Of a stretch of 64,000 nucleotides of DNA, positions 1 through 64,000 are shown piece after piece. The notes beneath the pieces are model-generated. The model was not told the DNA's origin. It ran no database searches and worked only from the letters and a program-made list of their open reading frames with translations. Position 1 is the stretch's first letter; the number at the start of each line of letters is the position of its first letter. A program made the position numbers and the translations under genes. Location: NCBI RefSeq assembly GCF_003991155.1, contig NZ_CP031293.1; one strand, 5' to 3'. This stretch comes from Escherichia coli. Its GTDB lineage: Bacteria > Pseudomonadota > Gammaproteobacteria > Enterobacterales > Enterobacteriaceae.

Positions 1-1265
1 TCGATGGTGACTTTTGCCGTTCCTGCGACCACTACCCAGTGTTCCGCGCGGTGATGGTGCATCTGTACCGACAAACCTTCGCCCGGTTTCACGGTGATGC
101 GTTTCACCTGATAGCGGTCGCCCGCGTCGATAGAGTCATATTTGCCCCACGGACGATACACTTCGCGATGCACCCGATGCTCATGGCGACCATCAGCTTT
201 GATCTGCTCGACCACTTTTTTCACATCCTGCACCGCATTACGGTCGGCAATCAGCACCGCATCTTTGGTCTGCACTACCACCAAATCTTTCACCCCGACG
301 GTGGTGACCAGGCCAGATTCGGCATACACATAGCTGTTTTCAGTTTTGTGATTAATCACATCGCCATGGCAAACGTTGCCCTCGGCGGTGTGGGCGCTGA
401 TCTCCCATAAAGAGGACCAGGAGCCGACATCGCTCCAGCCTGCATCCATCGGCACCACAACGGCATCTGCCGTGCGTTCCATGACCGCGTAATCCACCGA
501 CTCTTCCGGGCAGGCCAGAAACGCTTCTTCATCCACACGAATAAAATCGAGATCCGGATCGACGGCGCTCATCGCTTTTTCGCAGGCATCGAGAATATCC
601 GGGCGATATTTTTTCAGTTCTTCGAGATAGCGTCCGGCACGGAACAGGAACATACCGCTGTTCCAGTAATATTCGCCACTTGCCACATAGGCCTGGGCGG
701 TTTCCAGATTCGGTTTTTCGACAAACTGCGCCACTTCAAAGGCCACCGCATCCTGCTCACCCGCCGACACTTCACCGCGACGAATATAGCCATATCCGGT
801 TTCAGGTAGATCCGGCACAATGCCGAAGGTCACCAGCTTGCCCGCTTCGGCATACGGCATGGCATTACGCACGGCGGCACGGAACGCGTCTTCATCGGCA
901 ATCACATGATCCGCCGCCAGCACCAGCATTAATGGGTCGTTCTCCGGGCTATGACGTTTTGCCGCCAGCGCCGCCAGCGCAATGGCCGGTGCAGTGTTAC
1001 GCCCTGCCGGTTCGAGAATAATGTTCTCGGTGAGTTTGTTCAGTTGACGCAGCTGTTCCGCGACAATAAAGCGGTGCTGCTCATTGCAAATCACCACCGG
1101 GCTTTCGCACTCCACGCCGTTCAGGCGGCAGATGGTGGTTTGCAGCATGGTGAGATCGCCTTTCAGGCATAAAAACTGCTTGGGGTAAAGTACGCGGGAA
1201 AGCGGCCATAAGCGGCTACCGGAGCCACCTGCCATCACAACTGGATAGAGTTTCGACTGCGCCAT
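1..1265 (-). CDS. cpsB: mannose-1-phosphate guanylyltransferase (partial; 3' end beyond window start)
   Basis: Minus-strand ORF starting ATG at 1265 ([24 protein letters not shown]..., nucleotidyltransferase G-loop) runs off the window edge; not in ORF track because it has no stop in window. Confidence 0.85.
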
Positions 1266-1267
1266 AA

Positions 1268-2491
1268 TTATCCCCGAATATCATTTATAAATTGACGTAA
1301 CACGTTCTCTTTATCGAGCGTGCGTTCGGCATATTCACGTGCCACCGTGTTGTGTTTGGGCAGCAGGAGCGCCTGACGAATCCCCGCCACCAGCGCCTCG
1401 ACCGATTCCGGTTCCACGCAAACCGCAATGCCCGGAAAGGTTTCGCAAAGCTGTCCCAGTTCTGTGTGGGCTTCAGCAGTAATCACCGCGTTACCGCCTA
1501 CCGCCAGAATATTGGTCAGTTTCGACGGCAATACGGCATCTGCCGCGCCGCGTTTTTGCACCACCAGATGGCAATCCCCCATCTTCAGCAGTGCGGGTAA
1601 AGCGTCATATGATTGCAGCGGAAAAAATTGCATGTTGCGCAGTCCACGCTGCTGCGCCATTTTTTCCAGCCGCGCTTTGCCGCCGCCCTGCCCGACAATG
1701 GCAAAAATAAGCGGTTCATCGCGCAGGCGATCGGCAGCTTCAATAACGTTTTCCAGCCCCTGCTTTTCACCAATATTGCCGGAGTAAAGAACGATTTTTT
1801 TGTTATCCGGCAGGGCAAGCTGGTTACGAAGGTCGTCAACATCGGCGTCTGCAACATGTTGAAAACGGGCGATTTCCGACCAGTTGGGGAAGAAGATGAC
1901 GTTTTCCGCCGCCACGCCTTTTTCGATAGCTTTATTCATCATCGAGCGCGAAATCGTGGAGACGTTATCGACGTTATGCAGTCCGCTACGTTCGAACGCC
2001 GTCGCCAGCTGTGCCACTTTGCCGCCTTTACTTTTTCCGGCAAGGCCCAGCCCCAGCATGGCGTCCACTTCGTAATCCTGAATATGCAGCACCGTGCGCG
2101 CACCAGACAGTTTCGCCAGCAGGCGCATTCCCGGCGTGCAAAACAGCGTTGGCACCACGCCGATAATGCGATCCGGCTTCCAGCGACGTTGCGCCATCAG
2201 CGGAAAGAAACTGCTGGCGGCAAAACTGCCGAGATGCAACAGGCGTTTCAGGGTGCTCGGCTGTTTTGGCACGTACAGCGGGCAGCGCCACACCGTGGCG
2301 GCCCCCTCTTCTCGTTTGTACCGCCAGGCGGAATAGTTCTCGCCCACCTGCCATTGCGGGTAGTAAGGCGGTGCGGTAATAACCCGCACCTCATGACCTT
2401 GTGCCGCCAGCCATTCCACCATCTCGCCGGTGTACTTGCCGATGCCGGTTAACTCCGGCGAGTAGTTAATGCCGTAGACCAGTATTTTCAT
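1268..2491 (-). CDS. wcaI: colanic acid biosynthesis glycosyltransferase
   Basis: 407-aa [23 protein letters not shown]... GT-B glycosyltransferase; position between cpsB and gmm as in K-12 wca cluster. Confidence 0.9.
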
Positions 2492-2967
2492 AATCCGGGT
2501 ACTCCGGCACGCTTCTCAGCGAGAAAATAGGCGCGGCTGTTAGCGTGAACATTGTCACTGGCGAGCAACGCGTCCGGCGTCAGCCAGCGGTAATCGTCAT
2601 GCTGCTCATCCGGCAGTAACAGATCTTCTTCAGCGACTCTGAAGCGAAAACCGAGCACCACATAGTGAGTGGTGAAATCCGTGTCGGAGAAGTTATCGTC
2701 ATAAAAGTGCTGCCAGACACCGTAAAACTGGCCTACTGTTATCGGCAGACGCAGCCCCAGTTCCTCCATCGTCAGCCGCTCAAATGCGGCTTCCAGCGTT
2801 TCGTCTTTCTGCACGCGCCCTCCCGGCACAAACCAGTAACCCTGCGCCGGGCGGTTGGTTCTTTTGCCAAGCAGAAACTCGCCGCGACTGTTCTCGACAA
2901 TAAAGTCGAGAGAGACAAGCGGAGTAGAGCGCACTACCGTGGCAAAGTCTTCCTGACGTAAAAACAT
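2488..2967 (-). CDS. gmm: GDP-mannose mannosyl hydrolase (Nudix)
   Basis: [15 protein letters not shown]... with Nudix box ([23 protein letters not shown]); start trimmed to second Met; 4-nt overlap with wcaI. Confidence 0.9.
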
Positions 2968-2969
2968 CA

Positions 2970-3935
2970 TTACCCCCGAAAGCGGTCTTGATTCTCAAGG
3001 AACCACTGGTAAGTGCTGGCGAGCCCCGCTTCCAGTGAGATTTCGTGATACCAGCCAAGCTGATGCAGGCGTGTCACATCCAGCAGTTTGCGCGGTGTAC
3101 CATCCGGTTTACTGGCATCAAAAACCACCCGACCTTTGTAACCCACCACTTTGGCGATGGTTTGCGCCAGCTCGCGGATAGTGCAGTCAACGCCCGTGCC
3201 GACGTTAATGTGCGACAGCATCGGTTGGGTGTTCTCCAGCCAGACTTCGTGCGCCAGCTCCATCACATGAATGCTCGCCGCCGCCATATCATCGACGTGC
3301 AGAAATTCGCGCATCGGTGTACCGCTGCCCCACACCACCACGTCCGGTGCATTCTGTGCCGTCGCCTCGTGGAAGCGACGCAGCAATGCAGGGATCACAT
3401 GCGAATTACTCGGGTGGAAGTTGTCATGCGGGCCATACAGGTTGGTCGGCATGACCGAGCGATAATCGCGTCCATACTGGCGGTTGTAAGATTCGCACAG
3501 TTTGATCCCGGCGATTTTGGCAATAGCATAAGGCTCGTTAGTCGGCTCCAGCGTACCCTGCAATAACTCGCTTTCTGCCATCGGCTGTTTTGCCAGTTTC
3601 GGGTAGATACAGGACGATCCGAGAAACAGCAGTTTGTTCACGTCGTTCTGATGCGCGGCGTGAATGATGTTGCTCTCAATCATCATGTTCTGGTAGATGA
3701 AATCTGCCGGATAGGTGTTGTTGGCAACAATGCCGCCCACTTTCGCCGCCGCCAGATAGACCTGGTCAATACGTTCGCTGGCAAAGAAATCATGCACCGC
3801 GCGGCTGTCCAGCAGGTTCAGCTCGTCGCGGGTGCGTAATACCAGTTCCACATCACCGCGCTGTTCGAGCTGCCGCCTGATGGCGGAACCGACCATCCCG
3901 CGATGGCCAGCGATAAAAATGCGTTGTTTACTCAT
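2970..3935 (-). CDS. fcl: GDP-L-fucose synthase
   Basis: 321-aa ORF, N-terminal Rossmann GxxGxxG ([11 protein letters not shown]), SDR-type epimerase/reductase; follows gmd. Confidence 0.92.
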
Positions 3936-3937
3936 GC

Positions 3938-5059
3938 TTATGACTCCAGCGCGATCGCCACGTCGTAGCCGTGAGATTTCAGCAGAGAGTGTTTTTTCGC
4001 CGCTTCAAGGTCATTAGCCACCATTTCAGACACCATCTCTCTGAGGGTGATTTCCGGTTTCCAGCCCAGTTTTTCGTGCGCTTTGGTCGGGTCGCCGAGC
4101 AGCGTTTCAACTTCAGCCGGACGGAAGTAACGCGGATCAACGGCGATAATCACATCACCCGGTTTAACGCCCGGCGCGTCATGCCCGGTGACGGAAACCA
4201 CAATGCCCTTCTCTTCAACGCCCGTACCTTCAAAGCGCAGTTTGATGCCCAGTTGTGCTGCCGCCATTTCCACGAACTGACGCACGGAGTACTGAACGCC
4301 GGTGGCAATAACGAAATCTTCCGGTTGTTCCTGTTGCAGCATCATCCACTGCATTTTTACGTAGTCTTTGGCATGGCCCCAGTCACGCAGGGAATCCATA
4401 TTGCCGAGGTACAGGCACGATTCCAGCCCCTGGGCGATGTTGGCGATTGCGCGGGTGATTTTGCGGGTAACGAAGGTTTCGCCGCGGCGCGGGGATTCAT
4501 GGTTGAAGAGAATACCGTTACAGGCGTACATGCCGTAGGATTCGCGGTAGTTAACGGTGATCCAGTAGGCGTACAGTTTGGCGACCGCATACGGAGAGCG
4601 TGGATAGAACGGCGTGGTTTCTTTCTGCGGAATTTCCTGCACCAGACCATACAGTTCAGAGGTGGAAGCCTGATAGAAACGGGTTTTCTTTTCCAGACCG
4701 AGGAAGCGGATCGCCTCCAGCAGACGCAGCGTACCCATCGCGTCGACGTCAGCGGTATATTCCGGTGACTCAAAAGAAACCGCAACGTGGCTCATTGCGC
4801 CCAGGTTGTACACTTCATCCGGCTGCACTTCACGCAAAATGCGCGTCAGGTTGGAGGTATCACTCAGGTCGCCATAATGCAGATGGAATTTCGGGTTGCA
4901 GGTGTGCGGATCCTGATAAATGTGATCCACGCGCTCGGTGTTGAATGACGATGCGCGACGCTTAATACCATGCACCTCGTAACCTTTTTCCAGCAGAAAC
5001 TCTGCCAGGTAAGAACCGTCTTGTCCGGTTACGCCGGTGATGAGAGCGACTTTTGACAT
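3938..5059 (-). CDS. gmd: GDP-mannose 4,6-dehydratase
   Basis: 373-aa [35 protein letters not shown]..., canonical Gmd N-terminus. Confidence 0.95.
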
Positions 5060-5085
5060 GTCTTATTCCTCTGTATTTTTTGAAT

Positions 5086-5634
5086 TTATTCAGTTTCAAC
5101 GCGTTTGCGTATCACCACTGCGGGGTTCCCCCGGCAAACCACATTTGCCGGAAGCGATTTAAAAACACTGCTTCGCGCACCCACGACGGTGCCGTTGCCG
5201 ATCGTGACGCCAGGGGCAACAAAAACATCTGTCGCCAGCCAGCATTTCTCGCCAATCACAATAGGCGTGGCGTTAATGGTGAAATGTTGACTTGCATGGT
5301 CGTGGCTCCCGGTGCATAAATAACTTTTTTGCGATATCACCGAATGTGCGCCAATGGTTATTTCACCGAGGGTATATAAATTGACCTCATCGCCGACCCA
5401 CGCGTAATCACCTAAGGTTAATTTCCACGGATAGGTAATTTTTACTGACGGACGAATAACTACGTTTTTTCCTATTTTTGCGCCGAATAAACGTAATAAA
5501 AATGCCCGCCAGCGATACAATACTTGTGGCGACCAGGCAAATATTGTTGCCTGTACCGCCCACCATAATTGCACTTTAATAGCATTGCTGCCCCGGAACC
5601 CTTTCGGCACCGAGAACCCACTTAAATCCTGCAT
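5086..5634 (-). CDS. wcaF: colanic acid biosynthesis acetyltransferase
   Basis: 182-aa ORF with hexapeptide-repeat (left-handed beta-helix) acyltransferase signature. Confidence 0.88.
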   Translation of the reverse strand: MQDLSGFSVPKGFRGSNAIKVQLWWAVQATIFAWSPQVLYRWRAFLLRLFGAKIGKNVVIRPSVKITYPWKLTLGDYAWVGDEVNLYTLGEITIGAHSVISQKSYLCTGSHDHASQHFTINATPIVIGEKCWLATDVFVAPGVTIGNGTVVGARSSVFKSLPANVVCRGNPAVVIRKRVETE

Positions 5635-5649
5635 CGTTTTCCCTTATAT

Positions 5650-6396
5650 TCAGCTTTTGTTATATAAGGCTTTCGTCTTTGAGGTAGTACGCTGGCGTAA
5701 ATGCCAGGATAATTCTGCCCAGAAGCCAGGCACATGTAATATTTGCCGTTGGACTTTTTTGGCATCAGCACACAATTCCATATTATTGGTGGTAGATACC
5801 CCACCCATGGAAAATTCAGACACCAGGCCATTGAGTTTTTTAAATGCATAACCGGCTTTATACATTTTGGCCGCCAGCGCGTAGTCGGAAGAAACTTTAT
5901 ATTCCAGGTCATAACGCCATTTCTTCAAGCCGGACACCGGGAAAAATATCGCCTGATGACTGGCGGGCAGGCTGTGGTAAATATACCAGCCCGGTTTGGC
6001 GCTACGTTTAATTTTATGCCCGTCGCCAAAATCCAGCAGCGCATCGCCGGTGATCATCACGTTATCTTTTTGCACTTTTAACTTACGGACAAAATTTGCG
6101 GCATCCTGATGAAAAATATCGCCCGAGTTGAGAAACAACGCGAACTTGCCTTGTGCCATCGCAATGCCCTTGTTCATGGCGTCGTAGATACCGTTATCTG
6201 GCTCGCTGACAAAGCGTAGGTTATAGATACCCTTGAGATTTTCCAGATACTCACGGGTACCGTCGTTGGAACCGCCATCGACAACAATCCATTCGAAGCT
6301 GATATCGTCCACCTGCGCTAGATGCGCCAGCGAGGCATGTGTTTTGACTATCCCTTCGAGGTTACGAAACGCGACAGTGATTATGCTAAGCAACAT
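5650..6396 (-). CDS. wcaE: colanic acid biosynthesis glycosyltransferase (GT2)
   Basis: 248-aa ORF, GT2-type motifs ([10 protein letters not shown], DxD-like). Confidence 0.88.
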
Positions 6397-6406
6397 GTTC
6401 TTATTC

Positions 6407-7624
6407 TTACCTCGTAATATTTAACGCTTTTCGCAAAATAAACGGACAGACGATTAAAAATGCATATTCCGGGCTAAATATCGAACCGGTAAAAAACAGC
6501 GATACCGGAGTAAAAAGATATAATTGCACGCGAAAATTGCGGTTATCACCAAAAGCGTTGATCATCATTTTTATCACTTTCCCCATGTACCACAGCGATA
6601 AAAACACTGCGAACCAGGAAAAATAAATAATCAGCAGATACAAACCATTGTCTATGGTTTTTCCGACATCCGCACCGTTAAATATTCCGAATGATGCGAC
6701 ATATTCATAAAGTGAGCCAAATCTGACTACACCGTCAATATGGGTCAAAGAATAACCGACCATCACCAGCGGACCGACAATACGATAATACGATGACGAA
6801 CCTTCCGTGCCTAAATCACCCAGACGGGTGGAAATATAAGGAAACGCGATTACCACACCAACCAGGAATACAGCCAGAGAAACCAATGCTAACGGTAACT
6901 TTTTCTTAATCGCCTCTTTATTCAGATATTGAAATGCCCACTCCAGCAAATAAAAAAGGATAAAGGTCATAACCCCTGAAAACGATCCGGATAATATTAT
7001 CCCTGCGAGAATCATAGCATCGGTTTTAGGCGTTTTGATACCAAACTGTTTGATGCTGAGCCAAATTGAGATTAATGCCAGAGCGAAAAATGCCGGTTCG
7101 AAATAAAGTGCTGTCGTGCGCTTGCCGCCGAATTTAATGAAATTCAGCACATAGCTGTTGCTGTAAATCAGATATTTCGAAATCGACTCCATAATACTGC
7201 TACCGCCGGTGAGGATAATTTGCGCCATCTCCACCGCCGCCAGCGCCACCACCAGCCCGACCACCAGATAAAAGAAACGTAATATCTTGCGATGGTTGTG
7301 TGGCGAAATTGTTTTAAAACGAATACTCCACACCATGCCAATAATGATCACAATATAGACAAACAGCATGGTTGAAGTGACGTATTTACTGGCATCCAAC
7401 GACTGACCAAACAGGTAGTTAAACGCCGTGAGTCCCGCACCAACCCCTAAGGCAATCATCAATTTTTTAACGTTGATGCGCTCTAAAAACAGCAGTAACA
7501 AGACGGGTAAAAAAGTGACGATGGTAATGGGGAAACTTTCGCCAAGCTGGGCGATTTTGACGTTAACCAGCAGGTAAATCAGCGGCAGCAGTAGGTAGCT
7601 ACAGATTCTGATAGAAGTTGACAT
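6407..7624 (-). CDS. wcaD: colanic acid polymerase (multi-TM)
   Basis: ORF-track entry is N-extended; start trimmed to [15 protein letters not shown]...; highly hydrophobic polytopic protein. Confidence 0.85.
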
Positions 7625-8816
7625 ACTCCTCCAGCATCTGTTGTCCACTGTAGGCGGCGCGGCTGCGTTGGCTAAACCCAGCCAGCGTGGTACCAAATAT
7701 CGCCTGCGCGATTTCCGGTTTGCTTAACTGCACCAGTTGCAGCACGTCTTCTTCGCTGACGGTTTTACCGCCGGATTTTTGCAGAACTTCCCGCGCCGCG
7801 TCGCTATGGGTGGCAATCACCGGCACGCCAATCGATAGCGCCTCACACAAAATCAGCGGGTAGTTATCGACGCGAGAACTGAATACCAGCGCATCCATCT
7901 GATTGAGCGCGCTCATCAACTTGCGCTTGTCAGTTTCAAAGCCGTGATTAACCACGTTGCCAGCGGTGAACGGCGAGAACTTACCAAAGGTATGCAGTTC
8001 AATTTTGTCGCCCAGCGCCATCATCTCACGTACCAGTTGCTGGTTAGTTTTGCCGTCGTAACGCAGATCATGCGCCACCACCGCGATTTTCGGCTTGTCC
8101 TGGGTTTCGCGCACCGGAGGCAAGTCCGCCAGAATCGCTTCGGTTGCCATATCAATACCGTTATTGATAATCCGGCAACGCCCTGGACCGTACAGACTAT
8201 TGAAAGCATCAGCCACATGCTGGCTGGGGGAAATAAACTGACAGCCCAGTGCCAGCATCTCGCGGAATAACTGGCGTTTACCCGCCACCAGCTGGTGCGC
8301 GCGATCAATCTTCACCGGTGGATAGTTATTTAAGGTCGGGCATTTCTGGCAGCCCGTTTTCCAGCCTTCGCAACCGTCGGTAAAGGCGCAGCGTCCGGTA
8401 ACGCTCCAGTGATCGTGTAACGTCCAGACCAGAGTGATATCCGGTTTATGGTTTTTCACTTTTTCGCAAAAGCGCACCACGCTCTTAAGATTCAACCAGT
8501 AGCTGTGCAGCACATGAAAATGCAGGACCACCGGACCCGGTGTGCGAGTAATGGTGCGATATAACTCATTGAAATTGCCGAACAGATCGCGATTAAACAG
8601 ACGAAACAACGCAATGTTCGCCATCGCGGTCATCCGCGGCGTATGTTTGATGACCTGCGGATAGTTTTGATGACTGACGCTCTCTTTGCCGCCTTTGCCG
8701 TAGCCGTAGACAAAATGTGACGCCAGCCCCTGTTGCAGCGCGCGCTGGTGGAGATCTAACGCCACACCTGCTGCCCCGCCTTCCGCCAGTCGCACATTGA
8801 ATTGCAGAATATTCAT
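7599..8816 (-). CDS. wcaC: colanic acid biosynthesis glycosyltransferase
   Basis: 405-aa ORF MNILQFNVRLAEGGAAGVALDLHQRA..., GT-B family. Confidence 0.9.
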   Translation of the reverse strand: MNILQFNVRLAEGGAAGVALDLHQRALQQGLASHFVYGYGKGGKESVSHQNYPQVIKHTPRMTAMANIALFRLFNRDLFGNFNELYRTITRTPGPVVLHFHVLHSYWLNLKSVVRFCEKVKNHKPDITLVWTLHDHWSVTGRCAFTDGCEGWKTGCQKCPTLNNYPPVKIDRAHQLVAGKRQLFREMLALGCQFISPSQHVADAFNSLYGPGRCRIINNGIDMATEAILADLPPVRETQDKPKIAVVAHDLRYDGKTNQQLVREMMALGDKIELHTFGKFSPFTAGNVVNHGFETDKRKLMSALNQMDALVFSSRVDNYPLILCEALSIGVPVIATHSDAAREVLQKSGGKTVSEEDVLQLVQLSKPEIAQAIFGTTLAGFSQRSRAAYSGQQMLEEYVNFYQNL

Positions 8817-9301
8817 TTAATTACCTTCACTCGCGCTTTTTCTCCCACCACCAGCGCGTTGTCCGGGACAGAGTCGAGCACCACGCTGCCCGCGCCCACG
8901 GTGACGTTGTTACCAAGCGTGATATCACCAAGAATAATGACGTTGGCACCGAGTTCGACGCCGTTGCCAATGTGTGGACATGCCATGTTATCGGCACCAC
9001 GATTGCCGATAGTGACGCCGTGACGAATGGTGAAATCATCCCCCGCGACCACGTTTTTATTGATCACCACGGCGTAACCGTGATGGATAGTGAAACGGCG
9101 GCCAATGGTCGCGGCGGCCTGGATTTCATAACCGAAAAAGCATTCGGTGATAATGCGATACAGCACCAGCAGCGGGGCCGCCCACAGATTGTTGAGGACG
9201 TTCTTTTTGCGCCACACCGAACAAAAATGAGCGACGCGATAGGCAAGAACCATGCAGCACGGACGTAAACTCCAGCTGTTGGCGCGCAGATCTTCCAGCA
9301 T
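8813..9301 (-). CDS. wcaB: colanic acid biosynthesis acetyltransferase
   Basis: 162-aa ORF with hexapeptide-repeat acetyltransferase pattern (serine acetyltransferase-like); 4-nt overlap with wcaC. Confidence 0.88.
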   Translation of the reverse strand: MLEDLRANSWSLRPCCMVLAYRVAHFCSVWRKKNVLNNLWAAPLLVLYRIITECFFGYEIQAAATIGRRFTIHHGYAVVINKNVVAGDDFTIRHGVTIGNRGADNMACPHIGNGVELGANVIILGDITLGNNVTVGAGSVVLDSVPDNALVVGEKARVKVIK

Positions 9302-9303
9302 CT

Positions 9304-10143
9304 TTAGCGCCCCCGAATACCATCAGCCAGACGTTTGCCGTTACGCACCGACAGCAGCGTCAGCAAAGTGCGCCAGGTCATGCGTTTATTGCGGATCTGG
9401 TAGAGGGTAAACAGCTGATATTTTTTGCTGGCGCGGTCGAATTTGTCTTTGTGCTTGCGGTAAAAGTGGAAGTATCCGGAGAATTTTTTCGGTGACGATG
9501 TGATCTGCATTTCACCATGATTGATATGCAGGATCTGCGTCGCCTCTTCCACTTTCCACGGTTCGCCGTACTCCACCACCATCCGCAGGAAGATGTCGTA
9601 ATCCTGTGCCGCTTTCAGTTTGGTATCGAACAAGCACTCTTTGAAACGCCACGCCCAGGTAAAGACCTGATTGCCAATAATATTGCGTTTGTAGAACAGG
9701 CGGCGTGAATACGGCGATTTGGGATACAGCGGCAAGCTTGCCGGTTGGGAATAGACTTCGCCCTGGCAAACGTAGTCGTTAGCGTACAAAAAGGCGTGAG
9801 TGACCAGTTGCTGTTTATGGGCGAGGAAGACGCTCAGGCGGTTGGGTGTCCATTCATCATCATCATCGATCCCGGTGATGTATTCCCCTTGCGCCAGCAT
9901 AATCGCCTGGTTACGTACCGCGCACGCCCCGCTGTTAATGTCGTTGTGAATGTAGGTAATACGCGGATCGTTGAGGGCGGTGACGTATTGTTGTAGTTGT
10001 TCCCAGGAGGTGGAGCAATCATCCACGATAATCATCTCCCAGTTGTTGTAGTCCTGGCGCAGGACCGATTTTATCGCCCGAATAGCCAGTTGTTGGCGGT
10101 TCCAGGTCGGCATATAGATTGAAATCAGCGGATTGTCTTTCAT
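9304..10143 (-). CDS. wcaA: colanic acid biosynthesis glycosyltransferase (GT2)
   Basis: 279-aa ORF, MKDNPLISIYMPTWNRQQLAIRAIKSVLRQ... GT2 N-terminus. Confidence 0.9.
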   Translation of the reverse strand: MKDNPLISIYMPTWNRQQLAIRAIKSVLRQDYNNWEMIIVDDCSTSWEQLQQYVTALNDPRITYIHNDINSGACAVRNQAIMLAQGEYITGIDDDDEWTPNRLSVFLAHKQQLVTHAFLYANDYVCQGEVYSQPASLPLYPKSPYSRRLFYKRNIIGNQVFTWAWRFKECLFDTKLKAAQDYDIFLRMVVEYGEPWKVEEATQILHINHGEMQITSSPKKFSGYFHFYRKHKDKFDRASKKYQLFTLYQIRNKRMTWRTLLTLLSVRNGKRLADGIRGR

Positions 10144-10169
10144 AGGTTGTTCTCCCGGCTTATGAGCTG

Positions 10170-10235
10170 GTTTGCTTGCCGGATGCGGCGTGAACGCCTT
10201 ATCCGGCCTACGGGGCGGTGCGAATGCAGGCGTCG
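10170..10235. repeat. REP/BIME palindromic element
   Basis: gccggatgcggcgtgaacgccttatccggcctac motif read directly between wcaA start and wzc stop. Confidence 0.75.
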
Positions 10236-12398
10236 TTATTTCGCATCCGACTTATATTCGTATTCGTAATAGCCATAATCCTGATACGCGCTGGCGCGGC
10301 GGAAGATGGAGTTCAAAATCACCCCTTTCACCGGAATACCGTTTTGCTCAAAGCGGCTCAGACTGGTTTCCACTTCTTTCAAGGTGTTGACCGCATAACG
10401 CGCCACCATTAACGTGGTTTCGACATGACGACCAACAATTGCCGCATCGGTCACTGCCAGAATCGGCGGCGTATCAATCAACACCAGGTCATAGTTTTTA
10501 CTCGCCCACTTCACCAGTTCGGCAAAGCGTTCGCTCATTAACAGTTCTGAAGGATTTGGCGGCACCTGACCGCGCGGGATCAGGTCAAATTTGGCAATAG
10601 AGGTCGGTTTAGCAGCGGTAGTAATATCGCCCTGTCCAATCAGAATTTCCGACAGGCCATTAACGTTATTAGTGCCCAACAGCTCGTGGGTGTAGCCTTT
10701 GCGCATATCGCAGTCGATCAACAACACCCGTTTATTGGTCTGGCTAATCACCGCCGCCAGGTTGGCGCAGACAAAGGTTTTACCGATTGACGGGCTAACC
10801 CCGGTCATCATCAACACATTGTTCTGCGCCTGCATCATCGCGAAGTGCAGACTGGTACGCAGACTGCGGATGGCTTCAATCGCCAGATCGGTTGGATTCC
10901 CCACCGCCAGTAGCTGGCTCTGTTTATAGCGTTTAATCCCTTTGATGGTTTTGACGCTATCGCGCGCTTTCTGCCATTCCGACAACGGGATGCTGGCATA
11001 GACACTGATACCGTGTTCTTCCAGCACCTGCGGGCTTTCGATGCCGCGATTAAACAACGAGCGCAGCAGCACACCCACGATAGAGAGCATCAGGCCAAGG
11101 ATAATCGCGCCGAGGATAATCAGCCCTTTCTTCGGTTTTAGCACGCCAGGCTGGGTGATTGCCGGGTCAACAATGCGCACATCGCCGACGGTGCTGGCTT
11201 CGGTGATTTTCAGCTCCTGCTCTTTATTCAGCAGTTGCATATAGACCTGTTGACCAGACTCGACATCGCGGGTCAGACGGACAATTTCCTGCTGGGTTTT
11301 CGGCATCGCCGTTACGCGACCGTTAAGTTTGGCTTTCTCTTCTTCCAGCGCCTGCCGTTTCTCCAGCAGCGTGCGATACGCCGGGTGAACTTTGGTGTAC
11401 AGCTTGGAGATTTCCGCTTCTTTAAAGGTCAGTTCGTTCAACTGCGCGTCGATGTTCACCATCGAATCGAGCACCGCTTTTGCTTCCAGCGGCAGATCAA
11501 CAGAATCTTTATCCTGACGGAAGGCATTCAGTTTGTTTTCGGCAACATCGAGGCGGCTACGTACTTCCGGTAACTGTTGCGCGAGGAAAGCGAGGCTTTT
11601 CGACGCTTCCGCCGATTTGCGCTCAATATTTTGTTCCTGATAGTTACGGGCGATGCTGTTAAGAATGTCGCGGATCTGTTCGCGATCTTCACCGGTATAA
11701 GTCAGGCTCAGTACGCCTGCGTCTTTGCCGTTCTCCGTTACCGTCAGGCTGTTTTGCAGTTGGTTGATCATCCCCAGCGTGGAGTATTTGGTGACGGTAA
11801 ACTCACTGCCCGGGCTGGCGTGAATGGCTTCAACCATCAGCGTGACGCCTTCTTTTTTCAGCATCTGGCCCGCTTGCCCACGGGCGCTAAAGCCGCCGTC
11901 GCTGCTCAGAGTGTAGTTTTTATCGTCCAGCACATTAAGCGTAAACACCTGATCCGCCATCTCTTTCGGGCGGTTAAAGGTGGTCACTTTTACCGTCTCG
12001 TTCTGGCGTCCCATCAGGCGATCCCAGCCCGCACCGAAAATAGGGAACGTGTTTTTGCTCACTGCAATATCGAGGTCGAGATCGTCCACCGTTTTACCAA
12101 GCACCAGACGCGAACGAATCAACTGGATCTCGGCGTCCGATGCTGGCGGTTTGTTGGCTAATGCCGAACCAATGTCCTGCACTAACGAATTGCCGCTGTT
12201 TTGCTCGATTTGTACCAGTGCGTCGGCACTATAAATCGGCGTGGCTAAGAAGGTGTAAACCACGGCACAGAGGGCAAATACGGCGGTGATGCCAATTACC
12301 CACCAGCGCGCTTCAATGACGGTGCCGACCAGGCGACCAATATCGATTTCATCACTGCCCGTTACCGGAGCGGCATGTTGTTTTACTTTTTCTGTCAT
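10236..12398 (-). CDS. wzc: tyrosine autokinase / polysaccharide co-polymerase
   Basis: Start trimmed to MTEKVKQHAAPVTGSDEID...; Walker A (GVSPSIGKT), C-terminal Tyr-rich tail (YQDYGYYEYEYKSDAK). Confidence 0.93.
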   Translation of the reverse strand: MTEKVKQHAAPVTGSDEIDIGRLVGTVIEARWWVIGITAVFALCAVVYTFLATPIYSADALVQIEQNSGNSLVQDIGSALANKPPASDAEIQLIRSRLVLGKTVDDLDLDIAVSKNTFPIFGAGWDRLMGRQNETVKVTTFNRPKEMADQVFTLNVLDDKNYTLSSDGGFSARGQAGQMLKKEGVTLMVEAIHASPGSEFTVTKYSTLGMINQLQNSLTVTENGKDAGVLSLTYTGEDREQIRDILNSIARNYQEQNIERKSAEASKSLAFLAQQLPEVRSRLDVAENKLNAFRQDKDSVDLPLEAKAVLDSMVNIDAQLNELTFKEAEISKLYTKVHPAYRTLLEKRQALEEEKAKLNGRVTAMPKTQQEIVRLTRDVESGQQVYMQLLNKEQELKITEASTVGDVRIVDPAITQPGVLKPKKGLIILGAIILGLMLSIVGVLLRSLFNRGIESPQVLEEHGISVYASIPLSEWQKARDSVKTIKGIKRYKQSQLLAVGNPTDLAIEAIRSLRTSLHFAMMQAQNNVLMMTGVSPSIGKTFVCANLAAVISQTNKRVLLIDCDMRKGYTHELLGTNNVNGLSEILIGQGDITTAAKPTSIAKFDLIPRGQVPPNPSELLMSERFAELVKWASKNYDLVLIDTPPILAVTDAAIVGRHVETTLMVARYAVNTLKEVETSLSRFEQNGIPVKGVILNSIFRRASAYQDYGYYEYEYKSDAK

Positions 12399-12400
12399 TC

Positions 12401-12844
12401 TTATACCTGCTCTGCGTTCAATGCCTGCGCCCACTGGCGGGCAGACCGTTCAAGTAATGTGTACACCGCTGCAAACGTTTCCCGGCTTTTGCGATACGGA
12501 TCGGGGATTTCACATTCGTTATCCCAGTGACCAAACAGCATCACTTTGCCGCGCATCTCAGGTGCCATCTCGCATAAGCGTTCGATATGGCGCTTTTCCA
12601 TGGTCAAAATCAGGTCGTAGTTGCGACACAGACGGCGGCTGATTTGCCGTGCACAGTGACCTTCCAGAGACAGTTGATGTTCTGCGGCGACGCTGATAGC
12701 AGTAGGGTCAGCGCCCTTACCGACCAGCGCGCCGAGTCCAGCGGACTCCACTTTCAGCTCCGGGTGATAACGTTGCAGTAAGCGTTCCGCCGTCGGGGAG
12801 CGGCAAATATTGCCGACACAGACAACTAAGATGTTGTTAAACAT
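12401..12844 (-). CDS. wzb: low-molecular-weight protein-tyrosine phosphatase
   Basis: 147-aa ORF with CX5R P-loop (VCVGNICRSP). Confidence 0.93.
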   Translation of the reverse strand: MFNNILVVCVGNICRSPTAERLLQRYHPELKVESAGLGALVGKGADPTAISVAAEHQLSLEGHCARQISRRLCRNYDLILTMEKRHIERLCEMAPEMRGKVMLFGHWDNECEIPDPYRKSRETFAAVYTLLERSARQWAQALNAEQV

Positions 12845-12849
12845 GACGA

Positions 12850-13989
12850 TTACCAGTTATGAATGTCGCTGGCTGTATCCGTCATGTAACGGACACCGCT
12901 AATAGTTGGCAGCAACTGATTGATCAGACGGTTCCAGCGGGAAACCGGGGCGGTGGTGACATACACCACGTCATAAGGTTGCAGGCGGAATTCTGTCGCC
13001 ATCACCAGCGACGTGGCATCGGACATATCCAGCTGGTAGATATTGGCAATCTTGCCGTTACGCCCGCCCTCGCCTTTCAGCGGACGAATGACAAAGATGC
13101 CGCTGGCGTTGGAGGTGGTCATGTCGATGCCTTCAGCATTGCCCAGGGCTTCAGTCAGGGTCATGCCGCTAAAGTCCATTTTCAGGGTGCTCTGTTTCTT
13201 CACTTCACCCATCACAAACACTTTCAGATCATCATTACGTGGCACGTAAAGAATATCGCCGGGGTAAAGCAGTCGGTTCTGATTGAGGTCGCCGTTTTGC
13301 ATCAGCGCCTGCAAAGAAATGCGTTCTTCACGACCATTGTGTGTTAGCACTACGTTGCGCCAGTCAGCGGTGTCGGTCAGGCCACCTGCGGCGTTGATGG
13401 CGTCGAGAATGGTCAGTGGCACGTTGGTGATCGCCTGTTGACCGGATTTATTCACCTGACCGGAGATATAGGCTTTTTGCGAGCGGAAGGCGGCGATATT
13501 AACGTCCACCTGCGGGTCAGCGATGTACGTCGCTAAGCGCCCGGTAATATCACTGCGGATTTCAGCGAGCGTTTTCCCCACGACGTGAACCTTGCCGATA
13601 TACGGGTAGAACATGGTGCCGTCAGGCTGTACCCAGTTGCCGGTGTCGCTGGAGCTGCGGTACTGACCGGCTGGCGTGGTGAGTTCCGGGTGATCCCAGA
13701 CGGTGACATTAAGAACGTCCCCCGGCCCGACGCGATACTGATAATTCGCGATCTCACTTTCCAGCGTCATATTGGGGCGCGCTACATTCGGGCGTGGGCG
13801 TAATTGATCAATCAGGCGCGGGGTCAACGGATAAACATTCACCATTTTGTCGAGATCGAAATCAGCGTCCTGCTGTTTGATGACGTCTTTCCCCATCGTC
13901 GACATATTGCTGCCCGGAAGTACTGTGCAACCGCTTATCAAGGTTACTGACACCAATAATGGCATCAATTTCATTTTGGATTTCATCAT
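12850..13989 (-). CDS. wza: outer-membrane polysaccharide export lipoprotein
   Basis: 379-aa ORF; lipoprotein signal peptide with lipobox (LISGC). Confidence 0.93.
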
Positions 13990-14167
13990 TGTTTATTTAT
14001 CACTTTGGCAGAGTAATTATCCTGTGCACTATTAATAGCAATGTCGCCATGCACATTTACCTTGCAGTTAATTGAATAAAAATTTAACTGGCATCAGTCC
14101 TAAAAAAATTGATTTCATCCGCAAGCTATTGACAGAATAATTCAGACTGGTCTTTCAGGCATCCAGA

Positions 14168-14179
14168 CACGCTACCGCC
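14168..14179 (-). promoter_or_regulatory. ops element (GGCGGTAGCGTG) in wza leader
   Basis: Reverse complement of 14168-14179 is GGCGGTAGCGTG, the RfaH-recruiting ops consensus, upstream of wza on the minus strand. Confidence 0.7.
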
Positions 14180-14647
14180 CCTGGCTTTTTAGCTACCAAT
14201 ACACTGATTTAGCTTAATTTTTAAAACCCTCTCAACATACAGTCGTTGATGAGAAAGGGTTATTGCGGAAATTAACTTCCGAATATAAGGTGACATTATG
14301 GTAATTGAATATTGGCTCTCCAATAATGCAGGAGGAAGTGTTACAGCTAACGGAATAGCAGGCAAGGTAACAATTCGGCAATTGGCTATTTTTAAGAATT
14401 ATATTAAGTGTCATTCAATATGGTTTTTAGGAGTTTCTTTAGGTTGACAATATTTAATATAGTGTCTCCACATGCGATATTTCTTAAATAATGTTTTATT
14501 ATTACCACTTTTAATTCAGGGATAATGTGAGGTTATAACCCTCAAATAATATGAGATAAATAGTGCTGCAACATTGCATTTTTGCCCCGATTTATCCATG
14601 ATCGAATTGTGACATTTGTCATACAACGAATAGGTTTTGTACTTACT

Positions 14648-16231
14648 ATGGAATGGATTGCCGATCCGTCTATCTGGGCTGGATTAATCACGCTGATTGT
14701 GATCGAACTGGTCCTCGGCATTGATAACCTGGTCTTTATTGCCATCCTCGCCGAAAAACTACCGCCGAAGCAGCGCGACCGCGCACGGGTTACCGGGCTG
14801 CTGCTGGCGATGTTAATGCGCCTGTTACTGCTGGCGTCAATCTCCTGGCTGGTCACCCTGACTCAACCGCTGTTCAGCTTCCGCTCGTTTACCTTTAGCG
14901 CCCGCGACTTAATCATGCTGTTTGGTGGTTTCTTCCTGCTGTTCAAAGCCACGATGGAGCTGAACGAACGGCTGGAAGGGAAAGACAGCAATAACCCCAC
15001 GCAACGCAAAGGTGCGAAGTTCTGGGGGGTGGTGACACAAATTGTGGTACTGGACGCCATCTTCTCACTCGACTCGGTGATTACCGCCGTCGGGATGGTC
15101 GACCATTTACTGGTCATGATGGCCGCCGTCGTTATCGCTATCAGCCTGATGTTGATGGCCAGCAAGCCGTTAACGCAATTTGTTAACAGTCACCCGACGA
15201 TCGTTATTCTCTGCTTAAGCTTCCTGTTGATGATTGGCTTTAGCCTGGTGGCAGAAGGTTTCGGCTTCGTCATTCCGAAAGGCTACCTGTACGCTGCTAT
15301 TGGTTTCTCGGTGATGATCGAGGCGCTCAATCAGTTGGCTATCTTTAACCGGCGACGTTTTCTTTCCGCTAACCAGACGCTGCGCCAGCGAACTACCGAA
15401 GCGGTAATGCGCCTGTTAAGCGGGCAAAAAGAAGATGCGGAACTGGATGCCGAAACCGCGTCTATGCTGGTGGATCATGATAATCAGCAAATCTTTAATC
15501 CGCAGGAACGGCGGATGATTGAGCGGGTACTTAATCTTAACCAGCGTACCGTCAGCAGCATTATGACGTCGCGCCACGATATTGAGCATATCGATCTCAA
15601 CGCACCGGAAGAAGAAATCCGCCAGTTGCTGGAGCGAAATCAGCACACGCGACTGGTGGTTACTGATGGCGATGACGCGGAAGATTTGCTCGGTGTTGTT
15701 CACGTTATCGACCTGTTACAACAGTCACTGCGCGGCGAACCGCTCAACCTGCGGGTGTTGATTCGCCAGCCGCTGGTGTTCCCGGAAACCTTGCCGTTGT
15801 TACCTGCCCTGGAGCAGTTCCGTAATGCCCGCACACACTTTGCTTTTGTAGTGGATGAGTTTGGCTCGGTGGAAGGGATTGTGACATTAAGTGACGTCAC
15901 AGAAACCATTGCCGGTAACTTACCGAATGAAGTGGAAGAGATCGACGCCCGCCATGATATTCAGAAGAATGCCGACGGTTCCTGGACGGCGAATGGTCAT
16001 ATGCCGCTGGAAGATCTGGTGCAATATGTGCCGCTGCCGCTGGATGAAAAACGTGAATATCACACCATTGCCGGGCTATTGATGGAATATTTGCAGCGTA
16101 TTCCAAAACCTGGCGAAGAAGTTCAGGTGGGGGATTATTTGCTTAAAACGTTGCAGGTGGAAAGCCATCGCGTGCAGAAGGTGCAAATTATTCCGCTACG
16201 TAAGGATGGCGAGATGGAGTACGAAGTGTGA
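14648..16231 (+). CDS. yegH: TerC-family inner membrane protein with CBS and CorC/HlyC domains
   Basis: ORF-track entry trimmed to [13 protein letters not shown]... (527 aa); TerC-like TM region, CBS pair, C-terminal transporter-associated domain. Confidence 0.88.
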
Positions 16232-16236
16232 TAAAA

Positions 16237-16276
16237 CATCAAATGCGCAGGTTCAAACTGCGCATTTGATTTATAC
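16237..16276 (+). terminator. Rho-independent terminator after yegH
   Basis: Perfect inverted repeat catcaaatgcgcag / ctgcgcatttgat with 7-nt loop followed by T-rich run. Confidence 0.6.
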
Positions 16277-16305
16277 AAAATTTAGTATAATCTAAGGATG
16301 GAGTA

Positions 16306-16644
16306 ATGAGAAAAAAGCTGGCTTTTCTTGATACCAGTCTTGACGATTTACGCGCATTTCCAGAATCGTCTCGACAGGAAATTGGCTATCAACTCGACAG
16401 GATCCAACAAGGGTTAAACCCATACGACTGGAAACCTTTTTCAACTATCGGCCCTGGTGTGCGAGAGATTCGTACTCGCGATGCTGATGGGATCTATCGC
16501 GTCATGTATATCGCAAAATTTGAAGAAGCGGTTTACGTATTGCATTGTTTTCAAAAGAAAACACAGACTACCAGTCAATCGGATGTTGATTTAGCCAAAC
16601 GACGCTATAAAGAACTTGTTCAGGAGCGGAAAAATGAAAATTGA
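16306..16644 (+). CDS. HigB-like toxin (Gp49-like, RelE/ParE superfamily)
   Basis: 112-aa ORF; C-terminal pattern YVLHCFQKKTQTTSQSDVDLAKRRYKEL typical of Gp49-like toxins; toxin-first order, 11-nt overlap with downstream HTH gene. Confidence 0.65.
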   Translation: MRKKLAFLDTSLDDLRAFPESSRQEIGYQLDRIQQGLNPYDWKPFSTIGPGVREIRTRDADGIYRVMYIAKFEEAVYVLHCFQKKTQTTSQSDVDLAKRRYKELVQERKNEN

Positions 16645-16924
16645 AACCTTTGATAGTGTGTGGGATGCGGTGAGTGACACCCCTGAACAAGCGGAAAATA
16701 TGCGGATCCGTGCCGAACTTGTAACGATCATTAATAACTGGATTGAACAACAAGGGTTTAGCCAGGCTCAGGCAGCGTCTGCTTTAGGGGTCACTCAACC
16801 TCGCATATCTGAACTTGCCAGAGGTAAGATCCAGATCTTTAGTATCGATAAATTGATCACCATGATGGCTCATGCAGGATTGCATATTCAACGTATTGAA
16901 ATTCAATATCCACATGCTGCTTAG
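16634..16924 (+). CDS. HigA-like antitoxin (XRE-family HTH)
   Basis: Start at ATG 16634 preceded by aggagcgg SD; HTH segment QAQAASALGVTQPRISELARGK. Confidence 0.65.
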   Translation: MKIETFDSVWDAVSDTPEQAENMRIRAELVTIINNWIEQQGFSQAQAASALGVTQPRISELARGKIQIFSIDKLITMMAHAGLHIQRIEIQYPHAA

Positions 16925-16935
16925 TGCTATAAACA

Positions 16936-16965
16936 CAGATGGCGACAAATTGACGCCGCCATCTG
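16936..16965. terminator. bidirectional hairpin between convergent higA-like gene and asmA
   Basis: Inverted repeat cagatggcg ... cgccatctg read directly. Confidence 0.45.
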
Positions 16966-16976
16966 CATAACTTGTC

Positions 16977-18830
16977 TTACATCTTCTCCAGCAACTTCTT
17001 CACATCTTTGCCATTGCGGGAATCTTTATTCCGCTCGGCCCAGTCATTCAGGCGACGTTTCGCTTCATCCTGTAGATGTTTGCGCAGTAACTGATCCACT
17101 TGCAGGCTGTAATTGAGTTGCTGCCAGTTGCCATAAACCCGCAGCGGTACTGGCGTTTCTTTGAGGAAATCAATCAGTTTGCTTTCTCCGTTCCAGCCAC
17201 CAATCACACGAATGTCAAACTGGGTGTCGCAGGTTTGATCTGCCAGATTCAACATGCCTTCCCCTGTCAGCGCCAGCACTGGCGATTGACCTTGCATGTC
17301 GTTTAACGTCACGACGCCATCCTTCAACGTCAAATCGGTGGTAAAGCGGTCAAGACGCGTTACGTTATCGAAGTTTTCAGCGGCCTTCACATCACCACCA
17401 TTACGTTCTACCGCTTGCTGAATCATCTGCTGGAAGTTCATCCCTTCCATGCGCGTGTCGGTCATTTCGACATGTGCCTGTCCTTGCCAGTTATGGCGGA
17501 ATGCGTCGGCATCTATGTCAGCACCGGAGAAATCACCAGCCAGTGACATCTTTCCGGTCAACGAAATCGGATAGTTAAACGCCTTCAGAATGGTACCAAT
17601 CTCAACGTTTTCCAGCCGTGGCTGGAAGTTTATCCGCGGATTTATTGATGTCGCGTCCAGCGTGCCCGGCAGCGAAACCTGTCCACCGTTAAGCTTGCCC
17701 TGCAGTTGAGTAATTTCCAGCAAACCCGACTTGTTGGTCATTTGCGTGGCAACGTCTGTAAAATTCATTCCGCGCCAGCGCACGTTACTGGCCTGCAACA
17801 AAATATCAGCCGTAAAGCCATGCAATCCCTGATAGGCCGGTTCATCAATACGCGAAGAAATGACCGGGCGCGGCAACGTGGATTGGCTCTGCCCTTGCTG
17901 CGCGGCACCGTTTTCACCGTTCGCTGTTTCTTTAAGCGGGATGAGGTTGTCAAGATTCAGTTGCGGGAATTGCAGTCTCAACTGCCATTCCGGTTTCTCT
18001 GTCAACGTGACCTGTGCTTGCCCGCTCAGCGTACTGTCATTGGCGGTCAAACTAATTTGGTTAAATGAAAGGCGTTTATGTGACTCCTGCCACTGGGCCT
18101 GGAAACTCCCCTGCCCCTGAATACCTTGTTTTGGTAAATCGGCACCCTGCAACTGCCAGTTAATTTGTTCAATAGCCGCCGTTAAATCATGCGGATAATC
18201 AGAAGCATCTACCGTACCGTTAAGGGATATCGTGAGGTCGCGCTGATCGCGATTAACCCGCCCGGAGAACTCAAATGAGCCACGATGTTGGGGATCTTGT
18301 TCCATTTGCAGGCGGATATTGCGGATTGTCACCTGCTCGTCATCTTCATGCTGGAACACCAGCACGCTGTCCGCCATCTTAAGACTGGATATATCAAACG
18401 ACCATCCGCGATCGTCTGACAGATCCGGCAAGGTATTGTCGCGCGGTGCAACCGGAGCGTCTTCACTGCGCACCGCTTCCGTCTGCGGCGTCAGTTGGAT
18501 CACAGCCCCTTTTAGCATCACCTGCTTAACGCTCAGTTGATGACTCAGTAGTGGTAAAAGCGCCACGTCCAGACGCATGTTGTCGGCGCGAACCAGTGGC
18601 TGGCTCGCGCCCTGGGCGGTGAGAGACATTCGCCCGGAGAGGATACTAAGCTGCGGCCAGACGTGCCAACGCAGTGGCCCGTCGAGCTGCAATTGATAAC
18701 CGCTACGTGCAGCAACTTGCTTGACCATATAGTCGCGGAAATCATTCGGATTCACCAGCAACACTAACGCAGATAACCCGGCCACCAGCACGACCAGGAG
18801 TATCATCAGCGTCGTCAGAAATCGTCTCAT
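16977..18830 (-). CDS. asmA: outer-membrane assembly protein AsmA
   Basis: 617-aa ORF with N-terminal TM anchor (MRRFLTTLMILLVVLVAGLSALVLL). Confidence 0.9.
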   Translation of the reverse strand: MRRFLTTLMILLVVLVAGLSALVLLVNPNDFRDYMVKQVAARSGYQLQLDGPLRWHVWPQLSILSGRMSLTAQGASQPLVRADNMRLDVALLPLLSHQLSVKQVMLKGAVIQLTPQTEAVRSEDAPVAPRDNTLPDLSDDRGWSFDISSLKMADSVLVFQHEDDEQVTIRNIRLQMEQDPQHRGSFEFSGRVNRDQRDLTISLNGTVDASDYPHDLTAAIEQINWQLQGADLPKQGIQGQGSFQAQWQESHKRLSFNQISLTANDSTLSGQAQVTLTEKPEWQLRLQFPQLNLDNLIPLKETANGENGAAQQGQSQSTLPRPVISSRIDEPAYQGLHGFTADILLQASNVRWRGMNFTDVATQMTNKSGLLEITQLQGKLNGGQVSLPGTLDATSINPRINFQPRLENVEIGTILKAFNYPISLTGKMSLAGDFSGADIDADAFRHNWQGQAHVEMTDTRMEGMNFQQMIQQAVERNGGDVKAAENFDNVTRLDRFTTDLTLKDGVVTLNDMQGQSPVLALTGEGMLNLADQTCDTQFDIRVIGGWNGESKLIDFLKETPVPLRVYGNWQQLNYSLQVDQLLRKHLQDEAKRRLNDWAERNKDSRNGKDVKKLLEKM

Positions 18831-18851
18831 GGTATCCTCAATGGGCCTGAA

Positions 18852-19433
18852 TTAGTCTTTATCGATTCGGCTGGCTACCGCGCCCTGCTGGTTGCGATAT
18901 TTCGCATCTTCACGGCGGTTGTAAGGTCGCGCCGCCGGGCCGGAAAGCGGCTCAAAGCTCAGCGCACCAATTAACATGCCCGGACGCAGCGCCAGCGGCA
19001 GCTTACCGGAGTTGTAGAACTCCAGCACAATGCAGCCAGACCAGCCCGGATCGATGCGGTGCGCGGTGACGTGCACCATCAGCCCCAGACGCGCCAATGA
19101 GGAACGCCCGTCCAGCCAGCCCACCAGATCGGCTGGCAGCGTCACCGACTCCAGCGTCACCGCCAGCGCCAGCTCTCCTGGGTGAAGATAGAACGCCTCG
19201 CTTTCATCGAGAACGATCTCATCGCTCATCACGCGGTCAAGCGCGGCGCTCACTTCATCTTTGGGACCGCTCAGATCGATAAACGCTGCCGTGTGACCAC
19301 GGAAGGTACGAAATTTATTGCCCAGGCGCACATCCACCGTCGCGCCGTTAATACGCTCCACTGGCGGACGTGGGTTGATCGACAAACGGCCTTCATCAAG
19401 CCAGGCTTCAATATCTCGGTCACACAGACGCAT
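18852..19433 (-). CDS. dcd: dCTP deaminase
   Basis: 193-aa [22 protein letters not shown]..., canonical Dcd. Confidence 0.95.
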
Positions 19434-19524
19434 GGCATTTTCTCCTTTCGAGCATCACTCCCTTAACGCCAATTACGTCAAGGGCATACCAGGTTATCAC
19501 TGAACGGTACACAATTTATCAAGC

Positions 19525-20166
19525 TTATTCAAAGAACTGACTTATTTTCGCTTTCAATATATCGATCGCGATGCGGTTTTTCCCGCCGCGCGGCACGATA
19601 ATGTCCGCATATTGTTTAGAAGGCTCAATGAATTGCAGGAACATCGGGCGCACGGTTTTTTGATATTGCGCCATCACTGAATCCATTGAACGCCCACGCT
19701 CGTTAACGTCACGCTTGATGCGGCGCATCAGGCAGATATCCAGCGGGGTATCAACGAAAATGGAGAAGTTAAGTTCGTCACGCAAACGCGCATCCGTTAG
19801 CAGCAAAATGCCTTCGAGAATGATGACTTTCTTCGGCTCAACCGTCACCGTTTCTTTCATACGCGTATGTTCAACATAGCTGTAAACCGGCAGGTCAATG
19901 GCCGAGCCGCGTTTCAACGCTTGTAAATGCTCAAGCAACAGGCTGTGATCCATCGCGCTGGGATGGTCGTAGTTGGTCTTAACGCGTTCTTCCATCGACA
20001 GATGGCTTTGATCTTTGTAATAGCAGTCTTCGGGAATTACGCCGATGTGTTCATCACCGACTTGCTCACGTAATTCACGATAAAGGGTACTGGCAATAAG
20101 ACTCTTGCCGGAAGCCGATGCGCCAGCGATACCGATAATGACGCACTGATGAGACTGATCAGTCAT
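19525..20166 (-). CDS. udk: uridine/cytidine kinase
   Basis: ORF-track entry trimmed to [22 protein letters not shown] (Walker A); 213 aa. Confidence 0.93.
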
Positions 20167-20483
20167 ATATTTAGCGACCTGATTAACCTGGATGTTAGGA
20201 AGGGGGCGACGAAGCGCCAAACGCGGCAATTATAGGGATTTCATCCGCCTGATACCAGTCGAATAGCGTTGCCGCGCGCTCAGAGTTAATTGTTGACGAA
20301 GAATTCCCGGTGGCAAATTACGTTGATCAGTTTTATACAAGGTAAAAATTGTTATACGCAGTTGCGCAAATTATCCGCCTTTACGTCACTTTATGAGCAA
20401 TTCGCATATAAAATGTAAAACTTTTGTACTAGCATAAACACAGAAACGAATACTGGCGACCTGGTCTTGCGGATAAAGCGGTA

Positions 20484-23400
20484 ATGAGCAAACAATCACA
20501 GCATGTATTAATTGCCCTGCCCCACCCGCTGCTTCACCTGGTCAGTTTAGGTTTAGTCTCGTTTATCTTTACCCTTTTCTCGCTTGAGTTTTCGCAGTTT
20601 GGCACCCAACTCGCCCCACTGTGGTTCCCGACGTCCATCATGATGGTGGCGTTTTATCGCCATGCCGGGCGCATGTGGCCGGGGATTGCGCTGAGCTGCT
20701 CGCTGGGAAATATCGCCGCATCCATCCTGCTTTTTTCCACCAGCTCGCTGAACATGACCTGGACGACCATCAATATTGTTGAAGCCGTGGTCGGGGCAGT
20801 GCTACTGCGTAAATTGCTGCCGTGGTATAACCCATTGCAAAATCTGGCTGACTGGCTGCGTCTGGCACTCGGCAGCGCCATTGTTCCACCTCTGTTAGGG
20901 GGTGTTCTGGTTATCCTGCTGACGCCCGGAGACGATCCTCTCAGGGCATTTTTGATATGGGTACTGTCAGAATCCATCGGCGCACTGGCACTGGTGCCGC
21001 TGGGATTGTTATTTAAACCACACTATCTGCTGCGCCATCGCAACCCACGGTTGCTTTTTGAGTCGCTGCTCACGTTAGCCATCACACTGACGTTAAGCTG
21101 GCTTTCGATGCTGTATCTGCCGTGGCCTTTTACTTTCATTATTGTGCTGTTGATGTGGAGCGCCGTGCGCCTGCCACGAATGGAAGCCTTTTTGATCTTC
21201 CTTACCACGGTGATGATGGTGTCACTGATGATGGCCGCGGATCCCTCCCTGCTTGCTACGCCGCGTACATACCTGATGAGCCATATGCCGTGGCTACCGT
21301 TTTTGCTGATCCTGCTGCCCGCCAACATCATGACCATGGTGATGTATGCCTTTCGTGCGGAACGCAAACACATTTCCGAAAGCGAAACCCGTTTTCGTAA
21401 TGCCATGGAATATTCCGCCATCGGCATGGCATTAGTGGGCACCGAGGGACAATGGCTGCAATCCAACAAAGCGCTCTGCCAGTTTCTCGGTTACAGTCAG
21501 GAAGAACTGCGCGGACTCACCTTTCAGCAACTGACCTGGCCGGAGGATCTCAATAAAGATCTGCAACAGGTTGAAAAGCTGATCAGCGGTGAAATAAACA
21601 CCTATTCAATGGAAAAACGCTACTACAACCGCAATGGCGATGTTGTCTGGGCGTTGCTTGCCGTCTCACTGGTGCGCCACACGGATGGCACGCCGCTCTA
21701 TTTTATCGCTCAGATTGAAGACATTAACGAGCTAAAACGCACCGAACAGGTGAACAAGCAACTGATGGAGCGCATCACGCTGGCTAACGAAGCGGGCGGG
21801 ATTGGCATCTGGGAGTGGGAGCTAAAGCCGAATATTTTTAGCTGGGATAAGCGGATGTTCGAGCTGTATGAAATTCCTCCGCATATCAAACCGAACTGGC
21901 AGGTGTGGTACGAGTGCGTGCTGCCGGAAGATCGCCAGCACGCCGAAAAAGTGATTCGCGATTCATTGCAATCACGCTCGCCCTTTAAGCTGGAATTTCG
22001 CATTGCCGTGAAAGATGGCATCCGCCATATCCGCGCCCTCGCCAACCGGGTACTGAATAAAGAAGGCGAAGTCGAACGTCTGCTCGGCATTAATATGGAT
22101 ATGACCGAGGTTAAACAGCTTAACGAGGCATTGTTTCAGGAAAAAGAGCGCCTGCACATTACGCTGGATTCCATCGGTGAAGCCGTGGTCTGTATTGATA
22201 TGGCGATGAAAATTACCTTTATGAATCCGGTGGCGGAGAAGATGAGCGGCTGGACGCAGGAAGAAGCGTTAGGTGTTCCACTCCTGACGGTGTTGCATAT
22301 TACTTTTGGCGACAACGGACCATTAATGGAGAACATTTACAGTGCCGACACCTCACGTTCCGCGATTGAACAAGATGTGGTGTTGCACTGCCGAAGCGGC
22401 GGCAGCTACGACGTGCATTACAGTATTACGCCGTTAAGTACTCTGGACGGCAGCAATATAGGCTCGGTTCTGGTGATTCAGGACGTCACCGAATCGCGCA
22501 AAATGCTGCGCCAGCTGAGCTACAGCGCCTCCCATGATGCACTGACGCATCTCGCCAATCGCGCCAGTTTTGAGAAGCAACTGCGTATCCTGCTGCAAAC
22601 GGTAAACAGTACACATCAGCGACATGCACTGGTGTTTATCGATCTTGATCGCTTTAAAGCGGTGAATGACAGCGCCGGGCACGCCGCTGGCGACGCTTTA
22701 CTGCGCGAACTGGCGTCATTGATGCTGAGTATGCTGCGCTCCAGCGACGTGCTGGCGCGACTCGGTGGCGATGAATTTGGTCTGCTGCTGCCAGATTGTA
22801 ATGTCGAAAGTGCGCGTTTTATCGCTACACGCATTATCAGCGCCGTGAATGACTATCACTTTATCTGGGAAGGACGAGTACATCGGGTAGGTGCCAGTGC
22901 CGGGATTACCTTGATTGATGACAACAATCATCAGGCGGCTGAAGTGATGTCGCAGGCTGATATCGCCTGTTATGCCTCCAAAAATGGTGGCCGGGGCCGG
23001 GTGACGGTTTACGAACCGCAGCAAGCTGCCGCACATAGCGAACGGGCGGCGATATCGCTTGATGAACAGAGGCGGATGATTAAAGAGAATCAGTTGATGA
23101 TGATCGCCCACGGTGTCGCTTCGCCGCGGATCCCGCAAGCGCGTAATTTGTGGCTGATTTCACTTAAGCTCTGGAGTTGCGAAGGCGAGATTATTGATGA
23201 ACAAACATTTCGTCGTAGCTTCAGCGATCCGGCACTTAGCCATGCTCTTGACCGACGGGTATTCCACGATTTTTTCCAGCAGGCCGCAAAAGCGATTGCC
23301 AGTAAAGGCTTAAGCATCGCCCTCCCCCTTTCCGTTGCCGGTTTGAGTAGCGCCACGCTGGTGAATGAACTAATTGAGCAGCTGGAAAATAGCCCTCTAC

Positions 23401-23801
23401 CACCACGGTTATTACATCTGATTATTCCGGCAGACGCGATTTTAGATCACGCAGCAAGCGTGCAAAAACTGCGGCTGGCGGGATGTCGGATCGTATTCAG
23501 TCAGGTGGGCCGCGATCTGCAAATCTTCAACTCGCTGAAAGCAAATATGGCAGATTACCTGCTACTTGATGGTGAGTTATGCGCCAGCGTGCAGGGTAAT
23601 TTGATGGATGAGATGCTGATTACGATTATTCAGGGGCATGCTCAGCGACTCGGGATGAAAACCATCGCCGGGCCAGTCGTTTTACCCTTAGTGATGGATA
23701 CGCTTTCGGGCATCGGCGTCGATCTGATTTATGGTGATGTGATTGCCGATGCCCAACCGCTGGATTTGCTGGTGAATAGCAGTTATTTCGCGATTAACTA
23801 A
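20484..23801 (+). CDS. dgcE: membrane-anchored diguanylate cyclase (MASE1-PAS-GGDEF-EAL)
   Basis: 1105-aa ORF; N-terminal polytopic region, PAS repeats, GGDEF motif (RLGGDEFGLLL), C-terminal EAL-like domain. Confidence 0.9.
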   Translation: MSKQSQHVLIALPHPLLHLVSLGLVSFIFTLFSLEFSQFGTQLAPLWFPTSIMMVAFYRHAGRMWPGIALSCSLGNIAASILLFSTSSLNMTWTTINIVEAVVGAVLLRKLLPWYNPLQNLADWLRLALGSAIVPPLLGGVLVILLTPGDDPLRAFLIWVLSESIGALALVPLGLLFKPHYLLRHRNPRLLFESLLTLAITLTLSWLSMLYLPWPFTFIIVLLMWSAVRLPRMEAFLIFLTTVMMVSLMMAADPSLLATPRTYLMSHMPWLPFLLILLPANIMTMVMYAFRAERKHISESETRFRNAMEYSAIGMALVGTEGQWLQSNKALCQFLGYSQEELRGLTFQQLTWPEDLNKDLQQVEKLISGEINTYSMEKRYYNRNGDVVWALLAVSLVRHTDGTPLYFIAQIEDINELKRTEQVNKQLMERITLANEAGGIGIWEWELKPNIFSWDKRMFELYEIPPHIKPNWQVWYECVLPEDRQHAEKVIRDSLQSRSPFKLEFRIAVKDGIRHIRALANRVLNKEGEVERLLGINMDMTEVKQLNEALFQEKERLHITLDSIGEAVVCIDMAMKITFMNPVAEKMSGWTQEEALGVPLLTVLHITFGDNGPLMENIYSADTSRSAIEQDVVLHCRSGGSYDVHYSITPLSTLDGSNIGSVLVIQDVTESRKMLRQLSYSASHDALTHLANRASFEKQLRILLQTVNSTHQRHALVFIDLDRFKAVNDSAGHAAGDALLRELASLMLSMLRSSDVLARLGGDEFGLLLPDCNVESARFIATRIISAVNDYHFIWEGRVHRVGASAGITLIDDNNHQAAEVMSQADIACYASKNGGRGRVTVYEPQQAAAHSERAAISLDEQRRMIKENQLMMIAHGVASPRIPQARNLWLISLKLWSCEGEIIDEQTFRRSFSDPALSHALDRRVFHDFFQQAAKAIASKGLSIALPLSVAGLSSATLVNELIEQLENSPLPPRLLHLIIPADAILDHAASVQKLRLAGCRIVFSQVGRDLQIFNSLKANMADYLLLDGELCASVQGNLMDEMLITIIQGHAQRLGMKTIAGPVVLPLVMDTLSGIGVDLIYGDVIADAQPLDLLVNSSYFAIN

Positions 23802-23838
23802 GGCGTGCTTCCCCATCGACTGATGCGGCGTATCAGGC

Positions 23839-24696
23839 CTACAATTCGTCCGTTCCGTCTGGTTGCCAGCCTTCCGTATACCAGATATGCAACAGCGCAT
23901 AAGAACGCCAGGGCTTCCAGCGTTCGGCATAACGGCGGATTTGTGCCGGTGTCATTCCCGGAAATCGCTGTTTAATCAGATAATCATCCGGCAGGAAAAC
24001 ATCTTTCGCCTGCCAGCCACGTAAGGCGAAATAATTCGCCGTCCAGCGCCCGATACCCGGAAAAGTTTGCAGCGTTTTCATCGCTTGTTCTACGTCGCTC
24101 GGTATTGTCATTGGTAAGGTGCCCTCCAGCGCCGCATTTGCCAGATGAATCAGTGCCTCTGCCCGTTTCAACGGCATACCTAACGCTTTTAATGCCTGCG
24201 GGTCGGCTGCAGCCAGCCGCTGAGGCGTGGGGAAGCAGACATAATCCGGAAAATCATCCAACCGTTCGCCATAAAGCTGTGCCACTCTGGCGGTCAATTT
24301 TGCCGCCATCGCCACGCTCACCAGTTGGCCTAAAATCGCCCGCACGCCCTGCTCAAAAGCATCAACACTGCCGGGTAAACGCAATCCGGGCCGCGCCGCG
24401 CCTAACTTGCCCAACGCACCGTTAACAATCTGCGGGTTACATTGCAGATCAAACAGGCGGCTCATTTTCGCCAGACACTCTGCGGCAACAGGTTCTAAAC
24501 CTGCACTTAAATTTATGTGCAGAGTATGGCGGGCTATATCCGGAATAGCAGTCACCACGCCGCGATATTCGCCCATCGCCAGACTACGGGCATAATAATC
24601 GTCAGCGACCGTTTCCACACCGTTCACCGCACGGGCGGCGAGAAATCCCAACATCCACGACCAGTCATACGGCGGCTGCCAGTTCAGGGTATACAT
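23839..24696 (-). CDS. alkA: 3-methyladenine DNA glycosylase II
   Basis: 285-aa ORF MYTLNWQPPYDWSWMLGFLAARAV...; C-terminus differs slightly from my recollection of the K-12 protein. Confidence 0.9.
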   Translation of the reverse strand: MYTLNWQPPYDWSWMLGFLAARAVNGVETVADDYYARSLAMGEYRGVVTAIPDIARHTLHINLSAGLEPVAAECLAKMSRLFDLQCNPQIVNGALGKLGAARPGLRLPGSVDAFEQGVRAILGQLVSVAMAAKLTARVAQLYGERLDDFPDYVCFPTPQRLAAADPQALKALGMPLKRAEALIHLANAALEGTLPMTIPSDVEQAMKTLQTFPGIGRWTANYFALRGWQAKDVFLPDDYLIKQRFPGMTPAQIRRYAERWKPWRSYALLHIWYTEGWQPDGTDEL

Positions 24697-24829
24697 CGCA
24701 TCTCCTTGTTAATCCGCTTTCAGCATAAACGTTATTCAGACGCTGCGCTTTGCTTTCATATTCCGGTTGTCGCGACGGCAACATTTCGCTAAAGTCACGC
24801 CCCTTCTTCACCGGCATGGGGATTATTTC

Positions 24830-26182
24830 GTGTTTATTGGTTTTGATTACGGTACAGCAAACTGTTCAGTGGCGGTCATGCGCGACGGTAAACCGCATTT
24901 GCTAAAAATGGAAAACGACAGCACGCTGCTGCCTTCAATGCTTTGCGCGCCAACGCGTGAAGCGGTAAGCGAATGGCTGTACCGCCATCATGACGTTCCG
25001 GCAGACGACGATGAAACGCAGGCGCTGCTGCGTCGGGCGATTCGTTATAACCGCGAAGAAGATATCGATGTTACGGCGAAAAGCGTGCAGTTCGGTCTTT
25101 CCTCACTGGCACAGTACATTGATGATCCAGAAGAGGTGTGGTTTGTGAAATCACCAAAATCGTTCCTCGGTGCCAGCGGCTTAAAACCGCAGCAGGTAGC
25201 GCTGTTTGAGGATCTGGTCTGCGCAATGATGCTGCACATTCGCCAGCAGGCGCAGGCGCAATTGCCAGAAGCGATTACCCAGGCGGTGATTGGTCGCCCG
25301 ATCAACTTCCAGGGGCTGGGCGGCGATGAAGCAAACGCCCAGGCACAAGGGATTCTGGAGCGCGCAGCGAAGCGTGCCGGGTTTAAGGACGTGGTATTCC
25401 AGTACGAGCCGGTGGCGGCTGGGCTGGATTACGAAGCCACCTTGCAGGAAGAAAAACGGGTGCTGGTGGTGGATATTGGTGGTGGTACGACTGACTGTTC
25501 ATTGCTGCTGATGGGGCCGCAGTGGCGTTCGCGTCTCGATCGTGAAGCCAGCCTGCTGGGTCACAGTGGTTGCCGTATTGGCGGTAACGATCTGGATATC
25601 GCACTGGCGTTTAAAAACCTGATGCCGTTACTGGGCATGGGTGGCGAAACCGAAAAAGGCATCGCCCTGCCGATTCTGCCGTGGTGGAATGCGGTTGCCA
25701 TCAACGACGTCCCTGCGCAAAGTGATTTCTACAGTAGTGCCAACGGTCGTCTGCTTAACGATCTGGTACGCGATGCCCGCGAACCGGAAAAAGTGGCCCT
25801 GTTACAGAAAGTCTGGCGTCAGCGTTTAAGCTATCGCCTGGTACGTAGCGCAGAAGAGAGCAAAATTGCGCTTTCAAGCGTAGCGGAAACCCGCGCCTCA
25901 CTGCCGTTTATCAGCGATGAACTGGCTACGCTGATTAGCCAGCAAGGGCTGGAAAGCGCCCTCAACCAGCCACTGGCGCGGATTCTGGAACAGGTGCAAC
26001 TGGCGCTGGATAACGCCCAGGAAAAACCGGATGTCATCTATCTGACTGGTGGTAGCGCCCGATCGCCGCTGATTAAAAAAGCGCTGGCAGAACAGTTGCC
26101 GGGCATTCCGATTGCAGGCGGCGATGACTTTGGCTCCGTCACCGCCGGGCTGGCACGCTGGGCGGAAGTGGTGTTTCGTTAA
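24830..26182 (+). CDS. yegD: Hsp70-family (actin-like ATPase) protein
   Basis: Start trimmed to GTG at 24830 (MFIGFDYGTANCSVAV...), 450 aa; DnaK-like phosphate-binding motifs (VVDIGGGTTD). Confidence 0.88.
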   Translation: MFIGFDYGTANCSVAVMRDGKPHLLKMENDSTLLPSMLCAPTREAVSEWLYRHHDVPADDDETQALLRRAIRYNREEDIDVTAKSVQFGLSSLAQYIDDPEEVWFVKSPKSFLGASGLKPQQVALFEDLVCAMMLHIRQQAQAQLPEAITQAVIGRPINFQGLGGDEANAQAQGILERAAKRAGFKDVVFQYEPVAAGLDYEATLQEEKRVLVVDIGGGTTDCSLLLMGPQWRSRLDREASLLGHSGCRIGGNDLDIALAFKNLMPLLGMGGETEKGIALPILPWWNAVAINDVPAQSDFYSSANGRLLNDLVRDAREPEKVALLQKVWRQRLSYRLVRSAEESKIALSSVAETRASLPFISDELATLISQQGLESALNQPLARILEQVQLALDNAQEKPDVIYLTGGSARSPLIKKALAEQLPGIPIAGGDDFGSVTAGLARWAEVVFR

Positions 26183-26194
26183 TTGAAAAATGGC

Positions 26195-28135
26195 TCAGTA
26201 GCGGCTTAAATCAGCCTTCGCCTGAGCCAGTTTTTCTGCCGCCTGACGTAGCTGCTCCATCAACGGCATGGTCCGTGCTGGAGCATGAAGGCGGAATCGC
26301 TGCAACTCTGTCGCACCGACAGTCAACGCCGATTCCAGCCGATGTCGTTTGGCGGTCATTTTCGCCATTACCGCTTGTCTGTCTGCTGGCGTTACCGCTT
26401 CATTCGGCCTGAAAACAAAACGGCGTTCGCAACTCGCTTTCCAGTCGATAACCGCCTGGGTCAGATGATCACCAAAACCTTTTACTTGCTTAACGCTCCG
26501 TCGGGTAACATCTGCGGCGGTTTCAATACCAAAGGACCGTAACGCCGCTTTACGCGCAGGGCCAACGCCGGGAATAGAGGCAACATCAATAAAAAATCCC
26601 TCCAGAAACTTCTGCTTCTGCCGTTCCCTTGCGGTGTCCTGAAGTGCTGCCAGATCGCGCTTTTCTTCTTCCGGTAACCCAAGAATTTCGTCCTTCATTT
26701 TTTCGAGCATCGTCCGTTTGGCGATAAAACCTTCCAGCCCGCCCAACTGTTGGATCTGGCTGACTAAATGGTCATAGTCCATTTTTGCGCGATTAAAAGC
26801 CTCTCTTTGTCGCTGGACTTCTGCTTTGTACGCTTTGCTTGTCAGGCTGCCAATAATCCAGATAGCCGCCAGCACGGGAACCAAAATGATATAACGCGGT
26901 TCTACCTGAAGGCCGCAAAGCAGCAGCGATAACGCTGACAGTGCGATCTCAATCAGAATGATGTATTCACGCCTTAACAGGCCTAAAGGAAGCGGCCTGC
27001 CAGTCGGTTGGAAATGATCGGGTAATGGCAGTTGCAATGCTGGTGGTGCTACTGACGCCATCACCATCGCCCAGACTTTCGCCAGCACAAAATCACCGCT
27101 GGTGGTAATGACCTCTTCGCCGAGATCAATAAAATAGATAACGCCTTGATTATCCAGCGCACACCACGGGCAGTCAGTCAAATGACCGGGGTAAACATGC
27201 ATTGCCGAAACGGTACATTTCTTTAACTGTTGGCGTAGTAAATCAAGTGCCGCAACCCACGCTTTTGCCGTCGGACGCCCGGTTGCCACGCCACTTTCCG
27301 TGAATGCCTGCTGAAACATGGCTTCAACATCACCTGGTAACATCGACAGCGGAATAGATCGTGGCGGCGGTTTTAAACCACGTCGCTGATTATCTGACGC
27401 GTAGGCATAACGGAAATGGGCAATATCCGTCTCCAGCGCATTACCCGCATCAGAGATAAGCGGTACACCGGAATAAGGATGCCGACCACCAAACAAGACG
27501 TGAAAAATCAGCAACGCAAGGCCAAAATTATCGTGATTCGCGGTGCGTTCAAAGCCAACAAATGACGACAAGGTTTGTAGCTCTGGCGGCGTAAAATGCG
27601 ACACGCCAACTTCGCATAAATGCAACGTGCCATTAGCGTTAATCTGAAAGGAGTCGCTATCAATCAACACCACTTTGCTGTCGCGACCTACCATAAAGCT
27701 GTTCTGGTTTACGTCACCCACGACGTGCCCGTGCTCGTGAATCGTAGCAAAAGATGAAGCAATATTGCGCGCAACATAGAGTAGAAAATCCCACGCACAA
27801 TGAGGGTAACTCTGGCGACGATGTGCCGGGCTATAGATCATATGAATCGGTTCTTTACCTGAAACCTTCGGCATCATAAAACCGATAACCTTTCCGCCTC
27901 GTCCACCGTGAAGCGTTGCCTGCGGCCAGGCGACATAATTCAACAATTGCGCGTCAGCTGTCGCAGCCATAAAGGCAAGTTTGTCCTGTTTTAAGGCGGG
28001 TGGCGGCGTGTGATAAATCTTGGCAACGCTATCGGCAAACTCCTCGATATCATAAACCGCACCTTCACCGCCTTTGCCCAGTTCACGGCCTGGCGTAACG
28101 CACTCACCAGTAGCAGTATATAAAGTGGGTTTCAT
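26195..28135 (-). CDS. yegI: eukaryotic-like Ser/Thr protein kinase with two hydrophobic helices and C-terminal HhH-like motif
   Basis: Gly-rich loop GKGGEGAVY, VAKIY lysine, HVVGDVNQNSF catalytic-loop-like, IDSDSF DFG-like; ATG at 28135 forms ATGA overlap with yegK stop (ORF track extends to GTG 28144). Confidence 0.85.
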   Translation of the reverse strand: MKPTLYTATGECVTPGRELGKGGEGAVYDIEEFADSVAKIYHTPPPALKQDKLAFMAATADAQLLNYVAWPQATLHGGRGGKVIGFMMPKVSGKEPIHMIYSPAHRRQSYPHCAWDFLLYVARNIASSFATIHEHGHVVGDVNQNSFMVGRDSKVVLIDSDSFQINANGTLHLCEVGVSHFTPPELQTLSSFVGFERTANHDNFGLALLIFHVLFGGRHPYSGVPLISDAGNALETDIAHFRYAYASDNQRRGLKPPPRSIPLSMLPGDVEAMFQQAFTESGVATGRPTAKAWVAALDLLRQQLKKCTVSAMHVYPGHLTDCPWCALDNQGVIYFIDLGEEVITTSGDFVLAKVWAMVMASVAPPALQLPLPDHFQPTGRPLPLGLLRREYIILIEIALSALSLLLCGLQVEPRYIILVPVLAAIWIIGSLTSKAYKAEVQRQREAFNRAKMDYDHLVSQIQQLGGLEGFIAKRTMLEKMKDEILGLPEEEKRDLAALQDTARERQKQKFLEGFFIDVASIPGVGPARKAALRSFGIETAADVTRRSVKQVKGFGDHLTQAVIDWKASCERRFVFRPNEAVTPADRQAVMAKMTAKRHRLESALTVGATELQRFRLHAPARTMPLMEQLRQAAEKLAQAKADLSRY

Positions 28136-28893
28136 GGTAACCACATAGCCAGTGCCAACGTTTTATCATCATCCGTACGCTCGTTTACCGCCGGGCTGGA
28201 CAAAAACTGCTTTAACAATTCAGGTAATAAATCGAGTTGTTCCTGCGTTGCTGACGCCAGTCCATTGAAAAACGGGGTAAAGAAAGGCACATGCGGAGAA
28301 TTATCCAGCATATTTAACGCCAGTCTCTGAATACCATCCGTAAATGCTGCAACTCTATGCGCACGCTCAGTGCTGGTGAAAGTTTCCAGTCTGGAAACGG
28401 CATCTTCATCGGTAATGAAATGCGTCATGTTGGCATATTCACCCACCATCGGCGTGAGAGGCAATTGCAGACCGTGACCCAAATCTACCACCACGCCGCC
28501 ATCGCCAATCTGCATAATCAAGGTGCCGTCAGGCGATGAAATCAGTCCCAGAAATGTGCAGGCAAAATCGCGAACCGCTAATTCTTTGGCTTCCGCCTCG
28601 GCAAAAAGTCGCTGACGAACGGTCAGCACAATATCCGTTGCGAGGACATCATTAAGCCCCAATTCCCCGCCCTGCACTTTTTGCATCATATAAGCCATCG
28701 CTTCATTGACGGCAAGCGTCGCACCTTCGCCACCCTGCGAAACGCTGCCTGCGCCATCAGCGACAAATACCGTCAATAATGGCTGCTGGTCTTCTAGCCA
28801 GGCAACCTGCATCTGGCAGGCATCCTGGCAAGGCAAGTCCGCGCTGATGTGCGACGTTCCAACGGTTGATGCATAGACCAGACGCCAGCTCAC
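28132..28893 (-). CDS. pphC: PP2C-family Ser/Thr protein phosphatase
   Basis: 253-aa ORF; PP2C metal-binding signature ([16 protein letters not shown]); ATGA overlap with yegL stop at 28890-28893. Confidence 0.85.
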
Positions 28894-29549
28894 ACTGACG
28901 TCCAGCCTTTTGGCGCTTCCAGCACAACTTCCGTTCCCGGCGTGGAGCGGGAAACCGAACGCAGCGAACTGGATAACCAGCTAAACAGTTCACGGAATTG
29001 TAATCCCTGCAGTGGCAAAGGCTGACGAACGCTGATTTGTGCCAAAGTCTTCATATCCGCCCCCTGAACACCGATGGAAAAGAAGGCAAACTTCTTATCT
29101 TCTTCCCCCTGAAACACTTTGTTGGCGGCAGCCTGCCACTCATCGGTTGGAGCGCCATCAGTGATCAGGAAAATCCACGGGCGATAATACGAAATACCAT
29201 TGGCACGATACTCACGTTTGCGCTCCTCAACCATATTCAGGGCTTTGGTAATGGCAGCGCCCATTGGTGTATCGCCCTGGGCAAACAGGATGGGCGGGAA
29301 AAAATTAGCGGCGCTGGTAAAGGGTTGTTCCACATGCACCGGGCCGAACGTCACAATACCGAGTTCCACTCTTTTTAAGGCCAGCGAATCGGCAAGCAGC
29401 TCATCGCGAAAGGTAACCAATCCGGCGTTAAGTTCATTAATGGGTCTACCGTTCATAGAACCAGAAACATCCAGCAGCAAAATGCAGGGGCAACGTGGTT
29501 CCGGGTTACTGGCAAAATCGCTGGTGGCAAACGTGATTTGTTCGCTCAT
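28890..29549 (-). CDS. yegL: von Willebrand factor A domain protein (TerY-like)
   Basis: 219-aa ORF; MIDAS motif DVSGSM plus downstream ITDG. Confidence 0.85.
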
Positions 29550-29695
29550 AAGAAATCCTTTCTTAGAGAATTATTGAGGTCCGGTATCATACCGATTGCA
29601 ATAATGAAATAAGAGCAAACGAAGAAACTTTCAGAATTAGGCCCGGCGGCGCAGAAAATTTTGCTATTCGCCTCGCAAGAACGGAGAGCCGTCGA

Positions 29696-29724
29696 TTGAC
29701 ACTAAGGGCGGAGTGACATAATTT
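29696..29724 (+). promoter_or_regulatory. sigma70-like promoter of first Sib RNA
   Basis: ttgaca (29696-29701), 17-nt spacer, taattt (29719-29724); equivalent ttgaca-N17-tacttt recurs in each later repeat (e.g. 30031-30059). Confidence 0.5.
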
Positions 29725-29730
29725 CAGGAG

Positions 29731-29877
29731 TGAGGGTTAGGGAGAGGTTTCCCCCTCCCCCTGGTGTTCTTAGTAAGCCTGGAAGCTAATCACTAAGAGT
29801 ATCACCAGTATGATGACGTGCTTCATCATAACCCTTTCCTTATTAAAAGTCCTCTTCTCCGGGAGAGGGTTTCCCGT
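29731..29877 (+). ncRNA. sib: Sib antisense RNA, copy 1 (approximate ends)
   Basis: Antisense to ibs copy 1, between the promoter and a GC hairpin plus T-rich tract (~29855-29880); ends inferred from recalled K-12 sibA geometry. Confidence 0.55.
29770..29829 (-). CDS. ibs: Ibs type I toxin peptide, copy 1 (MMKHVIILVILLVISFQAY)
   Basis: 19-codon minus-strand ORF read by hand; hydrophobic peptide matching the Ibs family; too short for the ORF track. Confidence 0.75.
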   Translation of the reverse strand: MMKHVIILVILLVISFQAY

Positions 29878-30065
29878 TTCAGCGTCCCGCTGAAATCGTC
29901 GGCTTACCTCCTTTCGCCCTGAATGCAGTCTATCGCTAACGCGTGAACAAAATAGTTTCCTCTGTGATTATTGCGTAACGTCTCGCAAAGAATATTTGCT
30001 GGCAGGATCGCAGACTACAAAGCCTGCGGATTGACAATCTGATTGTGAAGGCATACTTTCAGGAG

Positions 30066-30205
30066 TGAGGGTAGAGCGGGGTTTCCCCCGCCCTGGTAGT
30101 CTTAGTAAGCGGGGAAGCTTATGACTAAGAGCACCACGATGATGAGTATCTTCATCATGACCCTTTCCTTATTTAAGGCCCCTTCCTCGGGAGGGGCTTT
30201 CCCGT
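30066..30205 (+). ncRNA. sib: Sib antisense RNA, copy 2 (approximate ends)
   Basis: Promoter ttgaca 30031-30036 / tacttt 30054-30059; terminator hairpin ~30177-30207. Confidence 0.55.
30102..30158 (-). CDS. ibs: Ibs type I toxin peptide, copy 2 (MMKILIIVVLLVISFPAY)
   Basis: 18-codon minus-strand ORF read by hand. Confidence 0.75.
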   Translation of the reverse strand: MMKILIIVVLLVISFPAY

Positions 30206-30393
30206 TTCAGCGTCCCGCTGAAATCGTCGGCCTACCTCCTTTTGCCCTGAATACAGTCTATCGCTAACGCGTGAACAAAATAGTTTCCTCTGTGATTATT
30301 GCGTAACGTCTCGCAAAGAATATTTGCTGGCAGGATCGCAGACTACAAAGCCTGCGGATTGACAATCTGATTGTGAAGGCATACTTTCAGGAG

Positions 30394-30533
30394 TGAGGGT
30401 AGAGCGGGGTTTCCCCCGCCCTGGTAGTCTTAGTAAGCGGGGAAGCTTATGACTAAGAGCACCACGATGATGAGTATCTTCATCATGACCCTTTCCTTAT
30501 TTAAGGCCCCTTCCTCGGGAGGGGCTTTCCCGT
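30394..30533 (+). ncRNA. sib: Sib antisense RNA, copy 3 (approximate ends)
   Basis: Same repeat architecture, 328 bp downstream of copy 2. Confidence 0.55.
30430..30486 (-). CDS. ibs: Ibs type I toxin peptide, copy 3 (MMKILIIVVLLVISFPAY)
   Basis: 18-codon ORF identical to copy 2. Confidence 0.75.
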   Translation of the reverse strand: MMKILIIVVLLVISFPAY

Positions 30534-30721
30534 TTCAGCGTCCCGCTGAAATCGTCGGCCTACCTCCTTTTGCCCTGAATACAGTCTATCGCTAACGCGT
30601 GAACAAAATAGTTTCCCCTGTGATTATTGCGTAACGACTCGCAAAGAATATTTGCTGGCAGGATCGCAGACTACAAAGCCTGCGGATTGACAATCTGATT
30701 GTGAAGGCATACTTTCAGGAG

Positions 30722-30861
30722 TGAGGGTAGAGCGGGGTTTCCCCCGCCCTGGTAGTCTTAGTAAGCCGGGAAGCTTATGACTAAGAGCACCACGATGATG
30801 ATCCACTTCATCATGACCCTTTCCTTATTTAAGGCCCCTTCCTCGGGAGGGGCTTTCCCGT
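30722..30861 (+). ncRNA. sib: Sib antisense RNA, copy 4 (approximate ends)
   Basis: Same repeat architecture. Confidence 0.55.
30758..30814 (-). CDS. ibs: Ibs type I toxin peptide, copy 4 (MMKWIIIVVLLVISFPAY)
   Basis: 18-codon minus-strand ORF read by hand. Confidence 0.75.
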   Translation of the reverse strand: MMKWIIIVVLLVISFPAY

Positions 30862-31049
30862 TTCAGCGTCCCGCTGAAATCATCGGCTTACCTCCTTTCG
30901 CCCTGAATGCAGTCTATCGCTGACTTGCGGATAAAATAGTTTCACATGTGATTATTGCGTGACGTCTCGCAAAGAATATTTGCTGGCAGGATCGCAGACT
31001 GCAAAGCCTGCGGATTGACAATCGGACCGTGAAGGCATACTTTCAGGAG

Positions 31050-31189
31050 TGAGGGTAGAGCGGGGTTTCCCCCGCCCTGGTAGTCTTAGTATGCTGGGTA
31101 GCTAATCACTAAGAGCACCACGATGATGAGTAGCTTCATCATGACCCTTTCCTTATTTAAGGCCCCTTCCTCGGGAGGGGCTTTCCCGT
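31050..31189 (+). ncRNA. sib: Sib antisense RNA, copy 5 (approximate ends)
   Basis: Same repeat architecture. Confidence 0.55.
31086..31142 (-). CDS. ibs: Ibs type I toxin peptide, copy 5 (MMKLLIIVVLLVISYPAY)
   Basis: 18-codon minus-strand ORF read by hand. Confidence 0.75.
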   Translation of the reverse strand: MMKLLIIVVLLVISYPAY

Positions 31190-31420
31190 TTCAGCGTCCC
31201 GCTGAAATCATCGGCTTACCTCCTTTCGCCCTGAATGCAGTCTATCGCTAACGCGTAGATAAAATAGTTTCCTGTGTTATTACTGGATGCGTGCTCGCAA
31301 AAGTGCCTGCCATTCAGACGATTCCCGACAGTGTTTCATAATTCCTCCATTTTTCTCCCTTATTGGCTGGCTACACTAGTATCATTCCGCGAAACGTTTC
31401 AGGAAGAGAAACTCTTAACG

Positions 31421-32668
31421 ATGAAAGGCAGTTATAAATCCCGTTGGGTAATCGTAATCGTGGTGGTTATCGCCGCCATCGCCGCATTCTGGTTCTGGCA
31501 AGGCCGCAATGACTCCCGGAGTGCAGCCTCAGGGGCGACGAAACAAGCGCAGCAATCGCCAGCGGGTGGTCGCCGTGGTATGCGTGCCGGTCCATTAGCC
31601 CCGGTTCAGGCAGCGACCGCCGTAGAACAAGCTGTGCCACGTTATCTCACCGGGCTTGGCACCATTACCGCCGCTAATACTGTTACGGTGCGCAGCCGCG
31701 TGGACGGTCAACTGATGGCGTTGCATTTCCAGGAAGGCCAGCAGGTCAAAGCTGGCGATTTACTGGCAGAAATTGACCCCAGCCAGTTCAAAGTTGCATT
31801 AGCACAAGCCCAGGGCCAACTGGCAAAAGATAAAGCCACGCTTGCCAACGCCCGCCGTGACCTGGCGCGTTATCAACAACTGGTAAAAACCAATCTCGTA
31901 TCTCGTCAGGAACTGGATGCCCAACAAGCGCTGGTCAGTGAAACCGAAGGTACCATTAAGGCTGATGAAGCAAGCGTCGCCAGCGCGCAATTGCAACTCG
32001 ACTGGAGCCGTATCACCGCACCAGTTGATGGTCGCGTTGGTCTCAAGCAGGTTGATGTTGGTAACCAAATCTCCAGTGGTGATACCACCGGGATTGTGGT
32101 GATCACCCAGACGCATCCTATCGATTTGCTCTTTACCCTGCCGGAAAGCGATATCGCTACCGTAGTACAGGCGCAAAAAACCGGAAAACCGCTGGTTGTT
32201 GAAGCCTGGGATCGCACCAACTCGAAGAAATTAAGTGAAGGCACGCTGTTAAGTCTCGATAACCAAATCGATGCCACTACCGGTACGATTAAAGTGAAAG
32301 CACGCTTTAATAATCAGGATGATGCGCTGTTTCCCAATCAGTTTGTTAACGCGCGTATGTTAGTCGACACCGAACAAAACGCCGTGGTGATCCCCACCGC
32401 CGCCCTGCAAATGGGCAATGAAGGCCATTTTGTCTGGGTGCTGAATAGCGAAAACAAGGTCAGCAAACATCTGGTGACGCCGGGCATTCAGGACAGTCAG
32501 AAAGTGGTGATCCGCGCAGGTATTTCTGCGGGCGATCGCGTGGTGACGGATGGCATTGATCGCCTGACCGAAGGGGCGAAAGTGGAAGTGGTGGAAGCCC
32601 AGAGCGCCACCACTTCGGAAGAGAAAGCCACCAGCCGCGAATACGCGAAAAAAGGAGCACGCTCCTGA
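31421..32668 (+). CDS. mdtA: RND efflux membrane fusion protein
   Basis: ORF-track entry trimmed to [19 protein letters not shown]... (415 aa). Confidence 0.92.
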
Positions 32669-35600
32669 TGCAGGTGTTACCCCCGAGCAGCACAGGCGGC
32701 CCGTCGCGCCTGTTTATTATGCGTCCTGTCGCCACCACGCTGCTGATGGTGGCGATCTTACTCGCCGGGATTATCGGTTATCGAGCCCTGCCCGTTTCGG
32801 CGCTGCCGGAAGTGGACTATCCGACCATTCAGGTGGTCACGCTTTATCCAGGTGCGAGCCCGGATGTCATGACCTCTGCCGTTACCGCGCCGCTCGAACG
32901 CCAGTTCGGGCAGATGTCTGGCCTGAAACAGATGTCGTCGCAAAGTTCCGGCGGTGCGTCAGTTATCACTTTACAGTTCCAGCTAACATTACCGCTCGAT
33001 GTCGCCGAGCAGGAAGTGCAGGCCGCGATTAACGCTGCGACCAACTTGTTGCCGAGCGATCTGCCTAACCCGCCGGTTTACAGCAAAGTGAATCCGGCAG
33101 ATCCGCCGATCATGACGCTCGCCGTCACCTCAACCGCCATGCCGATGACCCAGGTGGAAGATATGGTGGAAACCCGCGTCGCGCAGAAAATCTCGCAGAT
33201 TTCCGGCGTCGGCCTGGTGACGCTTTCCGGCGGTCAGCGTCCGGCTGTTCGTGTCAAACTTAACGCTCAGGCGATTGCCGCCCTCGGCCTGACCAGCGAA
33301 ACCGTGCGCACCGCCATTACCGGCGCGAACGTTAACTCAGCGAAAGGTAGCCTCGACGGCCCTTCCCGCGCGGTCACGCTTTCCGCGAACGACCAGATGC
33401 AATCCGCCGAAGAGTATCGCCAGCTAATCATCGCCTACCAGAACGGCGCGCCGATTCGTCTGGGCGATGTCGCAACCGTAGAGCAAGGAGCAGAAAACAG
33501 CTGGCTCGGCGCGTGGGCGAACAAAGAACAGGCCATTGTGATGAATGTTCAGCGCCAGCCCGGTGCTAACATTATCTCCACCGCCGACAGCATCCGGCAG
33601 ATGCTGCCACAACTCACCGAGAGTTTGCCGAAATCGGTGAAGGTGACAGTACTTTCTGACCGTACCACCAATATTCGCGCATCCGTCGATGATACTCAGT
33701 TTGAATTAATGATGGCTATCGCGCTGGTAGTCATGATTATCTACCTGTTTTTGCGCAATATTCCGGCGACCATTATTCCTGGCGTCGCAGTGCCGCTGTC
33801 GTTAATCGGCACCTTCGCAGTCATGGTGTTTCTCGATTTTTCGATCAATAACCTGACGCTGATGGCATTAACTATCGCCACCGGATTCGTGGTCGATGAC
33901 GCCATCGTGGTGATCGAGAACATTTCGCGCTATATCGAAAAAGGCGAAAAACCGCTGGCGGCGGCGCTCAAGGGCGCGGGTGAAATCGGTTTTACCATTA
34001 TCTCGCTGACCTTCTCGCTGATTGCAGTGCTGATCCCGCTACTGTTTATGGGCGATATCGTCGGGCGACTGTTCCGCGAGTTTGCCATTACCCTGGCGGT
34101 AGCAATTTTGATCTCCGCCGTGGTGTCGCTGACTCTGACGCCGATGATGTGCGCGCGGATGCTCAGCCAGGAGTCGCTGCGTAAACAGAATCGCTTCTCC
34201 CGAGCCTCGGAGAAAATGTTCGACAGGATAATCGCCGCCTATGGTCGTGGACTGGCGAAAGTGCTGAATCATCCGTGGCTGACCTTAAGCGTGGCGCTCA
34301 GCACGCTGCTGCTTAGCGTGCTGTTGTGGGTGTTCATTCCGAAAGGTTTCTTCCCGGTACAGGACAACGGCATTATTCAGGGCACTTTGCAGGCACCGCA
34401 ATCCAGCTCCTTTACCAATATGGCCCAGCGGCAACGCCAGGTCGCGGATGTGATTTTGCAGGATCCGGCAGTGCAAAGTATGACCTCGTTTGTTGGCGTT
34501 GATGGCACTAACCCGTCGCTGAACAGTGCGCGTTTACAAATCAACCTCAAACCGTTGGATGAACGTGATGACCGGGTGCAAAAAGTCATCGCCCGTCTGC
34601 AAACGGCGGTCGATAAAGTGCCGGGCGTCGATCTCTTCCTGCAACCAACGCAGGATCTGACTATCGATACTCAGGTCAGCCGCACCCAGTACCAGTTTAC
34701 CTTGCAGGCCACATCGCTGGATGCGCTCAGCACCTGGGTGCCGCAACTCGTGGAAAAACTCCAGCAGTTGCCACAGCTTTCTGATGTCTCCAGTGACTGG
34801 CAGGACAAAGGGCTGGTGGCGTATGTCAATGTTGATCGCGACAGCGCCAGCCGTCTGGGGATCAGCATGGCGGACGTCGATAACGCCCTGTACAACGCGT
34901 TTGGTCAGCGACTGATTTCCACTATTTATACTCAGGCTAACCAGTATCGCGTGGTGCTGGAACACAACACTGAAAATACCCCAGGCCTCGCGGCGCTGGA
35001 TACTATCCGCCTGACCAGCAGCGACGGTGGCGTGGTGCCGCTAAGCTCAATTGCCAAAATTGAGCAGCGTTTTGCGCCGCTCTCCATCAACCATCTGAAT
35101 CAGTTCCCGGTAACGACTATCTCCTTTAACGTGCCGGATAACTATTCGCTGGGCGATGCGGTGCAGGCGATTATGGACACCGAAAAAACGCTGAATCTGC
35201 CGGTGGATATCACCACGCAGTTCCAGGGTAGCACCCTCGCCTTCCAGTCGGCATTGGGCAGCACTGTCTGGCTGATTGTCGCGGCGGTGGTGGCGATGTA
35301 TATCGTGCTCGGTATTCTGTATGAAAGTTTTATTCACCCGATCACCATTCTCTCGACGTTGCCAACGGCAGGTGTTGGCGCACTGCTGGCGCTAATGATT
35401 GCCGGAAGTGAGCTGGATGTGATCGCCATCATCGGCATTATTTTGCTGATCGGTATTGTGAAGAAAAACGCCATCATGATGATCGACTTCGCGCTGGCTG
35501 CTGAGCGCGAGCAAGGCATGTCGCCGCGCGAAGCTATTTACCAGGCTTGTCTGTTGCGTTTTCGTCCGATCCTGATGACCACTCTGGCGGCTCTGCTTGG

Positions 35601-35790
35601 CTCGCTGCCGCTGATGTTGAGTACCGGGGTCGGCGCGGAACTACGTCGTCCGTTAGGTATCGGCATGGTCGGCGGTCTGATAGTCAGCCAGGTGCTGACG
35701 CTGTTTACCACGCCGGTGATTTATTTGCTATTCGACCGCCTGGCATTGTGGACCAAAAGCCGCTTTGCCCGTCATGAAGAGGAGGCGTAA
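32668..35790 (+). CDS. mdtB: RND multidrug efflux transporter subunit
   Basis: 1040-aa [30 protein letters not shown]...; TGATG overlap with mdtA. Confidence 0.95.
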
Positions 35791-38700
35791 GTGAAGTTTT
35801 TTGCCCTCTTCATTTACCGCCCGGTGGCGACGATTTTACTGTCGGTCGCCATTACCCTGTGCGGCATACTGGGTTTCCGTATGCTGCCAGTCGCCTCGCT
35901 GCCGCAGGTCGATTTTCCGGTGATCATGGTCAGCGCCTCGCTGCCCGGTGCGTCACCAGAAACAATGGCGTCTTCCGTTGCCACGCCGCTGGAGCGCTCA
36001 CTTGGGCGCATTGCCGGAGTCAGCGAAATGACCTCCAGCAGTTCGCTCGGCAGCACGCGCATTATTTTGCAGTTTGATTTTGACCGGGATATCAACGGCG
36101 CAGCGCGCGATGTGCAGGCGGCGATCAACGCCGCGCAAAGTCTGCTACCCAGCGGGATGCCCAGCCGTCCGACCTATCGCAAAGCGAACCCATCGGATGC
36201 GCCAATTATGATCCTCACGCTGACATCCGATACTTATTCGCAGGGTGAACTGTACGATTTCGCCTCGACACAGCTGGCTCCGACAATTTCGCAAATCGAC
36301 GGTGTCGGTGATGTCGATGTCGGCGGCAGCTCACTGCCCGCCGTACGCGTCGGGCTGAATCCGCAGGCGCTGTTTAATCAGGGCGTCTCGCTGGACGACG
36401 TACGCACTGCCATCAGCAATGCCAACGTGCGTAAACCGCAGGGCGCACTGGAAGATGGCACCCACCGCTGGCAGATCCAGACCAATGACGAACTGAAAAC
36501 TGCCGCTGAATATCAGCCGCTAATTATTCATTACAACAACGGCGGAGCGGTTCGTCTGGGCGATGTGGCGACGGTGACCGACTCAGTACAGGATGTGCGC
36601 AACGCCGGGATGACCAACGCCAAACCGGCTATTTTGCTGATGATCCGCAAGCTGCCGGAAGCCAATATTATCCAGACGGTAGACAGCATCCGCGCCCGTC
36701 TGCCGGAATTACAATCCACCATCCCGGCAGCAATTGATCTGCAAATTGCCCAGGATCGCTCCCCTACTATCCGCGCGTCGCTGGAAGAGGTTGAGCAGAC
36801 GCTGATTATCTCGGTGGCGCTGGTGATTCTGGTGGTGTTTTTATTCCTGCGCTCGGGTCGCGCCACTATTATTCCCGCCGTTGCGGTGCCGGTTTCGCTG
36901 ATTGGTACGTTTGCGGCGATGTACCTGTGCGGATTCAGTCTCAATAACCTTTCGTTAATGGCACTCACCATCGCTACTGGTTTCGTGGTGGATGACGCCA
37001 TCGTGGTGCTGGAAAACATTGCCCGTCATCTGGAAGCGGGGATGAAACCGCTACAGGCCGCGCTACAAGGTACTCGCGAAGTCGGCTTTACGGTGCTGTC
37101 GATGAGTCTGTCACTGGTGGCGGTGTTCCTGCCGCTGCTGTTGATGGGCGGATTGCCGGGTCGCCTGTTACGCGAGTTTGCCGTGACGCTTTCTGTCGCC
37201 ATTGGTATTTCGTTGCTGGTTTCCCTGACGTTAACGCCGATGATGTGCGGCTGGATGCTGAAAGCCAGCAAGCCGCGCGAGCAAAAGCGACTGCGTGGTT
37301 TTGGTCGCATGTTGGTAGCCCTGCAACAAGGCTATGGCAAGTCGCTGAAATGGGTGCTCAATCATACCCGTCTGGTGGGCGTGGTGCTGCTTGGCACCAT
37401 TGCGCTGAATATCTGGCTGTATATCTCGATCCCGAAAACCTTCTTCCCGGAGCAGGACACAGGCGTACTGATGGGCGGGATACAGGCTGACCAGAGTATT
37501 TCGTTTCAGGCGATGCGCGGCAAGTTGCAGGACTTCATGAAAATTATCCGTGACGATCCGGCGGTGGATAATGTCACCGGCTTTACTGGCGGTTCACGGG
37601 TGAACAGTGGAATGATGTTTATCACGCTTAAACCACGCGGCGAGCGGAGCGAAACGGCCCAGCAAATTATCGACCGTCTGCGGGTAAAGCTGGCGAAAGA
37701 GCCGGGGGCGAATCTGTTCCTGATGGCGGTACAGGATATTCGCGTTGGCGGACGTCAGTCGAACGCCAGCTATCAGTACACGTTACTGTCCGACGACCTG
37801 GCGGCACTGCGCGAATGGGAGCCGAAAATTCGCAAAAAACTGGCGACGTTGCCGGAACTGGCGGACGTGAACTCCGACCAGCAGGATAACGGCGCGGAAA
37901 TGAATCTGGTTTACGACCGCGACACCATGGCACGGCTGGGAATCGACGTGCAGGCCGCCAACAGCCTGTTAAATAACGCCTTCGGTCAGCGGCAAATCTC
38001 GACCATTTACCAGCCGATGAACCAGTATAAAGTGGTGATGGAAGTGGATCCGCGCTATACCCAGGACATCAGTGCGCTGGAAAAAATGTTCGTTATCAAT
38101 AACGAAGGAAAAGCGATCCCGCTGTCGTATTTCGCTAAATGGCAACCGGCGAATGCCCCACTATCGGTGAATCATCAGGGATTATCGGCGGCCTCGACCA
38201 TCTCGTTCAACCTGCCGACCGGGAAATCGCTCTCGGACGCCAGTGCGGCGATCGATCGCGCAATGACCCAGCTTGGTGTGCCTTCGACGGTGCGCGGCAG
38301 TTTTGCCGGCACGGCGCAGGTGTTCCAGGAGACGATGAACTCGCAGGTGATCCTGATTATCGCCGCCATCGCCACGGTGTATATCGTGCTGGGTATCCTT
38401 TACGAGAGTTACGTACATCCGCTGACGATCCTCTCCACCCTGCCCTCGGCGGGCGTTGGTGCGCTGCTGGCGCTGGAGCTGTTTAATGCCCCGTTCAGCC
38501 TAATCGCCCTGATAGGAATCATGCTATTAATCGGCATCGTGAAGAAAAACGCCATTATGATGGTCGATTTTGCGCTCGAAGCCCAACGGCACGGTAACCT
38601 GACGCCGCAGGAAGCTATTTTCCAGGCCTGTCTGCTGCGTTTTCGCCCGATTATGATGACTACCCTGGCGGCGCTGTTTGGCGCGCTGCCGCTGGTGTTG

Positions 38701-38868
38701 TCGGGCGGTGACGGCTCGGAGCTGCGGCAACCCCTGGGGATCACCATTGTCGGCGGTCTGGTAATGAGCCAGCTTCTGACGCTGTATACCACGCCGGTGG
38801 TGTATCTCTTTTTCGACCGTCTGCGGCTGCGTTTTTCGCGTAAACCTAAACAAACGATAACCGAGTAA
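35791..38868 (+). CDS. mdtC: RND multidrug efflux transporter subunit
   Basis: 1025-aa ORF, GTG start immediately after mdtB stop. Confidence 0.95.
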
Positions 38869-40284
38869 ATGACAGATCTTCCCGACAGCACCCGCTGGCA
38901 ATTGTGGATTGTGGCTTTCGGCTTCTTTATGCAGTCGCTGGACACCACCATCGTAAACACTGCCCTTCCCTCAATGGCGCAAAGCCTCGGGGAAAGTCCG
39001 TTGCATATGCACATGGTCATTGTCTCTTATGTGCTGACCGTGGCGGTGATGCTGCCCGCCAGCGGCTGGCTGGCGGACAAAGTCGGCGTGCGCAATATTT
39101 TCTTTACCGCCATCGTGCTGTTTACTCTCGGTTCACTGTTTTGCGCACTTTCCGGCACGCTGAACGAACTGTTGCTGGCACGCGCGTTACAGGGCGTTGG
39201 CGGTGCGATGATGGTGCCGGTCGGCAGGTTGACGGTGATGAAAATCGTACCGCGCGAGCAATATATGGCGGCGATGACCTTTGTCACGTTACCCGGTCAG
39301 GTCGGGCCGCTGCTCGGTCCGGCACTCGGCGGCCTGCTGGTGGAGTACGCCTCCTGGCACTGGATCTTTTTGATCAACATTCCGGTGGGGATTATCGGTG
39401 CGATCGCCACACTGATGTTAATGCCGAACTACACCATGCAGACGCGGCGCTTTGATCTCTCCGGCTTTTTATTGCTGGCGGTTGGCATGGCGGTATTAAC
39501 CCTGGCGCTGGACGGCAGTAAAGGTACAGGTTTATCGCCGCTGGCGATTGCTGGCCTGGTCACAGTTGGTGTGGTGGCACTGGTGCTTTATCTGCTGCAC
39601 GCCAGAAATAACAACCGCGCTCTTTTCAGTCTGAAACTGTTCCGCACTCGTACCTTTTCACTGGGCCTGGCGGGGAGCTTTGCCGGACGTATCGGTAGCG
39701 GCATGTTGCCCTTTATGACGCCGGTTTTCCTGCAAATTGGCCTCGGTTTCTCGCCTTTTCATGCCGGACTGATGATGATCCCGATGGTGCTTGGCAGCAT
39801 GGGAATGAAGCGAATTGTGGTACAGGTGGTGAATCGCTTTGGTTATCGTCGGGTACTGGTAGCGACCACGCTGGGTCTGTCGCTGGTCACCATGTTGTTT
39901 ATGACCACCGCGCTGCTGGGCTGGTACTACGTTTTACCGTTCGTCCTGTTTTTACAAGGAATGGTCAACTCAACGCGTTTCTCCTCCATGAACACCCTGA
40001 CGCTGAAAGATCTCCCGGACAATCTGGCGAGCAGCGGAAACAGCCTGCTGTCGATGATTATGCAATTGTCGATGAGTATCGGCGTCACTATCGCCGGGCT
40101 GTTGCTGGGACTTTTTGGTTCACAGCATGTCAGCGTCGACAGCGGCACCACACAAACCGTCTTTATGTACACCTGGCTTAGCATGGCGTTTATCATCGCC
40201 CTTCCGGCGTTCATCTTTGCCAGAGTGCCGAACGATACGCATCAAAATGTCGCTATTTCGCGGCGAAAAAGGAGCGCGCAATGA
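38869..40284 (+). CDS. mdtD: MFS transporter
   Basis: 471-aa 14-TM-like MFS protein; starts directly after mdtC stop. Confidence 0.93.
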
Positions 40285-41684
40285 AGTTCTGGCGACCCGG
40301 TATTACCGGCAAACTGTTTCTGGCGATTTTCGCCACCTGCATTGTCTTGCTGATCAGTATGCACTGGGCGGTGCGTATCAGTTTTGAGCGTGGCTTTATT
40401 GATTACATCAAGCATGGTAATGAACAACGGCTGCAAATGCTCGGCGATGCGCTTGGTGAGCAGTACGCCCAGCACGGGAACTGGCGCTTCCTGCGTAATA
40501 ACGATCGCTTTGTATTTCAGATCCTACGTTCGCTGGAGCATGATAACAACGAAGATAAGCCCGGCCCCGGTATGCCGCCACACGGCTGGCGCACGCAATT
40601 CTGGGTGGTTGATCAAAACAACAAAGTGCTGGTTGGCCCGCGAGCACCGATTCCACCAGACGGCACACGGCGGCCCATTATGGTCAATGGGGCGGAAGTG
40701 GGTGCGGTGATCGCCTCCCCTGTTGAACGACTGACCCGCAATACCGATATCAATTTTGACAGACAACAGAGGCAAACCAGTTGGCTGATTGTCGCTTTAT
40801 CTACCTTGTTAGCGGCGCTGGCGACATTCCCACTGGCGCGCGGTTTGCTGGCTCCGGTCAAACGACTGGTGGACGGTACACACAAACTGGCAGCGGGCGA
40901 TTTCACTACTCGCGTAGCCCCCACCAGCGAAGATGAGTTGGGCAGACTGGCAGAGGATTTCAATCAACTCGCCAGCACACTGGAGAAAAACCAGCAGATG
41001 CGCCGCGATTTTATGGCCGATATCTCCCACGAGCTGCGCACGCCTTTAGCGGTACTGCGCGGCGAACTGGAAGCTATTCAGGATGGCGTGCGTAAATTCA
41101 CGCCGGAGACGGTGGCTTCTTTACAGGCAGAGGTCGGTACACTGACCAAACTGGTGGATGATCTTCATCAATTGTCGATGTCTGATGAAGGCGCTCTCGC
41201 CTATCAAAAAGCACCGGTAGATTTGATCCCACTGCTGGAAGTGGCGGGCGGCGCATTTCGCGAACGATTCGCCAGCCGTGGCCTGAAACTGCAATTTTCC
41301 CTGCCAGACAGTATTACCGTATTTGGCGATCGCGACCGTTTAATGCAGTTATTCAATAACTTACTGGAAAACAGCCTGCGCTACACTGATAGCGGCGGTA
41401 GCCTGAAAATCTCTGCCGAGCAGCACGACAAAACGGTGCGCCTGACCTTTGCCGACAGTGCACCGGGCGTTAGTGACGATCAACTGGAAAAATTGTTTGA
41501 GCGTTTTTATCGCACCGAAGGTTCCCGCAACCGTGCCAGCGGCGGTTCCGGCTTGGGGCTGGCGATTTGTCTTAACATTGTTGAAGCACATAATGGTCGC
41601 ATTGTTGCCGCTCATTCGCCTTTTGGCGGGGTAAGCATTACAGTAGAGTTACCGCTGGAACGGGATTTACAGAGAGAAGTATGA
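40281..41684 (+). CDS. baeS: envelope-stress sensor histidine kinase
   Basis: 467-aa ORF; H-box ([10 protein letters not shown]), HATPase G-boxes; ATGA overlap with mdtD. Confidence 0.95.
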
Positions 41685-42403
41685 CCGAGTTACCAATCGA
41701 CGAAAACACGCCACGTATTTTGATCGTGGAAGATGAACCGAAGCTGGGGCAGTTGCTTATTGATTATCTGCGTGCTGCGAGCTATGCGCCGACGCTTATC
41801 AGCCACGGCGATCAGGTACTGCCATATGTGCGCCAGACACCACCGGATCTGATCCTGTTGGATCTGATGCTCCCTGGCACCGATGGCCTGACGTTGTGTC
41901 GGGAGATTCGTCGTTTTTCTGACATTCCGATCGTGATGGTGACAGCAAAAATCGAAGAGATCGACCGCCTGCTCGGGCTGGAGATTGGCGCAGATGATTA
42001 TATCTGTAAGCCGTACAGCCCACGGGAAGTGGTAGCGCGCGTCAAAACCATTTTGCGCCGTTGCAAACCGCAGCGCGAGTTGCAGCAACAGGATGCTGAA
42101 AGCCCGTTGATTATCGACGAAGGTCGTTTTCAGGCTTCATGGCGCGGAAAAATGCTTGACCTGACGCCTGCGGAATTTCGTCTGCTGAAAACGCTCTCTC
42201 ATGAACCAGGAAAAGTGTTCTCCCGCGAGCAATTGCTCAATCATCTTTATGACGACTACCGCGTAGTAACCGACCGCACCATCGACAGCCACATTAAAAA
42301 CCTGCGCCGCAAGCTGGAATCTCTCGACGCCGAACAGTCATTTATCCGCGCCGTTTACGGCGTCGGTTACCGCTGGGAAGCCGACGCCTGCCGCATCGTT
42401 TAA
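41681..42403 (+). CDS. baeR: OmpR-family response regulator
   Basis: 240-aa ORF; receiver domain plus winged-helix output; ATGA overlap with baeS. Confidence 0.95.
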
Positions 42404-42409
42404 TATTTT

Positions 42410-42450
42410 TACCTGCCGGAGAAGGCATTCACGCCGCATCCGGCAACATT
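42410..42450. repeat. REP-like palindromic element after baeR
   Basis: gccggagaaggcattcacgccgcatccggc motif read directly. Confidence 0.5.
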
Positions 42451-42582
42451 ATCCCATGCATTGTCGGCTATCTGACATTATCTCTCCGCCCTGGCAAGCA
42501 CCTGAAAATCGCTCATACTTTAATCGGCAAACAGTCCTTTTAGATGCTGTTTTCGATACGCAATTTCAATCAAGGAGTCATT

Positions 42583-42915
42583 ATGGCTGGTTGGTTTGAA
42601 CTCAGTAAGAGCAGTGATAATCAGTTCCGGTTTGTGCTAAAAGCGGGCAATGGTGAGACTATCCTCACCAGCGAGCTGTATACCTCAAAAGCCTCTGCGG
42701 AAAAGGGCATCGCGTCGGTACGTAGCAACAGCCCGCAAGAAGAACGCTATGAGAAAAAAACGGCAAGCAACGGCAAATTCTATTTCAATCTGAAAGCCGC
42801 CAATCATCAAATTATCGGCTCCAGCCAGATGTACGCCACCGCGCAATCTCGTGAAACCGGAATTGCCTCCGTTAAAGCCAATGGCACAAGCCAGACGGTA
42901 AAAGACAATACGTAA
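42583..42915 (+). CDS. yegP: DUF1508/UPF0339 family protein
   Basis: ORF-track entry trimmed to MAGWFELSKSSDNQFRFVLKAGNGE... (110 aa); internal two-fold repeat. Confidence 0.85.
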   Translation: MAGWFELSKSSDNQFRFVLKAGNGETILTSELYTSKASAEKGIASVRSNSPQEERYEKKTASNGKFYFNLKAANHQIIGSSQMYATAQSRETGIASVKANGTSQTVKDNT

Positions 42916-43168
42916 TTACGATGCCGGGCGTGGGTTGTTGGCGTCCGGCTTTATATCAAAACAACTCTTAGTTATTGATAATTAAGATTAACCTCCGCCA
43001 TTAAAATAGTGGGCACTGACGAGCACTCGTTGTGCTTTCTTTGTTTACCATCCCATACTTATCTTCCTGAACATGTTCATATGCCAAAATATCTTCTAAT
43101 ACTTTCGTGACGCTATCCGGTTTATGAAATACACTGATGTAAGATTTTTACTTACAGGCGGGTGTAAA

Positions 43169-43420
43169 ATGGCCAGAACGATGACGGTTGATCTCGGCGA
43201 TGAGTTGCGTGAATTTATCGAGTCCTTAATTGAATCCGGCGACTATCGCACCCAAAGCGAAGTGATCCGTGAGTCGCTGCGCTTACTTCGAGAAAAGCAA
43301 GCAGAGTCTCGCCTGCAAGCGTTACGTGACATGCTCGCTGAAGGGTTGAGTAGTGGTGAAGCTCAGCCGTGGGAAAAGGACGCGTTTTTACGGAAGGTGA
43401 AAGCAGGGATAAGGAAATAA
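43169..43420 (+). CDS. ParD-like antitoxin (ribbon-helix-helix)
   Basis: MARTMTVDLGDELREFIESLIESGDYRTQSEVIRESLRLL... typical of ParD/COG3609-type antitoxins; the start is uncertain (alternative in-frame starts at 43124 and 43181). Confidence 0.65.
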   Translation: MARTMTVDLGDELREFIESLIESGDYRTQSEVIRESLRLLREKQAESRLQALRDMLAEGLSSGEAQPWEKDAFLRKVKAGIRK

Positions 43421-43421
43421 T

Positions 43422-43718
43422 GTGCGTACTATAAAACTCATGCCAAAAGCCAATGAGGATTTAGAAGGCATCTGGTATTACAGCTATCACCATTTCGGCG
43501 AACCACAAGCCGACAGATATGTGGAACATCTTTCAGACGTTCTCCAGATTCTGAGTAACAATAATATAGGTACGCCCAGACCTGAATTAGGCGAAGGTAT
43601 TTTTGTTCTTCCTTTTGAACGCCACGTAATTTATTTCCTGCAATCGCCAGAGGAAATTATCGTCATTCGTATCCTTAACCAAAACCAGGACGCCTCCAGA
43701 CATTTACACTGGAGCTAA
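43422..43718 (+). CDS. ParE-like toxin (RelE/ParE superfamily)
   Basis: GTG start 2 nt after antitoxin stop with aagga SD; N-terminal LMPKANEDLEGIWYY motif characteristic of ParE. Confidence 0.65.
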   Translation: MRTIKLMPKANEDLEGIWYYSYHHFGEPQADRYVEHLSDVLQILSNNNIGTPRPELGEGIFVLPFERHVIYFLQSPEEIIVIRILNQNQDASRHLHWS

Positions 43719-43820
43719 ACCCGCCGATTGCGCTACAATGCCCGCCCTTAAAGTGGGGGCACTCCCCTAACCGCTTCATCAGGTGAAGCGGATCTGACCT
43801 GTCATCAGAACGAGAGAATT

Positions 43821-45182
43821 ATGTTTAAACCGGAACTCCTTTCCCCGGCGGGAACGCTGAAAAATATGCGTTACGCTTTCGCTTATGGCGCAGATGCTGT
43901 TTATGCGGGCCAGCCGCGTTACTCCCTGCGTGTGCGCAACAACGAATTCAACCACGAAAATCTCCAGCTCGGCATCAATGAAGCCCACGCGCTGGGGAAA
44001 AAGTTTTATGTCGTGGTCAACATTGCACCGCACAACGCCAAGCTGAAAACCTTTATCCGTGACCTGAAACCGGTGGTGGAGATGGGGCCGGATGCGCTGA
44101 TTATGTCCGATCCAGGGCTGATTATGCTGGTGCGCGAGCACTTCCCTGAAATGCCGATCCACCTCTCGGTGCAGGCTAACGCCGTGAACTGGGCGACGGT
44201 GAAATTCTGGCAGCAAATGGGACTGACCCGCGTGATCCTCTCTCGCGAGCTGTCGCTGGAAGAGATTGAAGAGATCCGTAATCAGGTGCCGGATATGGAG
44301 ATCGAGATCTTCGTTCACGGTGCGCTGTGCATGGCCTACTCCGGTCGCTGCCTGCTCTCTGGCTATATCAACAAGCGCGACCCGAACCAGGGCACCTGCA
44401 CCAACGCCTGCCGCTGGGAGTACAACGTCCAGGAAGGGAAAGAAGATGACGTTGGCAACATCGTGCACAAGTACGAGCCGATTCCGGTGCAAAATGTTGA
44501 GCCGACGCTGGGCATCGGCGCGCCAACCGACAAAGTGTTTATGATCGAAGAAGCTCAGCGTCCGGGCGAGTATATGACTGCGTTTGAAGATGAGCACGGC
44601 ACTTACATCATGAACTCGAAAGATCTGCGCGCTATCGCCCACGTTGAACGCCTGACCAAAATGGGCGTGCATTCGCTGAAAATCGAAGGTCGTACAAAAT
44701 CTTTCTACTATTGCGCACGCACCGCGCAGGTTTACCGTAAAGCTATCGATGACGCAGCTGCGGGAAAACCATTCGATACCAGCCTGCTGGAAACTCTGGA
44801 AGGTCTGGCGCATCGTGGCTATACCGAAGGTTTCCTGCGTCGTCATACTCACGACGATTATCAGAACTACGAATACGGTTATTCAGTTTCTGACCGCCAG
44901 CAGTTTGTTGGTGAGTTTACCGGTGAGCGCAAGGGCGACCTCGCGGCGGTAGCGGTGAAAAATAAATTCTCCGTTGGCGACAGCCTTGAGCTGATGACGC
45001 CGCAAGGGAACATTAACTTTACCCTTGAGCATATGGAAAACGCCAAAGGCGAAGCAATGCCGGTCGCACCGGGCGATGGTTATACTGTGTGGATCCCGGT
45101 GCCGCAGGATCTTGAGCTAAATTACGCGCTGCTGATGCGTAATTTCTCCGGGGAAACCACGCGTAACCCCCACGGTAAGTGA
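43821..45182 (+). CDS. yegQ: U32-family peptidase-like protein (rRNA hydroxylation-associated)
   Basis: 453-aa ORF MFKPELLSPAGTLKNMRYAFAYGADAVYAGQPRYSLR... Confidence 0.92.
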   Translation: MFKPELLSPAGTLKNMRYAFAYGADAVYAGQPRYSLRVRNNEFNHENLQLGINEAHALGKKFYVVVNIAPHNAKLKTFIRDLKPVVEMGPDALIMSDPGLIMLVREHFPEMPIHLSVQANAVNWATVKFWQQMGLTRVILSRELSLEEIEEIRNQVPDMEIEIFVHGALCMAYSGRCLLSGYINKRDPNQGTCTNACRWEYNVQEGKEDDVGNIVHKYEPIPVQNVEPTLGIGAPTDKVFMIEEAQRPGEYMTAFEDEHGTYIMNSKDLRAIAHVERLTKMGVHSLKIEGRTKSFYYCARTAQVYRKAIDDAAAGKPFDTSLLETLEGLAHRGYTEGFLRRHTHDDYQNYEYGYSVSDRQQFVGEFTGERKGDLAAVAVKNKFSVGDSLELMTPQGNINFTLEHMENAKGEAMPVAPGDGYTVWIPVPQDLELNYALLMRNFSGETTRNPHGK

Positions 45183-45266
45183 TTAATTTCGATTATTTTT
45201 CCCGGATGGAAAATTCTTAGAAACCGATCACATACAGCTGCATTTATTAAGGTTATCATCCGTTTC

Positions 45267-45353
45267 GCTGAAAAACATAACCCATAAAATGCTAGCTGTA
45301 CCAGGAACCACCTCCTTAGCCTGTGTAATCTCCCTTACACGGGCTTATTTTTT
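45267..45353 (+). ncRNA. cyaR: CyaR (RyeE) Hfq-dependent sRNA
   Basis: 87 nt gctgaaaaacataacccataaaatgctagctgtaccaggaaccacctcc...cacgggcttattttttt matches the CyaR sequence as I recall it, ending in a terminator hairpin plus U-run. Confidence 0.85.
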
Positions 45354-45511
45354 ATGCATAAGCCCTATCTCTGGTAACCGTCTTCCATTGACCACATCGA
45401 TAGAATCTCCCTTCATAGCACGATGCCTTTCACTTATTGGCATCGTGCTCGCACAGGTTCCGGTTACGCACAGCCAGAACGCGCATGTTTGACGCTTACC
45501 AAAAAATATTC

Positions 45512-45829
45512 TCACTCTCCACATTTGAATGTCAGACGAGCGACGCCATGTAATCCTGCACCTTCTGTCTTCAATTTAACTATCTGCATTTTTTTGCCCT
45601 GTGTAACACAGAAATGAACTGCATCATTTTTTACTATATTTTCTGCACCAGATATTCTACCCCTGGCTAAAGAAGCTTCGGCTTCGGTGTAGTATTGGTT
45701 ATCGAGTTTACGCTGAATATTACTTTTATATGCAAGACCAAATTTACCGATACTTGTCTCATCATTATGTACAGCACACCCAGACATAAGAAAAACACTA
45801 ATTAATGATATAGCAGCTATCTTTTTCAT
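45512..45829 (-). CDS. yegR: lipoprotein-like small protein
   Basis: ORF-track entry trimmed to MKKIAAISLISVFLMSGC... (signal peptide with lipobox), GGGGAAGG SD upstream. Confidence 0.8.
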   Translation of the reverse strand: MKKIAAISLISVFLMSGCAVHNDETSIGKFGLAYKSNIQRKLDNQYYTEAEASLARGRISGAENIVKNDAVHFCVTQGKKMQIVKLKTEGAGLHGVARLTFKCGE

Positions 45830-46244
45830 CTTACCTTCCCCCATTAAATACCAACGACACGCTCTGGTGTTTAAATATAATAATGGCATGATTATTATAA
45901 TTGAATAGGATTATAATAAATGTTCTGTACAACATTTCCTACATAAGTAGGAATTACATACACGGATGCCCTTCCGGGTAACCCCATGGGGGGGGGGTAA
46001 TATATTTTTAATAGTAGATTGAAGATGCCACTGTTTAGTTGAATATTAGGTATATGCTCTTTTTTGAAATTTATCGGTGGCTGCCGTTAATATTCGCTGT
46101 TCCCATTGCAAGCTCCTGGTGGTAACCACTGAATCCCCATACCTGAACTGACTTTTTATCCTCCGACTTTCATCCTGTTCTGACTCCACCTTTTCTTTTC
46201 TGCTCTACACTATCTACAGACCAATCATAAAGGCACATACGATC

Positions 46245-47144
46245 ATGGCAGAATTTCCCGCCAGCTTACTGATTCTTAATGGCAAAAGTACTGACAATCT
46301 ACCCTTGCGCGAAGCAATTATGCTGTTGCGTGAGGAAGGAATGACGATCCATGTGCGGGTCACCTGGGAGAAAGGCGATGCCGCACGATATGTAGAGGAG
46401 GCCCGGAAGTTGGGCGTCGCAACGGTGATTGCCGGTGGTGGCGATGGCACCATTAATGAAGTTTCTACGGCGTTGATTCAGTGTGAGGGGGATGACATAC
46501 CCGCGCTGGGAATTTTGCCATTAGGAACCGCCAATGATTTTGCCACCAGTGTAGGGATTCCTGAGGCACTGGATAAGGCGCTGAAACTGGCAATTGCCGG
46601 TAACGCCATTGCAATAGATATGGCGCAGGTCAACAAACAAACCTGTTTTATTAATATGGCGACAGGCGGATTTGGGACGCGTATTACCACAGAAACGCCG
46701 GAAAAATTAAAAGCCGCGCTGGGTGGCGTCTCTTACATCATTCATGGCTTAATGCGCATGGATACTCTGCAACCGGACCGTTGTGAAATCCGCGGTGAAA
46801 ACTTTCACTGGCAAGGTGACGCCCTGGTCATTGGTATTGGTAACGGGCGTCAGGCTGGTGGCGGTCAGCAATTGTGCCCGAACGCGTTAATTAACGATGG
46901 CTTGCTGCAACTGCGCATTTTTACCGGCGATGAAATTCTTCCGGCTCTCGTATCAACCTTAAAATCTGACGAAGATAACCCGAATATTATCGAAGGCGCT
47001 TCGTCGTGGTTTGATATACAAGCCCCACACGAAATCACTTTTAATCTTGATGGCGAACCGTTGAGCGGACAAAACTTTCATATTGAAATACTTCCGGCGG
47101 CGTTGCGTTGTCGATTACCACCGGATTGTCCATTATTGCGTTAA
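46245..47144 (+). CDS. yegS: lipid kinase (DAG-kinase catalytic family)
   Basis: 299-aa [21 protein letters not shown]... GGDGT motif ([10 protein letters not shown]). Confidence 0.92.
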
Positions 47145-47164
47145 TCAAACTATTCTCTCTTGAA

Positions 47165-47220
47165 CCAGGGAAAATCCGTAATGCCGGATGCGGTGTAAAC
47201 AACTTATCCGGCATACAGAA
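47165..47220. repeat. REP-like palindromic element
   Basis: tgccggatgcggtgtaaacaacttatccggcat motif between yegS and gatR. Confidence 0.5.
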
Positions 47221-47225
47221 CAATA

Positions 47226-48005
47226 CTACACCGTAATTAATTTCACTCGTGTCTTCTGCAATGCCAGTTTATCCACCTCTGACACAGCATCGTCGGTAAT
47301 AATAATGTCAATTTTTTCGATTGGCAGTACCTGATTAAAACCGCGACGATTAAATTTCGATGAATCGAGAACGGCAATCACTTTATTTGCGGCTGTGACC
47401 ATCGCCCCGCTAATCGAATAGCCTTCATTAAAGGTCGTAATACCATTAACCGCATCAATACCATCAGCACCGACAAACATTAAATCGGCATTAATATCCT
47501 GCAATGAACGCTCAGCAATGGAGCCATGCATCGAGCGCGTTTTATGGCGGACCGTGCCACCGCAGACGACCAGAGTAATGTCTTTATTTTCGGAAAGGGC
47601 AAATGCTGCCGGGAGACTGTTGGTAATCACCGTGATATTTTTGGCGGTCATTAATCCTTCGGCGATAAGCATTGTCGTACTTCCGCTGTCGAGAATAACG
47701 GTCATCCCTTCGTGGATCATTTTGACTGCCGCCTGCGCTATTCTGTTTTTTGGCGCGCTGGCGAGCTGAAATCGCTCTTTAAACCCGACTTCCTGGGTCT
47801 CGGTTTCACTATTACCGGACATTATTTTCGCCGCACCGCCATGAAAGCGCGTAACCACGCCTTTTTGTTCGAGAAAGCGCAAATCGGCACGGATTGTCGC
47901 TTCCGAGGCAGCAAATACTCCCGCCAGATCCTGAACAAGCACGGTTCCCTGTTCATTCACTAATTGGATGATCTTATTCCTTCGCTCGAATGAATTCATC
48001 GTCAT
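47226..48005 (-). CDS. gatR: DeoR-family repressor of galactitol operon (intact)
   Basis: Uninterrupted 259-aa ORF with N-terminal HTH and DeoR sugar-binding domain; the true start may be the third codon (MNSFERR...). Confidence 0.88.
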   Translation of the reverse strand: MTMNSFERRNKIIQLVNEQGTVLVQDLAGVFAASEATIRADLRFLEQKGVVTRFHGGAAKIMSGNSETETQEVGFKERFQLASAPKNRIAQAAVKMIHEGMTVILDSGSTTMLIAEGLMTAKNITVITNSLPAAFALSENKDITLVVCGGTVRHKTRSMHGSIAERSLQDINADLMFVGADGIDAVNGITTFNEGYSISGAMVTAANKVIAVLDSSKFNRRGFNQVLPIEKIDIIITDDAVSEVDKLALQKTRVKLITV

Positions 48006-48104
48006 TTACCCATATTCAATTGTGGCTAGTGTAAACGAAGGGGGACCATTGGTGAATGATCTGTTTTGCACAATACCGGGCCAGCATCACGCTGGCCCGC
48101 GGTT

Positions 48105-49145
48105 TCAGGGAATGAGCAACACTTTGCCCGGCATAGCATTACGAGCGATGTCACGCACCGCCTGGGCGAAGCTTTCAAAGCTTCCACGGTGAGCGATTAA
48201 TGGCTCCAGGCTTAACTTACGTTCTGTCAGCAACCGACTCGCCGTTTCCCACTCCTGCCCCGGCCAAGGGCTGGAGTAGTTCATCCAACTGCCGATAACC
48301 GTCAGCTCTTTACGTAATATTTTGCCAAACGTTGTCGATGTTAAATGCAGATCCTGATGCAACGTGCCCACCAGCGTCAGCTGGGCATGAGGCCCGGCAA
48401 TCTCTACCGCCAGTTCGACGGTTTGCGGGACGCCAGCCGTCTCGAGGATAAGCTGATTAAAGCGCAGCTCGCGTAAAACGCCCTGCATTTGCGGCGCGCT
48501 CATTTCAAGGCTGTTAAATGTTTGCATCGCACCGAAAGATTTTGCCAGTGCCAGTTTTTCTGAGCTAATGTCGATTGCCGTCACACTCTTTGCTCCCAGC
48601 GCGACAGCGCACTGAATGGCCAGCAGGCCAATGGTTCCGGCACCAATAATAATAACGTTTTTATTCTCACATCCTTGCGCTAAATGGAACGCATGCAGGC
48701 CAACGGTAATCGGTTCAATAAAAGCGCCATCCTCAATAGGCATATCCGCAGGTAGTGCAAAGACATTGTTTCGCTTAACGACAATATATTCGGCAAATCC
48801 ACCATCACGCCGTGAGCCAATAAAATCATATTTTGCGCACTGGGAATAAAACCCTTTCAGACACTCTGGACAAGTAAAACAGGGTAATAACGGCACACAG
48901 GCAACCGCATCGCCGGGGTGTAAATCATCAACACCGGATCCCACCGCATCAATATAGCCGCTAAATTCATGGCCTAACGTTATTGGATAATAATGTGCAC
49001 CATTTTTAAATATCCTGGGTAAATCGGAACCACATAAGCCCGAGCTTGCAATTTTTACCCGCACCTCATCCTGATGTTTAATTTCAGGAATGACGCTTTC
49101 TGCAACGCGCACGATACCATCAGTATCATTCACCACTGATTTCAT
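48105..49145 (-). CDS. gatD: galactitol-1-phosphate 5-dehydrogenase
   Basis: 346-aa Zn-dependent MDR dehydrogenase, MKSVVNDTDGIVRVAE... Confidence 0.93.
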   Translation of the reverse strand: MKSVVNDTDGIVRVAESVIPEIKHQDEVRVKIASSGLCGSDLPRIFKNGAHYYPITLGHEFSGYIDAVGSGVDDLHPGDAVACVPLLPCFTCPECLKGFYSQCAKYDFIGSRRDGGFAEYIVVKRNNVFALPADMPIEDGAFIEPITVGLHAFHLAQGCENKNVIIIGAGTIGLLAIQCAVALGAKSVTAIDISSEKLALAKSFGAMQTFNSLEMSAPQMQGVLRELRFNQLILETAGVPQTVELAVEIAGPHAQLTLVGTLHQDLHLTSTTFGKILRKELTVIGSWMNYSSPWPGQEWETASRLLTERKLSLEPLIAHRGSFESFAQAVRDIARNAMPGKVLLIP

Positions 49146-49192
49146 AAAAACTCCTGATTGTTAAGGGGGATTACCTCCCCCTCAGGTAAAAA

Positions 49193-50548
49193 TTATTCTG
49201 CGAGAACGGCTTTCTCTTGTTTAATAAAACCACGCGCTCTACGCCAGGTCATGAAAATACCGGTCAGATAAATTGCGCCGATAATAATGAAACCGGGAAT
49301 ATTTTGCGGGGAGAAAACCTGAATCAGTAACCAGGTAATGGGAGAACCGCCCTGATCCATTGAAGCCACCATACCCCCGGCTTTTAACGCGCCCGCATTA
49401 GCCGCCAGTTGGGTGTGCAAACCAATAGTTTGCGTAGCGATCCACAGGGTGATGCTCATAATGATGACACCCGAGATTAAGGTGCGGAACAGATTTCCAC
49501 GATGCACCGCGACCGCCATCGCCACAAAGAAGCCGATGGTGGCAAGGTCGCCAAACGGCAGCACCTGATTACCCGGCACACAAACAGCAATTAAAATGGT
49601 GAGCGGGATAAAAATCAGGCTTGCCGATACCACTGCCGTATGCCCCAGCAACAACGCCGGATCAAGGCCAATCAGGAACTCCTGACCGCCGAACTTCGCC
49701 TGTAAACGACTACGGGCCTGCTTAGCGATGGGCGTTAAACCATCCATGATAGGTTTAATCACCCGTGGCATCAGCAGCATAACTGCCGCCGTTTTTACCG
49801 CCAGCTGCAATACACCTTTGACATCGTAACCCGCAAGGATGCCGATAATCAGCCCCATCACAAAACCCACGGTGACCGGTTCGCCAAAAGGGCCAAATTT
49901 GCGCTGAATATCATCGGCGCTAAATTTAATTCGGTTAACGCCTGGGATTTTCTCGATGATAGCATCGACCAGCACCGCAATCGGCCCCATATACGCCGAC
50001 GTACCGTGCGGAATAGCAATGCCTTCCAGCTCAAAGAAATTTCGGGTATCGCGGGCAAACCAGTCGCCGAGCTTATAAACAAACGCCGCGTGAATTACCA
50101 CACCCGCCATCCCTATCATCCATGAACCGGTTGCCAGATGCAGCAACGCGCCGGTGAAGGTCATATGCCAGATATTCCAGATATCAACATTTACCACCCG
50201 CGTCATACGGGTCAGTAACATCGCCACGTTAACCAGAATCGCAATCGGAATCGCCACCAGCGCAATTTGCGACGCCCAGGTCATGGGTGAAGAGCCCGGC
50301 CAGCCGACATCGACCACATGCAGATTCAGGTCGAAATTTTCCGCCATCGCTTTCGCCGCCGGACCAATGGAATCCAGCATTAAGCCAATCACAAGGCCAA
50401 TGCCAACAAAGCCAATCCCGATATGCAGACCCGCTTTAAAGCAATCGCCTGCCTTCATGCCTAATATTTTAGAAAAAATAATGATGACAATCGGCAGCAT
50501 CACCGTAGGGCCGAGGTCGAGAATATAACGCATGACTTCTGAAAACAT
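49193..50548 (-). CDS. gatC: PTS galactitol-specific EIIC
   Basis: 451-aa polytopic membrane ORF. Confidence 0.93.
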   Translation of the reverse strand: MFSEVMRYILDLGPTVMLPIVIIIFSKILGMKAGDCFKAGLHIGIGFVGIGLVIGLMLDSIGPAAKAMAENFDLNLHVVDVGWPGSSPMTWASQIALVAIPIAILVNVAMLLTRMTRVVNVDIWNIWHMTFTGALLHLATGSWMIGMAGVVIHAAFVYKLGDWFARDTRNFFELEGIAIPHGTSAYMGPIAVLVDAIIEKIPGVNRIKFSADDIQRKFGPFGEPVTVGFVMGLIIGILAGYDVKGVLQLAVKTAAVMLLMPRVIKPIMDGLTPIAKQARSRLQAKFGGQEFLIGLDPALLLGHTAVVSASLIFIPLTILIAVCVPGNQVLPFGDLATIGFFVAMAVAVHRGNLFRTLISGVIIMSITLWIATQTIGLHTQLAANAGALKAGGMVASMDQGGSPITWLLIQVFSPQNIPGFIIIGAIYLTGIFMTWRRARGFIKQEKAVLAE

Positions 50549-50551
50549 AGG

Positions 50552-50836
50552 TCACCCCTGTAAGATAGTCAGAATTTTATTTTGTAATGCTTCGATACCG
50601 ACACCAGAAACAAAAGGCATGCCGTGAACTAACGGAATATTGCCAAAACTACGATCTACCCTGGCAGTGGTGCATATCAAATGCACGCCATCCATATAGG
50701 TTTCTATTTCATTAACCCGACACTGGATTAATTCAACAGGAATATTATGACTCTGACACAACTCTTTAATTTCTTCCGCCGCCATCGTAGAGGTCGCAAC
50801 CGCACCTCCGCAAGCGACAATAATTTTGCGTTTCAT
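50552..50836 (-). CDS. gatB: PTS galactitol-specific EIIB
   Basis: 94-aa [25 protein letters not shown]... Confidence 0.93.
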
Positions 50837-50866
50837 AAATAGTCCTTTTTATTGTTACAGAGGGAT

Positions 50867-51319
50867 TTATTCGTCTGAATCTAAAACATACTTTGTGAAG
50901 TATTCCTTTAACTGGGTTTCAGGAAGAGTGATTAGTGTCTCGACGATATCGGGCTGTTGTAACTTGCCAAATAAACAGCGTAAAAGTTTCAATTGCTGCT
51001 GCGGATTTTCCACAATCAACGCAATAACCAACGATACCGCCACGTCGTTATCATCATCCGCTTGCTGAAAATGAACTTTATTTGTTGGCCTTAACAGATA
51101 AATGGCTGACGACTTAGCATGAATCGCCTCACAATGTGGTATTGCAATGGCGTGCTGCTCAAGCATTATCCCGGTAGGGAATTCTGCTTCTCTGGCAATT
51201 AATGCCTGTGGCCAGGTATCATGAACCACACCTTTCGCGAGCATCTCATTACCGATATGGGTTAAAACTTCGCTACGATCGACAAAAGAAATTCCGCTAC
51301 GAACAAACAGGTTAGTCAT
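50867..51319 (-). CDS. gatA: PTS galactitol-specific EIIA
   Basis: 150-aa ORF. Confidence 0.93.
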   Translation of the reverse strand: MTNLFVRSGISFVDRSEVLTHIGNEMLAKGVVHDTWPQALIAREAEFPTGIMLEQHAIAIPHCEAIHAKSSAIYLLRPTNKVHFQQADDDNDVAVSLVIALIVENPQQQLKLLRCLFGKLQQPDIVETLITLPETQLKEYFTKYVLDSDE

Positions 51320-51328
51320 ATACCGTCC

Positions 51329-53528
<2,200 letters not shown>

Positions 53529-53624
53529 TTAAATGTCGAGATAACGATCACAAAAACGACAATTCGAAAATTAATCAGAATGACAGGCAAAAAAACGGCC
53601 TCCCGATAGGGAAGCCGTAGCAAA

Positions 53625-53700
53625 GTGCGCGTGTTTTTATGCCGGATGCGACGTAAACGCCTTTTCCGTTATACGGGGTAGTGCTGTTCGTATAAGGCGT
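53625..53700. repeat. REP-like palindromic elements
   Basis: gccggatgcgacgtaaacgcc and flanking palindromes between gatY and fbaB. Confidence 0.45.
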
Positions 53701-53701
53701 A

Positions 53702-54754
53702 TCAGGCGATAGTAATTTTGCTATCGAGATAAACGTCCTGCACGGCGTTAATCAGTTTCACGCCGTCAGCCATCGATTTCTTGAACGCCTTACGTCCAAG
53801 AATCAGCCCCATTCCGCCAGCGCGTTTGTTGATAACCGCAGTACGCACTGCATCGCTGAGGTCAGTTTCACCGCCCGCAGCACCGCCGGAGTTTATCAAC
53901 CCAGCCCGGCCCATATAGCAGTTAGCTAACTGATAACGCACCAGATCAATCGGGTTTTCGCTGGTCAATTTGCTGTAAACACGATCGTCGGTATAACCGT
54001 AATTAATCGCTTTATAGCCGCCGTTATTTTCCGCCATTTTTTGTTTGACGATATCCGCACCTATGGTCGCCGCCAGATGGTTCGCCTGACCAGTCAGGTC
54101 GGCGGAAACATGGTAATCAACGCCATCTTTCTTAAAGGCGGAGTTACGCAAATAGGCCCACAGCACTGTCACCATGCCCAGCTCGTGCGCACGTTCAAAA
54201 GCCGCAGAAATTTCTTCAATCTGGCGACGTGACTCTTCCGAGCCAAAATAGATAGTCGCACCAACCGCCACCGCGCCCATATTGAACGCCTGCTCCACGC
54301 TGGCATACAGCGTTTGATCGTAGGTATTCGGGTAACTTAGCGTCTCGTTGTGATTAAGTTTGACGAGGAATGGAATGCGATGCGCGTAACGCCGCGATAC
54401 CGATGCCAGCACGCCGTAAGTTGACGCCACACAGTTACAGCCCGCTTCGATCGCCAGTTCAACAATGTTTTTCGGGTCAAAGTAGAGCGGGTTAGCGGCA
54501 AATGAAGCTCCGGCAGAGTGCTCAACGCCCTGGTCAACCGGCAGAATAGAAAGATATCCTGTGCCAGCCAGACGCCCGGTGTTGTACAACGTCTGCATAT
54601 TACGTAACACCGCTGGCGGGCGATTATTGTCAATCATCACGCGGTCTACGTAGTCATGTCCGGGGAGATAAAGCTGGTCAGAAGGAATAGTCATACAACG
54701 GTGCTGTAAAAGGTTGTCGGCGTCTTTGCCAAGCAACTGCGCAATATCTGTCAT
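53702..54754 (-). CDS. fbaB: fructose-bisphosphate aldolase class I
   Basis: ORF-track entry trimmed to [20 protein letters not shown]... (350 aa). Confidence 0.92.
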
Positions 54755-55010
54755 TACTATGCTCCCGTAAATTCCGATTGGATATCGGCTATGGATTGTC
54801 CTGGCCCGCCTTTTGCGGGCAATCATAATCCTGGTCGTTACGGGCGAGTTTTTCCATCTTTTGGATGTTTTTTCAGCGTTTTCTGTTGGCTCGATTCATC
54901 AGAAAAAATGTTACAGCGGTCAAGCTTTCACCGCAAAGGTATTTAAAAGGTATTATTAAGTGGTATTGTCATCGCGTACCTTACATTACCTGTCATGAAG
55001 GAATTAAAAG

Positions 55011-56288
55011 ATGAAAACAACAGCAAAGCTGTCGTTCATGATGTTTGTTGAATGGTTTATCTGGGGCGCGTGGTTTGTGCCATTGTGGTTGTGGTTAAGT
55101 AAAAGCGGTTTTAGTGCCGGAGAAATTGGCTGGTCGTATGCCTGTACCGCCATTGCGGCGATCCTGTCGCCGATTCTGGTTGGCTCCATCACTGACCGCT
55201 TTTTCTCGGCACAGAAAGTGCTGGCGGTATTGATGTTCGCTGGTGCGGTGCTGATGTATTTCGCCGCGCAACAGACCACTTTTGCCGGGTTCTTCCCGTT
55301 ACTGCTGGCCTACTCGCTAACCTATATGCCGACCATTGCGCTGACTAACAGTATCGCTTTTGCCAACGTGCCGGATGTGGAGCGTGATTTCCCGCGCATT
55401 CGTGTGATGGGGACTATCGGCTGGATTGCCTCTGGTCTGGCATGTGGATTCTTGCCGCAAATGCTGGGTTATGCCGATATCTCACCGACGAACATCCCGC
55501 TGCTGATTACTGCCGGAAGTTCTGCTCTGCTTGGTGTGTTTGCGTTTTTTCTGCCCGACACGCCACCAAAAAGCACCGGCAAAATGGATATTAAAGTCAT
55601 GCTCGGCCTGGATGCGCTGATCCTGCTGCGCGATAAGAACTTCCTCGTCTTTTTCTTCTGTTCATTCCTGTTTGCGATGCCACTGGCGTTCTATTACATC
55701 TTTGCCAACGGTTATCTGACCGAAGTTGGCATGAAAAACGCCACTGGCTGGATGACGCTCGGCCAGTTCTCTGAAATCTTCTTTATGCTGGCATTGCCGT
55801 TTTTCACTAAACGCTTTGGTATCAAAAAGGTATTGTTGCTTGGTCTGGTCACCGCTGCGATCCGCTATGGCTTCTTTATTTACGGTAGTGCGGATGAATA
55901 TTTCACCTACGCGTTACTGTTCCTCGGTATTTTGCTGCACGGCGTAAGTTACGATTTTTACTACGTTACCGCATACATCTATGTCGATAAAAAAGCCCCC
56001 GTGCATATGCGTACCGCCGCGCAGGGGCTGATCACGCTCTGCTGCCAGGGCTTCGGCAGTTTGCTCGGCTATCGTCTTGGCGGTGTGATGATGGAAAAGA
56101 TGTTCGCTTATCAGGAACCGGTAAACGGACTGACTTTCAACTGGGCCGGGATGTGGACTTTCGGCGCGGTGATGATTGCCATTATCGCCGTGCTGTTCAT
56201 GATTTTTTTCCGCGAATCCGACAACGAAATTACGGCTATCAAGGTCGATGATCGCGATATTGCGTTGACACAAGGGGAAGTTAAATGA
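55011..56288 (+). CDS. yegT: nucleoside:H+ symporter family MFS transporter
   Basis: 425-aa 12-TM ORF; ATG with gaaggaa SD. Confidence 0.88.
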   Translation: MKTTAKLSFMMFVEWFIWGAWFVPLWLWLSKSGFSAGEIGWSYACTAIAAILSPILVGSITDRFFSAQKVLAVLMFAGAVLMYFAAQQTTFAGFFPLLLAYSLTYMPTIALTNSIAFANVPDVERDFPRIRVMGTIGWIASGLACGFLPQMLGYADISPTNIPLLITAGSSALLGVFAFFLPDTPPKSTGKMDIKVMLGLDALILLRDKNFLVFFFCSFLFAMPLAFYYIFANGYLTEVGMKNATGWMTLGQFSEIFFMLALPFFTKRFGIKKVLLLGLVTAAIRYGFFIYGSADEYFTYALLFLGILLHGVSYDFYYVTAYIYVDKKAPVHMRTAAQGLITLCCQGFGSLLGYRLGGVMMEKMFAYQEPVNGLTFNWAGMWTFGAVMIAIIAVLFMIFFRESDNEITAIKVDDRDIALTQGEVK

Positions 56289-57289
56289 AAACAGAACGTA
56301 TTCTCGGTGCTCTTTATGGGCAGGCGTTAGGGGATGCGATGGGGATGCCCTCCGAGCTTTGGCCACGCAGCCGCGTTAAAGCACACTTTGGCTGGATTGA
56401 CCATTTTCTGCCTGGACCAAAGGAGAATAACGCAGCCTGTTATTTTAACCGCGCCGAATTCACCGACGATACCTCGATGGCGCTGTGTCTGGCGGATGCG
56501 TTACTGGAACGTGAAGGCGAGATCGATCCGGATCTGATTGGGCGTAATATTCTCGACTGGGCGCTGCGTTTCGACGCCTTTAACAAAAACGTACTAGGTC
56601 CGACCTCGAAGATTGCGCTTAACGCCATTCGCGACGGTAAACCCGTTGCTGAACTGGAAAATAACGGCGTGACCAACGGCGCAGCGATGCGCGTCTCGCC
56701 ATTAGGTTGTTTGCTTCCGGCGCGTGATGTTGATTCCTTTATTGATGATGTGGCGCTGGCCTCCAGCCCGACCCATAAATCCGATCTGGCAGTTGCAGGT
56801 GCGGTAGTCATCGCATGGGCGATTTCTCGTGCCATTGACGGAGAAAGCTGGTCAGCGATTGTTGATTCACTGCCTTCAATTGCGCGACATGCACAGCAAA
56901 AACGCATCACTACCTTCAGCGCCTCACTGGCAGCACGTCTGGAGATTGCGCTGAAAATTGTGCGCAATGCCGACGGCACCGAATCCGCCAGCGAACAGCT
57001 GTATCAGGTCGTTGGCGCAGGTACCAGCACTATTGAGTCCGTTCCGTGCGCCATTGCGCTGGTTGAACTGGCACAAACCGACCCGAATCGCTGCGCCGTC
57101 CTGTGCGCTAACCTTGGCGGCGACACAGACACCATAGGTGCTATGGCGACGGCAATTTGCGGCGCGTTGCATGGCGTTAACGCTATCGATCCTGCGTTAA
57201 AGGCGGAACTGGATGCGGTAAATCAGCTTGATTTCAACCGCTATGCCACAGCGCTGGCGAAGTATCGCCAACAACGGGAGGCGGTATGA
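56285..57289 (+). CDS. yegU: ADP-ribosylglycohydrolase-family protein
   Basis: 334-aa ORF; start overlaps yegT stop (ATGA). Confidence 0.85.
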   Translation: MKTERILGALYGQALGDAMGMPSELWPRSRVKAHFGWIDHFLPGPKENNAACYFNRAEFTDDTSMALCLADALLEREGEIDPDLIGRNILDWALRFDAFNKNVLGPTSKIALNAIRDGKPVAELENNGVTNGAAMRVSPLGCLLPARDVDSFIDDVALASSPTHKSDLAVAGAVVIAWAISRAIDGESWSAIVDSLPSIARHAQQKRITTFSASLAARLEIALKIVRNADGTESASEQLYQVVGAGTSTIESVPCAIALVELAQTDPNRCAVLCANLGGDTDTIGAMATAICGALHGVNAIDPALKAELDAVNQLDFNRYATALAKYRQQREAV

Positions 57290-58251
57290 GCAGCGCTCGA
57301 TTACACACGCTGCTGCCTGAATTAACCACGCGTCAGCCAGTGATGGTCGTCGGCGCGGCGGTCATTGATGTGATCGCCGACGCTTATGCCCTCCCCTGGC
57401 GTGGGTGCGATATCGAACTGAAACAGCAGAGCGTTAACGTTGGCGGCTGTGCACTGAATATTGCCGTGGCATTAAAGCGCCTCGGCATCGAAGCGGGTAA
57501 TGCCTTGCCGCTCGGTCAGGGGGTGTGGGCGGAGATTATTCGCAACCGGATGGCAAAAGAGGACTTAATCAGCCTGATCGATAACGCCGAAGGTGATAAC
57601 GGCTGGTGTCTGGCGCTGGTTGAGCCGGATGGCGAACGCACTTTTATGTCATTCAGCGGTGTGGAAAATCAGTGGAATCGCCAATGGCTGGCACGATTAA
57701 CCGTTGCGCCTGGCAGCCTGCTCTATTTTTCCGGTTATCAACTGGCCTCGCCCTGCGGCGAATTGTTAGTGGAATGGCTGGAAGAGCTGCAAGACGTGAC
57801 GCCATTTATCGATTTTGGCCCACGTATTGGCGATATCCCGGATGCATTACTGGCGCGGATCATGGCCTGTCGACCTTTAGTGTCACTCAATCGTCAAGAG
57901 GCTGAGATTGCCGCCGAACGTTTTGCTCTATCCGCAGAGATAACAACACTAGGCAAGCAATGGCAGGAGAAATTTGCCGCGCCGTTGATCGTTCGTCTCG
58001 ATAAAGAGGGCGCATGGTATTTCAGCAACGACGCTTCTGGCTGCATTCCGGCATTTCCAACGCAAGTTGTAGACACCATTGGGGCGGGCGACAGTCATGC
58101 CGGCGGCGTACTTGCCGGGCTGGCCTCTGGTCTGCCACTGGCGGATGCCGTATTACTGGGCAATGCAGTGGCGTCGTGGGTTGTCGGGCATCGGGGCGGT
58201 GATTGTGCGCCAACGCGCGAGGAACTACTCCTCGCACACAAAAACGTATAG
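57286..58251 (+). CDS. yegV: PfkB-family carbohydrate/nucleoside kinase
   Basis: 321-aa ORF; C-terminal GAGD motif (DTIGAGDSHAGG); start overlaps yegU stop. Confidence 0.85.
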   Translation: MSSARLHTLLPELTTRQPVMVVGAAVIDVIADAYALPWRGCDIELKQQSVNVGGCALNIAVALKRLGIEAGNALPLGQGVWAEIIRNRMAKEDLISLIDNAEGDNGWCLALVEPDGERTFMSFSGVENQWNRQWLARLTVAPGSLLYFSGYQLASPCGELLVEWLEELQDVTPFIDFGPRIGDIPDALLARIMACRPLVSLNRQEAEIAAERFALSAEITTLGKQWQEKFAAPLIVRLDKEGAWYFSNDASGCIPAFPTQVVDTIGAGDSHAGGVLAGLASGLPLADAVLLGNAVASWVVGHRGGDCAPTREELLLAHKNV

Positions 58252-58971
58252 ATCGCTGCGACAGTGGCTGATGCTGTACTCAATAGGCCGTTGCTGTTGG
58301 TCAAGCGCCACTTGCTTGATCACCAGCACCGGTATTTTGCTATCTAACTGAATATGTGACTGAAACTCGGCATCCGGCATCCGGGCGCTAACGCGGGAAC
58401 GCGTACGTTGTGGGTAAATGTGCTGGCTGCGGAAGTAGTCATAAAGAGAAATCCCGATGGCATCAACATCATGAATTAAATGTGCCGGAACCCACGATTC
58501 CTCAATCGATACCGCTTCTTCATCGACATAGCGAATACGCTTAAGCAAAAAGACATCACTTCCCGCTTCGACCGCCAGCTGCTGCGCAACTTCTTCGGGA
58601 CATTTCACGACACGCTTGTTAACCCATAGCGTATCGGGCTTTTTCCCGCGCAATACCACCTGCTGAGAAAAACCTCGCGCTTCTTTCAACGAGTATTCGA
58701 AGATGTTGTTGATCTGCGTACCGTAACCACGCGAACGCGTCACCACGCCCTCTTCTTCCAGCGCCTGCATCGCCTTGCGCACCGTAATGCGCGAAACGCC
58801 GGTTAACTGACTTAAATCACGCTCACCGGGCAAAATATTGCCATGCTCCAGCACCCCGCTGCGCACGGCATTTTTTACCGTTTCGGCAAACTTAATATAA
58901 AGCGGCGTGTTATCCGCCGCTAAAATACGTTCGTTCAGTTGGGCAATCAGCTGGGTATGCGCTTGTTCCAT
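58225..58971 (-). CDS. yegW: GntR/HutC-family transcriptional regulator
   Basis: 248-aa ORF; N-terminal GntR HTH (LPGERDLSQLTGVSRITVRKAM), UTRA-like C-domain; 27-nt convergent overlap with yegV. Confidence 0.88.
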   Translation of the reverse strand: MEQAHTQLIAQLNERILAADNTPLYIKFAETVKNAVRSGVLEHGNILPGERDLSQLTGVSRITVRKAMQALEEEGVVTRSRGYGTQINNIFEYSLKEARGFSQQVVLRGKKPDTLWVNKRVVKCPEEVAQQLAVEAGSDVFLLKRIRYVDEEAVSIEESWVPAHLIHDVDAIGISLYDYFRSQHIYPQRTRSRVSARMPDAEFQSHIQLDSKIPVLVIKQVALDQQQRPIEYSISHCRSDLYVFVCEE

Positions 58972-59022
58972 TTGTCTTTTTCCTGCCGGGGAGTCTGGTG
59001 GGAGTATATCACTGCTTCTTAT

Positions 59023-59841
59023 TTAAGGCGTTTCTTTAATCCCATCAACGAATCCCTGCAACTCCTCCTCTGTGCCATTAAACACATTAAAATCCACCGG
59101 ACCATTAATGCCATCTACCTGCCCACGGTCGGAATGCTGCCAGAAGCGCCAGGCCATGCCGTCATTGTCCGGACGACGTTGATAGTAGTGAGCCACCCAC
59201 CACGGATATTCATTGAAATAGCCCGCCAGATTCGTGTGATAAAAAACGGCTCCTGAGTAAATAATCGGCTTTTTCCCCGTACTTTTTTCGACCATTTTTA
59301 GCCACTGACTTACCCGCTTGCGTAATTCTTTTGCCGATAATTTTCCCCGTTCTTCTACGTCCAGCACGGCAGGGAAATCGCCTTGTGAGAAATCCACCGT
59401 TTGCAGAAATAATCTCGCCTGAACTGAAGCGGATACCGACGGGGAAAAATAATGATACGCCCCGCGCAGCAGGCCATTTTCGCGGCTTAGTTGCCAGTTA
59501 CGCGAAAAATAGGGGTCCACCAGCTTTTCGCCTTCCGTCGCCTTAATAAAGGCAAATTGTAAGCGAATACCGTTATCGCGCATTTTTGCCACCCGCTGCC
59601 AGTCGATTCGCTCCTGCCAGCGTGAAACATCAATACCATGAATGGTGTAACTGGCAGGAATGCGAATAGCAAAAGATTTGACCGGGCGATAACCGTAGAA
59701 GTGGATGTAGTCTTTAATCTGAATTGCTGTCGAATAGAAAAAATTCACCGTCTGACGCGGATAAATTGCAACGATGGAAATTAGCCCAAGAGCGCATAAT
59801 AAAGCGGTGAATTTTTTTCGACTGGTGATTCTCAGCTGCAT
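59023..59841 (-). CDS. yegX: glycoside hydrolase family 25 (lysozyme-like) protein
   Basis: Start trimmed to MQLRITSRKKFTALLCALGLISIV...; GH25 motifs (HGIDVSRWQ). Confidence 0.85.
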   Translation of the reverse strand: MQLRITSRKKFTALLCALGLISIVAIYPRQTVNFFYSTAIQIKDYIHFYGYRPVKSFAIRIPASYTIHGIDVSRWQERIDWQRVAKMRDNGIRLQFAFIKATEGEKLVDPYFSRNWQLSRENGLLRGAYHYFSPSVSASVQARLFLQTVDFSQGDFPAVLDVEERGKLSAKELRKRVSQWLKMVEKSTGKKPIIYSGAVFYHTNLAGYFNEYPWWVAHYYQRRPDNDGMAWRFWQHSDRGQVDGINGPVDFNVFNGTEEELQGFVDGIKETP

Positions 59842-59905
59842 TGGTTTCATCCCTGAATGTCAGCGCCAAAGGCTGACAATAACCAAAGCAGCTATAGTAC
59901 GGTGC

Positions 59906-60706
59906 TCACCACCAGGCGTGGAAGTGGTGAACCGGACCAATACCGTGACCAACTTCCAGCGTGTCGGCCTGGGCTAACGCCGATGAAAGCCAGCTTTTTG
60001 CCTCCTGTACGGTGTCAGCCCAGTTTGTATGGCGCGGGCGCAGTGCAGCCAACGCCGCAGAGAGCGTACAACCAGTGCCGTGAGTGTTTTTGGTCATAAT
60101 GCGCGGTGCGGTAAACCGTTGTTCACCCTCGCGGGTAAACAGCCAGTCCGGGCTTTGCTCATCATCCAGATGACCACCTTTCATTAGCACTGCGCCACAG
60201 CCCATCGCCAACAGCGATCGCCCTTGTTCCAGCATTTCCTGTTCGGTGCGCGCGTGTGGCGCGTCGAGCAAGGCGGCTGCTTCGGGCAAGTTTGGCGTTA
60301 TTAATGAAACATGTGGCAATAATCGACTGCGTAGCGTGGCAACTGCCGAAGGTGAAAGCAGCGGGTCGCCGCTTTTTGCCAGCATAACGGTGTCGAGTAC
60401 CACGTTTTGGATCTGATAACGTTGCAACCGTTCTGCCACCGCTTCAACAATATCGGTTTCCGCCAACATACCGATTTTAGTGGTGTCGATTCGCACATCA
60501 CTGAACACCGAATCGAGCTGGGCGGCGACAAAATCAGGCTCAATGCGATACACCGACTGTACGCCACGGGTATTTTGCGCCACCAGTGCAGTAATCACTG
60601 AGCAACCATAAGCGCCAAGTGCCGAGAAGGTTTTAAGATCGGCCTGAATCCCCGCACCACCACTCGGATCAGTACCGGCAATCGTCAGAGCGTTAATTCG
60701 TTTCAT
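59906..60706 (-). CDS. thiD: hydroxymethylpyrimidine / phosphomethylpyrimidine kinase
   Basis: 266-aa ORF MKRINALTIAGTDPSGGAGIQADLK... Confidence 0.95.
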   Translation of the reverse strand: MKRINALTIAGTDPSGGAGIQADLKTFSALGAYGCSVITALVAQNTRGVQSVYRIEPDFVAAQLDSVFSDVRIDTTKIGMLAETDIVEAVAERLQRYQIQNVVLDTVMLAKSGDPLLSPSAVATLRSRLLPHVSLITPNLPEAAALLDAPHARTEQEMLEQGRSLLAMGCGAVLMKGGHLDDEQSPDWLFTREGEQRFTAPRIMTKNTHGTGCTLSAALAALRPRHTNWADTVQEAKSWLSSALAQADTLEVGHGIGPVHHFHAWW

Positions 60707-60729
60707 GCCTGCACCTCCTGCGTCAATTG

Positions 60730-61491
60730 TCAGAGCGCATCAAGGAAATGTGGAACAAAACTGCCTGGCCCCTCGCTTCTGGCAACTGCGCGTTCTCCGG
60801 CTTGTTTCATCCAGTGACAGGCAGATGCGATATTTTCCAGCGTATCGCCTGGTAGCGCACAACAGGCAGCGACAACCGCCGATAATGCACAGCCAGTTCC
60901 TACCACTTTGGTCATTAGCGGATCGCCACCGTGAATGCCAACGATACGATGTCCATCGGTAACATAATCCACCTCGCCAGTGACCACGACGATTGCGCCA
61001 GTTTCCCGTGCCAGTGTTTGTGCAGCAGGTATCGCGTTAGCTGCGGCATCAGTGGTATCCACTCCCCGTCCGCCATTAGCAACGCCAGCTAATGCCATGA
61101 TTTCCGAAGCATTACCACGTATGGCGGTTGGCTTATGAGACAGAAGTTCCAGACAAAAACGGCGGCGATAATCGAGTGCACCCACCGCTACTGGATCAAG
61201 CGTCCAGGGTGTTTGAGAGCGTTTTGCCTGTTCAACGGCGGCACGCATCGCCTGTGCGCGTGGCTGCGTCAGCGTGCCAACGTTAATCAGCAACGCACTG
61301 GCGATTGCCGCAAACTGACTGGCCTCTTCGGTTTCGATGACCATCGCTGGCGATGCACCGAGCGCCAGTAAGGTATTGGCAGTAAAGGTTTGCACCACAT
61401 CATTGGTCATACAGTGCACAAGGGGGGAATGTTTGTGAAAAAGATGTAACGCGTGCGCAGATTGCGCGGAACTCAGCAGGTCGACTTGCAT
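60730..61491 (-). CDS. thiM: hydroxyethylthiazole kinase (C-terminus 9 codons shorter than the ATGA-coupled frame)
   Basis: 253-aa [21 protein letters not shown]...; in-frame TGA at 60730-60732, followed by 8 more sense codons and a second stop overlapping the thiD ATG. Confidence 0.9.
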
Positions 61492-61640
61492 AGTTTGCTC
61501 CTGCCATAACGTGAAGAAGCAATGACCTGGTGGTCCGTGACTTCCCTACGCTGGCATTATCCAGATCAGGTGATACGGGTATTTCTCAGCCTTCACGCAG
61601 AAGGGCACCCCGAGTCGTTTGGTTGAATCTCTATATTTTG
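61492..61640 (-). promoter_or_regulatory. TPP (thi-box) riboswitch in thiM leader
   Basis: Minus-strand leader contains GGGGUGCCCUUCUGCGUGAAGGCUGAGAAAUACCCGUAUCACCUGAUCUGGAUAAUGCCAGCGUAGGGAAGUCACGG... with CUGAGA thi-box and SD-sequestering stem. Confidence 0.85.
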
Positions 61641-61837
61641 TGCCAGCTTAGGGGAAGTGGCTTGCAGATGCAAGCTCGCCTCCATTAATTGCTTCTTCTC
61701 TGTGTACCCCATTTTGTACCCCATATCAGAAATGAAAAAGAAACATTTAACATCTATCATTCAGATGATAAAAACTATTGATTATCTTAATTTGCTAATT
61801 TATATTATTTATCTAAATTTGATAGGTGAGATAAAAA

Positions 61838-62077
61838 ATGACAGAAACCCAGATCTACGAGAACATTAAGCAAGCCATTAGCAGCGCACCACGAAATAGC
61901 CAAACGATGGAAATGCACCTCCAGATGATCAAATATGCTGACCATCTGAAAAAGGTTACGGCAAAAGAGTTTTGTGAAGGTGTAGGACTTAAAGCCAGCT
62001 TTGGTACAGAGTTCAGCAAAATGAGAAATCTTACCGAGCGACTCAAAGCTGCTGGACTTGACACCACGAAGTTATAA
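61838..62077 (+). CDS. hypothetical small protein (possible HTH regulator) of island
   Basis: 79-aa ORF in AT-rich DNA with ggtgaga SD; no family recognised; divergent from the minus-strand island genes. Confidence 0.35.
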   Translation: MTETQIYENIKQAISSAPRNSQTMEMHLQMIKYADHLKKVTAKEFCEGVGLKASFGTEFSKMRNLTERLKAAGLDTTKL

Positions 62078-62242
62078 AAAACAAATCATCAATATATTAT
62101 TTTTGTTTTCCAGACTTACTTGCATATGTTTCTACGAGCATAAAAAACAACAACCACCACATAGCTATTACCATAATAATGTTTTCCTTTTATATTAAAC
62201 AGAGAAATAGAATTAGAGCGTGGAATAGATGAATTCTATTTT

Positions 62243-62488
62243 CTATAACTTCTTGAGGTTGAATGTAGAAAAAGACAGCTCTTTCATTTCAATAACACCG
62301 AAATTTGATAGCTGTTTCAGCCAGAATTTTAAACCTGACTCAGAGCAACCTGCTCGATGTAACACATCGCTATATTTTAGCGGTGTTGGCTTTCCTTTAT
62401 AGAGGTAAACAAGCGTTTCGTAGGTGTGTTTTCCGGTGTCGTTACACTGAATGCGGTCTACTTGATTTTTTACTAAATATTGGATCAT
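62243..62488 (-). CDS. hypothetical small protein (possible winged-helix) of island
   Basis: 81-aa ORF 11 nt downstream of the 239-aa gene on the same strand. Confidence 0.4.
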   Translation of the reverse strand: MIQYLVKNQVDRIQCNDTGKHTYETLVYLYKGKPTPLKYSDVLHRAGCSESGLKFWLKQLSNFGVIEMKELSFSTFNLKKL

Positions 62489-62499
62489 AGTCCTCCTTA

Positions 62500-63219
62500 T
62501 TAAAATGGAATGTCAAAATCGTCCTCTTCTGTCTCAGGTATCGTGTATATATGTTCTCTTCCTGTAAATTCAGAAACCACTATTGAAATTAGCCTGTATG
62601 CCTCTATTTTATCGCCCTGCGTTTCAGCTAAAGCCCACTCAAGGGCTGCTTCTGTTGGCTGTCCATTCGGTTTGCAAATAGTGACACCGCCCCAAGGAAG
62701 CTCTGTTTTTTCCTGCTGAATAGAGCGTGTTGTTTCTAGTGTTTTTTTATCTTCCGTAGGGGGAAGCTGTTCAGGAACAGCTTTAACAGTAGATACTTGC
62801 TCTGTCTGTGGCTTTTCTGCATTTACAGAGGCTTTCGCTTCTCTTGGTGCTGTAATATGTGCATCTGTAAAGGGTAATGCTTTATAGAGTGATGTTTGAC
62901 CGTGGCGTGCCTCTACAGAAAGAACTCCCATATCAACAAACATATTTATAATATTGCGTACCTGACGATCACTAACCATTCCAATATTAGCTAATGTTTT
63001 TTGAGTAGCGTAACATTCTTGCCCTTGTTCATTGAATCCAGCTATATAGCTATAGATTTCAACGGCTGGCAGTGTAGCGGTGTATTCATTACCAGATGGT
63101 GAGTACCATTTTTTAAACATCTTCAACCATTGCTCAACAACTACATATTTTTGTTTACCATCTTTCTGATTTAGACATTTGGCTTTCGCTTCGGCAATTG
63201 TTTTGATATTTTTGATCAT
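62500..63219 (-). CDS. phage/island protein with wHTH-like N-domain and SSB-like acidic C-terminal tail (DDFDIPF)
   Basis: 239-aa ORF with perfect AGGAGG SD 5 nt upstream of ATG; low-complexity PQTEQ linker; final residues EEDDFDIPF resemble the SSB C-terminal tip. Confidence 0.6.
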   Translation of the reverse strand: MIKNIKTIAEAKAKCLNQKDGKQKYVVVEQWLKMFKKWYSPSGNEYTATLPAVEIYSYIAGFNEQGQECYATQKTLANIGMVSDRQVRNIINMFVDMGVLSVEARHGQTSLYKALPFTDAHITAPREAKASVNAEKPQTEQVSTVKAVPEQLPPTEDKKTLETTRSIQQEKTELPWGGVTICKPNGQPTEAALEWALAETQGDKIEAYRLISIVVSEFTGREHIYTIPETEEDDFDIPF

Positions 63220-63343
63220 TTAGTTCCTCCTTTGTAAGGACTGTAATTAGTAGTTCATTAACAAGTTTTGGAATTGATTTCCCTTCTGCCTTTGCGCGAT
63301 TTAACAACGCGTTATAAGTTGCAGAGTCAAAATTAATATTCAT
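63155..63343 (-). CDS. ribbon-helix-helix (CopG/Arc-like) small regulator
   Basis: ATG at 63343 with aggagaggaga SD; MNINFDSATYNALLNRAKAEGKSIPKLVNELL fits RHH beta-strand plus helices; 3' end overlaps the next gene by 65 nt, so the true stop/frame is uncertain. Confidence 0.45.
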   Translation of the reverse strand: MNINFDSATYNALLNRAKAEGKSIPKLVNELLITVLTKEELNDQKYQNNCRSESQMSKSERW

Positions 63344-63365
63344 TTGGTTTTCTCCTCTCCTGTTA

Positions 63366-63548
63366 TTATTCTTTCTCTGCTTCTGCCTTACGCAGTTCAT
63401 CAATAATCTTGAGTGCATCGTCAAAGCATTTTTCACGCTCTGGATAACCTCGACTCCTTGCCATATTACGATTCATTACTACTTGATGTCGTGTTAACTC
63501 ACCTTTTTTAAATGCCTCTACGACGTGTTCCGGTATAAACCATTTCAT
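63366..63548 (-). CDS. hypothetical small basic protein of island
   Basis: 60-aa ORF MKWFIPEHVVEAFKKGELTRHQ... directly upstream of the RHH gene on the same strand. Confidence 0.35.
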   Translation of the reverse strand: MKWFIPEHVVEAFKKGELTRHQVVMNRNMARSRGYPEREKCFDDALKIIDELRKAEAEKE

Positions 63549-64000
63549 AAAAAACTCCTTATTCAGTTAAAAGAAAAACACCTTGCAAGCCTGACGGCTT
63601 CAAAGTGCATTGATTTTGATTATTTAGAGAAGAATGTTTTTCTGTCCCTCTAGTACCTATTATTACATATAAATAAACATTTGTCAATATCTTTTCATAA
63701 AAAATCAGAACCTTTTCATGCACTTACATTTTTTCTTAGCGATTCGTGCTCTCCTGTGTAGTGCTATTCTTCATTACCAGCTAAAACGCTCTAAAACGCG
63801 TTCTAACGAAGTTTTGATAAAAGCAATACATTCTCTTATGTAATGGCTGTTTAGCTCGCCAGAGGCTTATTTAAGTGGCTTATTTTGTATTTGTTAGATG
63901 ATGATAGATATAAAACAGAGAGTTCTTAGATTAGTTACTTTATAAAACGCTCTGTAAAGCCCTGTAGTGAGTTTATATATGTAGGCAAAGCGGTTTCCAT

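Follow-up and report, generated by a model that had tools for sequence, protein, structure and literature searches.

Replication initiators of the RepA_N and pPR9 type, to which pSK41 RepA and the RepA of the Vibrio satellite PLE belong, are built from an N-terminal winged helix, a linker and a C-terminal effector part, and the RepA_N-type proteins combine a dispensable linker and a host-specific C-terminal domain with swapping of N- and C-terminal modules. In pSK41 RepA, the N-terminal domain binds DNA and the C-terminal domain binds the DnaG primase, with the linker between them being dispensable, while pPR9 Rep carries a swapped-in N-terminal domain of the PF13730 (HTH_36) family and still replicates (PMC5703833). 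PLE replicates from a long non-coding region without a helicase or primase of its own, and how its RepA brings in the replication machinery is stated as unknown (PMC7145576). The helper side of that conflict is also documented, in that the nuclease Odn of phage ICP1 copies the PLE RepA N-domain and cuts the PLE origin (PMC8263062). Precedents for a short linear motif by which a replication protein engages a hub of the replisome are T7 gp4 and RK2 TrfA. In T7, the helicase-primase gp4 and the SSB gp2.5 have in common an acidic tail ending in Phe, i.e. a tail of the SSB type is found on a protein that is not an SSB, as in the case described here. TrfA carries the beta-clamp motif QLSLF (PMC8034659). 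In SSB itself, a disordered linker connects the folded DNA-binding domain to an acidic tip (PMC11253446), which in E. coli ends in the SSB-Ct hexapeptide DDDIPF (PMC5872125).

The protein in question, of 239 aa, is encoded in a window of 64,000 nt (the whole stretch of DNA analyzed) from Escherichia coli contig NZ_CP031293.1. It shares with the RepA_N/pPR9-type initiators the order of N-terminal winged helix, linker and C-terminal effector part, as well as the swapping of modules within its family, and as for PLE no helicase or primase of the element's own was recognized. It differs from them in that the N-terminal domain is of the HTH_36 family, the C-terminal domain is much smaller (~50 aa) and unrelated, and the protein ends in an SSB-Ct-like tip, a feature not mentioned in the literature covered for these initiators. 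With E. coli Ssb it has in common a disordered linker followed by an acidic tip ending in D-I-P-F-COOH, which both proteins could present on DNA. Ssb, however, has an OB fold, whereas the 239-aa protein has a winged helix, presumably specific for duplex DNA and for sequence, and a small folded domain between linker and tip. The motifs and partners of TrfA and T7 gp4 are different ones, and neither of these is an origin-binding initiator with a bacterial SSB-Ct. We propose, at a probability of somewhat less than one half (about 0.45), that the 239-aa protein binds the origin of a satellite-like element as its replication initiator and that the tip of the protein mimics SSB-Ct in order to recruit SSB partners; as such it would probably be the replication starter of its island. 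This reading is supported by the conservation of the tip, the SSB-like layout, the initiator affinities of the N-domain, the RepA/pPR9 precedent, the genomic context and an arms-race signature in a lytic phage.

The gene, with its ATG and a strong ribosome-binding site (AAGGAGG, 6 nt upstream), is present in the sequence exactly as the sequence-only reading had described it, and its assignment to an island holds as well: it lies in an insert of ~7.65 kb between perfect 82-bp direct repeats inside the thiM TPP-riboswitch leader (Table 1). A tyrosine integrase is found at the far end of the island, outside the window, and an Rfam scan of the island returned two copies of the TPP riboswitch and nothing else. 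Besides the integrase, the island comprises a type IV restriction endonuclease gene, a control-protein-like HTH gene, a serine recombinase gene and the small operon that includes the gene under study. By querying complete E. coli genomes with window positions 61500-64000, which take in no more than the ~2.4 kb of the island next to thiM, we found matches over at least 80% of the query in 77 out of 5426. Within the early operon, the 63-aa ORF, which is RHH-like by our own reading, is conserved in islands with the type A N-domain, while those of types B and D have another small RHH-like ORF instead. The 81-aa downstream protein is C-terminally truncated relative to a 92-aa version in larger islands, and homology to these 12-kb islands stops shortly past its gene. 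Next to the operon are a long, conserved region without ORFs and the gene of a small recombinase (serine or tyrosine), an arrangement that is plasmid-like. The ORF-free region is 90-95% identical between islands, lacks any Rfam match, and contains no ORF of at least 50 aa in its central ~1.2 kb (positions 22225-23382 of locus L001). It is a candidate for a region acting in cis (ori, res or pac).

Relatives of the gene were located in satellite-like, capsid-encoding islands of ~12 kb and in one circular episome of 13 kb. The episome, closed at 13.2 kb and devoid of an integrase, carries a homologue of 34% identity in the same gene order; this is its only rep-like gene, and the satellite-like islands, too, have no rep-like gene other than the one of this type. 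Neither the window island, its ~12-kb relatives nor the episome has a recognizable helicase or primase gene. The phage-type genes recognized in the larger relatives are limited to a major capsid protein, a tape-measure-like protein and a Dit-like protein, and when the window island and the larger relatives were checked against P4-like satellites, PICI, cfPICI and PLE, none of the hallmark genes were recognized (P4 alpha, sid and psu; PICI alpA plus pri-rep; a full cfPICI head module; PLE genes). This capsid-encoding island family is apparently undescribed so far.

Table 1. Positions of the 239-aa protein gene, its encoded domains and the neighboring features in the window.
Feature	Position	Strand	Remarks
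Left copy of the perfect 82-bp direct repeat (att)	61544..61625		Within the thiM TPP riboswitch; marks the end of the island closest to the gene
81-aa gene, small predicted wHTH	62243..62488	-	Downstream; preceded by an AAGGAGG that shares bases with the stop codon of the 239-aa gene
Gene for the 239-aa protein	62500..63219	-	ATG start; stop codon 62500-62502; RefSeq WP_000594464.1, "hypothetical protein"
Acidic tail, codons 227-239	62503..62541	-	TIPETEEDDFDIPF-COOH; SSB-Ct-like tip
Small two-helix C-terminal domain, class C2, codons 173-226	62542..62703	-	Motif ELPWGG...NG...WAL.ET.GD...AY.LIS
Disordered low-complexity linker, codons 129-172	62704..62835	-	AF2 pLDDT <50 for 130-153 and 155-171
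N-terminal winged-helix DNA-binding domain (HTH_36), codons 1-128	62836..63219	-	Ends at conserved hinge LPFTDAHI, aa 115-122
261-nt stretch (aa ~33-118)	62864..63124	-	98.9% DNA identity to gene 154 of lytic phage muut (blastn, locus L010 5006-5266)
Unannotated 63-aa ORF (MNINFDSATYNALLNRAKAEGKSIPKLVNELL...)	63155..63346	-	phrog_36888, E 1.9e-4; extends over the initial 65 nt of the 239-aa gene
60-aa gene, first of the operon	63366..63548	-	Conserved in all related islands
Start of the ~1.77-kb ORF-free AT-rich region	63549..64000		Continues outside the window as far as the gene of a small serine recombinase
Candidate sigma-70-type promoter of the operon	63659..63687	-	TTGACA-17-AATAAT, 11/12 matches, TG extended -10; match to consensus only

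The wHTH-like N-terminus and the low-complexity linker that had been read from the letters are both borne out, the former by a Pfam match to HTH_36 (PF13730; aa 55-98, E 3.3e-5) and by the AF2 model, in which aa ~30-125 form a winged helix at a pLDDT of ~90, and the latter by a pLDDT below 50 for aa 130-171. The linker is also the recombination junction between the N and C modules of the family. A small folded domain before the tail, which had been absent from the sequence-only reading, is modeled at aa ~175-225 with a pLDDT of ~80 (76-86) and helices at 190-199 and 204-219; 14 of its positions are invariant in an alignment of six sequences (A2). Searches of the PDB with the profiles of both C-domains yielded no significant relatives, nor did sequence searches with the full protein or with the tail peptide, and the 239-aa protein had no match in NCBIfam or PADLOC, or to the Pfam SSB model for the OB-fold ssDNA-binding domain. 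In the family as a whole, which is confined to Enterobacterales, N-domain types A-D pair freely with C-domain classes C1-C3 in mosaic combinations. Class C2 is unrelated to C1 and C3 by profile comparison (hhalign probability 0.9%), while C1 and C3 seem, by eye, to be distant relatives that have an E-[ST]-F-x-x-F-x-x-R helix in common.

The affinities of the N-domain lie mostly with replication initiators. Its fold resembles the N-terminal domains of RepA and DnaD, and the best structural match of the 239-aa protein is the N-domain of PLE RepA. Matches to PHROGs and viral folds are likewise mostly initiators (phrog_270, 186, 345, 8102, 8540, 391, 428 and 678, E 4e-7 to 7e-4). Out of 28 family members, 23 matched HTH_36 at E <=0.001 and one matched DnaD_N (E 0.028), while RepA_N (PF06970) matched neither the 239-aa protein nor any of the 28. 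An alternative that we regard as unlikely is that the protein is a transcription regulator and infection sensor, with the winged helix sitting on operators of the element and the tip serving as bait for helper-phage proteins that bind the host SSB-Ct, e.g. phage recombinases or replisome parts. By analogy with Stl of SaPI, infection would then switch the regulator. The Stl repressors of SaPIs are inactivated by phage proteins. In line with such a regulator, generic wHTH regulators are found among the other close structural matches, the gene belongs to an operon that encodes small DNA-binding proteins and has a strong candidate promoter, and some database records name homologues MarR-family regulators or "transcriptional regulator", which counts against the initiator reading; none of the 28 members, however, matched the MarR models of Pfam at E <=0.001, the nearest being one with MarR_2 (1.6e-3) and one with MarR (2.1e-2). 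The regulator also gains from repeat searches of the ORF-free region and of the small-ORF and N-domain cassette, in which no iterons were found. A block comparison of the islands indicated that this cassette is the only part to covary with N-domain type, and it contains no repeat family enriched over shuffles, a result that again counts against the initiator reading. ATTACAC sites are concentrated in the ORF-free region, with six out of the nine in 42.5 kb falling within 700 bp of it; they accompany N-domains of type A, B and D without distinction and are few in some islands of type A, so that they are probably not the specific sites of the N-domain. The ORF-free region is further flanked by a weak inverted repeat, as in a possible invertible switch; the apparent "inverted resolvase" in locus L004 is a different gene.

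The C-terminal end that would recruit SSB partners in the preferred reading of the protein as an initiator is ...IYTIPETEEDDFDIPF*, as given by the ORF list and the sequence. The resemblance to SSB that had been claimed for the final EEDDFDIPF is real, with DFDIPF being identical to the SSB-Ct DDDIPF at five out of six positions, and the tail is predicted to be disordered (AF2 pLDDT <50 at aa 231-235). The protein as modeled parallels SSB itself in architecture, with a disordered linker leading from a folded domain for DNA binding towards an acidic ...[IL]PF-COOH tip. Computed from amino-acid frequencies, an [IL]PF end after at least three acidic residues in six is expected by chance in ~6e-6 of proteins, or ~0.03 per E. 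coli proteome. It had been reasoned beforehand that homologues lacking the tail would speak against SSB mimicry; the opposite was seen, as nothing in this highly mosaic family is better conserved than the tip. A terminal F was found in 56 out of 60 distinct full-length homologues (all of them from Enterobacterales), with PF as the end of 51 and [ILV]PF as that of 48, and the terminal Phe is the sole invariant column of a 28-sequence alignment. Judging from the sequences, the tip is a selected short linear motif and not a product of chance, because it is kept on C-domains without mutual profile similarity, and the tail probably matters in the function of the protein, because almost all relatives have kept it. 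The episomal homologue, on the other hand, has no tip, so that not every relative needs it, which counts against the recruitment reading. A clamp-binding motif was excluded as a reading of the tail by inspection, there being no Q-L-x-L-F pattern, and a literature search found no non-SSB initiator bearing an SSB-Ct tip.

A tip unrelated to SSB partners, whose resemblance to SSB-Ct is convergent, strikes us as quite unlikely. The ...[IL]PF-COOH end would in that case bind a protein of the element or a phage (e.g. the co-translated neighbor of 81-92 aa), fold back as an autoinhibitor onto the basic winged helix or act as a stability signal. Convergence would suit the tight coupling of the downstream gene to the 239-aa gene and the variability of the tails upstream of PF, with ends such as IYDSIPF, KWGIPF, SAVPF and TPDPF, some of them only weakly acidic, unlike the canonical SSB-Ct. 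The downstream protein does not, however, covary with C-domain class, and the features that the tails retain (the terminal Phe, Pro at -2, Ile/Leu at -3 and acidic residues at -4 to -8) are those critical for recognition of SSB-Ct. A further argument against convergence is the restriction of the family to Enterobacterales, whose SSB ends in DDDIPF.

The arms-race signature comes from the lytic phage muut. Compared by tblastn, the 239-aa protein is 82% identical to a muut product over aa 30-140, and the near-identical DNA in island and phage (Table 1) indicates that the two have resided together. The muut product gp154 consists of two tandem HTH_36 N-domains (E 4e-7 and 5e-5), only one of which corresponds to the stretch of 98.9% DNA identity, fused to a GIY-YIG-type endonuclease domain, the latter recognized through matches of the C-terminus to phrog_681 "endonuclease" (2e-18), Pfam MUG113 (4.6e-4) and T5orf172 (0.11); the AF2 model of this part (pLDDT <50) gave no confirmation of a GIY-YIG fold. 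By analogy, gp154 may be an arms-race signature mirroring ICP1 Odn, in that both have a satellite-initiator DNA-binding domain fused to a T5orf172/GIY-YIG-type nuclease, a predicted one in gp154. The two differ in phage, host and domain family (HTH_36 instead of RepA_N), and gp154 has two DNA-binding modules in tandem. In ~109 of the 146 kb of muut there is neither an annotated SSB nor an ORF ending in xPF, and one 136-aa ORF ends in DDDSEF. Since the likely associated phages encode a primase/helicase and a polymerase of their own, the relevant partners of the tip may be phage proteins and not those of the host, a point that counts against the preferred reading. A literature search found no satellite of Justusliebigvirus.

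Phage satellites commonly interfere with their helper phages, and SSB-Ct pockets make use of the free carboxylate. An induced interference factor, which would flood the cell with SSB-Ct tips or carry them on a winged helix of phage origin to phage DNA and thereby damage helper-phage replication, through competition with SSB for its partners or through mis-targeted nucleases and helicases, would fit both an N-domain that could recognize phage DNA, its own DNA being near-identical to part of a lytic-phage gene, and the second, internal DDIPF-like motif in the linker of some homologues, which would raise tip valency, but it is the least probable of the explanations weighed here, since a pure decoy needs no sequence-specific DNA-binding domain exchanged as a cassette, the internal motifs have no free carboxylate, and the context and the family affinities of the gene speak for a part in replicating the element itself.

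Mimicry of SSB had been suggested beforehand as a means either to hijack or to titrate host factors, or else to bring the protein to ssDNA-bound complexes. Hijacking or recruiting is the option favored here over titration, because by its features the protein looks like an initiator that binds the origin of a satellite-like element, and recruitment to ssDNA-bound complexes found no specific support. According to the initiator reading, the protein would be built like those of the RepA_N or pPR9 type, with an N-terminal winged helix for reading the DNA, a disordered linker that can be dispensed with and an effector end at the C-terminus. Bound to DNA, it would display DFDIPF-COOH and thereby dock proteins that normally recognize SSB-Ct, candidates being the restart loaders PriA and PriC, the DnaG primase and the chi subunit of the Pol III clamp loader, so that primosome and replisome would be assembled at the origin of the element. 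A wider version, which we put forward tentatively, is that an enterobacterial satellite-like family has grafted the SSB tip onto an initiator that binds duplex DNA sequence-specifically, as its solution to recruiting a replisome, yielding a surrogate SSB, and that the N-domain is caught in an Odn-style arms race. The origin-bound initiator would then dock PriA/PriC, DnaG and chi, or the equivalents of these in a helper phage like phi92 or phAPEC8, and a replisome could be started without DnaA and without a helicase or primase encoded by the element. Its DNA-binding module, of which a phage nuclease would have acquired a copy, would meanwhile be locked in a race with that nuclease, and such a race would explain the rampant swapping of N-domains while the tip stays fixed.

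Recruitment by small initiators without helicase or primase activity is an open mechanism that would thereby become testable, through a conserved, transplantable tip of six residues with defined candidate partners. If the proposal is true, SSB-Ct would not be private to SSB but a motif for recruitment that is portable and open to borrowing by mobile elements. The capsid-encoding islands, together with the Odn-like phage gene, would likewise be a candidate for a tractable E. coli counterpart of the conflict between PLE and ICP1 in Vibrio.

The gene at 62500-63219 on the minus strand opens with ATG, 6 nt after an AAGGAGG, and encodes a protein of 239 codons ending in ...IYTIPETEEDDFDIPF. Coordinates, Shine-Dalgarno sequence and C-terminus are all as described in a sequence-only reading of this DNA. 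The sole Pfam domain is HTH_36 (aa 55-98, E 3.3e-5). Together with the winged helix in an AlphaFold2 model, built from a 28-sequence alignment and with a mean pLDDT of 74, this match bears out the winged helix-turn-helix (wHTH)-like N-terminus proposed in that reading. The likeness of the tail to the SSB C-terminal peptide (SSB-Ct) also holds, as the final hexapeptide, DFDIPF, agrees with that of E. coli SSB-Ct, DDDIPF, at all positions but one (PMC5872125).

From amino-acid frequencies, an [IL]PF end preceded by six residues of which three or more are acidic has a chance of ~6e-6 per protein, i.e. ~0.03 expected cases per E. coli proteome; the stronger argument for the tip is the comparative one. 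Homology searches gave 60 distinct full-length proteins, with E. coli, Klebsiella, Citrobacter, Cronobacter, Kluyvera and Buttiauxella as named sources, which the databases call 'hypothetical', 'HTH domain-containing' or 'MarR family'. Their N-terminal winged helices belong to at least four divergent types (A-D), followed by a conserved hinge, LP[FL]TDAH[IV], a variable linker and a C-terminal module, of which there are several kinds; the main N- and C-types occur in every one of the 3 x 3 pairings. Stripped of the tail, the C-modules form clusters unrelated by BLAST, and class C2, that of the 239-aa protein, does not resemble C1/C3 in profile comparison (hhalign probability 0.9%). Nevertheless, 56 of the 60 proteins end in F and 51 in PF, acidic residues are enriched at positions -4 to -8, and the single invariant column of the alignment is the terminal Phe. 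A family without the tail, named beforehand as the outcome that would refute a role for it, is clearly not what was seen (48/60 end in [ILV]PF). We take the tip to be a selected short linear motif, since it is kept despite recombining and mutually unrelated C-modules. In several homologues (P0024, P0033, P0040, P0041, P0043 and P0079-P0081) the linker itself contains another SSB-tip-like motif, [FWY]DD[IL]P[FC]xWD, e.g. PDLDDIPFAWDEPE; P0008-type proteins contain DDDWDTPLPWETEE. The 239-aa protein is without this internal motif.

PHROG matches at aa ~50-165 are nearly all replication initiators, lambda-O-like proteins and DnaD-like loaders (E 4e-7 to 7e-4). Foldseek matches among viral models are mostly 'helix-turn-helix' or uncharacterized, and those with function-bearing names are mostly 'replication protein' or 'replication initiator'. 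The best structural match, 4RO3, comes from RepA, a RepA_N-family protein that serves the Vibrio cholerae phage satellite PLE as initiator, and represents its N-terminal domain (PMC7145576). RepA of pSK41 contacts DNA through its N-terminal domain (NTD) and can do without its central linker, and its host-specific C-terminal domain (CTD) binds DnaG primase; pPR9 has a phage-type PF13730 (HTH_36) domain in place of the RepA_N NTD and retains replication (PMC5703833). This NTD-linker-CTD description fits the anatomy of the 239-aa protein. As Pfam RepA_N does not match the protein, we file it as an HTH_36-type initiator that would work like a RepA_N protein, and by its affinities it is probably an initiator. 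A winged-helix fold by itself does not separate initiators from regulators, and a regulator or infection sensor with the tip as bait is the best-placed alternative, if an improbable one.

Features of the 239-aa protein, its island and related islands (L001 extends the island past the window end)
Feature	Position	Strand	Remarks
Winged helix	aa ~30-125		AlphaFold2, confident
Disordered stretch	aa 130-171		AlphaFold2
Small two-helix domain	aa ~175-225		AlphaFold2, pLDDT ~80
Disordered tail	C-terminal end		AlphaFold2
81-aa small wHTH gene	62243-62488		Translationally coupled, directly after the 239-aa gene
63-aa RHH-like ORF (MNINFDS...), unannotated	63155-63346	-	Own ribosome-binding site GGAGAGGAG
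Sigma-70-like promoter	63659-63687		Candidate, heads the operon
ORF-free AT-rich region, ~1.77 kb	63549-64000, on to L001 23813
Small serine recombinase	Island, beyond window end
XRE/control-protein-like HTH gene	Island, L001 24532-26257 stretch		6.6e-17
HNH type IV methyl-directed restriction enzyme	L001 24532-26257 stretch		PADLOC mREase_IV 1.3e-23
Tyrosine integrase	Island, beyond window end
~12-kb integrase islands	L002-L009, L011-L012		E. coli, Cronobacter and Klebsiella chromosomes; thrW/proA and other sites

The window covers E. coli chromosome from baeSR to thiMD; a RefSeq ParD/ParE-type toxin-antitoxin pair lies between yegP and yegQ (~43124-43718). The 239-aa gene sits in a ~7.65-kb insert in the thiM leader. 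The TPP riboswitch is duplicated at the ends of the insert, and the two copies share a perfect 82-bp direct repeat. At least 80% of the query 61500-64000, which includes the in-window part of the insert, is matched in 77 of 5426 complete E. coli genomes; the larger share of the insert lies past the window end. The island also bears a defence gene, as indicated by the mREase_IV restriction enzyme beside the control-protein-like HTH gene. From the promoter, the operon runs through a 60-aa gene, the RHH-like ORF and the 239-aa gene, third in order, to the 81-aa gene. The RHH-like ORF shares 65 nt with the start of the 239-aa gene, read in a different frame, and the two, ORF and N-domain, are swapped as one in type B and D islands. 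In larger islands the 81-aa gene has a 92-aa counterpart, of which it is a version shortened at the C-terminus; homology to those islands ends just past it. A convergent 79-aa gene (61838-62077) matches phrog_30666 (1e-56) and has no tblastn match in the phage collection.

The ORF-free region is 90-95% conserved among islands, contains a low-complexity AAGTAAGATAAG tract and clustered ATTACAC-type repeats (of the 9 sites in 42.5 kb, the cluster has 6), and is bordered on its far side by a small Ser or Tyr recombinase in every case. An Rfam scan of it gave no match; its possible contents are the origin, a res or pac site, or an invertible switch. No N-domain binding sites were found, and the repeats do not follow N-domain type. 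The sole DNA that does is the cassette of RHH-like ORF and N-domain, in which repeat enrichment was looked for and not found.

The module of small recombinase, long ORF-free region, 60-aa gene, RHH-like ORF, wHTH-tip protein and 81-92-aa protein recurs in ~12-kb islands at thrW and elsewhere, with DNA that is 85-95% identical. Beyond it, these have genes for a PF03864 major capsid protein, which shares only ~25% identity with capsids from Pseudomonas myophages, for a tape-measure-like product of 610 aa, and for a Dit-like protein and a DUF6538 integrase. In Cronobacter/Klebsiella-type islands and another thiM-site island, a ~190-aa tyrosine recombinase replaces the serine one. P4, PICI, cfPICI and PLE hallmark genes are absent from the ~12-kb islands, which appear to be an undescribed satellite-like family. 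No helicase or primase is recognisable in these or the thiM island, the leftover ORFs being too small. A different island occupies the same thiM-leader site in an Enterobacterales-like metagenome contig (L013, 221-10669), with a wHTH homologue ending in PDPF as last gene, adjoining thiM, and two ParB/RepB-like genes and a large serine recombinase as cargo. Furthermore, CP148565.1, a closed circular 'plasmid' of 13,238 bp, looks like an episomal member of the family: it has the gene order of the islands, genes for capsid, tape measure and baseplate and an ORF-free region of 2.3 kb, and is without integrase. The product of its only rep-like gene is a 298-aa homologue with 34% identity in the N-domain; this protein matches replication-initiator PHROGs and has a larger C-domain and no PF tip.

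An initiator without enzymatic domains, on an element without helicase or primase, would need means to recruit them. In SSB, an OB fold is followed by a disordered linker and a tip of 9 residues, which contacts many partners, including chi and DnaG (PMC11253446); SSB also binds PriA and stimulates it (PMC5531588). The DNA-bound 239-aa protein would display its SSB-like tip and dock at least one SSB-Ct reader at the origin: PriA or PriC would lead to DnaB loading, DnaG to priming, and chi would bring in the clamp loader. Whereas the pSK41 CTD contacts DnaG directly, the 239-aa protein would reach the same by mimicry. The analysis shows the domain anatomy, the conservation of the tip, the affinities of the family and the genomic setting, from which the role as initiator, the place of the origin, the docking of the tip and the choice of partner are inferred. 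It is rather likely that the tip engages SSB-Ct pockets; for an initiator that also does so, we put the probability at roughly 0.45. That a selected tip so close to SSB-Ct serves an unrelated partner or autoinhibition is unlikely, and that a protein with initiator-type relatives is an interference or titration factor is more doubtful still. The literature searched reports neither a non-SSB initiator with an SSB-Ct-type tip nor satellites of Justusliebigvirus phages, which, full-text coverage being incomplete, is absence of evidence only. Within that literature, the protein is an NTD-linker-CTD putative initiator with a hitherto undescribed candidate recruitment device.

Matches in the phage collection were confined to six records, representing four lytic phages of ~146-151 kb (muut, inny, BI-EHEC and Mt1B1_P17), of which muut is classified as Justusliebigvirus. 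Phages of this type encode their own primase/helicase and polymerase, and no SSB is annotated in the ~109 kb of muut examined, so the tip could have its partners among phage proteins able to read host SSB. Gene 154 of muut (MN850573; L010 4404-5633) shares 98.9% DNA identity with window 62864-63124 over 261 nt, and the adjacent 612 nt match a type-D island at 86%. In the gene product, gp154, the shared linker joins a type-D winged helix to a type-A winged helix, and a C-terminus of ~125 aa follows; in the sister phages the first winged helix is different. The C-terminus matches phrog_681 'endonuclease' (2e-18), Pfam MUG113 (4.6e-4), which we take to be a GIY-YIG clan member, and weakly T5orf172 (0.11). 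T5orf172 belongs to the same clan, and the ICP1 nuclease Odn combines it with an N-domain copied from PLE RepA and cleaves the PLE origin at the iterons; PLEs escape by exchange of replication modules (PMC8263062). With initiator-type DNA-binding domains and a predicted nuclease, gp154 has the architecture of Odn. By this analogy alone, it supports the notions that the N-domain has its target in a cis site vital to the islands, that the islands interact with muut-type phages, and that phage conflict may drive the swapping of N-domains.
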